Source: an uncultured delta proteobacterium
GTDB lineage: Bacteria; Desulfobacterota; Binatia; Binatales; Binataceae
Length of the DNA stretch: 64,000 nt
Assembly (NCBI GenBank): GCA_963794325.1
Contig: CAWCDG010000003.1
Coordinates: forward strand, 32,001-96,000
Direction: 5' to 3'
Both the position numbers and the translations under genes were made by a program. The notes under the pieces were generated by a model that did not search any database, was not told the origin of the DNA, and saw only the letters and a list, made by a program, of their open reading frames with translations. Below, in pieces: positions 1-64,000 of the stretch. The first letter of the stretch is position 1. Each line of letters starts with the position of its first letter.

Positions 1-64
1 GATACCAATCTTCGGCGCGCTCCATCATCAATACGTCCTGGTTTAGGTGTTGACCAGGGACAAT

Positions 65-1555
65 ATGCGCCGCTTCAGCATTGCTCTTGCTCTTTCCACG
101 TTATTGCTCCTGTCGGTCACTTCAGTCCGACAATCGGCCACCGCATCCGTTCCCATGGTGCCGCGCTTCGAGCCGGCGGCCTGCCCGGCACTGCCAGTAA
201 AGGCTTTGGCCAACGCCAGCTGTGGCTACCTCGTAGTCCCGGAGGATCGGAGCCAGCCGCGCGGCCGCACAATCCGACTCATCGTCGCGATCATCCCCGC
301 CCGCTCGGCGAGGCCGGAGCCCGACCCAGTCATCTACCTCGCGGGCGGCCCAGGCGGGATCGCTATCAATGAGGCGGACTTGGCCGTCGCCACCGGCCTC
401 AACCACGACCGGAATCTTATCCTCATGGATCAGCGAGGTACTTTGTACTCCGAGCCGGCGCTGACCTGCCCGGAGGTTGACCAGTTCTTCGTGCGCAGCC
501 TCGGTCTCGCCTTGGATGCTCCTTCGACCGGACGCCTCCATGCGGCGGCGGCGCGAGCCTGCTACCTTCGCTGGGCCGCGACCGGACGGAACCTCAGCGA
601 ATATAACACGACCGAGAACGCGGCAGATTTCGCCGACTTACGCACGGTGCTCGGAATCACCGAGTGGAACGTGTTCGGGGCTTCTTACGGCACCAATCTG
701 GCGCTCACGCTGATACGCGAGCATCCAGAGGGCATCCGCAGCGCTATCCTCGACTCAGTGCAACCGCCGTCGGTCGTAAACGTGGGAAGGTACTGGGGCA
801 ACGCTCGCGAGGGATTCGACAACCTCTTCAGCGCGTGCGAGCAAAAGCGTGGCTGTTGGAGCCGTCCAACTGGCCTCAGCGAGACCTTCGCCCGCTTGGT
901 GCGTGAGCTCGAATCCCATCCGATCACCACTAGCGTGATGCCGGAAAAGGGCAAGCCACCGGTGAAGGTGGTGATCGACGGTGGGAAGCTGGTGAACTGG
1001 CTCGTCGACATGTCCTTCGCGACAGCAGACTACACGCATGTGCCGGACTGGATCGGTGATCTCGCCAAGGGAAATCCGGAGAAAATCGCTTTGTCGATCG
1101 CAAAGCCCGTGTTGACCACTCCCGAAGGCTACATCGGCTACGGCCTGACATACGGCGTCATCTGCGGCGAGTGGGTGCCCTACGAGAGCGAATCCGACGT
1201 GCTGTTGCAGGGGCGGCGCGCTTTCCCAAGCTATCCGGACAGCGTGCTGGCGCCCGCCGTGCACTTCACCTATGTGTACAATGACTGCCGCGGCTGGAAG
1301 GTACACAAGGCCCCCCTGGCGCAACGCTCGGCTACGCGCAGCACCGTTCCAGCCCTCATCCTATCGGGCAGCTTTGACGCCATCACACCGCCAAGCTGGG
1401 GACAAATCGCGGCCCAAACGCTTCCCAACTCAACGGTCCTGGTCATCCCAGCGGTCGGACATTTCGCAGCCCCCGAGTCTCCACGCGCACAGTGCGAGAT
1501 CACATCGTTCCTCACCGATCCGAAAACAACTCGGCGACGAACTCATTGTCAGTGA
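65..1555 (+). CDS. Secreted alpha/beta hydrolase, TAP-like tripeptidyl-peptidase family
   Basis: Signal peptide, GGPG oxyanion motif, DQRG, GASYG nucleophile elbow, C-terminal D and GH. ATG at 65 preferred over GTG at 47. Confidence 0.85.
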   Translation: MRRFSIALALSTLLLLSVTSVRQSATASVPMVPRFEPAACPALPVKALANASCGYLVVPEDRSQPRGRTIRLIVAIIPARSARPEPDPVIYLAGGPGGIAINEADLAVATGLNHDRNLILMDQRGTLYSEPALTCPEVDQFFVRSLGLALDAPSTGRLHAAAARACYLRWAATGRNLSEYNTTENAADFADLRTVLGITEWNVFGASYGTNLALTLIREHPEGIRSAILDSVQPPSVVNVGRYWGNAREGFDNLFSACEQKRGCWSRPTGLSETFARLVRELESHPITTSVMPEKGKPPVKVVIDGGKLVNWLVDMSFATADYTHVPDWIGDLAKGNPEKIALSIAKPVLTTPEGYIGYGLTYGVICGEWVPYESESDVLLQGRRAFPSYPDSVLAPAVHFTYVYNDCRGWKVHKAPLAQRSATRSTVPALILSGSFDAITPPSWGQIAAQTLPNSTVLVIPAVGHFAAPESPRAQCEITSFLTDPKTTRRRTHCQ

Positions 1556-1609
1556 TGACCCAAACTCAAGCCCAGCGGTGCACGCGAGAGATATTGAGAG
1601 GACAAAGTG

Positions 1610-3253
1610 TCAGCTTAAAAAAATACGGCCTAGATAGTCATGAAAGGCGCTTGCCGTTGCGGGCTCGCTGCGATAGCCCACGTAACCGTCGGGACGGATG
1701 AGGTACATGCATTCGGTTTCGGCGCCATAGCGGTAATGGAGCGAACGTTCGGGATCGAGGATGAGGCGTCCATGGAACTTCTCGTTCGAAGGAACGCTGC
1801 CTGCTTCGATGGCCACGAAGTAGATGTTAATCAGGTCGTGCAGACCGCCCTCGACCGACTGAGCCAATTCGGCCAGCCGGCCCCACGACTTAGCCTCATG
1901 GTCGGCGCCGGGGCACAGGAGCAAGGTGTGCTTTGGCCCGCGCATCAACTCGAACAGAGTCGTCGGGCGATTGTCGTATAGCAGCGGCTTGGCGTCGGGC
2001 GCCTCCTCACCCGGTCGGGGGCCGGCCGTGAAGCGCGTCTTTCCAAAGTGGCTGCCTTCGTGCTGATGGCATATCGGACTCTTCGTGTAATTCAGGTCCA
2101 ACTGCTCAATGTGTCGCGCCATGCGCTTGGCTACTTCCGGTGGCACGACCATATTGACGTACATCTGCTGGCGCTGTTCGGGTGAAAGATTGATGAACCC
2201 TTCGAAGCGGTCGGTCAGCACCTTGGTGGTGGCGAGTACGTCTTCGGCAACTGGCCGCCGCTCCTTCTCGTAGCTGTCGAGCAGGTCGGCCGACGCGCGG
2301 CCACGATGGACCAGCGCCAGCTTCCAGGCCAGGTTGTACGCGTCCTGGATGCCGGTATTCATGCCTTGCCCGCCCATCGGGCTGTGGATATGCACGGCGT
2401 CGCCGGCCAGAAAGATGCGTTCGTGGCGATAGTGGCGCGCGGCTCTGTAGTTGATGCGGAAGTAGGCCAGCCAGCGTGGGTCGCGGACACGGATGCCGGC
2501 CGGTCCCCGCTCGGATGCGATTGCCTGCACATCTTCCAGGCTGGGCTGCTCTTTGACCGCGTCGTGCTGCGTTGGCAGGTCAGCAGCCACTAACCACCGC
2601 GCGTTCGGCAGTGGGAAGAAGAAGAGCAGTCCACGGTCGGTCATGAAGGAGTGTATTTCGTCGGGCGCAAGTGCGCCTTCGATCAGCACATCGGCAAGGC
2701 AATACTGATGGAGGTCTTCCTTGCCTGGAAAGTGAATGTGGTTCAGATGGCGTACCCGGCTGTGGGCCCCGTCGCACCCGATGAGCCATGGAGTCTCGAC
2801 CACTTCTTCAGAGCCGGTGCCGCGGCGGATTGTTGCGAAGACCGCGTCGGGCCGCCCGGAAATCGCCACGAGCTCGGTGTCACGGTCGACTTGGATGCGG
2901 TACGTCCCGAGCAGGCGCTCCAACGCTGATTCCGTTTTGCATTGCTCGAGGTTCACGCTGAAGGGATATGGACCGTCGATCTCGCCGCCGCTGGAGTGCA
3001 TGAAGCGCTCGCCGTTGGCGTACTGGCTCATGCCGAGCACTTTGTGACCCTGGGCAAGAATCTCCTCGACGATGCCTAAGTCGTGAAAAATCTCCAGCGT
3101 CCGTGCGTGCACGGAGCACGCGCGGCAATGCGGATTGATTCCGGACTGCCTGTCGATAATGCGGACCGGTGCGCCATGACGAGCCAGTTCACATGCCATT
3201 GCGAGCCCGGTTGTGCCGGCCCCGACGATCAAGATGGGTGAGTTGTTAGCCAT
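1610..3253 (-). CDS. FAD-dependent aromatic monooxygenase (PheA/TfdB-like)
   Basis: GAGTTG, GCDGAHS, LAGDAVHIHSPMGGQGMNTGIQDAYNL, C-terminal LIRPDGYV. Confidence 0.9.
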   Translation of the reverse strand: MANNSPILIVGAGTTGLAMACELARHGAPVRIIDRQSGINPHCRACSVHARTLEIFHDLGIVEEILAQGHKVLGMSQYANGERFMHSSGGEIDGPYPFSVNLEQCKTESALERLLGTYRIQVDRDTELVAISGRPDAVFATIRRGTGSEEVVETPWLIGCDGAHSRVRHLNHIHFPGKEDLHQYCLADVLIEGALAPDEIHSFMTDRGLLFFFPLPNARWLVAADLPTQHDAVKEQPSLEDVQAIASERGPAGIRVRDPRWLAYFRINYRAARHYRHERIFLAGDAVHIHSPMGGQGMNTGIQDAYNLAWKLALVHRGRASADLLDSYEKERRPVAEDVLATTKVLTDRFEGFINLSPEQRQQMYVNMVVPPEVAKRMARHIEQLDLNYTKSPICHQHEGSHFGKTRFTAGPRPGEEAPDAKPLLYDNRPTTLFELMRGPKHTLLLCPGADHEAKSWGRLAELAQSVEGGLHDLINIYFVAIEAGSVPSNEKFHGRLILDPERSLHYRYGAETECMYLIRPDGYVGYRSEPATASAFHDYLGRIFLS

Positions 3254-3445
3254 GCGCGCCGGTTTCCCGAAAGTAATCCTGGAGAAGTAGATTATGCTTG
3301 TGCATGGACACGCTCTACAATCTGGAACATGACAAGTACGCGTCCCTCGACGCTGGTTTGGAAATCAGGTTTCTTGATGAAGTTCCCGTTGAAGACTCGA
3401 TTGCGAGAAACGCCCGACTCTCTTCACTAGACCACGGAGCGCAAG

Positions 3446-4273
3446 ATGCCAAAACCGATTCGAGTCCATCTTATCACCGGAGGATTTCCACCTGGTTCGT
3501 TCGCCGGCCATGACATGGATTACGCGCGGCTGCGTCTGCTCGGCCTGCTGCAGGAGAATTCGCAAGTGCTCACGACGAGCGCGAACGATTTTACGGATGT
3601 CGCGAAGTGGCTGCCCGGGAGCCAATTTCTAATCACCTATGTCGCCGGCCCGTTTCCGGATGACGCTCAGGATGAGATTATTCGCAACTTCCTCAAGTCG
3701 GGCGGGCGATGGCTTGCGCTGCACGGGACCAGCGGCGGAAAAGCGGCGCCGGTCGGCGACCAGCGCTACATCAGGAAAATGGTCAAAGGCCGCTATCACG
3801 ACACGCTCGGCTGTTTTTTCCTGAATCATCCGCCGCTGCGCAAGTTCCGCGTCGAGGTTGCGGATCGCGGGCACTTCATCACCAGGGGACTGCCGGCGTC
3901 CTTCGAGGTGATGGACGAGCTGTATCTAATCGAGCTTCAAGACCCGTCGGCATGCCAGACGCTGCTCACGACCGAACTCGCTACCGATCCCTCGCCCAGA
4001 GGATTCGGTTTCGTTTACGACCGAGACAGCTCGGTCATGCCCGATGGCAAGACGCGCGTACTCGGCTACACCCGCGAGGTCGGCGCCGGCGCGGTCACCT
4101 ATGTCGCGCTGGGCCACTGCCATTCGCCGATTAGTAACGTCCAGCCGTTTGTCGATTCGAGCGTCGAGCCTTCCGGCAAAACTCCCCAGGTGTTCCGCGG
4201 TTCATGGGAGACCGCGGAGTTCGAGATGCTGCTGCGCAACGCGATCGGCTGGGGGACCGGTGCGCGGCCGTAG
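3446..4273 (+). CDS. ThuA-like domain protein
   Basis: GHD near N-terminus, GGRWLALHG, H-I-GLP-F-DELY, YVALGH. Confidence 0.75.
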   Translation: MPKPIRVHLITGGFPPGSFAGHDMDYARLRLLGLLQENSQVLTTSANDFTDVAKWLPGSQFLITYVAGPFPDDAQDEIIRNFLKSGGRWLALHGTSGGKAAPVGDQRYIRKMVKGRYHDTLGCFFLNHPPLRKFRVEVADRGHFITRGLPASFEVMDELYLIELQDPSACQTLLTTELATDPSPRGFGFVYDRDSSVMPDGKTRVLGYTREVGAGAVTYVALGHCHSPISNVQPFVDSSVEPSGKTPQVFRGSWETAEFEMLLRNAIGWGTGARP

Positions 4274-4408
4274 AGCGCTGCCACGTCGAGCGGCGCGTGT
4301 AGCCTCGATCGTTGGCCGCTCAAGCGAGTGATTCAGGCGAGCTATATGCTCAGCGACATGACGCCAGGATTCGGCAAGGTGATCGATCACCTCGAATAGT
4401 CCGGCGCG

Positions 4409-4471
4409 CTAAATCATAAATCCGCCGTCAACGCTGATGACCTGTCCGGTCACCGCGCTGGCGGCGTCGGT
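4409..4471 (-). pseudogene. 3' remnant of an SDR oxidoreductase
   Basis: Translates to DAASAVTGQVISVDGGFMI*, a canonical SDR C-terminus, with no SDR body upstream. Confidence 0.65.
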
Positions 4472-4684
4472 TACTCGCTGGAGTCTCGCGAAGCTGGCGG
4501 GCAGCGGCCGCGGCCTCCGTTCGAGGAGCAATACTTCCTCGGCAAGTACGGAAATCCGTTCCCGCGCGATCCTAAAGTCGTCGAGGAACTGAAGAAATCC
4601 AGGATGCTGCAAACGCCGGCGCCGATTCCAGGGCGCAAGGAGGAACTCCGTCGCCTCGCCAGACAGCTGAATCTGCCGGAATGA
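4466..4684 (+). pseudogene. 3' remnant of a protein gene, possibly nitroreductase family
   Basis: Open frame without a start: VGYSLESREAGGQRPRPPFEEQYFLGKYGNPFPRDPKVVEELKKSRMLQTPAPIPGRKEELRRLARQLNLPE*. Family call is from recall only. Confidence 0.5.
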
Positions 4685-4691
4685 TCGCGGG

Positions 4692-5510
4692 TTACGAGCG
4701 ATCGTTGAAGATGCGCGCGTAGGTCTTTTGTGTTGCCGCCGCCTGCTCCTGCGCTTTTCTGCGCTCTTCCGGAGTAGCCATCTCAGCAATCAGTTTGCGC
4801 TCGAGAGCGAGAGCGTCCTTCAGCGGCAATTCGACCCCGCGATTGACTAACTGCTTTGCGGCTTTGAGCGCATACGCAGCCCGCTCGACATACACCCGCG
4901 CCATCTTCTCGCACTCGTTGAGCAACTCCGCTGACGAAGCGATGCGATTAACCAGCCCTACTCGAAACGCTTCTTCCGCGGTCCATGGCAGTCCGCTGAA
5001 AATCATCTCTTTAGCAACGCCGGCGCCGACCAGGCGTGGAAGCCGTTGCGTTCCACCGCCGGCAGGCAGAGCGCCAAACCGGATTTCCGGAAGCCCAATC
5101 GTCGCAGTGTCTGAAATGACCCTGACATCGCATGCCAGCGCGATTTCGCACCCGCCACCCATCGCTGCGCCGTTGATCGCGGCGATCACCGGCACGCGGG
5201 ATTCTTCGAGCGCACTGAACAGATCGCGCTGCGGAGTTACAAAGTCTCCACTGCCCCGACGCTCCGTGCCGCCAGCCGCTCGCTCGCGAGCGCGCTCAGC
5301 AAAGTCGCGCAGATCGGCCCCGCCGCAGAAGTGTTTGCCGGCGCCGGTGACAATGACGACACGGTACTCGGAGTCCGCTTCCGCCTCCTCCATCGCAGCT
5401 ACCACTTCTTTCATGAGTTGGAAGCTGATCGTGTTCGCGCGATCGGGACGATTCAGCGTCAGGTAGCCGATTCCTTCCTTGCGCTCGAAGATTATCGTTT
5501 CGTATTTCAT
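4692..5510 (-). CDS. Enoyl-CoA hydratase/isomerase
   Basis: LNRP, FCGGADL, AAINGAAMGGGCEIALACD, PEIRFG. Confidence 0.92.
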   Translation of the reverse strand: MKYETIIFERKEGIGYLTLNRPDRANTISFQLMKEVVAAMEEAEADSEYRVVIVTGAGKHFCGGADLRDFAERARERAAGGTERRGSGDFVTPQRDLFSALEESRVPVIAAINGAAMGGGCEIALACDVRVISDTATIGLPEIRFGALPAGGGTQRLPRLVGAGVAKEMIFSGLPWTAEEAFRVGLVNRIASSAELLNECEKMARVYVERAAYALKAAKQLVNRGVELPLKDALALERKLIAEMATPEERRKAQEQAAATQKTYARIFNDRS

Positions 5511-5525
5511 GCTGCTCTCCCTCGA

Positions 5526-6317
5526 CTACATCGCGAACGAATAACCGCCGTTGACTGGAATTGTTTGTCCCGTGATCCAGCTCGACGCATCGGAACTCAG
5601 AAAAAGGATCATATTGGCCGCATCCTCCGGCTCGCCCACGCGCTTGATCTGGTAGGCCTTCAGCATTCGCTTGACCGCTTCGGGATCGGACGTGGCGCGC
5701 TCGATAGCCGGCGTGCGCGTTGCGCCAAGGGCGACACAGTTAGCAGTGATTCCCGCACGGCCGAGGTCCTTGGCGACGGCTCGCATGAAACCCGCGGCAC
5801 CCGCCTTGGCTCCCGAGTAGATCTCAAGATTAGGCTCGCCCACGCGGCCCGCATCGGAGATCACGGTCACGATTTTGCCGTACTTGTTCGCGATCATCGC
5901 GGGTCCCGCCACTCGCACGCAGTTCAACACACCGAAAAGGTTGGTGCCGAGGAACGGCTCCCAGTCTTTAGGCTCCTGCTCCCAGAAAGGTTTGCGTGCG
6001 ACGGCCCTCGGATCGGCGCCGGCGTTGCCCGCATTGTTCACCACAATATCGACTTTGCCGAAGGCAGTTCGCGCTTTTTCAAACATCGCGGTGACCGACG
6101 CAAAACTGGTGACGTCGCACTGCGCCGCCAGAGCTTTGACGCCGAGCTTTTCAACTTCGGCGGCGACAGTTTCCGCACGCTCGAGACGGAAATCGTTGAC
6201 CACTACGCCGCCCGCGTTGTTCTCGGCGAAGCGAAGCGCGACCGCGCGGCCTACGCCTTGTCCTGAGCCGGTAACCAGGCCGACGCGTCCCTTGAGATCG
6301 AGGATGTTAACGCCCAA
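5526..6317 (-). CDS. SDR family oxidoreductase
   Basis: TGSGQGVG, NNAG, YSGAK. Confidence 0.92.
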   Translation of the reverse strand: MGVNILDLKGRVGLVTGSGQGVGRAVALRFAENNAGGVVVNDFRLERAETVAAEVEKLGVKALAAQCDVTSFASVTAMFEKARTAFGKVDIVVNNAGNAGADPRAVARKPFWEQEPKDWEPFLGTNLFGVLNCVRVAGPAMIANKYGKIVTVISDAGRVGEPNLEIYSGAKAGAAGFMRAVAKDLGRAGITANCVALGATRTPAIERATSDPEAVKRMLKAYQIKRVGEPEDAANMILFLSSDASSWITGQTIPVNGGYSFAM

Positions 6318-6343
6318 GTTTTCTCCTCCCGGTAATCTGCGTT

Positions 6344-7555
6344 CTAGACGAGCACTCCCGCCTCGCTCAATTGTGCGATTTCCGTCTCCGACATTCCCAA
6401 AACGGTCGCCAGCACTTGCTTCGTATGTTCTCCGATTCGCGGTCCCCGCCGAGTTGCGGGAAGGCGGGTGCGACCGAGCGAGAAGCGCGGCCCTTCGATT
6501 TCCGCTTCGCCGAAAACCGGATCGTCAATCTTGTTGAGGTGTCCTGCTTCGAGAAGATCGGCGTCGCGGGCGAGGTCGCTACTCCGGCTAACGACATGAG
6601 CCGGCACTCCCGCGGTTTGAAGGAGATGCTCGATCGCTTCGGCCTCCTGTTCGCGCGTCCAACCGGCGATAACTGCCTCCAGCTTGGCGCGATTGCGCAG
6701 CCGTCCGATGATGGTGTCGAAGTCCGCGTCGCGCAGCTTCCCACCGATCGCTGCGCGAAGTGCGTCCCAATGAGCCGGGGCCGAAGCATCGATCGCGATC
6801 CATCGATCTTCCCCGCTGCACCGGTACACGCCCTGTGGAATCTGCAGGGGCGATCCCGCGACTCCGCGGCGTTCCGGAATCGTTCCGTTCGCCGCGTACT
6901 CGTAATATGCCGGCATCATGAACTGAATTCCCGCTTCCGCTTGCGCGACATCCATATAACATCCCATTCCGCCGCGTGATCGGCGGTGGAGCGCCGCGAG
7001 GATGCTCGCGACGATAAACCTCGGCGTCACCGCGTCGGTCCATGGCCCAAAAGGTCCCGCTGGCTCACGATCGGGCCATCCGATTTGATACGTCGCACCC
7101 GACATCGCCGCACCCATCGTTCCGACGCCACTGGTGCCCTTCGCATACGGTCCGGTCTGTCCGAGCAGGCTCGTCGACGCCATGATGATCCGCTCGTTTC
7201 TTTGCCTTAGATCCGAATAGCAGAGATGAAGCGTCTCCAGCACGCCGGGTGTGAAGCTTTCCAGCACGATATCCGCCCATTGAGTAAGCCGGAGCACAAT
7301 CTCTCGCCCTTCGGGACGGCGGATGTCGATCGCGATGCATCGTTTTCCCGCATTGAGGTTGTGATAACTCACCGAGCGTTCGGGGCCCATCTTCCCGTCC
7401 TTGAACGGACCGAGCGTGCGAACCGGGTCGATGCGTTTCGAGCTCTCGACCTTGATCACATCGGCGCCCATATCGGCCAGGTAGCGTCCGCTGGCCGGTC
7501 CAACCATGACCCAGCTCAAATCGAGCACATGCACGCCCGCTAGCGGTGCTGCCAT
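6344..7555 (-). CDS. CaiB/BaiF family III CoA-transferase, likely catalytic subunit
   Basis: PLAGVHVLDLS, LADMGADVIKVE, NAGKR; Asp retained in PWTD. Confidence 0.9.
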   Translation of the reverse strand: MAAPLAGVHVLDLSWVMVGPASGRYLADMGADVIKVESSKRIDPVRTLGPFKDGKMGPERSVSYHNLNAGKRCIAIDIRRPEGREIVLRLTQWADIVLESFTPGVLETLHLCYSDLRQRNERIIMASTSLLGQTGPYAKGTSGVGTMGAAMSGATYQIGWPDREPAGPFGPWTDAVTPRFIVASILAALHRRSRGGMGCYMDVAQAEAGIQFMMPAYYEYAANGTIPERRGVAGSPLQIPQGVYRCSGEDRWIAIDASAPAHWDALRAAIGGKLRDADFDTIIGRLRNRAKLEAVIAGWTREQEAEAIEHLLQTAGVPAHVVSRSSDLARDADLLEAGHLNKIDDPVFGEAEIEGPRFSLGRTRLPATRRGPRIGEHTKQVLATVLGMSETEIAQLSEAGVLV

Positions 7556-7556
7556 C

Positions 7557-8801
7557 TCAGACTGCTCCTGCGACGAACAGCGCCTGGATCTCAGTTTTGG
7601 AAAGACCGAGTTCCGCTTCGAGGATCTCGGCGGAGTGTTCGGACAATTTCGGCGCGGGCCGTTTTATCTCGATCGAGTAGTTCGAGAATTGTGCAAATCG
7701 CGCAGGCGTATCGATTTCGCGGCCCGCCTCGATATTCACCGGCACAAAGAGTCCACGCTCGCGGTACTGCTCATAGCTGGCGACGTCCGCCATGTTCATC
7801 ACGGGCGCCGCCAGTAATCCAAGACGCCGCGAGAATTCTGCGATCTCAGCCTTGCTCTTGGACCGCGCGAGCGACTTGAGTCCGTCAACCAGCGCTTTCA
7901 GATCCGACGGTGAGGTTTTTCGCGCCGGCAGGTCGCCGATGAACGACGGCCAGCTTATCTCGGCGATTCGCCGATCCATGTGCCCCTCTTCAGAGGCCCA
8001 CGTCGCGAGCCGTTGCGTCATCTGCCCGAACACTGGACCGAAGCCTATCGTGATCAACGCGAACCCGTCCGCGCACTCGTAAACACTCGGCACTGGCACG
8101 CCCGCGATCACCATCGCGCCTTGCGTGCGTCTGGCTTCTGGATTGCCCGAGCCTGGAACAAGAGCCTGTCCGAATGCGGCCATCATCGCTGCGATCCTGG
8201 CCGACACCTCGGCGTGCTGTCCCGTCCCGTCGCGGTCGCGTGCGATGAGTGCCGCGAGCGTCGCGATCGCCGCATCGGCGCCCGCCTCCATCATCGCTTG
8301 CGGCACTGGGAAAAAGAGCGGTGGACGATCGAGGTCCCCGGTCATCGCCGGCGCGCCGCTTGCCGCCATCACGGTAAAATCGGTCGCCGCGTATTCGCTC
8401 TTGGAGTTGTTGGGCGTGAATGGAGTGATCGTGCATCGGATCGTGCGCGGCGCGAACTCAACCGAGTCGAGCAACGACTTTCTGCCCTCGCCCGACGCTT
8501 CGAGCACCATGTCAAATTTTCTGGCGAGGTCTCGGATCAGCGCCTTTCCGTCAGGCGACGCGAGATTAAGAGTAATTCCGCGCTTGTTGTAATTGAGCGC
8601 TTGCCAGGTGAGGCTCCGTTCGATTCCGGGAATGTCGCCGAGAAATGGAGCAAGCCGCCGTCCCGGCGATCCCGCAGGGGGCTCGACTGCGACGACATCC
8701 GCGCCCAGGTCCGCAAGGATTCTTCCCGCCATCATGGTCTCAGGCGCGGAGATTTCCAGCACGCGAACGTCATCGAGCATGAGGGCGGCTCCCGCTGTCA
8801 A
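7557..8801 (-). CDS. CaiB/BaiF CoA-transferase, second (possibly non-catalytic) subunit
   Basis: LADLGADVVAVEPP, NYNKRGITL, APKLSEHS; no Asp at the equivalent site (PQAMME). Confidence 0.85.
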   Translation of the reverse strand: MTAGAALMLDDVRVLEISAPETMMAGRILADLGADVVAVEPPAGSPGRRLAPFLGDIPGIERSLTWQALNYNKRGITLNLASPDGKALIRDLARKFDMVLEASGEGRKSLLDSVEFAPRTIRCTITPFTPNNSKSEYAATDFTVMAASGAPAMTGDLDRPPLFFPVPQAMMEAGADAAIATLAALIARDRDGTGQHAEVSARIAAMMAAFGQALVPGSGNPEARRTQGAMVIAGVPVPSVYECADGFALITIGFGPVFGQMTQRLATWASEEGHMDRRIAEISWPSFIGDLPARKTSPSDLKALVDGLKSLARSKSKAEIAEFSRRLGLLAAPVMNMADVASYEQYRERGLFVPVNIEAGREIDTPARFAQFSNYSIEIKRPAPKLSEHSAEILEAELGLSKTEIQALFVAGAV

Positions 8802-8916
8802 TTGCGGCGCGATGCGCAGGACTCGTCATCGGGCCGAAACATACATACATGCTGGTCACCATGCAAAATTGACGCAGACGAAAGTTTAGTCCTATCGTCT
8901 CCAGCGGGAGGCTATC

Positions 8917-9339
8917 ATGCCCAACCGCACGGCCGTTCATCCCGAACTCTACTCGCCAGGCTCCGCCGATAATCCGTCCCTGAGCGGCGGCAAATGCCGC
9001 GTGTGCGGCTATGTCTTCTTTCCTCCGCAGCGCTATGGATGCGAATCCTGCGGTGCGCAGCCCGACCAGCTCGAGCCAGTTCAATTGGCCGGACGCGGCA
9101 CGCTTCATTCATACGCAACTGTTCATCTGCATATGGGCAAGGACATCGAGGCTCCTTTCACGATCGGCCTGATCGTCCTCGATGACGGCCCTGCGGTTCG
9201 ATCCACGCTTACCAACCGCACAGACGCAGGCCTCGCCATCGGCGACCGCATGAAGAGCGTACTCGTTGCGGCTGGCACCGATGAGCAAGGCAAAGAGATG
9301 GTCGAGCTGCGCTTCGCCAAGGCAGAGGCAGACAAGTGA
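8917..9339 (+). CDS. DUF35-like Zn-ribbon/OB-fold protein, thiolase partner
   Basis: CRVCG-FFPP-CESCG, GRGTLHSY; overlaps the thiolase start. Confidence 0.88.
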   Translation: MPNRTAVHPELYSPGSADNPSLSGGKCRVCGYVFFPPQRYGCESCGAQPDQLEPVQLAGRGTLHSYATVHLHMGKDIEAPFTIGLIVLDDGPAVRSTLTNRTDAGLAIGDRMKSVLVAAGTDEQGKEMVELRFAKAEADK

Positions 9340-10487
9340 AAAAGAAACTTCGTGATATGCGTCCGGTTCATGTGGTCGGCGTCGGTCTGCATCGATATCA
9401 GCGCCTCAGCGAGACTCCATACGTGACGCTCGGTCTTACCGCGGTACGGGAGGCTCTTGCGGATGCTGCACTTGAATGGCGATCGGTCGAGTCGGCCTAC
9501 ACCGGCACGGCGCTAATCGGGATGGCGGCGTCGCGGCCGATGCTGCGTCACCTCGGCGCGACCGGAATTCCGATGGCCCAGGTTGAGAACGCGTCCGCTT
9601 CGGGATCGACGGCATTTCGCCAGGCGTGCATCGATGTCGCCAGCGGCCTGACTGATGTTTCGCTCGCGTTGGGAGTGGACAAACCGGGTCCCGTCGCGAT
9701 GGCGCCGGGTAAGACCCGGATGCGCGACCTGGTCGGTTCACGCGTGGTGCCGTTCACGCACTTCGCGCTGCTCACGCAGGAGTACATGACGCGCTTCGGC
9801 GTGAGCGCAGAACAAATCGCCCAGGTCGCCGTCAAGAACAACCGCAACGGCGCGAATAATCCGTACGCGCAGCGCCAAAAGGCTGTGACTCTGGAGGAGG
9901 TGATGGCCGGCCCGGCTATTTCTGGGTCGCTGACGCGCCTTCAATGCTGCCCCGTCGGCGAGGGCGCAGCCGCAGTGATCGTCGCCTCAGACGATGCGAT
10001 CGCGCAACTCGGAATCGATCGCAGTCGCGCGGTAAAAGTCATCGCGTCGGTCACAAGAACGGAGCAGGTCTACCGCGGAGCCAAGAATTTTGACGCGGAG
10101 CTGACCCGCGAAACGGTCCAGCAGGCGTTTGACGAGGCCGGCATAGGACCCGCTGACTTGGACCTCATCGAACTTCACGACGCGTTCACGATTGAAGAAC
10201 TGCTGTACCTGGAGGCAATGGGGTTGTGCGCGCCGGGCAAGGCCGCGGCCGCGATCGCCGCGGGCGAGTTCGATATAGGCGGCCGCTGCGCGGTAAGCGC
10301 GTCAGGAGGACTGCTCGCGATGGGCCATCCGATCGGACCGACAGGGGCCGGACAGATCGCCGAGATGACGCGCCAATTGCGTGGCGAAGCCGGCGTACGA
10401 CAACAGCCGAACGCGAAGACCGGACTTGCTCACATGGTGGGCGTCGGCGCCGTTTGCGTCGCTCATATTCTTGAGAAGGGCGGGTGA
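9336..10487 (+). CDS. SCP2-type thiolase-family protein with Cys replaced by Ser
   Basis: VENASASGS, NPYAQ, ELHDAF, SGGLLAMGHPIGPTG. Confidence 0.88.
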   Translation: MKKKLRDMRPVHVVGVGLHRYQRLSETPYVTLGLTAVREALADAALEWRSVESAYTGTALIGMAASRPMLRHLGATGIPMAQVENASASGSTAFRQACIDVASGLTDVSLALGVDKPGPVAMAPGKTRMRDLVGSRVVPFTHFALLTQEYMTRFGVSAEQIAQVAVKNNRNGANNPYAQRQKAVTLEEVMAGPAISGSLTRLQCCPVGEGAAAVIVASDDAIAQLGIDRSRAVKVIASVTRTEQVYRGAKNFDAELTRETVQQAFDEAGIGPADLDLIELHDAFTIEELLYLEAMGLCAPGKAAAAIAAGEFDIGGRCAVSASGGLLAMGHPIGPTGAGQIAEMTRQLRGEAGVRQQPNAKTGLAHMVGVGAVCVAHILEKGG

Positions 10488-10571
10488 ACAGCCTTCGAGA
10501 AGCGTTTCGGTGAAGAAAGGAGTTCGCATCTGACTGCGTCCTCCGCCTGTCCGTCGAGCGGCACCTGATCG

Positions 10572-11960
10572 TCAGGGCCGATAGTTTGCTAAAAACCGTA
10601 CTGCTCGAATTCCCGGAACAAAAAAGTAGCCGCCCCCTTTCATCACAACAAATTGCGGAAGTCGGCGAAGATGACGGTTGATCGGCTTTGCTTGAATTGT
10701 GAATTCTCCACTGTTGGAACTATCGCCGACCAGCGGATCCCTATCGTTATCCAGCCCATTGAAGGACGGATCGTTAATCCATTGTTGCTGAACGAATTCG
10801 TACTGACGCCGGAGGTCAGCATTGAGCACTATAAAATACAGGCCTTGCTCGTTTTTGGGATTGTCTTTGGCTGAGCCCTTGGTTGGCGATGAAAACTTTC
10901 GTCCTCGCCGGATCAGGCGATGGCGCCTGGATATCAGAATTGATCTCGATGGCGGCATATCCAGCGAATCGCGCGGATTGGCACGTCGAATATGTGAACC
11001 GATCGGACACACCGTGCCGTCGGGATCGGTCTCCATGAAAAGAAAATCGTTGCGAGGTTCCGAGCCGGGCGCATCGGGCGATAACACCAGCGGAGCGCCG
11101 CTTCGCCATCGGCCAACTATTTTCGCGGCATTGAGCTCGCGCTGCTCCCGGGTAGCGGCGCTGTTGTCGATGTAGTTCCGGAATTCGTCAACCTTCTGAA
11201 TCAATTTCCGAAAAACCAGGTAAGTGCCGTTCAGTCCAAACGCACGTTTGCCGGGTCTCGAAGGATGATCGGCTAAATCGCCCAACGGATCAGCCCAACT
11301 CGCGATACTTGGAATTTGAGTCAGATGATTCAGCTCGTTCTCATAGCCGAGTACGAACTCTCCGGTACTTATCGGAGATTCGGCTTGTTTCCGTCGCCCC
11401 AGGAGTCCTTGCACGAGAGGCTGCGAAATTCCATCGCGGTAGCCGAAAGGTTCGGTTTCGTCGCCGGGCGGGATGACAGAATCCTGCTCCGCGATCACGC
11501 TCAGTCCTTGGCTAAATTGAGGAGAGCCAGTGACTTGGCCGTGCAACGATTGCAGATACTGATTAGTTGAAGCGTAAAGCATGAGTAGCACGTGCAGGGC
11601 AGGTTGCTTCTGCCGGCCGTACTCCCATTCATCTTCATTTTTATCGCCCAATACCAAGTCAGCGTCACTTCCGTTCATTCCCCTTTCGAACTCATGCGAG
11701 AAGTCTTGGAGATCGGGAACCAATGTTTTGAGTCCCGTCGAACCAAACGCGAGATTGACGCAGACCCCGGCCTTGTTATCGCCCGGATGCCGCGCGTTCG
11801 TGATTCGAGAAACAATGCCGGCTAGCCACTGTCTCGTCGCGTCGGGATCTCTGATCTCGAGAAGCACGAAACGGGAATAGTCCAGGTGGTCATATCCGCT
11901 GGCTACGATTCCCTGGATATCTTCGCGGTTCACCACTCTCGGGGTCGTTACTATGTTCAT
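10572..11960 (-). CDS. DyP-type heme peroxidase
   Basis: DIQG, EPFGYRDGISQP, CPIGSHIRRANPRD, HRLIRRG, GGGYFFVPG. Confidence 0.9.
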   Translation of the reverse strand: MNIVTTPRVVNREDIQGIVASGYDHLDYSRFVLLEIRDPDATRQWLAGIVSRITNARHPGDNKAGVCVNLAFGSTGLKTLVPDLQDFSHEFERGMNGSDADLVLGDKNEDEWEYGRQKQPALHVLLMLYASTNQYLQSLHGQVTGSPQFSQGLSVIAEQDSVIPPGDETEPFGYRDGISQPLVQGLLGRRKQAESPISTGEFVLGYENELNHLTQIPSIASWADPLGDLADHPSRPGKRAFGLNGTYLVFRKLIQKVDEFRNYIDNSAATREQRELNAAKIVGRWRSGAPLVLSPDAPGSEPRNDFLFMETDPDGTVCPIGSHIRRANPRDSLDMPPSRSILISRRHRLIRRGRKFSSPTKGSAKDNPKNEQGLYFIVLNADLRRQYEFVQQQWINDPSFNGLDNDRDPLVGDSSNSGEFTIQAKPINRHLRRLPQFVVMKGGGYFFVPGIRAVRFLANYRP

Positions 11961-11962
11961 AG

Positions 11963-13465
11963 CTATACCAAGGCCAATAGACTGCGAACTCGCCGGCGGA
12001 TTGGGCCTATAGCCATTTCGTCGAGGAGTCTGTCGCGAAACTCCACGTACCGCAGCAGATTAACTAAAGAGAAGTTGCGGTAGGCGGAGTAAAATACCGG
12101 CGCGGGCGCATAGTGCTCGGCTGCCTGCGTCTCAAAGCCTTCCAGATCATGGGCGCCGTCCAAGGTGATAAACTTTGTTTCCGGGAAACCGATCGTGTTG
12201 CCCCATACCAGGTTGACACCCCACGCTTCGTCTGAGAAATCGCTCAGATAAGAGGACCAGCTGCCATCATAGTTTGAAAAAAAGATTAGCTGTTGGTCGA
12301 TCAGCGTCCAGCGCGCGAAATGGATCGTACTCATCTGATCCAGTTTGCCAAGTATGAAAAAGTATTTGAACAGTACAGGTCCGAGCCATAGCGCGCGTCT
12401 AAGCACATACATTCTGAACCAGCCGGGCTTGACGGTTGCATAGGTACATATATGGTTCTGACGGCCCAGATCCAGAAGCCTGTATACCGGCGAATGCCAG
12501 GTTGGATCGAACAGTCCCGGACTCCGTTCCTCCCCATCCTCAAAATATCGCCCAGCAAGATTAATCACGATCCAACGACCGAAGTAGAGTAGTGGTAAGA
12601 GACACAGCAACGTCAGGCCCGCGACCATACCTATCTCGAACAAACTGGTGAGCCCTTTCCACCAACAGTACAAAGGACTCAAGACGATTGGGAACGCGAG
12701 ACACAGCAGTGTCAGGACCGCCATATTCATACCGAGTAGATGCCTGAGCCCGTTCTGCGTGACCGGAAATCGAATAGGCTTCTCCGGCGCCTTCGTTTTG
12801 AAATGCTCGATAAGACTGGATGCCAGCTTTTTCGGGTCGCTGCTCTTGTTCGATGGGTTATCGATGAAGTCCTTTGCTTCATCGTAAACGGCTATCGCGT
12901 TTCTTATATCCTTGAGCGATCGACCCGGTAACGCGACGTAGTAAGCGTAGGTATCTATTGAGGAATGCGGTCCGTTCCGATACTTGGCGAGCAAAAAAGC
13001 TTCGACCGACGGCGCGTCAGATCCTTTAGGCGGATAACCTGGAAAGTAGCTATAAACCTCATCGAGTTCCTGTCGGCAGTTGGCGACCAGGTCTTTGAGA
13101 TGATCCTCGAGGTTTCCGTCGTAGTTCGTTTCGAACGCAAGCTTCGCTGGTCCAGCAGGCTGTTTCGGATCAGGATTGTTAATTCCAGGGAGGATCATCC
13201 ACGCGGCGTAATGCACAGTCGCGGTGTTGTTAAACGAGACGTTTTGATTTCCATTGAGTCTGGTACGAATGTCTTCCAGCGTCTGAGATAGAGCGTCCTT
13301 CTTAGCTGGTTCGATATCCGTCAAAATCAGCATCCCGCTCTGCTGCACATAACCCGGTCGAAGACCGAGAAAGGATAGCTTGGACGCAAGAATATCGCCG
13401 GGACGTCGAAGAACGAGGGAGACAAGGAAACTGCCGACCTGACCTATACGATCGCGAAGAGTCAT
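11963..13465 (-). CDS. DyP-associated hypothetical membrane protein with internal duplication
   Basis: Two similar motifs, VHYAAW..FETNYDG and IHFARW..FFSNYDG, separated by two hydrophobic helices; stop lies 2 nt upstream of the dyp start. Confidence 0.75.
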   Translation of the reverse strand: MTLRDRIGQVGSFLVSLVLRRPGDILASKLSFLGLRPGYVQQSGMLILTDIEPAKKDALSQTLEDIRTRLNGNQNVSFNNTATVHYAAWMILPGINNPDPKQPAGPAKLAFETNYDGNLEDHLKDLVANCRQELDEVYSYFPGYPPKGSDAPSVEAFLLAKYRNGPHSSIDTYAYYVALPGRSLKDIRNAIAVYDEAKDFIDNPSNKSSDPKKLASSLIEHFKTKAPEKPIRFPVTQNGLRHLLGMNMAVLTLLCLAFPIVLSPLYCWWKGLTSLFEIGMVAGLTLLCLLPLLYFGRWIVINLAGRYFEDGEERSPGLFDPTWHSPVYRLLDLGRQNHICTYATVKPGWFRMYVLRRALWLGPVLFKYFFILGKLDQMSTIHFARWTLIDQQLIFFSNYDGSWSSYLSDFSDEAWGVNLVWGNTIGFPETKFITLDGAHDLEGFETQAAEHYAPAPVFYSAYRNFSLVNLLRYVEFRDRLLDEMAIGPIRRRVRSLLALV

Positions 13466-13484
13466 GGATCAGTTCCCCTGATTT

Positions 13485-13973
13485 CTAGCGAACGTCATAC
13501 ACCACTGAGTGTTGAGACGCCTTATACGCTCCTAAGACAATGAGCACACCGGGAAGAAATGACGTTGCGCCGCTCACTCCCACCAATACTATGTTTAGCC
13601 AGTTGAGAGGGAATGGTATGGCCATCGTCTGATGCCATTGATTCAGTGTCGCGTCGGGAGGATGGTGTGCGAAACCAGCAAAGAGCACTGCAAGCGCTGC
13701 GATGAATGTGTAACCGCTAATGACAAACGACCAGACAAGCCATGACACTCCCCTTGCGGTCAACTCCAGCAGAGGCAAAGCCATGCTCGCAGCTAGCATG
13801 AATATTCCGGTGACCAATAGGATGGCGTGCCCCTGCCTCAAATACTGGCGAACGGGATCGTTCAGGAAATGGAAAAAAGCTCTCGGAAGTCCAGGATAAG
13901 CGGCAAACATTGTGGAAATCAGTACGAAGACTCCGCCATGAAAAATCAGGCGAATCTGGCTGCGGCGTATCAT
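13485..13973 (-). CDS. Four-TM membrane protein resembling styrene-oxide isomerase StyC
   Basis: 162 aa; HG in TM1, RQGH followed by G..M.A..LP.L and VISGY, a pattern similar to StyC. Confidence 0.55.
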   Translation of the reverse strand: MIRRSQIRLIFHGGVFVLISTMFAAYPGLPRAFFHFLNDPVRQYLRQGHAILLVTGIFMLAASMALPLLELTARGVSWLVWSFVISGYTFIAALAVLFAGFAHHPPDATLNQWHQTMAIPFPLNWLNIVLVGVSGATSFLPGVLIVLGAYKASQHSVVYDVR

Positions 13974-14062
13974 CCCCTTTCCCTCCCTTTGAAAAAGACT
14001 GATTGCTAGGCGCGGCGCCAGCTACGGCCGGGCTATGTAAGTGGCAATTCTGTCGAACTACA

Positions 14063-17000
14063 CTAGCTCAAATCCGTGACAAGCTGCCTGGCATCTACGA
14101 TGTCGCGCGTATCGAGTCCCTCGGTGACGCTCTTAAGAAGAGGTTCGACAATTCCCTTCGCTTCGATAGCCTTTCCGCGCGCCAGAAGCAACCTTCCCAA
14201 GCTGGTAGCTGAGCGAATCGCATAAGGTTTCGCTCCGATGTCTATAGCCAGAGAAAGTGCAGTTCGGAAACTCTTCTCAGCCTCGTCCAGCGATGATTTG
14301 TCCAGCCGCAGGATTTGGACGATTCCCTCAGGACCGGCGTTTTTGAGAAGCAGTTCTCCTCTCAACCACCAAAGGTAGGAGAAATTCATAGGTTCCTGCA
14401 GCGCCAGATTGAGCCCTTGCTCTACTGTGGCGATCGCCTCTTCAGGTAATCCAGCGCATAAGAGCGCCTCCGCCAGAAAACCCAGGTAGGTTGCCATTCC
14501 GAGGCGATTGTCCGCCGCTTTAAAGCTCTCGATCGCTGCGCGCAAGCACGCCACGCCTTCTGCACCGCGTTCTTGTTTGGCGATCGCCCAGCCATACACA
14601 ATGCGGCTCGCGTCAAGGTAAAGCTGAATTGAATACTCGGTGGACCATTTGATCGATTTCTCGGAAAATTCCAGCGCTGGTCCTGGGTCCCGCATTAAGG
14701 CATGCAGGTACGCCGCATAGAAGCCGCAGCGTGCGAGCCCGAACGGCTTCTGAAGCCGGTCGCTAAGACTGAGCGCCTCCCGCATCCGACGGCGTGCGGT
14801 GTCGGCCATGCCGAGTTGCCACGCAGTCAGAGCCATGTATTCCAGCACCAGTATGCCGGGATCGTGCGGGTTCTTGCTGTGTTCTTCCTCCTGGTATTCC
14901 GAGTGCGCCTGACCAAGGAGATCCCAGGCTGACTCGAATTGCCCTCGATGGTACTGAACGACACCTGCAATATGATGACCCCAGATTTGTGTCTTCGACT
15001 TGCCGTGACGCTGGCTGGCCGCCAACGCCTGGTCGGCGATGGCCTTGGCGGCGTCAAGCTCTCCGCGCAGCAGGGGCGGCGTGACAAGTCCTGTGAGAGC
15101 GAGAACTACTTGCGTCGGATCGCCGAGCCTTTCGCCCAGATCGGACGCGCGCCGATATGCCGCGGCGGTCCTGGCATCGGCGTAACCCCGCGTCGCCATC
15201 AAGACCGCACCTACACTGAGCTGCAAGCCGAGTTCGAGTTGGTCTCGCTCGCGTGTATCCGCCATCCTTTTGAGTACCTGCAACGCGTCGCGATAGAGAT
15301 CTCCAGTTTCGGTCAGCGCACCTTGCAAGCGAGCCCGTCTGGCGGCCATCGACAAGAGTCGAACTGTTTTCGCACTGTCTGCGACCACACCAGCCTGATG
15401 CAGGTGATGCGCAAGATCGTTGACCCGCTCCTCCAGCGCGCCGGGGTAAACTCGCTCGATCGCTTCGGCGATCTGAAGATGCGATCGCTGACGCCGCGGC
15501 GCAGACATATCCGCGAGCACCGCTTTGCGGATAAGTTCGTGAGAGAACTGGAATCGCGCTTCAGGGAACTGCAGGGTCGAGGAAATCAGACCAGCCTTTT
15601 CTACTTCTTCGACCCGGTCGAGCAGTAGGTCCGGATCCACACCGGTTGCGGCTTCCAGCAGATCGAAGGTGAACGATCGTCCGATCACCGCCGCCGTACC
15701 GAGAATTTTCTGAGTCTCGCCGCCGAGGCGCGCCAGCCGCCGGCCGATTGCCAGCCTTAAACTATGCGGCACATCGACGTCCGCGAGTTTCAGATCGCGA
15801 AGGAACTCGCCGTTGGAATCCGTGAGTTGATCTCGCTCCGCCAGATGGCGATACAACTCTTCAACGAAAAACGGATTGCCCTCCGTGTTGGAGTGGATGA
15901 GGGTCACCAGGGCGGGCGGCGGCTCATGCCCGCTAAGAGCCTGAATCATCTCGGCGACCGCGTCCCTCGGAAGCCCGCGCAAACCGATGCGCTCGGAGAG
16001 GTGGAGGCGAGTCAGTTGGTCGAGTGTTTGCGCCAACGGTCCACCACCCTCAACTTCGTCGTCGCGATAGGTGCCGACGATTACAACCGGCATCTCGCCG
16101 AGTGACCGCGACACGTGGTTCAGCAGCGATAAGGTCCCTTCGTCAGCCCACTGCAGATCCTCCAGAAGCAGAAATACCGGACGCTCGCTTGCGTTACGGG
16201 CCAGGAATTCCCGGAATGCGTTGAACAAGAGCCGCCGCGATTCGCGCGACTGATCTGGTGGAAGCTCCAGGGGCTTGGGGATATCCGGGAACATCCGGCG
16301 GAGCTGGGGCACGAGCCGCGCCAACTCGGCGGCATCATGTCCGAGCGCCGCACGAAACGAGACCGGGCTGGCCGCCTGCGCCAGAGTCTCCAGAATTTCG
16401 ACGAATGGACAGAACGGGACCGAATCCTCTCTGTCGTAACAGCCACCGGCAAGCGTCAAGAAACCTCGCTGCGCAGCTTCTGCGCCGAACTCTTTCGCGA
16501 TGCGAGTCTTGCCCACACCGGGCTGGCCGCCGATCATCAACGCGCGCCCCTGTCCGCGTCGAATACCCTCAAGAGAGCGGCGCATCGCCGCGCGCTCCTC
16601 TTCTCTGCCTACGAACCTGGTTTGATCCTCAAGCTCGCGCAGGAAATCCGTTTCGCTGCGGAGGAGTAGAGGCGCCGTCATCTCATCCGCTTCAACCGTG
16701 TTTTTGATGCCTTCGAGTGAGAATTGCCAGCTGATTGGAGCGTGCGGGTCTGTGATGTAACAGCAGAACAGTCCGGTCCGGACGCTCCGATCGAGCATGG
16801 CTCCGAGCTCGGTTTGCTGTTCGGAGATTTTCTGCAGCGCAGTCTTGATAGCACGAGTGACGTTGAGCCGCGCGCGCTCCGCGGCCGAGCCCGCGCGCCG
16901 GTCGCGCCCACCCATTCCGACCGCGCGTGCCATCTCGCGGTTGAGAAAATCGATTTCAGACTCGATCCGTTCGGCGCGCGCGAGGTCGCCGCGCTCGTGC

Positions 17001-17398
17001 TGGTCTTCGAGTTCCTCGTTAAGTTCGCGCAGCTTGCGTTTGTATGCCTGCTTCGCTTGCGCGTCGAGCATCGGGCCGGAATCGCCGAGTCCGCCTACGC
17101 TGTGGGCACCCTCAATTCGTAGTGAAGTCCCATGATCGATCTGACTGTGGCTCATCGATTCTCGATCGTTCATCAGATCGAGTGAATGGAATTCCTCGCC
17201 CGGGTGCTGCAGCAAGCGCTGGATATAACTGAGACCCTTAACGTCCCTGAGCGAGAAGGTCGTGTCCCTGTAGCCGAGGGTCCAAAAGTCACCGCACGAA
17301 ACAAAAGTGCCAGTCGCCGCCGCTGCAATTCCGGGAGATTCCACTCCCCGTACACGGTCCTCTGACTCTCTCTCAATCGTCGCCAAAGAAACCCCCAA
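14063..17398 (-). CDS. AAA/STAND-like ATPase with TPR and an N-terminal putative DNA-binding domain
   Basis: FVGRE, GQPGVGKT, LEDLQWAD, GNPFF, helical C-terminus; start codon uncertain. Confidence 0.85.
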   Translation of the reverse strand: MGVSLATIERESEDRVRGVESPGIAAAATGTFVSCGDFWTLGYRDTTFSLRDVKGLSYIQRLLQHPGEEFHSLDLMNDRESMSHSQIDHGTSLRIEGAHSVGGLGDSGPMLDAQAKQAYKRKLRELNEELEDQHERGDLARAERIESEIDFLNREMARAVGMGGRDRRAGSAAERARLNVTRAIKTALQKISEQQTELGAMLDRSVRTGLFCCYITDPHAPISWQFSLEGIKNTVEADEMTAPLLLRSETDFLRELEDQTRFVGREEERAAMRRSLEGIRRGQGRALMIGGQPGVGKTRIAKEFGAEAAQRGFLTLAGGCYDREDSVPFCPFVEILETLAQAASPVSFRAALGHDAAELARLVPQLRRMFPDIPKPLELPPDQSRESRRLLFNAFREFLARNASERPVFLLLEDLQWADEGTLSLLNHVSRSLGEMPVVIVGTYRDDEVEGGGPLAQTLDQLTRLHLSERIGLRGLPRDAVAEMIQALSGHEPPPALVTLIHSNTEGNPFFVEELYRHLAERDQLTDSNGEFLRDLKLADVDVPHSLRLAIGRRLARLGGETQKILGTAAVIGRSFTFDLLEAATGVDPDLLLDRVEEVEKAGLISSTLQFPEARFQFSHELIRKAVLADMSAPRRQRSHLQIAEAIERVYPGALEERVNDLAHHLHQAGVVADSAKTVRLLSMAARRARLQGALTETGDLYRDALQVLKRMADTRERDQLELGLQLSVGAVLMATRGYADARTAAAYRRASDLGERLGDPTQVVLALTGLVTPPLLRGELDAAKAIADQALAASQRHGKSKTQIWGHHIAGVVQYHRGQFESAWDLLGQAHSEYQEEEHSKNPHDPGILVLEYMALTAWQLGMADTARRRMREALSLSDRLQKPFGLARCGFYAAYLHALMRDPGPALEFSEKSIKWSTEYSIQLYLDASRIVYGWAIAKQERGAEGVACLRAAIESFKAADNRLGMATYLGFLAEALLCAGLPEEAIATVEQGLNLALQEPMNFSYLWWLRGELLLKNAGPEGIVQILRLDKSSLDEAEKSFRTALSLAIDIGAKPYAIRSATSLGRLLLARGKAIEAKGIVEPLLKSVTEGLDTRDIVDARQLVTDLS

Positions 17399-17712
17399 AA
17401 GAAAAGCAACGCGCCGCAGGTTTCGGCTGCGGTTCCGTTCCTTCGATCCGCGTCCAATCGCTCAGCCATTTCGAGATTGCGTTTGTGACCCGAAGGTAGC
17501 ACTCAGACAAACTAGTGTAAATCCACTGGAACTCGATTGAACTCGTTTGAGCTGACCTGCGCTTAGTCATCGCCGAGGGTCCGTATGAGCCACTGTCGCG
17601 ACACTGGGAGCTACGTGCGAGCTGTTAGCCACCCGTCCCACGGGATCGCACTAGTTCGCACAACATCAACCTGATCGGCAGCGGGTAGGTAATGGACCCA
17701 CATCGATGACGA

Positions 17713-17744
17713 AGCCGCCGGAGGATATGATCGCTCCGGCGGCT
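17713..17744 (-). terminator. Hairpin downstream of dps
   Basis: AGCCGCCGGAG / CTCCGGCGGCT, 11-bp perfect stem. Confidence 0.55.
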
Positions 17745-17774
17745 CAGTTCTACAAAGCTTCGGTCTGGATACGA

Positions 17775-18284
17775 CTAGCGCTCGGCAACAGTCTCTGACA
17801 GGAACCAGGTGCGGCGCTCGGTCTCGTCGATCCAGTTCTCGATAAGGCTGGCGGTGGCGACGTCGTCGAACTGCTCGCAAATTTTATGGGTGGATCGTAG
17901 CTCCCGGGTCAGCTGCTGATTGTCATCACGCAGCTCGACGAGCATGTCGTGCGGCTGGACGAATTCGGCATTGTTGTCTTTCAGACGTTGATGCTCTGCG
18001 ATGTCCTTGATCGAGTGCAGAGTCGTTGCGCCGATTTTGCGCGCGCGCTCCGCGATATCGTCGGTCATTGCGAAGATTTGTTCCGCCTGTTCATCGAGCA
18101 GCAGATGGTAGTCGCGGAAATGCTTCCCGCTAATGTGCCAGTGGAAGTTCTTGGTCTTCACGTAAAGCGTGAACACGTCGGCAAGTAATTTGCGCAGCGC
18201 TCCCGATATTTCAACCACCGCATCACCGGTCAGGTCGCTTGGTGTTTCCCAAAGAGTCTTGGTTCGAGCTGCAGAGCTTTTCAT
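17775..18284 (-). CDS. dps: DNA starvation/stationary-phase protection protein Dps
   Basis: KTKNFHWH, HLLLDEQ, DDIAERAR, ERRTWFL; start set at MKSS. Confidence 0.93.
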   Translation of the reverse strand: MKSSAARTKTLWETPSDLTGDAVVEISGALRKLLADVFTLYVKTKNFHWHISGKHFRDYHLLLDEQAEQIFAMTDDIAERARKIGATTLHSIKDIAEHQRLKDNNAEFVQPHDMLVELRDDNQQLTRELRSTHKICEQFDDVATASLIENWIDETERRTWFLSETVAER

Positions 18285-18321
18285 TTTCTTTTCCTCGATT
18301 GATTGTTTCTCTTGAGACTGC

Positions 18322-19788
18322 TCATCGTGCCATCCGGTGCTTTGCCACCGCCTTTGCAACCTGATTGCCATACTGAGGATCAGCCTTGCGGAAATGCCCG
18401 ATCGAGCGTTCGATAATGTCCTCGCGGCTGACTTGCCCGAGGCTCGCCGCAATGTTCGCGACCAGTCTCCGCTGCTCCTCTTCGTTCATCAGCCGATAAA
18501 GATCTCCGGCCTGAACGAAGTCGTTGTCATCGCGATGATGCACCGGTGCATGATTTCCGGTGAGCCCCTCGACTTCGATTGGCGCCCACACCGGCTCGCC
18601 GGTCTGTTTGGGACCTCCGAAGCTGTTGGGCTCGTAGTTTTTCTCGCGCCCATGATTGCCATCCGCGCGCATAGAGCCGTCACGGCTGTAATTGTTCACG
18701 TGAGCTGCATGCGGCTCGTTGATCGGCAGATGCATGTGATTTGCGCCGAGGCGGTAGCGATGCGTATCGCCGTAGCTGAACAGGCGGCCTTGCAACATCT
18801 TGTCGGGGGAGGGACCGATGCCCGGCACGAAGTGCGCGGGATTGAAGGCCGCCTGTTCAACTTCGGCGAAATAGTTTTCCGGATTGCGATTTAACACGAT
18901 TCTGCCGACCGTAGTCAGCGGGTAGTCGCGATGCGACCAGACCTTGGTCACATCAAACGGATTGAAGCGGTACTTTGCCGCGTCGGCCGCCGGCATGACC
19001 TGCATCTTTAGCGTCCACGACGGATACTCGGCGCGATCGATCGCGCGCAGCAGATCGCGCTGATGATAGTCGGCGTCGTGGCCCGCGATGCGCGCCGCAT
19101 CGGCGGCGACGAGATTCCTGATCCCCTGGTCGGTCTTGAAGTGATACTTCACCCAGAACACTTCGCCTCGCACATTGACCCACTGAAAAGTATGCGAGCC
19201 GAAGCCGTCCATCGCGCGAAAGCTGGCGGGAATGCCCCTGTCGCTGAACAGAATCGTGAACTGATGCGTCGCTTCGGGACTAAGCGAGAAGAAATCCCAC
19301 ACGTTGTCAGGTTCCTGGATGTTGGTGTATGCGTCGCGCTTCTGCGAATGGATGAAGTCGGGAAACTTCAGCGGATCGCGGATAAAGAACACCGGCGTAT
19401 TGTTGCCGACCAGGTCGTAGTTGCCATCCTCGGTGTAAAACTTGATCGCGAATCCACGCGGGTCGCGCACCGTGTCGGCCGAGCCCTTCTCGCCGGCGAC
19501 GGTTGAGAAGCGCATGAAAACGTCGGTTCGCTTTCCGACCGGCGTTAGAAATTTGGCTTTCGTCCACTGCGTCACGTTGGCCAGTACTTCGAAGTATCCG
19601 TATGCGCCCGAACCTTTGGCGTGCACCACGCGCTCGGGAATTCGCTCGCGGTCGAAATGCGCGAGTTTCTCGATCAGGTGATGGTCCTCGACAAGGACCG
19701 GCCCGGCCGAACCCGCAGTCCGCGAGTTCTGATTATCGGCAACGGGCGCCCCATTATCGGTTGTCAGTGTCTTTCTGGAATCCATCAC
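18322..19788 (-). CDS. katA: Monofunctional small-subunit heme catalase
   Basis: [30 protein letters not shown]. Confidence 0.95.
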
Positions 19789-19842
19789 TCTCTCCGCTCA
19801 ATTTGCGGCAATCCATAACGCGTGAAATCGCGCCGCACAAAG

Positions 19843-19889
19843 TCCGGGAGGTGGCGGGAGGCCCGAACCTTCTCCGCCGGCTCCCTGGG
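19843..19889 (-). terminator. Imperfect hairpin after the small secreted gene
   Basis: CCGGGAGGTGGCGGGAGG...CTTCTCCGCCGGCTCCCTGG. Confidence 0.4.
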
Positions 19890-19906
19890 GTTCGTCCTTT
19901 TGCCAG

Positions 19907-20212
19907 TTACCAGACCCGGACCGGTTGAAGCGCGTCGTCAACCTGGTTCTGCGAGACCTGCTGCCCAGTCTTCATGCGCTCGACCAACTGATCGATTTGG
20001 TAGCTCTTCTGCGCAAAGGCGGGGTTGTCCTTGTTGCCTGTGCGGGCTTCGCGCTGCGCAGCTTCCGAGGCTTGCTGCAAGTCGGCAATCGTCTGCACGT
20101 CGGGCTGAGCGGTCGGGTAACTTCTCGAAATTCCGACGGGTCCCGCGAGAACCGGCGTCGAGAGCGCCAACGCCATCGTTCCTGCGGCTAAAATCGCTGA
20201 TAGTTTTTTCAT
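19907..20212 (-). CDS. Small secreted hypothetical protein
   Basis: MKKLSAILAAGTMALALSTPVLA signal peptide; AGGAG RBS. Confidence 0.75.
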   Translation of the reverse strand: MKKLSAILAAGTMALALSTPVLAGPVGISRSYPTAQPDVQTIADLQQASEAAQREARTGNKDNPAFAQKSYQIDQLVERMKTGQQVSQNQVDDALQPVRVW

Positions 20213-20402
20213 CTGACTCAATCTCCTTTTCAATTTTGCAACCGGATGCGGAAGCTTTCGCTTCCCACCTCATATTCGGCCTTCTGACATAAAGGCGTGA
20301 AAAATGGGCGCACAATGGAATTAGGCTCTATCCGGCGCAGGTGGTACGATTTTACAAACGCGCGGTTCGCCAGAAATTGGTCGAATCGTCCAGAGAACTC
20401 AC

Positions 20403-23400
20403 ATGGCACCTGATACGCGGAGCGCTCGATCGGCCGCGGCTGGAACGGGCGGGTCGGTGCAAAAAATCCATCCGGCGCAAAAGGGCATCTTTCGCAAAGA
20501 GGGTGAGTACTGGACTGTCGGTTACGGCGGGAAGTCCTTCCGTCTAAAAGACACTAAAGGTCTCGGGTACCTCGCCCATCTGCTGCGTCATCCCGCGGTC
20601 GAATTCCACGTGCTCGATCTGGTCGGCGGAATTGCGGGCCGGCATGACGAGGACGACAGCATCGGATCGGCGCACGGCTTGCCGCGCGGAGACGAGGATC
20701 TCGAAAAGGCCGGCATCCATATCGGCAGCCTCGGCGATGCGGGCGAGATGCTCGACGATCAAGCCAAGGTCGAATACAGACGCCGGCTTTCCGAATTGCG
20801 CGAAGAGCTCGAAGAAGCCAAGGAAGCGGGAAACGTCGAACGCGCCGAGCAGGCGGAAGAAGAGATCGAGGCGCTGACCAGGGAACTGTCGCGCGCAGTG
20901 GGACTGGGAGGACGTAATCGCAGGGCGGCGTCAGCTTCGGAGCGAGCCCGACAGAGCGTCACCAAGACGATCAAGGCGGTCCTGGAAAGAATCGAGCAGA
21001 GCGACGCGGCGCTCGGCGAGCTCCTATCGCGATCTATAACGACGGGCACCTACTGCTCCTACCAGCCCAATCCCGATTTTCCGATCGCATGGGAATTCGG
21101 TGCGGAAACTACGCCGCCTGACCCGGAGCCGGTTTCGAGTGTCGAGCCCGCGCCTTCGCGTATCGATCGTCCGCGGCCCTCGTCGCCGGTGTTACAGGTT
21201 TCGCCGTTCTCGCTCGCCGAACGGACTGCTTTCGTGGGGCGGGAAGCCGAGCGCAATCTGATTCGCACGGTGATCGATCGCGCGCTCGACGGCCACGGCT
21301 CAGTTGTGATGCTCGGAGGCGGACCCGGCGTGGGCAAGAGCCGCCTGGCGATGGAGATGGCCGAGTATGCGTCGCGAGTTGGCTTTCAATACCTCGTTGG
21401 GCATTGCTACGAACGAGACGAGCCTTTTCCATATCTACCTATCGTCGAGATTATCGAAAGCGGCCTGTCGCTGACGCCGAGCCTGGAGGAATACCGTCGG
21501 CGGATGGGCGACAACGCGCCCGAGCTTGCCCAGATCGCTCCCAGCCTTCGGCGAGTTTTTCCGGATATCCCGCCTCCGTTGGATCTGCCGCCCGCGCAGA
21601 AACGCCGCTATCTCTTTCAGAGCATCTCGGAGGGCCTGGCGCGCGCGTCTCGAACCCGTTCGTACGTGTACGTCATCGAGGATCTTCACTGGGCTGACGA
21701 ATCGACCTTGGCGCTTCTGATTCATCTGGCCAATCGCGTCGCTCAGCTCCCGATTGTGATCATCGGTACTTATCGCGACGGATATGCGGATCGGAACTCG
21801 ATGTTGGTCAGAACCCTCGAAGAGCTGATTCGGATGGGCAATCGTCCGCTGAAGCTGAGCGGTCTATCAAGCGAAGCCGTCGGACAGATGTTGCAGTCTC
21901 TCAGCCGGGGACAAGCTCCCCAAAGTCTGGTGAGCCTCATCTTTGAAGAGAGCCAGGGCTATCCTTTCTTCGTCGAGGAGGTGTACCGGCATCTGGTCGA
22001 AGAGGGGAAAGTTTTTGACGAGGCTGGCCAGTTCCGCACAGCGATCAAGATCGACGAGATCGACGTTCCGGAAAACGTGCGCTTGATCATCGGCCGCCGC
22101 CTCGAGCGGTTCGACGAGAACGAAAAGCGGGTGCTGGCCGCAGCAGCGATGATCGGGCGCGGCTTCAGTTTCCGACTCCTGACTCAGGTCAGCCAGATCG
22201 ACGTTGACGAACTCTTCACCGTCGTCGATAAGGCGCAGCAGATGGGAATCATCGTCGCCAGCTCCGAGGGACCCGAGAAACCGTTCACCTTCGCTCATCA
22301 ACTGGTGCGTCAGACGTTGCTGGCCGGTCTGTCGGTTCCGCGCAAACAACAAATGCACGCAGCGGTGGCCGATGCGATCGAGCTGGTCTTTCCCCGTTTC
22401 ATCAATGAGCGCGCCGGCGAGATCACTGACCATCTGCTCAAGGCAGGATCGTTCGCGGACGGCCGGAGATTGGTGCGTTACCTGATGCTGGCGGGCAAGA
22501 ACGCACTCGAAGCTGCTGCATTCGAGGAAGCGCGGCGCAGTTTTCGGTCGGCGCTGTCGTATGAAGGTGCGCTTGAGCAGCGGGAAAAAGCGGAGTTGTT
22601 GGCGAGCCTCGCGATTGCCGATCTAAGTCTTGAGCATTGGGACGCTGCGCTCACCAGTCTTCGCGAGGCACTCGAAATTTACACCAATCTCGGCGACCGG
22701 CAGATGATCGGCAAGAGCTTTGCCGAGTTGGCCGATGCATTTGTTTGGGTTGGCCGCTTCCGGGACGCGAGCGAAACCGCGCGTCGCGGACTCGACTACC
22801 TCGGCCAGGACGTCAGCGCCAACCGGCTGAACCTTCTCGCTGCGCTTGGCCACGCTAGCGCGGCGTCCGCGGGCCACGAAAAGGCTTGTGAGGCGCTGCG
22901 GGAAGCCCTGGATATTGCATCCAACCTTTCCGATCCAAAGCTTGAGGCCAGGGTGCTCGGCGCTCGGTGTATAGTAAATCTGCATTTCTTCCGATTGAAG
23001 GAAGCCGCCGCCGATGGACTTCTTAGCGAAAAGCTGGCTGGAGCGGAAGCGCCTCCGTGGCAGCGCGCCACGCAACTGCGAGTTCTACATCAGGCACTGT
23101 TAACTCTGGGGCGTTTGGACGAGGCTCTCAGAATAGCGGCAGTACTTGAGCCGCTGGCGACCAAGATAGGGCAAGCTTATTCCATCGCGCTTTGCCTGAG
23201 CACCCGAACCTGGCTCGAATTTGTCAGAGAGCCCAACCTGACCAAGCTCGATGCCGGCTTCCAGGAAGTGGCGAAGTCCGATGCGAAGGTGAGGTTTCCC
23301 TTTTGGGAAGTACTCTCCGAGGTACAACTAAGTGCGTTGGACTTTGTTCGCGGCGATTGGCCAAGCGCTCTAGCGCATGCTCGCAACGCTTCACGTATCG

Positions 23401-23963
23401 ATCCGCAAATGAGTTCAATCCAGGGCTTCGGTGAGGGAACTCTTTTTCGGCAGATGGCATATGCCGGCGATCGCGACGGTGCATTGGCATTGCTTGAAAA
23501 CCATCGCACCTCGCTGCCGGTCAGCGGCCGGGAGAATACCAGAGGATCGTGGTGGATGCTGGCGCTGGTGGTCGAGGGCCTTTTCATGCTCGGAGAGCAT
23601 GCGCAAGCCGGAGAGCTTTACCCGCTGGTTCGCGATTTGATCGACACTGGAGCAGTCGTAGTTTGGCCGATCCCACGCTACACCCAGACTGTCGCCGGCC
23701 TCGCCGCCGCTGGGGCACGTCAGTGGGAAGCCGCCGAAAAACATTTTCAGGTCGCGATGCGGCAGGCCGATTTCTTTCCGGATCGCCCCGAACAAGCTGA
23801 GATACACCGCTTCCACGCGATGATGCTCAGGGACCGCGCAGGCCGAGGCGATCGCGAAAAAGCGCAAACACTACTCAATGAGGCGCTCGAGACCTACACG
23901 CATATCGGGATGCCGCGCCACATCGAGATGATCCAGGCTCTCGCTAAACACCTGTCCGGGTGA
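20403..23963 (+). CDS. AAA/STAND-like ATPase with TPR; paralog of 14063-17398
   Basis: Same N-terminal domain (FRKEGEYWT..KGLGYLAHLL..GLGGRNRRA), GGPGVGKS, IEDLHWAD. Confidence 0.87.
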   Translation: MAPDTRSARSAAAGTGGSVQKIHPAQKGIFRKEGEYWTVGYGGKSFRLKDTKGLGYLAHLLRHPAVEFHVLDLVGGIAGRHDEDDSIGSAHGLPRGDEDLEKAGIHIGSLGDAGEMLDDQAKVEYRRRLSELREELEEAKEAGNVERAEQAEEEIEALTRELSRAVGLGGRNRRAASASERARQSVTKTIKAVLERIEQSDAALGELLSRSITTGTYCSYQPNPDFPIAWEFGAETTPPDPEPVSSVEPAPSRIDRPRPSSPVLQVSPFSLAERTAFVGREAERNLIRTVIDRALDGHGSVVMLGGGPGVGKSRLAMEMAEYASRVGFQYLVGHCYERDEPFPYLPIVEIIESGLSLTPSLEEYRRRMGDNAPELAQIAPSLRRVFPDIPPPLDLPPAQKRRYLFQSISEGLARASRTRSYVYVIEDLHWADESTLALLIHLANRVAQLPIVIIGTYRDGYADRNSMLVRTLEELIRMGNRPLKLSGLSSEAVGQMLQSLSRGQAPQSLVSLIFEESQGYPFFVEEVYRHLVEEGKVFDEAGQFRTAIKIDEIDVPENVRLIIGRRLERFDENEKRVLAAAAMIGRGFSFRLLTQVSQIDVDELFTVVDKAQQMGIIVASSEGPEKPFTFAHQLVRQTLLAGLSVPRKQQMHAAVADAIELVFPRFINERAGEITDHLLKAGSFADGRRLVRYLMLAGKNALEAAAFEEARRSFRSALSYEGALEQREKAELLASLAIADLSLEHWDAALTSLREALEIYTNLGDRQMIGKSFAELADAFVWVGRFRDASETARRGLDYLGQDVSANRLNLLAALGHASAASAGHEKACEALREALDIASNLSDPKLEARVLGARCIVNLHFFRLKEAAADGLLSEKLAGAEAPPWQRATQLRVLHQALLTLGRLDEALRIAAVLEPLATKIGQAYSIALCLSTRTWLEFVREPNLTKLDAGFQEVAKSDAKVRFPFWEVLSEVQLSALDFVRGDWPSALAHARNASRIDPQMSSIQGFGEGTLFRQMAYAGDRDGALALLENHRTSLPVSGRENTRGSWWMLALVVEGLFMLGEHAQAGELYPLVRDLIDTGAVVVWPIPRYTQTVAGLAAAGARQWEAAEKHFQVAMRQADFFPDRPEQAEIHRFHAMMLRDRAGRGDREKAQTLLNEALETYTHIGMPRHIEMIQALAKHLSG

Positions 23964-24990
23964 TAGCGAGCCTCACGGAATTCTGATCCGTCGCATTCGA
24001 ACTGCCGCGAGATGGCGGCGCCATGAATTCCGGGCCCACGGGCTTCTTGATGGTGTCGCGGACGATCCGATCGATCGCGCGAAGCGCGCTGGTATCGAGC
24101 GTCCATCCCATCACGTCGCCGACCGGGTCGAGCTGGTTCGGATGCCGGGCGCCCCACAGCGCGGCCGACACGCCCGGCTGATCGAGTACCCATCTCAGTG
24201 CGAGGTGGATGACTCGCTTGCCGTAATTTTTCTGTGCGAATTGATCCAGCAGCCTGACCGCCTCGAGGTACTGCTCGAATCGCGGCGGCTGAAATTTCGG
24301 ATCGGTTCGCCGCAGGTCGTCGCCTTCGAATTTGGTGTCACGATTCATCCGGCCGCTAAGCAGTCCGCGGCAGATTGCGCCGTAAGCGAAAACCGCGATT
24401 CCTTCCCACGCGCAGTGGGGCAGGACATCCTTTTCGATCTGGCGCTCGAAGAGATTGTAGGGCGGCTGCGCGGTATGAATCGGAGCGACCAGCCCGAATT
24501 CATTCATCTGCGCCGACGAAAAATTGCTCACCCCGATCGCGCGGATTTTGCCTTGGTGGAGCAGGGCGGCCATCGCGTCGGCAGTCTCGCTGATCGGAGT
24601 CATCGGATCAGGCCAGTGCACCTGGTAGATGTCGATCACGTCGGTCCTGAGCCGCTTCAGCGAGGCCTCGACCTCCGCAAAGATTCGGCTACGGGTCGCA
24701 TTGCGAAACGGCTGTTCGTTGGCCCAGTCGAGTCCGACCTTGGTGGCTATCGTTACGCGATTTCTCATACCGCCCAACTCGATCGCTTTTCCGACAATCT
24801 CTTCTGACCTGCCAAAACCGTACACCGGCGCGGTGTCGATCAGCGTGATTCCGCGATCGACCGCCGAATGGATCGTGCGGATCGATTCCGCTTCATCCGT
24901 GCCGCCCCACATCCATCCGCCCATTGCCCACGTGCCAAGACCGATGCGCGAAAACTGGAGATCCGCGTTTGGGATTCTGATGGTTTCCAT
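23944..24990 (-). CDS. Aldo/keto reductase
   Basis: GLGTW, IDTAPVYG, IATKVG, YQVHWPD, GVSNF. Confidence 0.92.
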   Translation of the reverse strand: METIRIPNADLQFSRIGLGTWAMGGWMWGGTDEAESIRTIHSAVDRGITLIDTAPVYGFGRSEEIVGKAIELGGMRNRVTIATKVGLDWANEQPFRNATRSRIFAEVEASLKRLRTDVIDIYQVHWPDPMTPISETADAMAALLHQGKIRAIGVSNFSSAQMNEFGLVAPIHTAQPPYNLFERQIEKDVLPHCAWEGIAVFAYGAICRGLLSGRMNRDTKFEGDDLRRTDPKFQPPRFEQYLEAVRLLDQFAQKNYGKRVIHLALRWVLDQPGVSAALWGARHPNQLDPVGDVMGWTLDTSALRAIDRIVRDTIKKPVGPEFMAPPSRGSSNATDQNSVRLAITRTGV

Positions 24991-25001
24991 TTTTTCTCCT
25001 T

Positions 25002-26192
25002 TCACGATTTACTTGGACTGTTCTCGACTGGTTGAACTGGTTCGCCGTCGCGTGCGGCCTCCCCGACGTTCACCGCGATCTGATCGCCCGCGCGAAGGTC
25101 GCCATTGACTTCGACCGTGTAACCGTCGTCATGGCCGAGCGTCACCTCGACCAGCTTGAGATGGTTCTCGCGCACCACCGGCAAATAGATTTTGTCATTG
25201 CGGAATACGAGCGCGTCGTCGGGCGCGGTCAGACCTGAGACCGTCACGTGTGCCGTCATCTTCATGTTCGCGTACATCCCGGGGGCCAGCGACCGATCCT
25301 TATTTGGCAGATCGACCTCGACCTGCATCGTGCGGGTGGTTTGATCGAGCGCCTCGGGATGACGCGTGACCGTGCCGGTAAAGGTGCGGCCCGGATAGTC
25401 GATGACGGTTACGCTGGCGGGATCGCCGTCTTCGATAAACGACGAAATGCTTTGCGGCACAAAAGCGTAAACCCGCAGCGGCGTCTGGCTTGACAGCGAT
25501 ACGATCGGCGTCGAGGTGCTGCTGGTGGAGTAGAAAACTGCGTTCGGCGTCGAAGAGACGGGCGCGGTGGCCGCCGGAATCAACGTGCCAGGATCGACGA
25601 AGCGCGCAGTTACGATGCCGTCGAAGGGCGCCCGCACTACCTCGTACCCTTGCATCGCTAGCTCTTGTTCGTAGGCCGCCTTGGCCTGGAGCATCGCGGA
25701 GTGAGTCATGTCGGCGGTCTGCTGCGGAACGACCTGCTGACGAACGAGTTCCTGATTGCGAATGTCGGTGACGTCTTGAATCCAATAGAACGAGCGCGCA
25801 TCCGCCACCAGCTTGTCGGTCTCAGGCGACTCGATGATTGCGATTACTTGGCCAGCCTTGACGTGGTCGCCCTTGTCCACGTTGATGGTCTTCATGTATC
25901 CGGCGACCTTGGCGTAGACCGGAGTCTCGATGTAGCCGTGGATGCTGGCCGGAAGCTCGATCGTCCGCGACGAATCGCCGCCCGACAATTGCGTCACCAG
26001 CACGTGCGGTCCGAGCGCGGCGGTCTGTGAAAGCTCCGTCGTTTGCCGTTGGATGAGTTGCTGCCGCGCCAGCACCAATCCCCCGGAGACGGTGAACGCG
26101 ATAATCACTGCCGCAAACAACGCGATCATCAGTAACCGGCCCGGCCTGCGTTGATTGTGGTTCTCTTCTGCCTGCGTATCGGTGGAACTCAT
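25002..26192 (-). CDS. RND efflux periplasmic adaptor subunit
   Basis: N-terminal TM, YAKVAGY..VDKGDHVKAGQ, RAPFDG, LAPGMYA; start reset to MSST. Confidence 0.9.
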   Translation of the reverse strand: MSSTDTQAEENHNQRRPGRLLMIALFAAVIIAFTVSGGLVLARQQLIQRQTTELSQTAALGPHVLVTQLSGGDSSRTIELPASIHGYIETPVYAKVAGYMKTINVDKGDHVKAGQVIAIIESPETDKLVADARSFYWIQDVTDIRNQELVRQQVVPQQTADMTHSAMLQAKAAYEQELAMQGYEVVRAPFDGIVTARFVDPGTLIPAATAPVSSTPNAVFYSTSSTSTPIVSLSSQTPLRVYAFVPQSISSFIEDGDPASVTVIDYPGRTFTGTVTRHPEALDQTTRTMQVEVDLPNKDRSLAPGMYANMKMTAHVTVSGLTAPDDALVFRNDKIYLPVVRENHLKLVEVTLGHDDGYTVEVNGDLRAGDQIAVNVGEAARDGEPVQPVENSPSKS

Positions 26193-26194
26193 TG

Positions 26195-29100
26195 TTAGGC
26201 TCCTGGCTCTGAGATCGCTTGTACGCGTTGGTCGCGCTGAAGTTTGGTGATTAGTGTGCGGCTGAAGATCGAGTAGACCGCTGGCACCACGAACAGGGTC
26301 ATCAAGGTTGCCGCGAAAAGTCCGCCGATGACGGCGCGTCCCAGCGGCGCGTTCTGCTCCGACCCCTCGCCAATCGCGAGCGCCATCGGCAGCATCCCTA
26401 GAATCATCGCGAGCGCCGTCATGATGATCGGCCGGAAACGGACGTGGCCCGCTTCGATCGCAGCTTCGACCGGCCCCATCCCTTCCTCGCGCATCTCGTT
26501 GGCGAAAGTGATAAGCAGGTTGCCGTTGGCGACGCCGACGCCCACCGCCATGATCGCGCCCATCAGCGACTCGACGTTGATCGTTGTGCCGGTCAGCACC
26601 AGCATCCAGAGCACGCCGGCCAGCGCGCCCGGCACCGCCATAATGATGATGAACGGCTCGAGCCACGACTGAAAATTCGCGACCATCAGCAGATAGACCA
26701 GGACGATCGCCAGGATCAGCCCGAGGCCCATCGTCTTGAACGATTGGTTCATCGCCTGGCTCTGCCCGCGAATGACGACGTGGGTGCCGGCCGGCAGTTG
26801 GCCGAGACTGTCGATCGCCTTTTGCACCGCGCTGGTCGTGCTGCCGAGGTCTCGTCCACTGACGCCGCAATCCACGTCGATAACTCGCTGCACCGTGTAG
26901 TGCGCGACCACGGCGGGGTCGACGTTGTGACTGATCGACGCAACGTTGCCGAGAAATTGCACCGCCTGCGTGCTGGTTCCATTGGTGAGCGGCGTATTGG
27001 CAATTTGATCGACCGACGCAGTCGTCTCGATCGGCGCCTGGGTCACGACGTTGTAATTGACGCCGTTAACCGGATCGAGCCAGTAGTTCGGTGAGATAAG
27101 AGTGTTGCCGCTCAGCGACGACAGCAGCCCCGACGCGACTTGCTGCTCGGTCACTCCGAGCTCGAGCGCCTTGGCGCGATCGACTTTCACCTTGAAGGAC
27201 GGGTAGTCCAGCGGCTCCGCAATCCGCATATCGGTGACGCCCGGAATCAGCGCCATCTTCGCGGCGAGGCGCGCGGCGATCTGGTAGTCGGAGTGGAGAT
27301 CGTTGCCGTTGATCTGAGCGTCGATCGCTGCCGGAAGTCCGAAGTTCAGCACCTCGTTCACGATGTCGGCGGCCATGAAATAGCCCGTGATATTCGGGAA
27401 CTTCGTGCTCATCATTTGGCGGATGCGATCCATGTAAACGGCGCTCGGATGATGATTGGGCTTGAGCTGGATCAGGATTTCGCCGTCCTGCGGACCTATG
27501 TTGTCGCTCGGGAAAAACGCGATCGCATACGGCTGCGGCAGATCGATGTCGTCGCTTATCTGCTGCAGCTCATCGGGCGGAATGATCTTCCGGATCTCGC
27601 GCTCGATATCGTCGACAATCACCGCGGTCCGCTCGATGCGCGTGCCGCTCGGCGCGCGCACGTGAAACTTCATGAGCCCGGCGTCCACCGTCGGAAAGAA
27701 ATCCTCGCCGGTGACGTACAGCAGCGGGAGCGTGCCGAGAATCATCAGCGCTGCACAAGTGAGTGCGAGGCCGCGATGCGCAATGAAGGCGCTCACGCCG
27801 GACACATAATGCTTGCGGATGCGCTCGAAGCCGGCTTCGAATCCGCCCAGGAACCGGCGCCACAGACTGTTGCCCCCGACCTCCTGGTGCTTCTCCGGCA
27901 GCAGGTATGAGGCCATCGTCGGCACCAGCGTGCGCGACAGCAGGTACGAGGTCAGCATCGCGAACACGACCGCAAGCGCCAGCGGAGTGAACAGAAAGCG
28001 AGCGACGCCGGTCAGTAGGACGACCGGGAGAAACACGATGCAGATGGAAAGCGTGCCGATGAAGGTCGGCGTCGCAATCTGATGCGCGCCGTCCAGAATC
28101 GCAACCAGCAGCGGCTTGTTCATCGCGTGATTGCGATGGATATTCTCGACCTCGACCGTCGCGTCATCCACCAGCATCCCGACCGCAAGCGCAATTCCGC
28201 CCAGCGTCATCGTGTTGATCGTCTGACCCGCCAGGTGCAGGCAAAAGATCGAGGTAAGAATCGAGAGCGGGATCGACGCGATAACGATCAGCATGCTGGC
28301 CGGCGATCCGATGAATATCAGCACCATCAACGCCACCAGCGCCGCCGCGATCACCGCCTCGCGCACCACCTCCCATAGCGACGCGCGAACGAAAGCGGAC
28401 TGATCGAAGGTGAGCGCCACCTTGAGGCCCTTGGGCGCGACCGCGAGAATTTCCGGGATGCGCGCCCGCACCGCATCGACGACTGACAGCGTCGAGGCGG
28501 CCGCGTGCTTGATTACCAGCAGGAAGGTTGCAGGTCGCCCGTCGATACGCACGACGTTGGTCTGCGGCTGATGCGTGTCGCTGACCGGCGCGATATCGCC
28601 GAGAAAAATCGGGATGCCGTTGGTCACTCTGACCGGCAACCGGTTGAACTCGGACACCTTGGTCGGATTCATGTTGAGATCGACGTCGTACTCGTAGTTG
28701 CCCATGCGAGCGGTGCCCGACGGGATGACGACGTTGGTCGTCGAGAGCGCATTGCCGATATCCACCGGCGACAGGCCGTTGGCGTACATCTGTTTGGGAT
28801 CTAGGTTGACGACGACCGCGCGCTGTACGCCGCCGATCGGCGCGGGCGACGAAAATCCGGGTATCGTGAACAGTTGCAGTCGAATGAAATTCAAGCCGTA
28901 GTCAAAGAGCTGTTGCTGCGAGAGCGTCTCGCTATAGATGTTGAGCTGAGCGACCGGAACATTCGCCGCGTTGTAGGAAATGATATTTGGAGCGGTGGTG
29001 CCGAGTGGCGCCTGGCGCAGAATCGTTTCCGAAACCGCATTGATTTGCGCTATGGCGGCGCCGATATCCGTGCCCGGCTGGAAATAAACTTTGAGCACGC

Positions 29101-29371
29101 CGATCCCGAGAATCGACTCCGACTCGATATGCTCGATTCCGTCGACCGTCGTCGAATAAGCGCGCTCGCTGATGATCACCAGCCGGCGCTCCATATCAAC
29201 CGCGTTGAGCCCGGGGTAGCTCCAAACCACCATCACGACTGGCAAATTGATAGCTGGGAAAATATCGACGTTCATCATGGTGAACGACAAGGTACCCATC
29301 ACCAGCATCAGCAGAGCCATAACCGCCACTGAGAGCGGACGCCGCAGCGCGAGTCGTACTATCCACATCAT
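26195..29371 (-). CDS. RND efflux permease (AcrB/CusA family)
   Basis: GMLVDDATVEVENI, RFRPIIMT, APLGRAVIGG; 1058 aa. Confidence 0.95.
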   Translation of the reverse strand: MMWIVRLALRRPLSVAVMALLMLVMGTLSFTMMNVDIFPAINLPVVMVVWSYPGLNAVDMERRLVIISERAYSTTVDGIEHIESESILGIGVLKVYFQPGTDIGAAIAQINAVSETILRQAPLGTTAPNIISYNAANVPVAQLNIYSETLSQQQLFDYGLNFIRLQLFTIPGFSSPAPIGGVQRAVVVNLDPKQMYANGLSPVDIGNALSTTNVVIPSGTARMGNYEYDVDLNMNPTKVSEFNRLPVRVTNGIPIFLGDIAPVSDTHQPQTNVVRIDGRPATFLLVIKHAAASTLSVVDAVRARIPEILAVAPKGLKVALTFDQSAFVRASLWEVVREAVIAAALVALMVLIFIGSPASMLIVIASIPLSILTSIFCLHLAGQTINTMTLGGIALAVGMLVDDATVEVENIHRNHAMNKPLLVAILDGAHQIATPTFIGTLSICIVFLPVVLLTGVARFLFTPLALAVVFAMLTSYLLSRTLVPTMASYLLPEKHQEVGGNSLWRRFLGGFEAGFERIRKHYVSGVSAFIAHRGLALTCAALMILGTLPLLYVTGEDFFPTVDAGLMKFHVRAPSGTRIERTAVIVDDIEREIRKIIPPDELQQISDDIDLPQPYAIAFFPSDNIGPQDGEILIQLKPNHHPSAVYMDRIRQMMSTKFPNITGYFMAADIVNEVLNFGLPAAIDAQINGNDLHSDYQIAARLAAKMALIPGVTDMRIAEPLDYPSFKVKVDRAKALELGVTEQQVASGLLSSLSGNTLISPNYWLDPVNGVNYNVVTQAPIETTASVDQIANTPLTNGTSTQAVQFLGNVASISHNVDPAVVAHYTVQRVIDVDCGVSGRDLGSTTSAVQKAIDSLGQLPAGTHVVIRGQSQAMNQSFKTMGLGLILAIVLVYLLMVANFQSWLEPFIIIMAVPGALAGVLWMLVLTGTTINVESLMGAIMAVGVGVANGNLLITFANEMREEGMGPVEAAIEAGHVRFRPIIMTALAMILGMLPMALAIGEGSEQNAPLGRAVIGGLFAATLMTLFVVPAVYSIFSRTLITKLQRDQRVQAISEPGA

Positions 29372-29403
29372 GGCTGGATCACCTCCCTGTACGTCTCAGT
29401 TGC

Positions 29404-30342
29404 TCATCGCGCTGCTTGAATCTTTAATCTTGAAGTCAGGCTGGCCGGCTGAGGCTCATGGACGCGCGCGAGGCGTTCCATTTCGCTGATCACGCTCGAG
29501 AAATCCTCGTCGCCATTTACAGCGGTACGCGCCGCATTGATCTGAAGCGCGGCGGCAGTCACCGGCATCGGTGCGCCGACTTCGCCCGCCTTCTCGAGAA
29601 TCAATCTGAAGTCCTTGTTCATCAGGCGCAGCGGGAACTGAGGCGAATAGTCATCGTGCTCCGCACGCAGCAGCTTGTTTTGATGTGCCGGCGAAATGAC
29701 GGCCGTCTTGGCGAGGACTTCGAGCAGGCGTTTGCGGTCGAGGCCCGCCTTCTCTCCGAACGCGACGGCCTCCGCGATTGCCTGCATGTTCACCCCGAGC
29801 AAAGCATTGACCACCAGCTTCATCGCGGTCCCGGAACCGCTCGGCCCCATAAGAAAATACTGCTTCGCTATCGCGGCAAAGATCGGCTGGCATGCGTCGA
29901 ACACCTTCACATCGCCGCCACCGAGCAGCGTCAACGTCCCACTCTCTGCGGCGGGGGTGCTACCGGAAATCGCGACATCCAGGACTTCGATCCCGCGCTC
30001 GACGCCCATCCGATGGAGCACTCGCGACGTGTCCGGCGAGATGGTGCTCATCTCGATCACGACGGTGCCGGGATTCGCGCAGGCGATAACTCCTTCTGGA
30101 CCCTGATAGACGCTCAGCACCGCTTGGTCGTTGGGCAGGCACGAGATTATTACCTCTGACTTCCTCGCGAGCTGGCGAACGTTCGGGGCGGCGGTCGCTC
30201 CGTGGGCAACCAGCGCGCCAGCTTTACGACTCGTATGGTCGTACGCGACCAGTTTGAAGCCGCTGTTGAGAAGCCTGCGCGCCATTAGCTGTCCCATCGC
30301 GCCAAGCCCTACGAATCCAATCGTTGAATTTTGCGAAATCAT
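29404..30342 (-). CDS. Beta-hydroxyacid dehydrogenase (3-hydroxyisobutyrate/tartronate semialdehyde reductase family)
   Basis: GFVGLGAMG, EMSTISP, AMKLVVN, KDF. Confidence 0.9.
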   Translation of the reverse strand: MISQNSTIGFVGLGAMGQLMARRLLNSGFKLVAYDHTSRKAGALVAHGATAAPNVRQLARKSEVIISCLPNDQAVLSVYQGPEGVIACANPGTVVIEMSTISPDTSRVLHRMGVERGIEVLDVAISGSTPAAESGTLTLLGGGDVKVFDACQPIFAAIAKQYFLMGPSGSGTAMKLVVNALLGVNMQAIAEAVAFGEKAGLDRKRLLEVLAKTAVISPAHQNKLLRAEHDDYSPQFPLRLMNKDFRLILEKAGEVGAPMPVTAAALQINAARTAVNGDEDFSSVISEMERLARVHEPQPASLTSRLKIQAAR

Positions 30343-30650
30343 GGTCTGGTCCCTCCAACGAAAAGCGAAAACGAAAATTCGCGAAAAATCGCTAAATGAT
30401 TGAGAAAGCCACCAACATCGAAACGACGGTCACGACCATCAGCGCCAGCCCGATCATCGCGAGAGCGAGTGCTGCGGTGTCCTCATTGTACGAGCCATAC
30501 GGAATCGCACGCGGGTGAACGATTTTCGTCTCGTGGGGCATAACCCTGGTAAAATGTCGGTAGTTTATGGGGAATTTCGTGTACATTGTTCTGAACCTCT
30601 CAACCAAAAAGGCGTGAAAAATCGGCGCACGATCAGCGTGCTACGCGATT

Positions 30651-31010
30651 TCACCGAATTGGGCCGTGAAATGCGTATGCCGGGTGGAATCCGCCGGCCG
30701 GGATGCCCATCGAGTCGGGCGGTATCAAGGTCGGGCTGTCCGGGGACTCCGGCGGATGCCCAAACGGCTCGATTAGCCCGACGGGCGGCGGCGGCACATA
30801 CATCGATCCTGGTTCACTGTCTTCAGGTTGCGAGGGCGCCGGCGCCAAAACCGGGCCGTCCGCCCACGGCTCCTCGAATGAAGGATCGTAGGCGTCCCCA
30901 TCCGAGGAAGCTTGCGCCGCGGAACCGCCGTAGGTCTGCGCAAAGACCGGTTGAATAAACAGGAGCACCGAGGCTCCGACAATTGTCGCCGCTAATTTTG
31001 TGATTTTCAT
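30651..31010 (-). CDS. Secreted Pro-rich hypothetical protein
   Basis: Signal peptide MKITKLAATIVGASVLLFIQPVFA. Confidence 0.6.
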   Translation of the reverse strand: MKITKLAATIVGASVLLFIQPVFAQTYGGSAAQASSDGDAYDPSFEEPWADGPVLAPAPSQPEDSEPGSMYVPPPPVGLIEPFGHPPESPDSPTLIPPDSMGIPAGGFHPAYAFHGPIR

Positions 31011-31201
31011 TTTCTTATACCTCAAGTCGGTTCGCTGGCCGCGTGGTTCGTTCGGAATTGCGGGCTAGCGTGAACCTTCATTAATCGAGGCGTGAGAAAC
31101 GCCCGCACGACGGGGATCACTGGCGTGGGGGTTGGCTCGAATTGACCTGGAGAGTCATTTCGCATCAGACTGCATCGTTCGCCGACGAGGACTGACGCGG
31201 A

Positions 31202-31855
31202 ATGATCTCCGGTTACGACATCGCCAATGCCTTTCTTCTCGTTTATGCGGGACTGTTCCCGATCATAAACCCAATCGGCGGCGCGCCGATTTTCCTCGGC
31301 CTGACCCGGCACTGTACCGACGAGGAGCGCAACGCGCTCGCACTCGGCGTTACGCTCAACAGCTTCTTCCTGCTGCTCGGCTCATTGCTCGTCGGCTCGT
31401 ATGTGTTCGAGTTCTTCGGTATCACCTTGCCGATCGTGCGGGTCGCCGGCGGACTCGTCGTGGCGGCAACCGGATGGAGCCTGCTCCAGGCGAGAGACGA
31501 GTTTGCCGACGACCGAACCGCCCATGAGCCGAAGATTCCAACCGACGCGTTTTATCCGCTCACCATGCCGATCACGGTTGGCCCCGGTTCGATCGCGGTC
31601 GCGATCACGATCGGCAGCCAGCGTCCGCGCGTGCCATTGCCCGAACTCGCGATCCTCGGCGCCGCTGCCTTCGCCGGTATCGTCGCGATCGCGGCCTCCA
31701 TATATGTCTGTTATCGATTTGCCGAACAGACCGTCGGAGCACTGGGCGAGTCGGGGACCAATGTGGTGGTGCGACTATCGGCCTTCATCCTGTTCTGCAT
31801 CGGCATCGAAATTATCTGGAACGGCTACAGCGCCCTCGCGCATATCGCTGGCTAA
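31202..31855 (+). CDS. MarC/NAAT family membrane protein
   Basis: IINPIG, FGITLP..RVAGG, PLTMPITVGPGSI. Confidence 0.9.
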   Translation: MISGYDIANAFLLVYAGLFPIINPIGGAPIFLGLTRHCTDEERNALALGVTLNSFFLLLGSLLVGSYVFEFFGITLPIVRVAGGLVVAATGWSLLQARDEFADDRTAHEPKIPTDAFYPLTMPITVGPGSIAVAITIGSQRPRVPLPELAILGAAAFAGIVAIAASIYVCYRFAEQTVGALGESGTNVVVRLSAFILFCIGIEIIWNGYSALAHIAG

Positions 31856-31899
31856 TCGCTAGATTAGAGTCGTTCGAACTGCTCCTGGAGAAAACGTAA

Positions 31900-33294
31900 A
31901 TGTCACTTCACAGAAAACATGACTCCGGCCGCAAAGCGTCGGACGTCATCTATGCTTCAAGCGATCTTTCCCTGTCGGTTCCCAAGCATCGAATCCCCCG
32001 CGACGAGCGCTCGCCGCGCACCGCTTACGCACTCATTCACGACGAGCTGCTGCTCGACGGCAACTCGCGACAGAATCTCGCGACCTTCTGCACCACCTGG
32101 ATGGAACCCGAAGCGCTCACCCTGATGAATGAGTGCATCGACAAGAACATGATCGACAAGGACGAGTATCCGCAGACCGCCGAGATCGAGGCGCGATGCG
32201 TTCATATCCTGGCCGATCTCTGGAATTCGCCCGACGGCTTGAACACCATCGGATGTTCCACCACCGGCTCCAGCGAAGCGGCGATGCTCGGCGGTCTCGC
32301 GGCGAAATGGCGCTGGAGAGCCAAACGAAAAGCCCAGGGCAAATCCACTGACAAGCCGAATCTGGTTTGCGGGCCGGTGCAAGTATGCTGGCACAAATTC
32401 GGCCAGTACTTCGATGTCGAAGTCCGCGAAGTTCCAGTCGAAGGCGACCGTTTACTGATGGGACCTGAGCAGGCAGTCGCGCGATGCGACGAAAATACGA
32501 TCATGGTCGTCCCGACGCTTGGCGTAACCACCTGCTGCCAGTACGAACCGGTTCAGGCTATCGCTCAAGCGCTCGATAATCTCGAGAAGACTAAGGGACT
32601 CGACATTCCAATTCACGTCGATGCGGCTAGCGGCGGTTTCCTCGCGCCGTTTTGCGATCCCGACCTCGTCTGGGATTTCCGGCTACCGAGGGTCAAATCG
32701 ATAAACACCTCGGGGCACAAGTTCGGCCTGGCTCCGCTCGGTGTCGGCTGGGTGGTATGGCGCGATCACGCGGACCTGCCCGAAGATTTGATTTTCCACG
32801 TCAACTACCTGGGCGGCGACATGCCGACCTTCGCACTGAACTTCTCGCGGCCGGCCGGCCAGATAGTTTGCCAGTACTACAATTTCCTGCGCCTGGGTTT
32901 CGAAGGCTACCGCAATATCCAGAACGCCTGTTACCACACCGCGCAACATATCGCGGCTGAGATCGGCAAAATGGGCCCGTTCCGCGTCATCCATGACGGA
33001 CGCGGCGGACTTCCCGCAGTCTGCTGGATGCTCAAAGAGGGCGCCAGCCCCGGCTTCACACTTTACGATCTTTCCGATCGGCTCCGCGCCCGCGGATGGC
33101 AGGTGCCCGCCTACTCGATGCCTCCGAACCGCACCGATCTCGTCGTCCAGCGAATCCTCGTGCGCCACGGCGTGAGCCGCGACCTCGGCGACCTGCTGCT
33201 GGAGGACATCCGCCGCTCGATCGCGCTGCTCGAAAAGCATCCCATCTCACACCCGCTAACCGAAAACGAAGCCGGCGGCTACAATCACAACTAG
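31900..33294 (+). CDS. gadB: Glutamate decarboxylase
   Basis: [30 protein letters not shown] (PLP lysine). Confidence 0.95.
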
Positions 33295-33309
33295 TGTCGG
33301 AATTTCTGA

Positions 33310-33415
33310 TCTGTTCCCCCTTTTCACCTTGGAAAGGGGGTGAGGGGGATAGGACGTGGCTGAATAGTTAGCTCAAATCCCCTTCCCTTTTATTGGAAGG
33401 GGCCAGGGGTTGGGG
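33310..33415. repeat. Composite REP-like palindromic repeat (module A variants)
   Basis: Two CCCC(T)n..GGAA(A)GGGG hairpins with G-rich tails; 33310-33387 is similar to 39334-39410. Confidence 0.75.
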
Positions 33416-33484
33416 CTCTGTTCTTAGTAGGATATTTGCGGGACATAGCAACTAGGAATTCGAGTCCGACTTAGCGGGGGAGCG

Positions 33485-36400
33485 ATGCGCTGCGAGAAGT
33501 GTGGAACGGACAATCCGGCGGGCAAGCGGTTTTGTGGAGACTGCGGCGCCGCGCTTGCAAACCGATGCGCCCGATGCGGCGCGGACAATCCGGTCGAGAA
33601 GAAGTTCTGCGGAGATTGCGGCGCCGCACTGGCAGCCGCCGCTCGTCCATCGACAGCCCAAATATCGGGTGCTGCGCCGATTCGCGTAGCCTCCGACGCG
33701 CCGGGTGAAGACCTCGCCGACGGCGAGCGCAAGACTGTCACCGCGCTGTTTGCCGACATCAAGGGCTCGACCGAGATGATGGAAGATCTCGACCCCGAGC
33801 AAGCGCGCAGCGTTATCGATCCCGCTCTGAAGCTGATGATGGATGCGGTCCATCGCTTCGACGGTTACGTCGTGCAATCGACCGGTGACGGCATCTTCGC
33901 CCTGCTTGGCGCGCCCATCGCGCACGAGGATCATCCGCAGCGCGCACTTTACGCCGCGCTCCGGATGCAGGAGGAGTTGCGCCGCTATTCGGCAGGCGTG
34001 GTCGCCGACGGCGGTACACCAATCCAGTGCCGCATCGGCATCAACACTGGCGAAGTCGTAGTCCGTTCGATTCAGACCGGCGCGGGTCACGTCGAGTACA
34101 CGCCCATCGGACATACCACCAACCTCGCGTCACGGATGCAGACCGCGGCGCCGGTCGGTTCGATCGCGGTGACCGAAACGACCCGCAAGCTGTGCGAAGG
34201 CTACTTCGTGCTCAAGCCGCTCGGCCCGACGCGGGTCAAAGGCGTTACCGAGCCGGTCAACGTTTACGAAGTCACTGGTCTGGGGCCGCTGCGCACGAGA
34301 TTGCAACGCTCGGCGGGTCGCGGGCTGACGAAGTTCGTCGGACGCGATCGCGAGATGGAAGCGATGCGCAACGCAGCCGAGCTCGCGCGCGCAGGACGCG
34401 GACAGATCATTGCGGCTATGGCGGAAGCGGGCACCGGCAAGTCGCGGCTATTCTTCGAATTCAAGGCCAAGAACCAATCAGGTTGGACGGTGCTGGAGAC
34501 GTTTTCGGTCTCCCACGGGAAAGCGTCGGCGTATTTCCCGGTCATCGACCTATTGCACTCATATTTCAAGATCACCGGCGAGGACGACCAGCGCGCGCGC
34601 CGCGTGAAGGTCAACGGCACCGTCGTAACGCTCGACCGTTCGCTGGAAGACACGCTGCCGTACCTGTTCGCGCTGCTGGGAATCGCCGAGGGCGCCGATC
34701 CGCTGACAGATATGGATGCGACGATGCGCAAGCGGCGCACGCTCGATGCGATCAAACGGATTCTCCTGCGCGAATCGCTTAATCAGCCGCTGATGGTCAT
34801 CTTCGAGGACCTCCATTGGATCGACGACGAGACGCAGGCGCTGCTGAATCTGCTCGCCGACTCGATCGGCACGGCGAAAATCCTGCTGCTGGTCAACTAC
34901 CGTCCCGAATACTCACATCAGTGGAATAGCAAGACTTACTATACTCAGTTACGGCTCGATTCTCTTGGCAAGGAAAGCGCGGACGAGATGCTGTCGGCGC
35001 TGCTGGGCGATGGTACCGGACTCACACCACTCAAGCGGCTGATTGTCGAACGCACCGAGGGCAACCCGTTCTTCATGGAGGAGACCGTGCAGGTGCTGCT
35101 CGACGAGGGCGCTCTGCTGCGCGACGGCTCTACGACCAGGCTCACGCGCCCGCTCGGAGAGCTCAAGATTCCGCCGACCGTGCAGGCAATCCTGGCCGCA
35201 CGAATCGATCGACTGCCCGCCGACGAGAAGGATCTGCTGCAAACACTGGCCGTGATTGGCAAGGAGTTCCCGCTGAGTCTTGTGCGTGCCACCAGCGGAC
35301 GCGGCGGCGACGATCTGAACCGGATGCTCAACGATCTGCAGCTCGGCGAGTTCATCTACGAGCAGCCGGCCATGGGCGACGTCGAGTACACGTTCAAGCA
35401 TGCGCTGACGCAGGAAGTCGCGTACAACTCGGTGCTGACAGAACGGCGCCGAGCCCTCCACGAACGCGCCGGCGGGGCGATCGAGGCCTTTTACGCAGGC
35501 CATCTCGACGATCACTTGTCGGAGCTGGCGCATCACTTCGCTCGCAGCGCCAATGCTGACAAGGCGCTGCGCTATCTGACGTTGGCGGGCAGGCAATCGC
35601 TGGATCGGTTTGCCTATGCCGAGTCGGAAGCTCAGTTGAAGAGAGGCCTCGAGTTTCTTCGAACCCTGCCCGAGGCCGAGCGCGCCAGGCGCGAGCTGGA
35701 TCTGGTTGTCCCGCTGGTCCAGACGCTATGGCGCGGCAAGGGTGTCGATTCTCAAGAGACCCGCGAGATGGCCGCCCGCGCCGCCGCCCTTGCTGAGAAG
35801 ACCGGCAACCTCGCTGAGCTCATCCAACAGCTCAATCTGATCAGGATCCCGATCATGCGCACCGGCGACTACGCCAACTCAGAGGCAATTGCCGATCGCA
35901 TGCTCGAGCTCGCTCAACGCGAGGGCAGCGCCGCCAGCTTCGCGGCCGCTTATCATGGCAAAGTCCAGGCAGAATATTACAAGGGTGACCTGGCAGGCGC
36001 CGAAGCAGCGTTCGCTCATTGGCGTAACTACCAGCACGCGTCCGACCTCGCGGCCTCAACCATTGTCATGACATTCGCCAGCTGGTGCGCTTGTCAGATG
36101 GGCCGCATCGAGTTGGCCCGTGAACGTATCGGCGAGGCGGTAGCGTCAGCTCGCGATACCAAGGACCCCTTTACCCTGATCGTCGCCGGCCAGATGGAGT
36201 CCTCGTTCCACCGGCATCTCAAGGACCCGAAGCGCGTCGATGCCGTGGCTACAGCAGCGTTGGCGTTCGCCGGAGACCTTAGTCCGGTTGGACGAGGCCT
36301 TCTTGCTTTAAAGGGCTGGGCCCTCGCACACCTTGGCAACCCCGGCGAAGGTGTTTCACTGATTCGTCAGGGGCTGGCAGAGCTGGGAGTGAGGGGAGGC

Positions 36401-36802
36401 GGTGTGATCTTCGATTGCTATCTCTGTCTGGCTGAGGCTCAGTCCCTGGAAGGCAACCTCGATGACGCCTTGGTGACGATCGAAGAAACGCTCCAGCTAA
36501 ATCCTCAGGAAGTAGTAATGAGGCCCGAGTTGCTTCGGGTGCGTGGCGAACTCAATCAGAAGCTTGGTCATCTCGATGAGGCGGAGTCGGACCTACGCGA
36601 GGCGATCTCGCGTTTGCAGAAGATGGGCGCGAAACTGTGGGAACTTCGCGCGACCACCAGCCTCGCGAGGCTGCTGCGCGATCGCAATCGTCGCGACGAG
36701 GCTCGCATGATGCTCGCCGACATCTACAACTGGTTCACCGAAGGCTTCGACACCGCCGACCTCAAGGACGCCAAGGCTCTGCTCGCCGAATTGAGCGGCT
36801 AA
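33485..36802 (+). CDS. Double zinc-ribbon class III adenylate/guanylate cyclase with AAA and TPR
   Basis: CxxCG..FCxxCG twice, [35 protein letters not shown]. Confidence 0.92.
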
Positions 36803-36916
36803 CTCCCGAGCAGCAGGATCTCGCCACCTATCTGCTCGAAATGGGCGTTGACAACCTGTATCGGGGCGGGGGACTGTTGAGGCTCTCTCAATTTGTGCTC
36901 GGGGGGTTCAACAAAA

Positions 36917-37759
36917 ATGGTTTCGACTGGTTGCGTCTATCGGGCGGCGATAGCGTCGTCGCTTGCGGTTCTGCTGGCGTTCGGCCTTGCTGGATGCGCC
37001 ACGACGTGGAGTCCGATTCCGATCACTCCGAGGGTTGCGCTCACCCCGACCAAGGGCGACGTCACGATGCAGGCGCGGCCCGGAGCGCCGATCGGACAAA
37101 TAGTTCCCGTGGATGTCTCGATCGCAAACGGAACCGACGAGCCCTATCTGGTTCAACCCGATCAGGTTTTCGCTATCAACCAACAAGGTCAAAGGATCAT
37201 GCCGGTGCCGGCCAACGAAGCAATTCAGGAAGCAGGCAACGCGAACGCATTAAAAGCGGGACTGACCGGCGCCGCCAAGAATGCGGTGATCGGTGGGCTA
37301 GTGGGGGCGGCGACCGGTGCCGCTATCGGCGCCGCAGTAGGTTCGATAGTGCTTGCGCCGGCGCAAGGCGCTCTGGTCGGCGCTGCGATCGGCGGTAGCG
37401 TCGGAGCCGCTGGAGGCGGTGTGTACGGTGGAGCGCAAGGTCAGGCCGCGGCTCATCACGACGCCGACACTCAAATTTCATCGCTGTCCTTGCAGACTCG
37501 CGAGGCCCATCCGAATTATTCGATCAACGGCTACGTGTTTTTCCCCAAGGGCGAGTACACCTCGATTCAGATGACCGTCCTCAACGAGGAGACTCATCAG
37601 ACTGATACGCGTACCACTTCATGGGACGGCGGCGAGATCGCAACCGGCGGCATCGGCGCAATTCCGATGAGCAACTCGCCTGCGGCTGCCAGCCCAAGCG
37701 TCGTGCAACCGCCTGCCGCGCAGCAATTTCAGCAGCAGCGACAGAATCAAACCGAATAG
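36917..37759 (+). CDS. Lipoprotein with glycine zipper
   Basis: LAGC lipobox; GxxxG repeats. Confidence 0.75.
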   Translation: MVSTGCVYRAAIASSLAVLLAFGLAGCATTWSPIPITPRVALTPTKGDVTMQARPGAPIGQIVPVDVSIANGTDEPYLVQPDQVFAINQQGQRIMPVPANEAIQEAGNANALKAGLTGAAKNAVIGGLVGAATGAAIGAAVGSIVLAPAQGALVGAAIGGSVGAAGGGVYGGAQGQAAAHHDADTQISSLSLQTREAHPNYSINGYVFFPKGEYTSIQMTVLNEETHQTDTRTTSWDGGEIATGGIGAIPMSNSPAAASPSVVQPPAAQQFQQQRQNQTE

Positions 37760-37777
37760 TCCGTAGCTGAAATAAGA

Positions 37778-37807
37778 AGGCCGCAGCCCCCGACGGGACT
37801 GCGGCCT
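37778..37807. terminator. Hairpin between convergent genes
   Basis: AGGCCGCAG / CTGCGGCCT stem. Confidence 0.6.
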
Positions 37808-37834
37808 CCGGTTCAACCGATCTCTAGTATCGAC

Positions 37835-38314
37835 TTACTGTTGGGGCACCAGTTCGACGCGCCGGTTCTGCGCGCGACCCTCCTCGGTCTTGTTGGTGGC
37901 GACGAAGTTCGTACTGCCGTAACCGAGCACTCTCAGCTGCAGCACGTTGATTCCGCCATTCAACAGGTAATTGGTCACCGCATTCGCGCGATACTCGGAC
38001 AGCTTCTGATTAGAATCCGCGTCGCCGATGGAGTCACAGTAGCCGTTCACGTAGATGACGACGTGCGGGTTCGCCTTCAGAATCGTGATGGCTTCATCAA
38101 GAACGGCCGCATCACCCGTGCGGATTTGGTACTTTCCGAAATCGAAATGCACTCCGCGTAGCACGATCTTCTGTTGGACCGCCGGCGGCGGCGGAGCTGC
38201 TGGCGGCGGCGGAGGCGGAGGTGCCGTCGGCGCAGGCGTCGATGACGAGCACGACGAGACGGTCAAAAGGACAACAGTCGCAAACAATCCCACCCAATTT
38301 TTCCACTTATGCAC
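37835..38314 (-). CDS. OmpA-family lipoprotein
   Basis: Lipobox, Pro linker, VHFDFGK, NQKLSEYRA, NRRVEL. Confidence 0.9.
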   Translation of the reverse strand: MHKWKNWVGLFATVVLLTVSSCSSSTPAPTAPPPPPPPAAPPPPAVQQKIVLRGVHFDFGKYQIRTGDAAVLDEAITILKANPHVVIYVNGYCDSIGDADSNQKLSEYRANAVTNYLLNGGINVLQLRVLGYGSTNFVATNKTEEGRAQNRRVELVPQQ

Positions 38315-38510
38315 GAAATCCCTCCCTGAGATTCAAGCAGTTCTGGAACAAAGCATCGCGAATTGTGCCATTTATGTAGAGCAAGGTCTAATCAATGGAC
38401 GAGGCTGTCTCATAAACGCGCGATTCGTACACCAACCTCCACATGCCGCGATAGGAAGGTGATGCACCTTCCCGGCAATGTCGATCGGGCTTTAGCTATG
38501 CGACTGCTTG

Positions 38511-39182
38511 CTACGAAGAAGGAGAAAGACAGGGCAGGGTGCGCGCTACCGTGTATTGATAGACTCGCCCGCCCCAGGAGAACGTGTCCAGGCCGCTTCC
38601 AGTCTCGGACTTCAGTTCCGCGACCTGGTAGGGATCGTTCGGGTCCATCACGATTGGAGCATACGCGAGATAGCAGGTCCCGACGTCGGGAATTGAGTTG
38701 CTCAGCGGCGGCTGGAAGTTCATCTTGAGAAAGTTCACCGCCGGTACCCAGCCGTCAGGGCCGGTCTCGCTGTCTACCGTCGGAGTCCAATGCGCTTCGT
38801 CCGTGGAGTTCTGCAGATGGAGTTCGCGATACTCGGGAGCGCCCGCGCTGTTCTTGCGCAACTCGACCAGCACCATATCCGGATGCGAGAGCGCCATCAT
38901 CTGGCATAGATTCGCAGCGGTCAGTTGCGGAGGCGGCTTGCTCGCCTCTTCGGTTGGCAGTTCGGCGTCCGGATCCTTGGCGTCAGCGTCGTCCTTCGTG
39001 CCGCCGGTGGCGGCCGTGTATGCCGCATGGGCCACGCTGATTACCGACGGTATTGCGCCCAGCAATGGCAGCATGCATCCTGCGCTGCCGAACGCGATCG
39101 CCGCGACTATCGCGACAAGAATCCCCGGCCCGCCGGCCTGCGGCATCGATCGCAGAAATGACTTCCGGTTGCTCCCCACCAA
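38511..39182 (-). CDS. Hypothetical lipoprotein
   Basis: Hydrophobic stretch ending in SAGC; start uncertain. Confidence 0.6.
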   Translation of the reverse strand: MVGSNRKSFLRSMPQAGGPGILVAIVAAIAFGSAGCMLPLLGAIPSVISVAHAAYTAATGGTKDDADAKDPDAELPTEEASKPPPQLTAANLCQMMALSHPDMVLVELRKNSAGAPEYRELHLQNSTDEAHWTPTVDSETGPDGWVPAVNFLKMNFQPPLSNSIPDVGTCYLAYAPIVMDPNDPYQVAELKSETGSGLDTFSWGGRVYQYTVARTLPCLSPSS

Positions 39183-39333
39183 TTCTCCCCCAACCAGACT
39201 CTATCTTTCGCTGCGGAGAGTTTAGCAGCTGGCAAGGAACGATACTAACTGTAGGACTATCCGCAATTCTCACTTTCGGAAGTCCCGGGTCCGGCGGGAA
39301 CAAGAGCCTTAATTGCCGTCTGCAGACCTCCCT

Positions 39334-39525
39334 TCTGTTCCCCCCTTTCCGCGGGAAAGGGGATGAGGGGGATAGGACAACGCGGAATCGTCAACTCAAA
39401 TCCCCTTCCCATCCTCCCCCGACCCTGAGAGCGAAAGGTTGTCCTCAACATTTCGCGCTTCTCACTGGGTGCAGGGGTCACCTCCCGCGACGGTGTCGAT
39501 GCCGCCCGCCGCGCAGGCGATTAAC
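39334..39525. repeat. Composite repeat: module A plus structured module C
   Basis: 39409-39525 matches 45948-46074. Confidence 0.8.
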
Positions 39526-40438
39526 GTAGAGCCCACGCTTTGATCAGATGATGCGCAATCGCGACCGGCGGCGGCACCCGGAGACCGTCCACCTGCTTTC
39601 CCTCGATCAACTCGCGCGCGACGCGCCGCTCGATCCACCGCACTTCCGCGAGTTCGTTCTCATCGACCTTGGCGTCGCGGCTTTCCGCCTTCGCGAAGCA
39701 TCCAATCATCAGCGACGACGGGAACGGCCACGGCTGCGTCGCATAGTAGGTGACCTCGCCGACTTTTACCGACGCTTCCTCCATCAGTTCGCGCCGCACT
39801 GCCTCCTCGATCGTCTCGCCGGGCTCGACAAAGCCCGCCAGCGCCGAGAACATCCCCGGCGGAAATTGCTTACCGCGTCCCACCAGGCACGCCTCACCGA
39901 ATGTCGCCAGCATGATCACCACCGGATCGACGCGCGGAAAATGCTCAGCCTTGCACTCACCGCACAACCGGCGATAACCCGCGTCCATGATTTTCGTCGC
40001 CGCACCGCATGCCGGGCAGAAGCCGTGCCGGCGATGCCAATCGATCATCGCCTTCGCCTGCGCGATGATCGCGGAATCCTGAATCGAGACGACTGATCCA
40101 GCGAAACGCGCATCGCGAAAATATCCGAGGCCCTTAAGCGGCCCGGCGTTCGCCGGATCGGCGAGCTCGGAAACGTCGAGTGCAAACAGCGCGCGCTGGC
40201 CATCGAGCCCCAAAAAAATGCAAACAGCTTCAGCACCCGCGATCGAATCGACAATTTCCGCTCGCACCAGCCCAAGCTCGATCGGAGGCGCCGACTTTTC
40301 GGACCCGAGCAGAAACGGCTCCAGCCGCCACATCGGAAGTATTAAGGAAGAAGGATCACGCCGCTTCGACTCGATCCATTTCGAATCGGTCCGCTTCTCG
40401 CTAGCGCGATCGAGAGGACTACCAGCAAAAGGAATCAT
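39521..40438 (-). CDS. nudC: NAD(+) diphosphatase NudC
   Basis: FCPACG zinc site, AGFVEPGETIEEAVRRELMEE Nudix box, QPWPFPSSLM. Confidence 0.93.
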   Translation of the reverse strand: MIPFAGSPLDRASEKRTDSKWIESKRRDPSSLILPMWRLEPFLLGSEKSAPPIELGLVRAEIVDSIAGAEAVCIFLGLDGQRALFALDVSELADPANAGPLKGLGYFRDARFAGSVVSIQDSAIIAQAKAMIDWHRRHGFCPACGAATKIMDAGYRRLCGECKAEHFPRVDPVVIMLATFGEACLVGRGKQFPPGMFSALAGFVEPGETIEEAVRRELMEEASVKVGEVTYYATQPWPFPSSLMIGCFAKAESRDAKVDENELAEVRWIERRVARELIEGKQVDGLRVPPPVAIAHHLIKAWALR

Positions 40439-40536
40439 CCAGCCTCCACAAAAACCAGCCCGTGAATGTGTCCCAATAGATTAGCCGGGCCTCCACGCTG
40501 GACGCCAATTGCGAGCGGCGGCTAGTATCGGCATTC

Positions 40537-42063
40537 GTGGGATCGCCGCTCAACGTATTGTTCATCACCGCCGATCAATGGCGCGGCGATTGTCTTTCAG
40601 CGCTCGACCATCCCTGCGTCCGCACGCCGAATCTCGACGCGCTCGCGGCTGACGGCGTGCTCTTCCGCCGTCACTTCGCCAATGCCGCGCCATGCGGTCC
40701 GAGTCGCGCGTCGCTGCACACCGGGATGTATCTGCAGAATCATCGCTCCGGCACCAACGGCACTCCGCTCGATGCGCGCCATACCAACTGGGCCAAGGAG
40801 AGTGCATCGCACGGCTACGATCCGGTGTTGTTCGGCTACACCGACACCAGCCAGGATCCGCGCGAGCTCGCGGCCGACGATCCATGGCTGAAGACTTACG
40901 GAGGTCCTCTGCCCGGCATCCGGCCGATCTGCCTGATCGGAGACGTCCCCAAGCCGTGGACCGATTGGCTCAAGACTCTCGGCTTCGAAGTGCCAGCGGA
41001 TATTAGCTTCGCCTACGGCAATCGCGATGCTGGTCCTGACTACGAAGACGGCGCGCCGAATCCCAAGCCACTCAAGTATCCGGCGGAGTTCGACGACACC
41101 GCGTTCCTGGTCGGCAAAACCATCGACTACATTAAGAGCGCAACCGGTCCTTTCATCGCGCACCTGTCGCTCCTGCGTCCGCATCCGCCGTTCGTCGCGC
41201 CCGAGCCTTACAACTCGATGTACGATCCTGCGAAGGTGCCCGGTTTCACGCGCCTGCCAACCGCGGGAGATGAAGCGCGCCAGCATCCATGGCTGGCGCA
41301 TCAGCTAAGTCGCCGAATCTACCGAGCCACTGACAACGAGAAGCGCCTTCGACGGCTGAAGGCCGTTTACTACGGCCTCATCAGCCGCGTCGATGCGGAG
41401 CTGGGGCGACTAATTCGTTTTCTCAAAGAGTCGGGGCGATGGGATTCGACGCTCATCATCTTTACCTCGGATCACGGCGAGCAGATGGGCGATCACTGGC
41501 TCATCGGCAAGGGCGGCTACTTCGACGGCTCGTACCACATCCCGCTAATCGTCCGCGATCCGCGTCCGCAAGCCGCCGCCGAGCGCGGCTCGGTAGTTTC
41601 GTCATTCACCGAGAACGTCGATATCATGCCCACGATGCTCGAAGCGATCGGCGCCGACATTCCAATACAATGCGACGGCGCATCACTCGCGCCGTTCATC
41701 GAAGGGGCGGGCCGTCCCGCCAAATGGCGCAGCGAAGCGCACTGGGAGTTCGATTTCCGCGATCCCGCCGACGACTCCGCCGAGCGCGCACTAGACCTCA
41801 CGATGCATCAATGCACGATGAACATCATCCGCGGCGATCGTTACAAATACGTCCATTTCACAAATCTGCCGCCGCTATTCTTCGACCTGCAGAAGGACCC
41901 AAACGAATTCAAGAACCTCGCAAGCGACGCTTCGTACGCGCCGCAAGTCCTCGAGTACACACAAAAACTCCTGTCATGGCGCATGAACCACGACGAGCAA
42001 ACCCTAACCCACATCACCCTAAGCGACACCGGCCCAATAACCCGCCGCGCCCCCCGCTATTGA
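40537..42063 (+). CDS. Phosphonate monoester hydrolase-like (alkaline phosphatase/sulfatase superfamily)
   Basis: ADQWR, CGPSRASLHTG, FGYTD, RPHPP, SDHGE; lies next to phnX. Confidence 0.8.
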   Translation: MGSPLNVLFITADQWRGDCLSALDHPCVRTPNLDALAADGVLFRRHFANAAPCGPSRASLHTGMYLQNHRSGTNGTPLDARHTNWAKESASHGYDPVLFGYTDTSQDPRELAADDPWLKTYGGPLPGIRPICLIGDVPKPWTDWLKTLGFEVPADISFAYGNRDAGPDYEDGAPNPKPLKYPAEFDDTAFLVGKTIDYIKSATGPFIAHLSLLRPHPPFVAPEPYNSMYDPAKVPGFTRLPTAGDEARQHPWLAHQLSRRIYRATDNEKRLRRLKAVYYGLISRVDAELGRLIRFLKESGRWDSTLIIFTSDHGEQMGDHWLIGKGGYFDGSYHIPLIVRDPRPQAAAERGSVVSSFTENVDIMPTMLEAIGADIPIQCDGASLAPFIEGAGRPAKWRSEAHWEFDFRDPADDSAERALDLTMHQCTMNIIRGDRYKYVHFTNLPPLFFDLQKDPNEFKNLASDASYAPQVLEYTQKLLSWRMNHDEQTLTHITLSDTGPITRRAPRY

Positions 42064-42073
42064 TTTTTCTGTC

Positions 42074-42159
42074 TCCTCTCCCTGTTAGGGAGAGGATGAA
42101 GGTGAGGGTCCGATTACAGCGCGCTATTTTGCGCGCGATTCAGGATTCTGCTTCTGTCC
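42074..42159. repeat. Repeat module B
   Basis: CCTCTCCC..GGGAGAGG plus GCGCGCGATTCA(G/A)GATTCTGCTTCTG; also at 56519-56603 and inverted at 62445-62528. Confidence 0.8.
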
Positions 42160-42160
42160 T

Positions 42161-42979
42161 CTACGGCCGTTCCCCGTTACGGATGCGCGCCTCGATCGCA
42201 TCGATTGCCCGCTCGCAATCATCGACCCCATCGATCACTTCATGCGCGCCCGCCGCGGACAGAGCCGCTCGCGCACTCTTGAGCCGGCTCGCTCGTTCTG
42301 CTGCCGCGAGCGCGCCGAAATCCTCCGCCGACAACCCGATCATGTTGCCGGTGCGCGCGACGCCGATCGTCCACACACCCGCGCGCAATCCTTCCTCGAT
42401 ATCGACCGGAGTGTCGCCGATCTTCACGATGGCCTCGAGCGGCTCGACCTTCATCCGGATGGCATTCGTGTAGATCATCCATGGATACGGGCGTCCGGCA
42501 CCGACGTCATCCGGCGTGATCGCGGATTCAGGCGCGTAGCCCTGCGCAGCGGCGGGTTGCAGGATCATCTCGAGCATCGCGCGCGTGTATCCGGTCGTGC
42601 TGCCGATCTTGATTCCACGTTTGCGAAGACGCGCGACAGTCTCCGCGACTCCATCGATCACGGTCGAGTATTTCACGAGGCATTCGATCTGCCGCGGCAC
42701 AAAGTTCGCGAACAGACTCTCGACATCCGCCTCGGTCGGCTCGTGCCCAACGGCTTTGGCCCACCGACCCGAGACGCTTTCGCTGAAAAGAATCTTTCTG
42801 ATGTGATCGATCTTCAGCACGCCCATGTCGCGACGCGCTTCCTCTTCCGAAATTGGAACACCGCGCTTCGCAAACACTTCCTGCAGAACGCGCACCGGCG
42901 CGAGGCTGCCGTGATCGACCGTCGTCCCCGCCCAATCGAGAATCACCGCCCTCACCGGCCCCGAATACGGCTGCTTCAT
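42161..42979 (-). CDS. phnX: Phosphonoacetaldehyde hydrolase
   Basis: DWAGTTVDHGSLAP, MGVLKIDHIR (Schiff-base Lys), STTGY, GRPYPWM, KIGDT. Confidence 0.93.
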   Translation of the reverse strand: MKQPYSGPVRAVILDWAGTTVDHGSLAPVRVLQEVFAKRGVPISEEEARRDMGVLKIDHIRKILFSESVSGRWAKAVGHEPTEADVESLFANFVPRQIECLVKYSTVIDGVAETVARLRKRGIKIGSTTGYTRAMLEMILQPAAAQGYAPESAITPDDVGAGRPYPWMIYTNAIRMKVEPLEAIVKIGDTPVDIEEGLRAGVWTIGVARTGNMIGLSAEDFGALAAAERASRLKSARAALSAAGAHEVIDGVDDCERAIDAIEARIRNGERP

Positions 42980-44121
42980 TATATGTGCATCTCGTCGATC
43001 ATCTGTTCGGCCAGGCCGAACGACAACGTCATGCCGGATCCGCCGACCGCGGTGACGATGCGCACTCCGGACGCGGCATCGATCGCCACCCACGGCTTGT
43101 CGGGATGCTTAGCGTACACGCCGTACCATCGCTCCGCGATTGAGAGATCCGGCGCAATCAAAAACTCGCGCACGTTTTTCATCACGAGCTCATCGATTTC
43201 AGTTTTGTTGAAAATATCGACCGCCAGACCGTACTCATGCGAATCGCCTAGCGTCAGCGCGCCGTCCGCGGTCTGCGACACCAGCGTATGAATCGCGAAG
43301 CGATCGTAGTCGGCCAGCTCGCGCGCGACCCGCTCCTTATATTTCGGCAAGGTCTGTGTGCAGATTTCAAACGCTGGATAGAAGCGCAGGGTGAGACCGG
43401 CCGCGAGCGCAGGGCCCAGCTCCCATCCAGCTTCCTGCGGCGCTGTGCGCATCATCTGTAGTTTGCACCGATCGATCCCGCTAGCCGCAAATAATTCTGG
43501 AAAGAGAGTCTCGAAATCATCGCCGCCGCAAACCACCGCCTGCTCCGCGTCCCAGATTTCCGATCCAGCTTCGATGCGCGGTAACTGGATCGATTTCACC
43601 ACCGTGCCGAAGCGGAATTGAACCCCGAATTTTTCTGCGAGATACGCCGGCAGCTTCGCAAGTATCTGCCGCGGATCGACGGTGAGTTCAGTAGGACTCC
43701 AGATACCGCCGAGCAGTCCTTTCGGATTGACCGACTGACTCTTCTTCAAAACTTCGGCAGGCGAAAGCCATGCGCAGTTGTAGCCGAGCACGGGTGCGCG
43801 CTCCACGAACTCCTGCGCAACGTCCGCTTCATCCTGATGATAAACGACGTGCATCGATCCAGTCGGACGATACGGCAATCCCGCCGCGTCGAGGATCTCA
43901 TTCCAGATTTGACGACTCCGCATCGCCATCTGATGCACGACGCCTGCGCGTTGCCCAATCGGCCAGATCATCCCGAAGTTGCGCACCGACGCGCCCTGCG
44001 CGCGAGGCGTGCGCTCGAACACGACCACCTTGCGCCCGCGCTTCGCCGCGAAGTACGCATGCGCAAGGCCCAGGATTCCGGCCCCGACAATCGCCACGTC
44101 CGCTTTTCGATTCGTGCTCAT
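42979..44121 (-). CDS. FAD-dependent oxidoreductase, TIGR03364-like (phosphonate-associated)
   Basis: GAGILG, GASVRNFG, CKLQMMRT, GDSHEYG, ERWYGVY; stop overlaps the phnX start. Confidence 0.85.
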   Translation of the reverse strand: MSTNRKADVAIVGAGILGLAHAYFAAKRGRKVVVFERTPRAQGASVRNFGMIWPIGQRAGVVHQMAMRSRQIWNEILDAAGLPYRPTGSMHVVYHQDEADVAQEFVERAPVLGYNCAWLSPAEVLKKSQSVNPKGLLGGIWSPTELTVDPRQILAKLPAYLAEKFGVQFRFGTVVKSIQLPRIEAGSEIWDAEQAVVCGGDDFETLFPELFAASGIDRCKLQMMRTAPQEAGWELGPALAAGLTLRFYPAFEICTQTLPKYKERVARELADYDRFAIHTLVSQTADGALTLGDSHEYGLAVDIFNKTEIDELVMKNVREFLIAPDLSIAERWYGVYAKHPDKPWVAIDAASGVRIVTAVGGSGMTLSFGLAEQMIDEMHI

Positions 44122-44158
44122 CGCAGCCTCACAGCAATAGCATTTGACGCGAAGCTGG

Positions 44159-45820
44159 TCAGCGCCCGCTCGATACGGTCCGGGTCTTCGCTGGTCGAGC
44201 GGCCTGCCAGCATGCCTGCGCGCCGTGACAGATTCGGAGTGCGTTCACCGCATCATGCAGCGATGCTTTGGCGCTTGGCGACAGCGTCGAGAACGAGTTC
44301 CGCAGCTCGTACGGATCGCTTGCGTAGTCATGATACTCGCGAGTCCCGTCATCGTATTCGACATAAAGAGAATCGCGCGCGCGGATCGCCTCGTAGCTCG
44401 GCGGGTTGCCGCTGCGCTTGGCAGGAACGTCAGGGTCATTGTCGTCCTCCAACTCATTCAACGGCCCATGATGCTCGATCAGCGCCAGCGTGCGCCACGT
44501 TGGAACGTGCTCCCCGCGGAGCAGCGGCACCAGGCTGCGTCCATCGACTGTCGCCGGAACTCCGGCCCTGGCGATCTCGGCAAAGGTCGCGCAGAGATCG
44601 GTGTTCTCGACGACCTCATTGATAACCTGCGCCGGCGCGACTCCCGGTCCGGTGACTATCAGCGGTACATGGATGTCGGTGTCGAAGGCGGTCGTTTTGC
44701 CCGGCATCAGGCGATGCTCGCCCATGTGGATGCCGTTGTCGGAGCTGAAAACAAGGTAAGTGTTTTTCTCTTCGCCGGCCGCCGCAAGCGCGGCCTCCAG
44801 ATCGCCGATCATCTTGTCGATTGCGAGCACCGATCGGGCGCGCATGCGGAATTTTCTATTGATCGAAATCATGTCCGACTCGGAAAGCGGCGGGAACCTC
44901 GCCAGCCAACTGGCCGCATTGGCGTCGGGAGCGGCATTAAACGCCGGGTTGCGCGGCGCAACCAGTTCCGGGAACGCGCGCGCATCGCGCGGAGCGGGAA
45001 TATAAGGCGCGTGGGGCGCAAAGGTGGCAATCTCGATGAAGAACGGCGCTGTCCTGCGATTTCTGGATGAATTTGATCGCGATGTGCGCGAGCACGTCAG
45101 TCATATAGTCGCTGCGTCTCTTGCCGTGGAAAACACCTTGCCGTTCTCGTTCAGCAAGTACTTGAACCCGCCATAGCCGTAGCCGGCGACATCCCATTCA
45201 TTCCAACCTGCCGCAGGACCGTTGATGCTCGGATGGTAGCCGTTCAAATATTTTCCGAGCATCGCGGTCCGGTAGCCATCGCGCTGAAGCGCTACTGCGA
45301 ATGTGTTCGTCTCGTTACCGTGAGCGTTGAACGCGCCGTAGCCGCCATCAGGTTCGACGTTGCGAAATACGCCGGTGTTGTGCGGGAACTCGCCGGTGAA
45401 AATCGACGATCGCGACGGGCAGCATAGCGAGTCCGTGACGAAGTAATTCGTAAAGGAGGTCCCGTTTCGCTCCATCGCCAGAACGTGCGGCATAAACTGC
45501 AGCAGGTTGAGTGAGAGATCGTCGGTCAGCACAAAGATGATATTCGGACTTCCCATCGGCGATGGGTGCGCGGCCGGAACTATCCTGAGCGGCCCCGGCG
45601 GATCGCCGGCCGAGGCGCGCGCTTTTTTTACGATGATGTGATCGTGCGTTTTGCACGACAGAAAAAGAAAAATTGCGGACAGCGCAATCAGGAGGCGCAG
45701 CCATTCTCGCGGTAAAAATTTCTTTGGGTGCGCCGACAGAAGCAACAGGCCCCCTTCATATGGAGCAGCCGCCCATCTGGATTCGCCGTCGGAACGAAAA
45801 ACGAAAATCCTCGCGGGCAT
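44159..45820 (-). pseudogene. Sulfatase (GlcNAc-6-sulfatase-like) with two compensating frameshifts
   Basis: CCPSRSSIFTG, GKYLN, APHAP, SDNG; frame shifts near 45130 and 45050. Confidence 0.8.
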
Positions 45821-45947
45821 GAATTGCCGGCTGCGCTTATAATGACGCTCGGATCGCGGCGAAGGTTACAGATCATTAAGAGTCTCTACTGTCGCGTCCC
45901 AGAAATATCTTTCAAATGGTTCGGTTCGTTCTGGAACACGCGCCCAG

Positions 45948-46074
45948 CCATCCTCCCCCCACCGACCCTGAGAGCGAAAGGTTGTCCTCAACATTTCGCG
46001 CTTCTCACTTCTCACTTTTCACTTTTCATTGGGTGCAGGGGTCACCCCTGCCGCCCGCCGCGTAGGCGATTAAC
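45948..46074. repeat. Repeat module C with a 7-bp tandem expansion
   Basis: Core identical to 39420-39466; CTT(C/T)TCA x4 at 46001-46028. Confidence 0.8.
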
Positions 46075-46215
46075 TTTCTTGATAGGGCTCCGCTCTTAAA
46101 GATATTTGCGGGACATCGCACTAGCGCCCAGCGCGGAGTAAACGGCGCCGTCGTCAGTGCCCGGACGATGAGCCGCCGTTGAACCTCGCTTCGAGTTGAC
46201 GGTATTAGTTGGTGG

Positions 46216-46899
46216 ATGCGTCGATTCAGCATTAACCTCTGCGCGCTGGCGGCATCGGCGGCGATGCTCGCGATAGTCGCGACCTCGCAGAACGCGCATT
46301 GCACCGACCTCACGACGCCGTCGTTCCTGGTCGCGACGCGCGACTTGCAGGACCCGGCGTTTCAGCACTCGGTAATCCTGATGGTGCCATCGACCGAGCC
46401 GCCGCTGCTCGCCGGCCTGATCATAAACAATCCGGCTAAACAGCGGGTTCGAGATTTGTTCCCGCAAGGACGCGATCTGAAGCGCCCGCAGGATACGATT
46501 TACACCGGCGGCCCGGTCGAGCCCGACCAGGTGTCGGTGATTTTCCGGGCGTCATCGGCGCAAAGCTCCGCCACGCGGGTCTTCGATGACGTTTACGTCG
46601 CGAACGGACGCGACGCGATTGCCGCGGTCTTCAAGGATCCGCGGATCACCGATTTCCGCGTTATTTCAGGAAAGGCGCAGTGGCTTCACGATCAACTGCT
46701 GGGCGAGGTCATGGCCGGCGCCTGGTACGTGATTCCCGCGAAGGCGGATCTGATTTTCAGCGACCCAAAAGACCTTTGGGCGACCCTCGTCAAGGGCGGC
46801 GATCTGCAGGAAGCCCAAGCTGGACAGGCTCTTGAGATGAATTTGCCTTATAGGCTCTTGGATGGTACATACTGGCAGCGTCAAATCTCACCCAATTGA
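46216..46899 (+). CDS. YqgE/AlgH family protein with signal peptide
   Basis: FLVA..DPAFQHSVILM, GLIINNP, GGPV, QL.GE..GAW. Confidence 0.85.
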   Translation: MRRFSINLCALAASAAMLAIVATSQNAHCTDLTTPSFLVATRDLQDPAFQHSVILMVPSTEPPLLAGLIINNPAKQRVRDLFPQGRDLKRPQDTIYTGGPVEPDQVSVIFRASSAQSSATRVFDDVYVANGRDAIAAVFKDPRITDFRVISGKAQWLHDQLLGEVMAGAWYVIPAKADLIFSDPKDLWATLVKGGDLQEAQAGQALEMNLPYRLLDGTYWQRQISPN

Positions 46900-46955
46900 T
46901 TGGGAACGCGGTTGATCCTGCGCTGCGCGAGAAGCACACAAGGGGAACCAGATTC

Positions 46956-47384
46956 ATGGCACGGACCAAGGAACGCAGTTTTGGTCAGGTACTTCGCGAC
47001 CGCCGTCGGCAGTTAGACCTCACCCAGGAAGAAGTCGCGCGCCGGATTAAGACTTCGACCCCTTACATCGGGCATCTCGAATCGGCCAAGCGCCACCCGT
47101 CGGACAAAATCGTCACGCGTCTGGCCGAGGTGCTCGGACTGGATCGGCGGGAGCTATTCTTCCTCGCCAACCCGCGGGCGCATGCACTCCTCAATCCCGA
47201 GCCGCACACAGACGCGAAGTCGGCGTGGGAAAATTTTCGCCAGGATGAGCAGATGCGGCGGGTTCACAACATCACTGCCGACGAGATGGAAATGCTCGAG
47301 CGCGTCGCGCTGCTCGGCGAAGTCCGCTCGCCCCGCGACTTCATCTATATTCTGAACACAGTCCGCCACGCCGTCGGCAGATAG
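46956..47384 (+). CDS. XRE-family HTH regulator
   Basis: FGQVLRDRR..LTQEEVA..YIGHLE..RHPS. Confidence 0.9.
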   Translation: MARTKERSFGQVLRDRRRQLDLTQEEVARRIKTSTPYIGHLESAKRHPSDKIVTRLAEVLGLDRRELFFLANPRAHALLNPEPHTDAKSAWENFRQDEQMRRVHNITADEMEMLERVALLGEVRSPRDFIYILNTVRHAVGR

Positions 47385-47467
47385 CCGGCTCAGATCGTCT
47401 TACGAAACGCGTCGGCCGGCGTCACTCGCATCGCGCCCCACACCGGAATCGCCGCGCTCAGGATGCT
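47373..47467. repeat. 95-bp direct repeat, copy 1
   Basis: 92/95 identical to 48877-48971. Confidence 0.9.
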
Positions 47468-47507
47468 TTTTTTCAGATTCGGCTCGTCGAGCCGAGCAGA
47501 CCGTTCT

Positions 47508-48836
47508 TCATTGAGCTTCCAAAGCTCGCGGAGTCGGCTGCGCTGACGGACTCGTCGCATGCGCTGTCTGGACGCAGCTCGGGTTGCCGAGGTTTGCCTC
47601 CAGGAATTGCTGCGAGGCCGTCCACGAGGAAAATAATAGATCATCTCCGTCGAGGTGGTCCGCGCCACTCACAAGATGCAACTGGACACTGCCGTCCGAT
47701 TTCCGCAACGCTTGTTCCATTTCTTCAGCCTGCTCGGGCAGTACGTTCGTGTCGGCATCCCCCTGAATCAAAAGCACCGGCGCTTTAATCCGGCTAGCCA
47801 CGTTAACTGGCGAGGGGCTCTTGAGGTCGGACCGGCATTCTTTTGGAGGCCAATCATACCAAGGCGATTGGGCGTTCGCGCTAACCAAATCGGTCGGCCC
47901 GTCATACGAGACGATTGCCTTGACGCGATGGCTGCGCGCACCGGTAAGCAATGCAACTTGGCCGCCGAACGATCCCCCCATCACCCCAATACGGTCGGGA
48001 TCAACACCGGGCTGCGAGGCGAGCCATTCGATCATTTGTGTTGTATCAGCTGATTGGCTGAGCCCGCAGTCGATCTGACCGCCGCCCCACCCGCGCATTA
48101 ATGGCAGCAGTACGACGTAGCCATGCTCCGCTAACAGCTGCGCTTCAAGTTCCAGCCCAGTTACCGCATCTCCCTTGTCGCGCCAGCTGGTGGGGTTCAA
48201 GGAGTCGAGAAGAAAGCTCACGACCAGCAGCGGATAGTGGAGGAAAAACCCCACGTCCAAAAGCGGATCGCGCAGCGCTTCGTGCCAGGTGGGATTCCAG
48301 CCGTGGAGTAGAACGATTGCCGGTTCATGCTGGGTGCCGCATCCACGCGGCCGATAGAGAGTCGCCGGGAGCATAAGCCCGTCAGTGCCCGGCACCTTCA
48401 CTTGCTGCGAATCAGCGCCCGCCAGCAGGTAATAAACTATGGACTCGATTTTTTTATCGGCGTCGAAAGTAACGAAGTACATCGATGAATCTTCGTTTGG
48501 CTGCGCATAGCATTCATCCAGGAACTTTGATCTGAACCCCGACAACAAATACGGCTGAACAAAATAAATGTAATAGATATCTCCGTCTTCCTTCATGGCA
48601 ACATTCGGTTTGCCGACTTTGCGTAAAAGTTCGTCGCTAGACTCGCCCACCACAAGGTCCTTGCCGATCGAAGGTGGATAAGACGCACGACACATCGTCG
48701 GCAGAGCGCCTTTGCGGTTGATGAACTCAACTTGAGAGCAGCCCGCCCCGCAGAAAATCGCTAAGCCGATCAGGAGAAGACGCATCGTGAGCGCGAAGAA
48801 CTTGTTCGCTCTGGAGAAATCGACCGTCAGCTGCAT
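47508..48836 (-). CDS. Lipoprotein S9-like alpha/beta hydrolase
   Basis: GAGC lipobox, LLHGW, GGSFGG, QGDADTNV, GADH. Confidence 0.85.
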   Translation of the reverse strand: MQLTVDFSRANKFFALTMRLLLIGLAIFCGAGCSQVEFINRKGALPTMCRASYPPSIGKDLVVGESSDELLRKVGKPNVAMKEDGDIYYIYFVQPYLLSGFRSKFLDECYAQPNEDSSMYFVTFDADKKIESIVYYLLAGADSQQVKVPGTDGLMLPATLYRPRGCGTQHEPAIVLLHGWNPTWHEALRDPLLDVGFFLHYPLLVVSFLLDSLNPTSWRDKGDAVTGLELEAQLLAEHGYVVLLPLMRGWGGGQIDCGLSQSADTTQMIEWLASQPGVDPDRIGVMGGSFGGQVALLTGARSHRVKAIVSYDGPTDLVSANAQSPWYDWPPKECRSDLKSPSPVNVASRIKAPVLLIQGDADTNVLPEQAEEMEQALRKSDGSVQLHLVSGADHLDGDDLLFSSWTASQQFLEANLGNPSCVQTAHATSPSAQPTPRALEAQ

Positions 48837-48876
48837 GCTCAGCGGCTATCCTGATGCGCCATCACTCTCCAAGACA

Positions 48877-48971
48877 GTCGGCAGATAGCCGGTTCAGATC
48901 GTCTTGCGAAACGCGTCGGCCGGCGTCACTCGCATCGCGCCCCATACCGGAATCGCCGCGCTCAGGATGCT
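48877..48971. repeat. 95-bp direct repeat, copy 2
   Basis: Contains the 3' end of the ABC permease and the last 12 nt of the XRE gene. Confidence 0.9.
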
Positions 48972-50055
48972 GATCACGATCGCGGCTGCCAGCGCTTCCA
49001 GCGCCGCGCCGTAAGTTACCGTCAGATAGCCCGCGCTTTCGAGCACCGCGCGCAGCGTCGTCCCGCTGCCGAATTGCCACAGCGCCACGAGCGCATCCGA
49101 GTGCGCCGCCCACCGTGCCGATCAGCGCGCATTCGCCGAACAGAATTCGCGCGACGTACGGCTGATTGAATCCGAGCGCACGCAACACCGCCACGTCGCG
49201 GAGTCGCTCGCGCACCATCATCGACATCGCGTTGGCGGCAATCAGAAAAATCGTCAGCGCAATCACCGCGGAGACCGCCGAGACGATGCCGCGGATGTCC
49301 CCGACCGTGGACAGCAGGCCGGAGACCGCCTCGCTTTCGGTCATCGATGCGGTCTCGAAATCCGAGTTGTGAAAATTGCGGTCGATTTCATGAATGACCG
49401 ATGGAACATGGCTGGCGGTATCCACTCGGGTCACTAAAAAACCCGCCGGATGCTTTTCTTCGGGGATTCCGATCGCTTTTTCCGCTTCGACCAGGTAGTC
49501 GCGCCGGAACATGAAAAAATTTGGATAGTTGTCCGCCGGTATCTCGCCGACCATCGTGAATTTTATGTCGAGCCGATTGGAATCGCCGCGCAGCGTGACC
49601 ACGTCGCCGACTTTCCAGCCATGCTTGCGCATCAGCAGGCGTCCCGCAACCGCGGCGCTGCGATTTTTGTTGAACTGCTCGATCACCTGCGGCGAAAGAT
49701 TGTAGTCGGGATACATCTGCGCGACTTTGTCCGCGTCCAGCGCAAACGCCTGCACGGTTTCCGACGCATTCTGATACTTCGCGCGCAGCACCACCATCGG
49801 GTTGCATACCACGACGCCGGGAATTTTCTCGATCTCTCTGCAATCGCGCGCCGGCACGCCAATGTAACGCCCGTCGGCGTTGTAGGAATACACCCGCAGC
49901 GTCTCCGCCGTCTTTTTGAGAATCATGTCGATCGAGCTGGGAATCGCCGCGAGCACCGTGAAGATGAAGGTCGCGACCGCGAACGTGAGCATCGTCAGAA
50001 TCGCGCGCCGGGGCTGGCGGATTACGTAGCGGAAGACTAGTCGAACAGATTGCAT
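48894..50055 (-). CDS. FtsX/MacB-type ABC permease, frameshifted near 49095
   Basis: ANAMSMMVRERLRDVAVLRALGF; hydrophobic C-terminus continues in the 48894-49088 frame. Confidence 0.85.
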
Positions 50056-50059
50056 CGGC

Positions 50060-51229
50060 TCAGGCCTCGCGCAACGACTCGAGAATCGGAAGATTTGCCG
50101 CGCGCCACGCCGGCATCAGCCCGCCCGCAATTCCAATCAGCAGCGCCACGATGATTCCGCCGATGAGCGCGCTCATCGAAAACGCCGACGAAAACACCAC
50201 CGTGCCGACGCTCATCAGCCGCTGATCGAGGCCGGCCGCCAGCCCCAAAAATATCGCCATCAGATCGCCGGCCACGCCGCCGGCCACCGCGAGAATTATG
50301 CTCTCGACCATAAAGCTGGTCAGCACCGATCCGCGGCTGAAGCCCAACGTGCGCAACACTCCTATCTCGCGCGTGCGGCGAGCAACCGCCGCATACATCG
50401 TATTCATGCCACCGAACGCCGCGCCCGTGCCGACGATCAGGCCGACGATCAGCACCAGCGCGCGCAGCCGATCCGCGACCTTGGCCTGCTCCGCGAAAAA
50501 ATCCTGCTCGCTGATCACATCGACAGTCAGTCGCGCATCTTCGGTGAGCGCGTTTCGAAAAGTCTCCTCGGTCCCCGGCTTCAGCACCACGTGAAACGAC
50601 GAATAGCCATTCTCGAACCGCGCATCCTGCTGCAGCACGTCGATGTCGGTCCAGAATTCCGATTCGAGCGCGCTGCCGCGATCGGAGAACACTCCGACGA
50701 TCGTCCACGTGCGCCGCCCGTACTTGAACGTCGTGCCCACGCCCAGCTCGGGAAATCGCGCCGCTTGCTTCTGTCCAATCGCCATCTCGTCGCGGCCAGG
50801 CTCCGGCCATCGACCCGCCACCAGCTTGAGTCCGCGACGCATCCGAAATGCGATCGCCGACACGCCGCGTAACGACGCCGGCCTGAACTGAACCGCAGGC
50901 CGTTTTATCGCCGCATTGAACGGCACCACCATCTCGGGAGAAAAGAGCGCAGCGCCCGAAGCGTCGGTCGCTATCTCGGGACGCGTCCGCAGGACGTCCG
51001 CCTCCTCGCGCGGGATGTAGCTCTCGCCCTCCGACACGGTGCCGCGGCTGAGAACAATCCAATGCCCCGGCTCTCCCGCCAGCTCGAGGCTCTGCCGCAG
51101 GCCGCCGACGAAGCTGAGCAAAATCACGACCACCATCACCACCAGCGCTATCCCAAGCGCGGTCATCAGCGACGTCGTCCGCCGGACCATCAGGCTCCGA
51201 AGGTTGTATGTTATCGGGATTACAGCCAT
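50060..51229 (-). CDS. FtsX/MacB-type ABC permease
   Basis: YNLRSL, NTMYAAVARRTREIGVLRTLGF, GGLMPAWRA. Confidence 0.92.
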   Translation of the reverse strand: MAVIPITYNLRSLMVRRTTSLMTALGIALVVMVVVILLSFVGGLRQSLELAGEPGHWIVLSRGTVSEGESYIPREEADVLRTRPEIATDASGAALFSPEMVVPFNAAIKRPAVQFRPASLRGVSAIAFRMRRGLKLVAGRWPEPGRDEMAIGQKQAARFPELGVGTTFKYGRRTWTIVGVFSDRGSALESEFWTDIDVLQQDARFENGYSSFHVVLKPGTEETFRNALTEDARLTVDVISEQDFFAEQAKVADRLRALVLIVGLIVGTGAAFGGMNTMYAAVARRTREIGVLRTLGFSRGSVLTSFMVESIILAVAGGVAGDLMAIFLGLAAGLDQRLMSVGTVVFSSAFSMSALIGGIIVALLIGIAGGLMPAWRAANLPILESLREA

Positions 51230-51401
51230 TCACGACCGAGTGAAAACGTCGAAATCCGCCGCCGGACGCGATCCATCTCGGTGCTGGCTGTCATTCGATC
51301 GGTTCGCCCCCGGCGCAACTCTACAAGTCTCAACCCGCAGTGTGCAAACGGTTGAGCCGGCCGGCGATTAACAGAAGGTTGATATCGGCAGTCTCAGATC
51401 A

Positions 51402-52439
51402 TCAAATTGTCGCCTCCGCGACGCGTGCGATTCGCGATCGACTCTCAGCGCGGTCTTTGCGGCTATTCGACGGCGTGCGGCCCACCGATTCCTCGAGCAC
51501 GCCCCAGTACGTGCGCGTCACGTGAGCGCCCTCGCGATACCCCGGCTTCGACATCAGGATCGCGTGCAGCTCGGGCAGCCGATAGAAAGGCACGCTGGGG
51601 AAAAAGTGATGCTCGATGTGGTAGTTGACGTTCTTCGGCGCGAGAAAAATCTTCTCGTACCAGGTCGGTTGAGTTGTTCGCGTCCGCGGGTAAGCGCTGC
51701 CCGGTTCGTCGATCGCGTGATGCTCGGCGATACTGCGGATGCGCATGATCATCACCAGCCACGTGAACATCGGGACTACCCAGTACAGCGCGAAACCCTC
51801 CAGCGCGCCGGCGTACGCAATGACGCCGAGCGCCGCCGCGTAGAATCCGTACCGCGCGACCAGAAACCCCCGCGGCACCGAGTCCGCCGACGCCACCGAA
51901 GCCGCCAGCTTGAGCATCGCCGGCGCGTTCAATCCGGTCGCGTCACGGAACAGCGTCTTCGCCAGGTTGGGCACGGTCTGCGGAAACACCCACACCGGAT
52001 CGCCCGCCCTACGCTTCAAGTCGGGATCCTGCGCGGTGTTGAGAAATTTATGATGTGCGAAATGATTCTTGCGATACTGCCGCGCTGTAACCAGATGCGG
52101 CCACGCGAGGATCACCTCCGACATCCAGTCGTTGAGCCGCCGGTTTCGCAGCAGCCGGTAATGCACCCCGTCATGCATCAGCACCAGCAGCGCATGCTGC
52201 CGCGATCCGATGAACGCGACCGCGAACACGTACAACATCGGATGCCAAAATCGCTGGCACAGATAGATTGTCGCTGCGATCAATGCCCACTCCGCGCCGA
52301 CGTGCATGCAGGCGAGCCACGGCTTGACGGTGGACAGCTCGGTCAGTTCTTCTTTCGTCAGTTTGACCGGAATATTCGCGCCGATATCGCCGAGGCGTCC
52401 CGATTCCGATACTGGCTCTGTTGATGTTCTGTAATTCAT
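51402..52439 (-). CDS. Membrane fatty acid desaturase family protein
   Basis: His boxes HDGVH, HFAHH, HIEHH and AEH; start set at MNYR. Confidence 0.92.
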   Translation of the reverse strand: MNYRTSTEPVSESGRLGDIGANIPVKLTKEELTELSTVKPWLACMHVGAEWALIAATIYLCQRFWHPMLYVFAVAFIGSRQHALLVLMHDGVHYRLLRNRRLNDWMSEVILAWPHLVTARQYRKNHFAHHKFLNTAQDPDLKRRAGDPVWVFPQTVPNLAKTLFRDATGLNAPAMLKLAASVASADSVPRGFLVARYGFYAAALGVIAYAGALEGFALYWVVPMFTWLVMIMRIRSIAEHHAIDEPGSAYPRTRTTQPTWYEKIFLAPKNVNYHIEHHFFPSVPFYRLPELHAILMSKPGYREGAHVTRTYWGVLEESVGRTPSNSRKDRAESRSRIARVAEATI

Positions 52440-52501
52440 TCTCCCCTCACGCGTACTGATTGGACGAATCCGATTCAGTCGCTCTGCCAGAATTGCCGCC
52501 A

Positions 52502-53212
52502 TTACATCTGCGCCGCGTTTTCTTCATGCACCATCCGCGATCCGGCTGTCGGCGCCGTATCTTCGTCCACGAATGCCGGACGGCCTCCTGCCGTTTTACC
52601 TTTCAGGAAATTCCTGAAACGCAGGATGCTATGGTCGTCGTTTGTCTCGATGATCAATTGCGAAAATACCCGCGTCAGCTTCGCCAGCGATTCCCCTTCC
52701 AGAATCATCGGCTGCGCCCAAATCGCTTCTCCCTTGAGCGTTTCGAGATACGGATATTCGACCGGCTCGCCCGCATTGACGAAGCCCGTCGCACGATAAA
52801 ATGGAGTCCCGTCGAACGGCTTCACGCCCAGGTAAGCGAGGATCGCCTTGGCGTCAAGCAGTCCGGCCAAAATTGCCGCGCCAGCTCGCGCCAGCGCCCC
52901 TGCGCCAATAGCACGCGACCACAGCTCGCTGACCTCCAGCACCGATCGCGGCGGCAGATGCGACAGGTCCGGCTTCGGACAAGTCTGCGGAAACATCTCG
53001 AGATCGTGCATCACCAGCCCCGCGATCATCTTCTCGGCCGGCTCGCCGTCGTTCTCGAACAGCGCGTACAGATTGCCGTACGTCAGATGAATCGAGGCGA
53101 GCCGCGAGCGCGGTCGTTCCTTGAATCCGACTCCGTGTTTCGCACGAATCTGCTCAGTGCGCGCGGCGAAAATTCTTCGTTCGTTTTCGGTTGATAGCAA
53201 ACGCAGTTCCAT
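52502..53212 (-). CDS. Hypothetical GNAT-fold acyltransferase (LuxI/FeeM-like)
   Basis: VLEVSELW and FYRATGF..GEP motifs; start set at MELR after a GGAAGGAG RBS. Confidence 0.5.
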   Translation of the reverse strand: MELRLLSTENERRIFAARTEQIRAKHGVGFKERPRSRLASIHLTYGNLYALFENDGEPAEKMIAGLVMHDLEMFPQTCPKPDLSHLPPRSVLEVSELWSRAIGAGALARAGAAILAGLLDAKAILAYLGVKPFDGTPFYRATGFVNAGEPVEYPYLETLKGEAIWAQPMILEGESLAKLTRVFSQLIIETNDDHSILRFRNFLKGKTAGGRPAFVDEDTAPTAGSRMVHEENAAQM

Positions 53213-53428
53213 TAGGTAGCTCCTTCCCCGGGGGCTAGTTTCGTCGCGATAGGTTGATATGTAGGCGCAAGTTTCCTGGAAATTGGGACCGTGCGGCGGC
53301 GGTGGCCGCGGCATGCAATAATGCCGATGCGGCCGAGAAATCGACGCGAGCGATGCGGCTGGAGGTCGAAAAATCGTCGTCAAAACCACAACATCAAGCT
53401 TAAAAATACGTCAAATTGTAGGGCCCGC

Positions 53429-53539
53429 GCGTAATTACGCAGGAATTATCGAGCAAAGCAAGGCACTTTTGTGCTGAATATAGATAAAACGAACGGGTTG
53501 TTGCCTATCTAGCATTAATTCAGTACTTTTGGTTATAAT
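53429..53539 (+). promoter_or_regulatory. AT-rich divergent promoter region with a palindrome
   Basis: GCGTAATTACGC at 53429-53440; TTGCCT-N17-TACTTT at 53501-53529; TATAAT at 53534. Confidence 0.45.
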
Positions 53540-53563
53540 TTGGCACTCGGGGATGGTTGACCA

Positions 53564-54367
53564 ATGACCGTAAAGAAACGTATCTCGCGCATCGTTGGGC
53601 TTACGGCAGATATAGTTAGAACTGCTGAAACCGCTTCCAATGAGCGTGAACCCTCTGCTGCCACCACTCAGGATGAAATTGCTCGTCTCTGGGAGAGGGA
53701 CTACGGATATTCACTCCGGAGCAGCCTGAGCCGGGCGGAAGTGCGCGAGATCGTGCGCGAGGCGAAGCGCGCCGCGTGGCCTCATCTGAATGACGAGGCA
53801 GTCCGCCTCGGCTCAATGAAACAATTCGCCGAGCGCGCATCTTCCCTTGGCGCCGATTTTCGAATCGCCAGGATGCCGTGGCCGTCAGGCCTCGCTGTGT
53901 TCGGTTTCTACCTGGGCAAAGACTCCGGTTTGGAAAAGCGCCCGCTCATCTGCTTGAACGGCGCGCATCATCCGGCCGCGGTCGCAACCGCCTTCCTACA
54001 CGAAGTAGGGCATCACATTACCGCTGAAATCTTTTCCACCCGCAACGAATTGGTCCAGCTCTCGCGCCAGACCGGATACGAGTCGCATCTGAACAATCCT
54101 CGCGAGCTCGCCGCCGACGTGCTGGTGAGCCTCGGGATCAATCCGCGCAATATCGCTGACAAATTATTCGGGGCACCGCGGGACCGAAGATTCCCTGTCA
54201 GTGAAGCCGTAAAATCACGCCCAGCCGCGAAGGCCGTCCTCGACACTGCGCGCCGTTATGGCCTCGATTTCGAAAGATTGCCCCTCCAGAAGAGATACCA
54301 ATATCAGGCCGGGCTGATTCATTTCACCAGGTTGCGGGAGGCACTGCTCGAGGAGTACGGATTGTAG
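53564..54367 (+). CDS. ImmA/IrrE-like (M78) zinc metallopeptidase domain protein
   Basis: GFY..LICLN..AFLHEVGHH and a downstream RELAAD. Confidence 0.65.
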   Translation: MTVKKRISRIVGLTADIVRTAETASNEREPSAATTQDEIARLWERDYGYSLRSSLSRAEVREIVREAKRAAWPHLNDEAVRLGSMKQFAERASSLGADFRIARMPWPSGLAVFGFYLGKDSGLEKRPLICLNGAHHPAAVATAFLHEVGHHITAEIFSTRNELVQLSRQTGYESHLNNPRELAADVLVSLGINPRNIADKLFGAPRDRRFPVSEAVKSRPAAKAVLDTARRYGLDFERLPLQKRYQYQAGLIHFTRLREALLEEYGL

Positions 54368-54523
54368 TGCGCATTTGGGCATGCGTCCGCCCCCCATCAG
54401 CACCTTCTGACAGAGCAAAGTCCGCATCTCGCGGTGGCGTCTATTTTCTTAAACTACTGTGCAGCACCCCGTCCTGAACGGAGCCGAAGGAGGTTTTTCC
54501 TGCTCAACCAAAGCAGGCGCAAA

Positions 54524-54546
54524 ATGAAACCCGCTGTGGGTTTCAT
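54524..54546. terminator. Hairpin between convergent genes
   Basis: ATGAAACCC / GGGTTTCAT. Confidence 0.55.
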
Positions 54547-54579
54547 ATAACAAATTGATTCCTCCCACTTCTTCAATAG

Positions 54580-54921
54580 CTATCTTTTTGAACTTGTCAA
54601 TCCCAACGCCGTGCGCAACTTGCCCTTGAGCAGCAAAATTAGCTTGTCTTCCCAGCAAACGTAATTGTCGGGTACGTCGAGCACCACGACTTTTTCCGCG
54701 TGCACCTCGCCGAATCGCTCGCGAATATGTCGGCGATGCGCCTCCTCCATCACGCAAATCACGTCCGCTTCTTCGACCAGCTCGATGCTCACCTGATTCT
54801 TGGCCCACGGCTCCGTCCCCGCCGAGGTAACCCACATCGGCGCACACATCTCCGCCAACACCATCGCCGCCGTCGGACTGCGATCCATATTCCCGGTACA
54901 AACCATCAACACTTTTTTCAT
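54580..54921 (-). CDS. Low-molecular-weight phosphotyrosine phosphatase-like protein
   Basis: VCTGNMDRSPTA P-loop, SAGT, LDVPD. Confidence 0.88.
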   Translation of the reverse strand: MKKVLMVCTGNMDRSPTAAMVLAEMCAPMWVTSAGTEPWAKNQVSIELVEEADVICVMEEAHRRHIRERFGEVHAEKVVVLDVPDNYVCWEDKLILLLKGKLRTALGLTSSKR

Positions 54922-54988
54922 GTCGATTTTATTTCTCTAAGTTCAGTGAAAGAATCTGCGAACTGAATTGAGCGCAGCAAATCCTCCA

Positions 54989-55089
54989 GTTCCCCTTCCC
55001 ACGATCGGAAGGGGCTAGGGTTAGGACGCACGCCGCAACCTCCCCGCTCCGGTTCCCCTTCCCACTATGGGAAGGGGTTAGGGGTTAGG
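54989..55089. repeat. Two tandem module A repeats
   Basis: TTCCCCTTCCC-loop-GGAAGGGG(C/T)TAGGG(G)TTAGG twice. Confidence 0.85.
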
Positions 55090-55129
55090 TCGCAAGCATC
55101 AAGCACAAAATCCCGTGACGTACAAAACG

Positions 55130-56452
55130 CTACGCCAACCCCAATTCCTTCAGCGGTCCCCTATCCGACACCGCGCCGCGCGCGACTCCCGCCCTCAACT
55201 TGATCGATCCCGGCGCGCGCTCGAATGCGTCCAGCAGCCCGATCGACTTCGCATGCTCCTTCAGCACTGGAATTATTTCCTGCGCGATCAACCGCATGCT
55301 CGTCTGCCGATCCTCATTCGACACCGGCCCTTGCACGCTGAATATCACCAGCGACCCCGGCCGCAGCACCGTCAGGATCGCCTTGAGCTTCGGGATGACC
55401 GACTTGGGCGTGCCGATTACCAGCTGGATCGCCTTCTGCGCCTTCTGATATCCGGGAATCAGCTTCGCTCTGACAGCCGCGGGATCGATCTCGACGTCCT
55501 CGCCCTGTTGGCGCATCTTGTCGCCGCTTATTCCGAGCCAGCTGCCCTGCGGCTGATGCGCCAGTTTTCGAATCGCCTCTTTCGAGTTGTATCCCGGCGG
55601 CAGCGTATGCTCGACGCGTGCGAATGAGTTCTGCCCGCCTCCGAACAGAAAATTCTTGCCCAGCTCCTGCGCCCGGTCTTCGGTCTCGGCGACGAACGTC
55701 GGCAGCACGTAGCCGAAATTTTCCGATCCCGCTTCGTATCCGTGCTTGGCCGCCTCATCGGCATAGAAGTCCCACAAGTCGCAAGTCGGCCCCAGCGACG
55801 TGCCCAATCCAAAATATGGATAGGCCTTTTCCGCGCACCATCGGACCGTCTCCGGACTGAGCGTTCCCGGAATCCACATCGGCGGATGCGGTTTCTGATA
55901 GGGCAGGGCCCACGGATTCACGTGACGATAATGAAAATGCTTGCCCTCGTAGCGCCAGGGCCCCGGCCGCGTCCATGCCTGTATGATAAAATCGTGCGCC
56001 TCTTCGAAATATTCGCGGTTGTACGACGGATTCGCATTGTTGAAGAATTGCTCGCTGCCCGCGCCGCGCACCCATCCCGAGATCAACCGCCCGCGCGAAA
56101 TAAGATCGATCTCCGCCAGCTCCTCGGCCATCCGCAGCGGATGCTTAATCACTGGCAGCGGATTCCCAATCAGCAAAATCCTCGCCTTCTTGGTCAGCCG
56201 CGCCAGGATTCCCGCCTCGACGTTCATCACGCTCCCCATGCAGAAGGGATTCCCATGATGCTCATTCAGCGCGACGATATCGAACCCGAGTTCCTCGGCA
56301 TAAAGATTCTCGTCGATATAGTAATTGTAATCTTCAGCGGCCCGCTCCCGATCGAAGTAGCTATTCGACACCGCGAAATGCCCCCCATTTCGCAATATCA
56401 CTTCCTCAGGAATCCATCGCACCGGCCGCTCCGTGAAATATCCAATTTGCAT
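55130..56452 (-). CDS. LLM-class flavin-dependent oxidoreductase
   Basis: AEELGFD..NEHH, HPLRMAEELA.ID..SRGR, PYQKPHPP. Confidence 0.92.
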   Translation of the reverse strand: MQIGYFTERPVRWIPEEVILRNGGHFAVSNSYFDRERAAEDYNYYIDENLYAEELGFDIVALNEHHGNPFCMGSVMNVEAGILARLTKKARILLIGNPLPVIKHPLRMAEELAEIDLISRGRLISGWVRGAGSEQFFNNANPSYNREYFEEAHDFIIQAWTRPGPWRYEGKHFHYRHVNPWALPYQKPHPPMWIPGTLSPETVRWCAEKAYPYFGLGTSLGPTCDLWDFYADEAAKHGYEAGSENFGYVLPTFVAETEDRAQELGKNFLFGGGQNSFARVEHTLPPGYNSKEAIRKLAHQPQGSWLGISGDKMRQQGEDVEIDPAAVRAKLIPGYQKAQKAIQLVIGTPKSVIPKLKAILTVLRPGSLVIFSVQGPVSNEDRQTSMRLIAQEIIPVLKEHAKSIGLLDAFERAPGSIKLRAGVARGAVSDRGPLKELGLA

Positions 56453-56518
56453 AGTGACTCCTGAATAACTATTCGCAACGCAACTGAGATCTTTAAATTA
56501 CCCGGCCCGCTCCTTCTT

Positions 56519-56675
56519 CCCCTCTCCCGTCGGGAGAGGATTTCAGGAGAGGGACTTTATACAGCGCGCCTTTCTGCGCGCGATTCAAGATTCTGCTTCT
56601 GCCCAAATACGTCGCTCCAAAGTCCCAATAATCCGGTCCCCCTTCCCGCTCGGGAAGGGGTTAGGGGTTAGGTTC
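56519..56675. repeat. Composite repeat, modules B plus A
   Basis: Module B at 56519-56603, module A at 56632-56675. Confidence 0.85.
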
Positions 56676-57461
56676 CTACTCACTCAAAAACCGACTGACT
56701 ATCTTCACAAACTCCTCCGAGTTTTCAATTTCAGGCCGATGCCCGACACTTTCAATCGTCGCAACCTTCGCCCCCGGTATCGCCTTCTTGTATTCATCGA
56801 TACATCCACGAGGCACGACTCGATCGCGCGTCCCCCACACCAACAGCGTCGGCGTCCTGGTCCCGCGCAGCAAATACGGCAGCGCCGGATTATGCATGTA
56901 CGGCTCCCACCCGATTCGCGCGGTCTCCGCCCGCGCATCCTCGAACGCCTCGAACTGCTCCGGCGTCATCTCACCGCCATAGAGTTTGAGGAACTCCGGC
57001 GTGCTATGCGGATCAGCGACGGTCGCCCGCAGATGCGTCCGCATGGTGATCGGAAAAATATCCATAATCTCACCCTCTGAGGGTTTAATCCCCATCGGCG
57101 CGACCAGGATCATCTTCGAAAAAATCCGCGGATCGGCCGCAACCATCTCGGCCGCAATATACCCTCCCGCCGAATACCCAATCACATCAACCGGATCGAG
57201 CTTCAGCTCCCGCACCACCTGCGAATAAAACCCCGCAAGATCGCGATAGGTCCGCACCCACTCAATCTTCGGTGTCCTCCCAAACCCCGGCTGCAACGGA
57301 ATGAACAACGTCCGCTCATGCGCAATCGTCTCATTCCAGGTCATCCACCCCGGATACCCAAGCTCATCATGAAAAATCAGGACAGGCTTCCCCGTCCCCG
57401 CCTTGAGCATGACTAGCTTCTCGCCCGCAATATTGACGGTCTCTTCGGACGTCTTGATCAC
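56676..57461 (-). CDS. Alpha/beta fold hydrolase
   Basis: PGFG, GYSAGG, WGTRDRVV, GHRPEIE. Confidence 0.88.
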   Translation of the reverse strand: MIKTSEETVNIAGEKLVMLKAGTGKPVLIFHDELGYPGWMTWNETIAHERTLFIPLQPGFGRTPKIEWVRTYRDLAGFYSQVVRELKLDPVDVIGYSAGGYIAAEMVAADPRIFSKMILVAPMGIKPSEGEIMDIFPITMRTHLRATVADPHSTPEFLKLYGGEMTPEQFEAFEDARAETARIGWEPYMHNPALPYLLRGTRTPTLLVWGTRDRVVPRGCIDEYKKAIPGAKVATIESVGHRPEIENSEEFVKIVSRFLSE

Positions 57462-57533
57462 AACATCTCTCCTAAGAAACTAACTTCACCAAGGCTTGTC
57501 GTTTTCAATGCAGATCGCGCCCGATCCTCTAAG

Positions 57534-57576
57534 TCCGGTTCCCCTTCCCGCTCGGGAAGGGGTTAGGGGTTAGGTT
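57534..57576. repeat. Module A repeat
   Basis: TCCGGTTCCCCTTCCCGCTCGGGAAGGGGTTAGGGGTTAGGTT. Confidence 0.85.
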
Positions 57577-58011
57577 GCATGGGTCATTCGCCCGACTTGA
57601 GCCACCCTATTCAAAATCGAATACCTCACCCACCATTCCCAGCACAAACCCCAACTCGGCTGACTCTTCTCCAGCCAATAGTCACTCCTGATCAACCCCA
57701 TCGCCGATCACCCATTTCTAATCCCGAGCGAAGCGAGTCTTCGCCTCGCCCTACGAGGGGAGAGGGAATTGGAGCGCGGAATGCGCGCGTATTCGCGACA
57801 CGGAGCGAGGTCTTAACACTAAAACGACTCATTCCCGGAAGAAGGTATGAAGAAGGTATATTGATCGTAAAGCTCTTCTGACGGCGTTCCGGGTAGTTTT
57901 TTGCTCTGGACTACGCGCAATGTCATTCTGTCATTATGGATGTTCGCCACTGCAGCGAGCGTTGTCGGCTTGATCGGAACTCCATCATCTGGCATTGGCG
58001 GGCCGCGAAAC

Positions 58012-59611
58012 CTACCAGCTATCGATATACGGATACTTCTTCCCGCTCCGCGGCTCCGGCCGCTGCACTCGATCTCAATCCCGCCGCAATCCACCTCCTC
58101 GATTCCGCCGGATCGATCACGTCATCAACCCCGAAATGCGACGCATTGTTAATCGCCTTCCCGCGCTGATACATCGTCGCGACCATCTCATCGAATCGCT
58201 TCTTGCGCGCCGCCGGCTCCGCAATCGCCGCCAGCTCATTGCGATACCCAAGCTTCACCGCGCCCTCGAGTCCCATCGGCCCGAACTCACCCGTCGGCCA
58301 CGCCACCGTGAACATCGGCGCATCGTAACTCCCGCCAGCCATCGCAATCCCGCCGAGTCCATATGCCTTGCGCAGCACGATCGTGAAAAACGGCACCGTC
58401 GCATTCGCCGCCGTAAGAAACATCCGCGACGAATGCCGCACCAGCGCGGTCTTCTCGATTTCGGGCCCAACCATGATTCCCGGCGTGTCGCACAAAAACA
58501 AAATCGGCACGTCGAACGCATCGCACAACTGGATAAACCGCGCGCCCTTGTCCGCGCCGTCACTGTCAATCGCGCCCGCCAGATGCTTCGGATTATTCGC
58601 GACGACGCCGAACGGATGCCCCTCGATTCTCACAAACGCCGCGATCATCGTCAGCCCGAAGTCGCGCCGAATCTCGAGCACCGACCCCGTGTCAGCCATC
58701 GTCTCGATCACGTCGCGCACGTCGTAAACCCGTAGTCGATTCTCCGGAATGATATTTCGCAGTATGCGTTGATCCGCACAGCTCCATTCCTTCACCGCGC
58801 CCTGAAAGTACGACAGATATTTCCTCGCGACCTTCACCGCCTCCGCCTCGTCCTCGACCGCGATATCCACGACCCCGTTCGGCACCTGCACTTCCATCGG
58901 CCCGATTTCCTCGGGACGAAAGATGCCGAGCCCGCCGCCTTCGATCATCGCCGGCCCGCCCATCCCGATATTCGATCGCTTGGTCGCGATCACGACGTCG
59001 CAGCATCCCAGCAACGACGCGTTGCCCGCATAGCACCGCCCCGACGTGATTCCGACCAGCGGCACCAGCCCGCTCAGCTTCGGAAAATCATGAAACGATC
59101 GCGAATTTTGAAAACCGCCGTCAGTATCTCCCGGACGCCCGCCGCCGCCTTCCGCGAACAGCACCAGCGGCAATCGCAGTTCGCGCGCAATCTGGAACAT
59201 CCGATCTTTCTTGCGATGGTTCTGATGCCCCTGCGTCCCGGCCAGCACCGTGTAGTCGTACGACATCACGACGCATCGCGACCGCTCCGCGCCGAACAGA
59301 TTTCCATTGACCGTCGCGAGCCCGGTGACCAGCCCGTCCGCCGGCGTATTCTTGATCAGGTCCTCAATCGTGCGACGCCTTCGCTGCGCCGCTACGACGA
59401 TCGGCCCGTACTCGACGAACGTCCCCGCGTCGCACAAATCCTCGATATTCTCGCGCGCCGTCCGCTGCCCCGTCTTCCTCCGACGCGCCACCGCGTCAGG
59501 CCGCGCCGCATCGAGCCCAACCTCATGCCGCCCGATCACCTCCGCAAGGTCAGCCCGCACAATCTCGATATCTTTATTTCGTGATGCCACGTTTGGTGGA
59601 TAATACTTCAA
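58012..59611 (-). CDS. Acyl-CoA carboxylase carboxyltransferase, frameshifted near 58069, possibly N-truncated
   Basis: YDYTVLAGTQG, GGGGRPGD, DTPGIMVGP; natural end RSGKKYPYIDSW* lies in another frame. Confidence 0.85.
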
Positions 59612-59613
59612 AA

Positions 59614-59682
59614 TCCGCGCGCGACAACGGAGCGCGGCCTTAATACTGAAAAAAACGGAGCGCGGCCTTAATACTGAAAAAA
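59614..59682. repeat. Module D, 28-bp tandem duplication
   Basis: AACGGAGCGCGGCCTTAATACTGAAAAA x2; related copies at 63091-63132 and 57794-57824. Confidence 0.85.
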
Positions 59683-59683
59683 T

Positions 59684-60346
59684 TCACACGCATCCCCCGA
59701 CCCAGACCACCCGCCCGATTATCTTCACGCTCGGCACCACCATCGATTCGTATTTCGGATTGTCGCTGCGCACCAAAATCTTCCCGTCTGGCCGCCGCTG
59801 GATTCGTTTCACCGTCAGCCCCCCGTCATGCCGCAGCAGGTAGATTCCGTCCTGCCGAAAGCGCGGCTCCGCGAGATCAGCCAGAATCAAATCCGAGTCC
59901 TCAACCGTCGGCGCCATCGAATCGCCAACCACCTCGATCAGAATCAAATCGCGCGGGTCCGCGCGCAGCACCCGCTTCACCCAGTCCGCGCGAAACGCCA
60001 CCGAATCCACCACCTGCTCGCTGCGCATGATCCCCTCGCGCCCAGCCGAGAATCGAATCCGGCTGCGCGGCATGAAAATAAAATCCCCATGCTCGACCGC
60101 CCGCGCGACCGCCTGCCCGCTATGCGATATCTCCTCGCCCGTCGCCAGCCATTCCACCGACACCCGCGCAGCTCGCGCCAGCGCCACCAGGTTCGCCACG
60201 CTCGGCTGTCCCCGCCCCGCTAGCCATTTGTAAATTGCGTTGTCGGATACCCCGACCGCGGTCGCCAGCGCGACTACCGATCCAAAGGACTGAATCACTT
60301 GCGTCAGCCGCGAGCGAAATGCGGCGTCAACCACTGTAGTTGACAT
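59684..60346 (-). CDS. CI-like repressor (HTH plus S24 peptidase)
   Basis: HTH..VSVEWLATG, VVGDSMAPT, VKRIQ, SDNPKY, IIGRVVW; AGGAG RBS. Confidence 0.92.
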   Translation of the reverse strand: MSTTVVDAAFRSRLTQVIQSFGSVVALATAVGVSDNAIYKWLAGRGQPSVANLVALARAARVSVEWLATGEEISHSGQAVARAVEHGDFIFMPRSRIRFSAGREGIMRSEQVVDSVAFRADWVKRVLRADPRDLILIEVVGDSMAPTVEDSDLILADLAEPRFRQDGIYLLRHDGGLTVKRIQRRPDGKILVRSDNPKYESMVVPSVKIIGRVVWVGGCV

Positions 60347-60622
60347 AAATCTCCTAATGTGAAATAAGATTCTTAAAGCGCATGTTCCCGCCTCAAGCAA
60401 ACCGCTCTCAAGTTAAACGCCGGCCTCCCCCGCCGCATGCCTACCTCGATGCGCGCCTCCCCCGCACCTCTCCGCGACTACACATCTTTAGCTCAGTTCG
60501 CCACCTTGTGCCCGCCACGCCCCGGATTTCTCTCCTTAGCCCCGTCGTTCTTTCCGATCTGCTCCGATCGTTTTCATCATCGACGCACCACCGGTTTCCC
60601 ACCCAACTCGCGCGGAGGATTT

Positions 60623-60847
60623 ATGGAACCCGCGATCTCTCCGGTTCGTCCCAGTAGTAGTTCTGGCCGCCTGGTCTCCTGTCTGTGGTGTCATGGGGAC
60701 ACCACCCAAGCCGAGATCATTCGCAACCACGGTCTGTGTCCAGGCTGCGTTCACGACAATGTCGAGCTCAGTTGGCGGGTGATTTACGATCGCGATCGCA
60801 AAATCGGCGCGGTGCCGGCCAATCTTCGGGTTGCGTACGGGTTATGA
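60623..60847 (+). CDS. Small Cys4 zinc-finger hypothetical protein
   Basis: GGAGG RBS; CLWC and CPGC; ATGA overlap with the next gene. Confidence 0.6.
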   Translation: MEPAISPVRPSSSSGRLVSCLWCHGDTTQAEIIRNHGLCPGCVHDNVELSWRVIYDRDRKIGAVPANLRVAYGL

Positions 60848-61341
60848 ACGTCGCGGCCAATCGGATGCCCGCGCTCGGGCGCGCGATGTCGCCGGAGCCG
60901 CGTTTCAATCCGTTCGTGGTCGCGATGCGCCACACGCTTTACGATCAGATCGGCGATTCAATCGGCGCCGACGCGGCCGACCGGCTGATCGCCGACTTCG
61001 GCGGGCGTCGATTGTATATCCCGATCGCGCCTGCGCGCGGCGATTTGATCACGCGCTCGATTGGATTGCTCGCGGCGCTCACGATGGCGCGAGCATTCGG
61101 CGGCGACCGCATCCTGATTCCGGCCACTTGCAGTCATGCGCGCCGCCGCGCGCGCATCGTGATGCTGCGCGCTGAAAACGTCAGCATCTCGCACATCGCA
61201 CGCGAGCTCCGATGCACCGAGCGCTACGTTTACAAAGTCCTCGCCCTATGCCGCGCCGCCAAACCCTCTGATTCCCCCTCAAAAACGTCCGCGCCGATCG
61301 CAGAGCGATTGAGACGTGGACATATCAACCGCCGCTCCTGA
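60844..61341 (+). CDS. Mor/C-family transcription activator
   Basis: IG..AA..L..FGGRRLYIP repeated, C-terminal HTH IARELRCTERYVYKVL. Confidence 0.85.
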   Translation: MNVAANRMPALGRAMSPEPRFNPFVVAMRHTLYDQIGDSIGADAADRLIADFGGRRLYIPIAPARGDLITRSIGLLAALTMARAFGGDRILIPATCSHARRRARIVMLRAENVSISHIARELRCTERYVYKVLALCRAAKPSDSPSKTSAPIAERLRRGHINRRS

Positions 61342-61353
61342 CCCTCTCCCAGT

Positions 61354-61377
61354 GGGGCGGGCCGCCGTGCCCGCCCT
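61354..61377 (+). terminator. Hairpin after the Mor-like gene
   Basis: GGGCGGGC / GCCCGCCC. Confidence 0.4.
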
Positions 61378-61430
61378 CCGCTGTCGCCAGCTTTTCACGC
61401 CCGAGCCAGAGGCCGCATAGACACTGAAAA

Positions 61431-61688
61431 ATGAAAAAAGCCTTCTACAAATCCAAAGCATTCTACGGATGCGTCAGCACGATCGTTTTGATCGTCGGCG
61501 ACATGGCAGCCAACGGCGCGACGCTCGGCAACATGACGGCGCTGATGACGGCGGGGTTTGCGCTCTACGGCCGTATCGTCGCGACCGCGCCGCTCGCGAT
61601 CAGCGACCAATCCGAGGCTGACGTCGAGGAGGCAAAGGCAGATGTACGCAAAAGCAAAGTTGCGGTTGACGCTGACCATGGGAATTAG
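61431..61688 (+). CDS. Holin-like two-TM protein
   Basis: KAFYKSKAFYG, two hydrophobic segments, YGRIVA, charged tail. Confidence 0.65.
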   Translation: MKKAFYKSKAFYGCVSTIVLIVGDMAANGATLGNMTALMTAGFALYGRIVATAPLAISDQSEADVEEAKADVRKSKVAVDADHGN

Positions 61689-61983
61689 CGTGTTAGCCGC
61701 GGGATGCGCGCCGACTTTCGAGTCGCATATCGACTCGCCGCCGGCAATATCACCTCAGATCGCGACGCAATGCACGTCCACTGAAAAACTGGCGGCGCTG
61801 GATCCCAAACCGCAATTACCGGATGCGGATCAATCGCCATGTCCCGATGGAAGTGGATTGGCCGCATGTTTCACGCATGACCAGGACGCGATACGCCAGA
61901 ATCGTTTCAAGATTCTTCACGACGATCGCGACTACTGCCGCGACGCGTATGAGAGGGCGGTGAAACATGTTGCGGGGGATTGA
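61642..61983 (+). CDS. Lipoprotein, possible spanin-like
   Basis: AAGC lipobox, Pro/Cys-rich, overlaps the holin-like gene. Confidence 0.55.
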   Translation: MYAKAKLRLTLTMGISVLAAGCAPTFESHIDSPPAISPQIATQCTSTEKLAALDPKPQLPDADQSPCPDGSGLAACFTHDQDAIRQNRFKILHDDRDYCRDAYERAVKHVAGD

Positions 61984-62434
61984 GGTGGAGGCGAAGAACC
62001 TAACCCCTAACCCCTTCCCTCGAGGGAAGGGGAACAATCGCGGGCACGGCGGCCCGCGCCACTGGTTCCGATCTATCCGGTTCCCCTTCCCGTGCGGGAA
62101 GGGGTTAGGGGTTAGGTTCCTCTATTCCACCGCAATCCTGATCTCGATCCTCCCCTTCGCCGCATCGTGCTCCCAGGTCCACGAAAAAATGTTCACCCTC
62201 GATTGTGCCATCGGGCGCGCGCCGCTCGCGGGCGAGCTGGCGCCGGGCACCGCGATGGCGCTGGACGTCTCGACCAGCCCGATCCCGCTGCTCTCGCCGT
62301 CGCATCGCGCGATCGCGCGATGCGACAGCGCCGGCGTCGTCACGATGGATATCGAAACCCCAATCGACACCGGCCTGAGCCAGCTATCGACGCCCTTAAG
62401 CACTGCCGCCGCCCACATAACTTATGTGCCATGA
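61967..62434 (+). CDS. Possible lipoprotein with repeat-derived N-terminus
   Basis: ILISILPFAASC lipobox-like segment; start uncertain. Confidence 0.4.
   Translation: MLRGIEVEAKNLTPNPFPRGKGNNRGHGGPRHWFRSIRFPFPCGKGLGVRFLYSTAILISILPFAASCSQVHEKMFTLDCAIGRAPLAGELAPGTAMALDVSTSPIPLLSPSHRAIARCDSAGVVTMDIETPIDTGLSQLSTPLSTAAAHITYVP
61996..62146. repeat. Inverted pair of module A
   Basis: 61997-62041 is identical to 63038-63082; second copy at 62076-62120. Confidence 0.85.
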
Positions 62435-62444
62435 AAACAAAAAG

Positions 62445-62528
62445 CGGAGGCAGAATCTTGAATCGCGCGCGAAAGATGCGCGCTGGACAAGGTCCCTCTC
62501 CTTAAATCCTCTCCCGACGGGAGAGGGG
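62445..62528. repeat. Module B, inverted
   Basis: Reverse-complement match to 56519-56603. Confidence 0.8.
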
Positions 62529-62573
62529 AAGAACAGAAACAAAACGCCCGCGCATCTAAAAGGTGACACTCAC

Positions 62574-63018
62574 ATGAGTTCAAAGATCCGAAACGTTCTA
62601 GTAGGACGCAATTTATTGCGTCGTCTGACTTTCTGCGCCCTCGCTCTCGTCTCTCTCTGCATGCGCCCAGCAAGGCGGCGGCCTCCTGCAGCCGACTCCG
62701 AAACAGATCATCAGCGGCAAAAACACAATCGTGCCCAGCGCCGCCGCGCTAAGCATGGAGGCGACCAACTTCTGCAACGCACAAGCACAGGTCGATTACG
62801 CGGGCCTGGTCCTATACTGCGAAGGTAAGACTCCCGCGCTGCCGCTATCGATTAACACCACCTATCAGACCGAGAGCAATCAGTTCTCATGCCAGGTGTA
62901 CGGCTACACCAATTCGAGCAATCAGTTAATCGTCCCGCAGACGGTGACGCTGGGTAACTGTCCGATTGGCACAGCGCCCGCACCTGTGACGGCTCCATCA
63001 GGAGCGGTGAAGAGTTAG
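62574..63018 (+). pseudogene. Cys-rich lipoprotein, frameshifted in a (TC)n tract
   Basis: Adding one CT at 62650-62658 yields VSLSAC and joins the 62731-63018 frame. Confidence 0.6.
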
Positions 63019-63037
63019 GTGAGTAATGGCATATAGC

Positions 63038-63285
63038 AACCTAACCCCTAACCCCTTCCCTCGAGGGAAGGGGAACAATCGCGCACGAGGTCCGCGCGCG
63101 AGAACGGAACGCGTCCTTAATACTGAAAAAAAGGGGTCACCCCCAACCATCCGGTTCCCCTTCCCGCTCGGGAAGGGGTTAGGGGTTAGGTTCCACTATT
63201 CAACCGCAATCCTAATCTTCGGGAGGGGGTTAAGCTTCCTGCGATTGTTCCCCTTCCCTCGAGGGAAGGGGTTAGGGGTTAGGTT
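63038..63285. repeat. MITE/REPIN-like composite with 45-bp perfect terminal inverted repeats
   Basis: 63038-63082 is the reverse complement of 63241-63285; interior holds module D and another module A. Confidence 0.85.
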
Positions 63286-63316
63286 CCTCAAGCCTGAAAC
63301 TCCAGGAGCGATCTGA

Positions 63317-63619
63317 TTGGAACTAGGCAATGCCGCCGGATGGGCCGCCGCTTTTGTCGCCTTCGTTGCTGTCAATGCCAGCACAATCCAATGGCTGCTG
63401 AAGCGGCGCGACGATCAGCGTGAACGCGACTCCAGCCGGGTGACCGATCTGGAAGACGCGCTCACTGAATTGCGGGTGAGCATGCCGCTCGAGTACGTGC
63501 GCCGCGAGGACTGGATCAGATTCAGCGGCACCTTGGACGCGAAGTTGGATGCGATGCGCGAAGAAGTACGCGAACAGATTGGCGAAGTAAAGGAAAGGCT
63601 ATATGCCGGACGCAATTGA
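63317..63619 (+). CDS. Mu gp25-like membrane-anchored coiled-coil phage protein
   Basis: N-terminal TM, MPLEYVRREDW, position before the gp26-like gene. Confidence 0.65.
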   Translation: MELGNAAGWAAAFVAFVAVNASTIQWLLKRRDDQRERDSSRVTDLEDALTELRVSMPLEYVRREDWIRFSGTLDAKLDAMREEVREQIGEVKERLYAGRN

Positions 63620-63917
63620 CCTTGAACAAAAGAATCGCGAGGAAGCGCGCTGGCGGATGCTGCGCGTGGTTGACGCGGGCCGTCCGATAGCCGTCTCCGA
63701 GCAGATAGTCTGGCGGGTGCTCGCCGATATCAAGCTGTCGCTATCGCTCAACACCGTGCGCCGCGAACTCTCCTACCTGCGCGACCTGGGACTTATCGAA
63801 CTCGAAGGCGAGGACGCGGAAACCTGGTTCGCGAAGTTGACCGCCAACGGCGTCGACGTCGTCGAGTACACCTCCGCATCACCGGCCGGCATCGCCCGCC
63901 CGCGCAAATACTGGTGA
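63603..63917 (+). CDS. Mu gp26-like winged-helix protein
   Basis: REEARWRML..VRRELSYLRDLGLIE..LTANGVDVVEY..GIARP. Confidence 0.75.
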   Translation: MPDAIDLEQKNREEARWRMLRVVDAGRPIAVSEQIVWRVLADIKLSLSLNTVRRELSYLRDLGLIELEGEDAETWFAKLTANGVDVVEYTSASPAGIARPRKYW

Positions 63918-63927
63918 GGCGCGCGCG

Positions 63928-64000
63928 ATGAAGAAAAAGAGCGAGGCCAAGAAAAAGAAACCCGCCGCGCACCCAAAGCGCGTGCCGATAGATCCGATTC
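63928..64000 (+). CDS. Partial ORF, positionally gp27/DUF3486 (small terminase-like)
   Basis: ATG after GAGG, open to the window end; identity inferred from synteny only. Confidence 0.35.
   Translation, partial: MKKKSEAKKKKPAAHPKRVPIDPI

Follow-up and report, generated by a model that had tools for sequence, protein, structure and literature searches.

Gene transfer agents (GTAs) are particles that package host DNA in pieces smaller than their whole gene cluster and deliver it to recipients, and the GTA of Rhodobacter capsulatus, RcGTA, is an HK97-type siphovirus-like particle. In PBSX-type phages the DNA-filled heads cannot propagate the element, while R-type tailocins do without capsid, portal and terminase; pyocins and PBSX are both controlled by an SOS-type repressor. 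The locus described here lies at the right-hand end of the window, a 64,000-nt stretch of contig C3 of genome G000, from the Binataceae, an abundant uncultured soil family. On balance we regard it as an anciently domesticated, transposase-less myovirus of the BcepMu/Mu type that is vertically inherited under purifying selection and most likely builds DNA-filled, contractile-tailed particles for its host in the manner of GTAs or PBSX. Almost all of the family has inherited these phage genes and kept them as it keeps ordinary genes, and they probably specify a phage-like particle that the host owns.

Gene content and layout of the element

The window contains only the left third of the element, comprising an S24 repressor, a small zinc-ribbon gene, Mor, the remnants of a lysis region, and gp25-, gp26- and gp27-like genes, with the large terminase and a Mu-type portal directly past the window end on C3. 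The features are as follows (window positions, unless given on C3).

59684..60346, minus strand: HTH and S24 (LexA/CI-type) repressor, 220 aa; start placed at a conserved RBS and ATG
60347..60622: divergent control region, from an alignment of 8 sequences
60623..60847, plus strand: 74-codon CxxC...CxxC (zinc-ribbon-like) gene; RBS and frame conserved in 8 sequences
60844..61341, plus strand: Mor/C-family late activator, 165 aa (Pfam Mor 1.5e-10; phrog_836 7.1e-19)
61342..61430: endolysin deletion scar, about 91 nt in place of the 531-nt GH108 endolysin gene of relatives (blastn against G007)
61431..61688, plus strand: holin-like small membrane protein, 85 aa; two hydrophobic segments, read from sequence
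61558..61983, plus strand: spanin-like lipoprotein; lipobox LAAGC, read from sequence; probable start 61642
61977..62138: inverted pair of host repeat units, family CCCCTTCCC-N4-6-GGGAAGGGG (repeat search)
62731..63018, plus strand: small conserved ORF, 95 aa; 59-97% identity in 6 relatives (90-97% in five)
63027..63289: three further host repeat units, intergenic (repeat search)
63317..63619, plus strand: gp25-like membrane protein (phrog_462 8.5e-13; position of BcepMu gp25, by synteny)
63603..63917, plus strand: gp26-like protein (phrog_436 1.9e-27)
63928..64000, plus strand: start of the gp27 (DUF3486, small-terminase-like) gene, which continues to G000:C3:96545 (Pfam Phage_Mu_Gp27, PF11985, 4.7e-36)
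C3:96852-98375: TerL (phrog_2 4.8e-32)
C3:98842-100227: Mu-type portal (Portal_Mu, PF06074, 3.5e-102; phrog_113 7.1e-130)

The repressor, Mor, holin-like, lipoprotein, gp25-like and gp26-like genes named in an initial sequence-only reading were all recovered in their places. That reading had also proposed a search of the downstream sequence for terminase, portal, capsid and tail genes; all are present, although not contiguously, with the remaining head and tail genes on a second contig (C2:403854-420512). There protease/scaffold and capsid gpT come first, sheath, tube and baseplate follow, and the fibers come last; the set comprises protease gpI, gpT, gp36, gp37, sheath, tube, chaperone, U, X, D, V, W, J, I and fiber (profile matches PF10123 9.8e-71, PF10124 1.6e-92, PF07030 2.5e-35 and PF09646 2.7e-31). 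Mu-type late genes in G000 thus include gp27, the Mu portal, protease I, capsid gpT, gp36 and gp37. The tail is contractile with a complete P2-type baseplate, the tail chaperone has a conserved frameshift extension, all structural genes are open, and paralogues of element genes elsewhere in G000 were not found. The recurrence of the same genes in the same order in relatives is more than chance.

The repressor matches Peptidase_S24 (8.4e-21) and HTH_3 (1.3e-08) in Pfam, and phrog_4 (2.5e-44), and carries GDSM and KR motifs. Its longest ORF (59684-60400, minus strand) extends to 60400 and its conserved start is at 60346. A GTCAAC-N7-GTTGAC dyad overlies the first repressor codons within a block beside the repressor start that is conserved in the 8 aligned sequences; it is a candidate operator. 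The repressor had been placed about 500 bp from Mor, in agreement with the 498 bp between the two start codons, and this interval holds only the control region of about 277 nt and the 74-codon gene. The latter (60623-60847), overlooked in the sequence-only reading, opens the rightward operon and ends in an ATGA overlap with the Mor start codon; it is present also in g25 and g28 and has no family match in Pfam or PHROG. For Mor, the ORF at 60685-61341 scores 3.8e-10 against Pfam Mor, and the conserved start trims it to 60844.

The lysis region was compared in 6 Binatus relatives; a seventh, G017, is cut off there. In all 6 a GH108 endolysin gene directly follows Mor, and tblastn detected the endolysin in these 6 as well as in G069 and G100 and gave no match in the G000 assembly. 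The deletion junction is matched by short-read contigs of runs X1 and X2; no RNA run contained the locus. The claim that the endolysin is absent therefore holds for G000, where the loss is private, and does not extend to the relatives, which keep the gene. The G000 copy may no longer release particles by the endolysin route. The holin-like gene is conserved in relatives (dN/dS 0.10-0.13 in three, 0.35-0.53 in two), as is the lipoprotein gene that overlaps its end in another frame (0.26-0.43); neither ORF has a family match in Pfam or PHROG.

The intergenic units belong to genome-wide host repeats, as had been proposed: one family has 211 copies across the genome, five of them within 1.3 kb of the locus, and host repeat read depth in metagenome contigs reaches thousands. 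The gene lying between the repeats, the 95-aa ORF, has no family match in Pfam or PHROG. In B3, D3112-like phages and BcepMu the gp26-like gene has matches that immediately precede the small terminase; the BcepMu match is gp26.

Genes for mobility

The inference that transposition genes are missing is borne out, with no ner, A or B at the locus. Mu-transpos_C gave no match in the G000 genome in a search whose control was likewise silent, and rve matches in G000 were limited to three IS-sized frames on C4 and C5. A transposase might have lain at the opposite end of the element, which instead abuts a host Mur-ligase-type gene; host genes also lie upstream of the repressor, so both ends are host-flanked. 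Transposase, integrase and replication genes were found neither in nor beside the element in 13 mapped relatives or in L135, L138, L140, L142 and L146, IMG/VR contigs that resemble them. In a related IMG/VR phage contig, L149, the same Pfam scan recovered MuB, DUF3164 and MuF, indicating that these genes would be detectable if present in the element. G000 lacks MuF and G, which both Mu and BcepMu possess. MuF (PF04233) gave no match in this genome of 85% completeness, with the control positive in 5 of 14 genomes; it was detected in L148 and L149, and in L140, L142 and L146 the protease gene follows the portal immediately, with spacing too small for MuF and G.

Distribution and synteny

In a sample of the family the capsid gene was found in 92 of 120 genomes (21 of 29 genera) and the portal in 88 (20 of 29 genera), leaving 28 and 32 genomes, respectively, in which it was not found. 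Other species of the genus carry the capsid in 24 of 24 cases and the portal in 22 of 24, and gpD occurs in 45 of the 46 genomes of the genus; capsid and portal were not found in 16 genomes from other families of the class. The gene surveyed is single-copy across the family. The block is thus spread across the family rather than strain-specific.

In the Binatus relatives the element is again preceded by LLM, hydrolase and ACCase genes, in that order, and followed by the Mur-ligase gene, and the ACCase gene lies 10-33 kb from the capsid gene on one contig in 13 genomes of the genus and 2 g29 genomes. The proposed conserved locus is therefore evident as identical host flanks among the Binatus relatives, and insertion at varying sites was not seen among them; between distant genera the left flanks are unlike. 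Host-gene insertions occur only at the boundary between the portal and protease operons, where the element is split in G000, G007, G045 and G107. In G007, whose genome is a single contig, 1.25 Mb separates the halves, and in the other three they lie on separate contigs; the breakpoints of G000 and G007 differ, and the gap is filled by differing host genes and IS elements. G018 is without the stretch from tail chaperone to J, and portal, capsid or gpD is fragmented in G012, G021, G003, G104, G014, G145 and G148. Several assemblies also have a host gene in fragments, among them G003 and G094, whose capsid genes are broken, so the breaks in element genes may be assembly errors.

The tape-measure gene has about 210-300 codons in the genus, with an RRM gene in front, and about 450-490 in g18 and g24, compared with 846 in BcepMu; it had no match in g20 and g28 genomes. 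The fiber genes form allele classes whose distribution departs from the species tree, and together with the distal gene for an 884-aa protein they fall into divergent classes (40-61% versus 83-97% identity).

Selection, phylogeny and composition

Pairwise NG86 comparisons with G000, over a dS of 0.4-1.4, gave dN/dS below 1 across relatives, as had been anticipated, with core virion genes at 0.02-0.17 and most others no higher than 0.25. Values were 0.02-0.09 for capsid, 0.02-0.06 for tube, 0.08-0.14 for both TerL and sheath, 0.09-0.17 for portal and 0.10-0.15 for J; among genes in the window they were 0.17-0.22 for the repressor (within the genus), 0.02-0.18 for the 95-aa ORF, 0.11-0.32 for the gp25-like and 0.09-0.17 for the gp26-like gene. 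The zinc-ribbon-like gene (0.17-0.59), Mor (0.24-0.52 in the genus) and the tape-measure remnant evolve fast, within 0.17-0.59 overall. Decay of the structural genes is not what is seen, since about 25 genes stay open, most with dN/dS of 0.02-0.25. Host flanks have a dS of 0.43-1.0, similar to that of the element, and dN/dS of 0.04-0.12.

Element and host-flank trees agree at well-supported deep nodes, as expected for a species-congruent phylogeny. The base and codon usage of the element match those of the host (GC 0.606; GC3 0.721 versus a host median of 0.738; codon-usage r = 0.98). About 60 nt upstream of gpI, the start of the second operon, lies a motif, GTTCA-N4-TGAAC-N-GTTCA, that is conserved in the clade and unique in the genome; it was not found in g18, g24 and g25.

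Discussion

The sequence-only reading proposed a long-resident, non-replicating element kept by the host, and this proposal is supported by a far end without transposase, open structural genes and presence across the family. Its further suggestion of a tailocin-like role fared less well. A particle that kills competing strains with R-type tailocin- or PBSX-like tails, its heads made and their DNA undelivered, would account for the contractile tail with its complete P2-type baseplate, for a tape measure that is short where DNA passage needs one, for the allele classes of the fiber and 884-aa genes, which resemble bacteriocin specificity swaps, and for an SOS-type repressor of the kind present in pyocins and PBSX. 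However, constraint on terminase, portal, protease and capsid, which a pure tailocin could do without, is no weaker than on the tail genes, and a tail-only version was not seen among the 13 mapped relatives. With head and packaging genes constrained to the same degree as those of the tail, a pure tailocin is not supported, and we consider the killer particle unlikely. The losses are also compatible with a grounded prophage relic that has no present function and persists by slow decay or by shielding from embedded host genes (RRM protein, ABC ATPase, methyltransferase): G000 has lost the endolysin, G018 the chaperone-to-J stretch, and in 28-32 of the 120 family genomes the element as a whole was not found. 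The absence of MuF and G, the frames broken in several genomes and the invasion of intergenic spaces by host repeats fit such a relic as well. Yet neutral genes at a dS of 0.4-1.4 would be full of stops, and protection by neighboring genes cannot hold back amino-acid change in all of the structural genes. Neither insertions nor breakpoints fall within the operons, and the tail chaperone keeps its frameshift extension, so that a functionless relic appears quite improbable.

A still-active temperate phage, co-diverging with its hosts or re-integrating at one site through unrecognised replication or integration functions, would explain why the full regulatory pair of repressor and Mor is kept, why most species have a lysis cassette, and why IMG/VR lists related stretches as viral. 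Against this, the high-identity IMG/VR contigs carry host genes, the halves are separated by differing host genes and IS elements, by 1.25 Mb in G007, transposase, integrase and replication genes were found neither in nor beside the element in the relatives and contigs surveyed, and the dS of the element equals that of the host flanks. We regard this explanation as very improbable indeed.

The domesticated, host-owned particle thus remains the reading that we prefer, and its gene content suggests how it could work. The element is probably SOS-inducible: DNA damage would lead to self-cleavage of the S24 repressor and switch on the rightward operon, which runs through zinc-ribbon, Mor, endolysin, holin-like, spanin-like, gp25, gp26, gp27, TerL and portal genes. 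Mor would then activate in trans the second operon, from protease/scaffold and capsid through the tail fibers. Activation in trans would mean that neither an inserted host gene nor a break of the locus between the two operons need cost the element anything. In a cell with the terminase and neither transposase nor replication, heads would be filled with chromosomal DNA only, and lysis would release the particles. From the genes we infer induction, assembly, DNA packaging and transfer, and the role in gene transfer is likewise conjectural. We tentatively raise the possibility, at less than even confidence, that this is a new, independently evolved GTA family in the Binataceae that derives from a transposable BcepMu/Mu-type myovirus and is wired to an SOS-cleavable repressor and Mor. 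If so, its operons act in trans and can be scattered around the chromosome, and a Mu-type headful terminase without transposition loads chromosomal DNA; the particle would then be dedicated to DNA exchange.

Comparison with known systems

The late-gene order of the Burkholderia phage BcepMu (Bcepmuvirus) is shared gene for gene, from the lysis genes through gp25, gp26, gp27, TerL, portal, protease/scaffold and gpT to gp36, gp37, sheath, FII tube, frameshifted chaperone, tape measure, U, X, D, V, W, J, I and fiber, and a Mor-family activator is common to the element and phages of the Mu, BcepMu, B3 and D3112 types. Unlike BcepMu, the element is without MuF (gp30) and G (gp31) and has a tape measure of 210-490 rather than 846 codons; unlike Mu/BcepMu-type phages generally, it is without A, B or other early genes (GemA, SSB, HU, DUF3164), has its repressor directly beside Mor, and is a vertically inherited fixture of the chromosome with host genes inserted into it. 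In the portal, identity to the nearest isolated phages is only 39-45%.

With R-type tailocins such as pyocin R2 the element shares P2-type sheath, tube, baseplate and fibers, retention by the host and SOS-type control, but it has capsid, portal and terminase among its most constrained genes. PBSX of Bacillus subtilis is likewise a chromosomally fixed set of head and contractile-tail genes that is conserved among related species and has a phage-type repressor, probably damage-inducible in the element also; this likeness is one of kind only, the phage ancestry and host phylum being unrelated. Like the GTAs and viriforms RcGTA, BaGTA, VSH-1, Dd1 and VTA, the element is a phage-derived head-tail set without replication or integration genes, and it resembles GTAs in being family-wide, vertically inherited, under purifying selection, host-like in composition and capable of being divided among several loci. 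It appears to differ from them in its control, since it keeps, under constraint, a phage-type SOS repressor together with Mor instead of known host regulators. Its independent origin from a transposase-less Mu/BcepMu-type myovirus with a contractile tail would set it apart from RcGTA.

Mu-type late genes on contig C3

The sequence-only reading had described Mu-like late genes at window 59684..64000, with an S24 repressor near a Mor-like activator, holin-like, lipoprotein, gp25-like and gp26-like genes behind them, and host repeats in between. Pfam and PHROG comparisons, an alignment and repeat counts show this description to be correct, because the repressor, Mor, the small ORFs, the gp25- and gp26-like genes and the repeats are all present in the genome under study (G000, genus Binatus; 4.45 Mb in 10 contigs, estimated completeness 85%). 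The window covers positions 32001-96000 of its contig C3. Terminase, portal, capsid and tail genes, which that reading proposed to look for downstream, are also encoded, the first two further along contig C3 (in stretch L001, C3:90001-110000, whose coordinates plus 58000 give window coordinates) and the others on contig C2.

Genes of the repressor-to-portal block on C3
Window 59684-60400 as longest frame, minus strand: HTH and Peptidase_S24 repressor (Pfam 8.4e-21; phrog_4 2.5e-44)
Window 60623-60847, plus strand: 74-codon CxxC...CxxC (zinc-ribbon) gene, revealed by alignment with seven related sequences
Window 60844-61341, plus strand: Mor-family activator, 165 aa (Pfam Mor 1.5e-10)
After Mor: holin-like ORF, lipoprotein ORF and conserved 95-aa ORF, none with a family match
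Downstream of the 95-aa ORF: gp25-like gene (phrog_462 8.5e-13)
After the gp25-like gene: gp26-like gene (phrog_436 1.9e-27)
C3, directly past the window: gp27 (PF11985 4.7e-36)
C3, after gp27: large terminase (phrog_2 4.8e-32)
C3, ending at C3:100227: Mu-type portal (PF06074 3.5e-102)

Alignment with the seven related sequences (six relatives and the IMG/VR contig L135) moves the repressor start to 60346, giving 220 aa. The stop of the zinc-ribbon gene overlaps the start of Mor (ATGA), an arrangement of translational coupling. The zinc-ribbon product resembles the small zinc-finger late activators of P2-type phages in size alone; like the 95-aa ORF, the 884-aa distal protein and the tape-measure candidates, it matched no Pfam or PHROG family. 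In B3, D3112-like phages and BcepMu, the genes that the gp26-like protein matches sit immediately 5′ of the small terminase. Host repeats lie in the intergenic spaces, and one family with 211 genome copies has five of them within 1.3 kb here.

Phage genes end at the portal. Beyond it come a methyltransferase-like gene and a second conserved gene, which is encoded on the opposite strand, then some 3.5 kb of repeat-rich sequence peculiar to G000, and after that an ECF transporter. An ORF at L001:11105-11674 was rejected as wrong-frame (dN/dS 0.8-1.0, very low dS), the real gene being the methyltransferase-like one on the opposite strand. Several host repeat families cluster past the portal (L001:10200-16300, C3:100200-106300), including GTGAAACCC...GGGTTTCAC with 100 copies genome-wide and GGCAGGGGTGACCCCTGC with 155; ORFs amid the cluster have no match across 13 mapped relatives, and the repeats may be a trace of the event by which the locus was rearranged and split. 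On the other side, the 530-aa carboxyltransferase adjoining the element (window 58019-59611) has a 75%-identical paralogue at G000:C4:663201-664724, which sits in open frames of about 1150 aa and was found in almost all of the family genomes searched; the short form is confined to some genera.

Capsid and tail genes on contig C2

A genome-wide search of G000 found the Mu gpT capsid gene on C2, in a block running in one direction. The C2 and C3 loci are each internal to their contig, with host genes on the flanks.

Genes of the protease-to-fibre block, C2:403854-420512, all in one direction
First part: protease/scaffold gpI, virion protein, capsid gpT, gp36, gp37
Next: sheath, FII-type tube, tail chaperone with a conserved frameshift extension
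After the chaperone: RRM-domain gene, short tape-measure candidate
Last part: U, X, D, V, W, J, I, fibre, 884-aa protein

The late region of BcepMu has the same order gene for gene. BcepMu and Mu, however, have an entire early region including both transposition proteins, together with MuF and G, whereas the element lacks all of these. An ORF at L005:19721-19981, in another fetched stretch, was rejected as wrong-frame (dN/dS 3.6-9.9, very low dS); the real gene is the tail tube, C2:409572-410090.

The RRM_1 gene (G000:C2:410622-410906, L006:622-906; Pfam 1.2e-21), between the chaperone and the tape-measure remnant, is a host-type RNA-binding gene in a tail operon. It is kept in Binatus, genera g20 and g28 and two IMG/VR contigs, and its dN/dS of 0.03-0.10 makes it more constrained than its phage neighbours.

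A 27-nt site with GTTCA half-sites, GTTCAGGGATGAACTGTTCAGCCTTAT (G000:C2:403794-403820), precedes the protease/scaffold gene by about 60 nt. It hardly varies among Binatus, g20 and g28, where the flanking sequence diverges, and it remains with the protease gene where the neighbouring ABC gene is absent. Since the site occurs once in the G000 genome and was not found upstream of gpI in g18, g24, g25, g40 or the IMG/VR contigs, a late-promoter motif common to the whole element is not established. We infer that Mor or the zinc-ribbon protein may bind this putative site. Among RNA datasets, none was listed with the capsid-sheath stretch.

Distribution and gene order

Strain-specificity of the block, which would have spoken against the sequence-only reading, is not seen. 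Among the 24 other species of the genus, the capsid is found in all and the portal in 22. The hub gene gpD is present in 45 of 46 genomes of the genus, absent solely from G018. In the family/order sample the capsid occurs in 92/120 genomes (21/29 genera) and the portal in 88/120 (20/29 genera); neither was found in 16 genomes from 10 other families of the class. These counts take in seven unpublished genomes (G019, G024, G063, G064, G106, G126, G134), all with matches; without them the family figures are 85/113 and 81/113, and genus g42 rests on those genomes alone. Identity falls off by genus, at 92-98% for most Binatus species and 83-88% for the four that diverge most, and it goes down to 75% in the remotest genera that carry the same element. 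The element is nearly always single-copy, a few genomes also having more distant Mu- or P2-like copies.

Gene order was mapped by placing 48 G000 proteins on fetched regions of seven Binatus species. In five of these (G018, G016, G014, G012, G006) a single contig holds the complete element in a common order. A host flank (luciferase-like monooxygenase, hydrolase and acyl-CoA carboxyltransferase, where the fetched region extends that far) leads into the repressor-to-portal block; 6-16 kb further on the protease-to-fibre block begins, and a Mur-ligase-type gene follows it. The Binatus gap between the blocks holds the methyltransferase-like gene, its neighbour and variable host genes, in some species also a DUF7948 protein and an ABC ATPase. 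The same order recurs in six genomes from other genera, their gaps filled by other host genes or IS elements (ICMT-like, PASTA, IS66, FHA, EamA, DUF1329). The carboxyltransferase orthologue and the capsid share a contig, 10-33 kb apart, in 13 genomes of the genus and two of g29. In the single-contig genome G007 the blocks are 1.25 Mb apart, with a breakpoint unlike that of G000, and in G045 and G107 portal and capsid are on separate contigs. Because the portal/F/G genes and the I gene of Mu belong to different late operons, these insertions and breaks fall at an operon boundary.

Upstream of the repressor in G139, G102 and L142 are host genes that vary between distant genera. In g25 (G102, L123:5464-8021) the repressor is immediately preceded by gas-vesicle genes, namely two GvpL/GvpF genes and one for an AAA ATPase. 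In g18 (G139, L126:11385-12923) a DnaA_C-type HTH gene with internally duplicated segments, absent from Binatus, stands between repressor and Mor.

Absence of mobility genes and lineage-specific erosion

Transposition proteins might have lain at the other end of the element; no MuA/MuB is there, the flanks being host genes at both loci. The only three rve matches in G000 are IS-sized frames on other contigs, MuF (PF04233) has no match in the 85%-complete assembly, and the element genes have no paralogue elsewhere in it. MuB, DUF3164 and MuF would have shown up, because the same scans detected all three in the IMG/VR phage contig L149, whose portal is 54% identical. In the IMG/VR contigs L140, L142 and L146, which resemble other Binataceae genera, the portal is followed directly by the protease gene; the portal-protease gap is therefore secondary, MuF and G already being missing. 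In the related phage-like contig L148 (12087-13478) MuF is fused to an ADP-ribosyltransferase domain (PF04233 3.3e-17, PF01129 7.4e-11), a MuF-toxin arrangement known from other phages.

The endolysin, which had been read as absent, is indeed absent from G000 but present in six Binatus relatives, where the GH108 and PG_binding_3 gene directly follows Mor, as it does in G069 and G102; in G100 it lies elsewhere in the element. A search with the G102 query found none in G000, which has 91 nt in place of the 531-nt gene, and this junction is matched by short-read contigs from two runs, no one contig covering the entire stretch. The tape-measure gene, with open frames of 491 codons in g24 and 448 in g18, is cut to about 210-300 codons in Binatus, behind the inserted, highly conserved RRM gene; it has no match in g20 and g28, and in G102 it is broken by an IS-like insertion with direct repeats. 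G018 has a deletion from the chaperone to the start of J. Several genomes have split frames in portal, capsid or gpD, and these cannot be called pseudogenes because splits also affect the host carboxyltransferase, both in G003 and G094, whose capsid gene is broken, and in a number of further assemblies.

Selection, phylogeny and composition

Pairwise dN/dS (NG86) of G000 against seven Binatus species
Capsid: 0.02-0.09
Tube: 0.02-0.06; 0.14 over the partial gene of G018
TerL: 0.08-0.14
Portal: 0.09-0.17
Sheath: 0.08-0.14
J: 0.10-0.15
Most other virion genes: 0.1-0.25
Repressor: 0.17-0.22
Mor: 0.24-0.52
Zinc-ribbon gene: 0.17-0.59
Tape-measure remnant: 0.39-0.51

The structural genes are thus not decayed, core values spanning 0.02-0.17, and the dS of the element (0.4-1.4) is within the range of adjacent host genes (dS 0.43-1.0, dN/dS 0.04-0.12). 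The expectation of a species-congruent phylogeny is borne out at the deep nodes: trees of seven concatenated element proteins and of host flank proteins concur on the well-supported structure, with g20 and g28 together, Binatus one clade and G017 and G006 early. They disagree on where G016 falls among close species; the host tree stars this placement and the element tree leaves it unstarred. The element has a GC of 0.606, and its GC3 of 0.721 compares with a host median of 0.738; codon-usage fractions correlate at r = 0.98. Alleles of the fibre and of the 884-aa distal protein form classes that depart from the species tree (83-97% identity to G007 and G016 versus 40-61% to G018, G014 and G012), as expected for receptor-binding parts.

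Two host markers were of limited use. The rpoB model matched all 14 control genomes and nothing in G000, so some of the genome, the rpoB region included, is absent from this assembly, and the marker was dropped. The ACCase flank is accompanied in every genome by a fused paralogue at 75% identity, which makes a correlation of identities across the family unusable; solely the adjacent orthologue was compared.

Discussion

The data rule out both an active transposable prophage and a strain-specific relic. A tail-only bacteriocin is no explanation either, because head, packaging and tail genes are all constrained. The observations fit a phage whose transposition module was lost ahead of the radiation of the family and whose two operons, coordinated in trans, selection has maintained since.

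The element offers a stepwise picture of a phage turning into a host property, in which the transposition module was lost, the repressor-activator switch was kept, host genes and genome breaks were tolerated solely at the operon boundary, and trimming, differing by lineage, affected the endolysin, the tape measure and some of the tail. If particles are made, this widespread soil lineage, not yet culturable, would have in them a vehicle for gene exchange or for antagonism. The literature searched, as far as it was accessible, contained no gene transfer agent or domesticated particle derived from a Mu-type phage and no such element in Binatia. To our knowledge only a handful of independently domesticated phage particles are known (gene transfer agents, PBSX-type elements and tailocins). 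The kinds closest to the element are gene transfer agents and PBSX-type defective phages.
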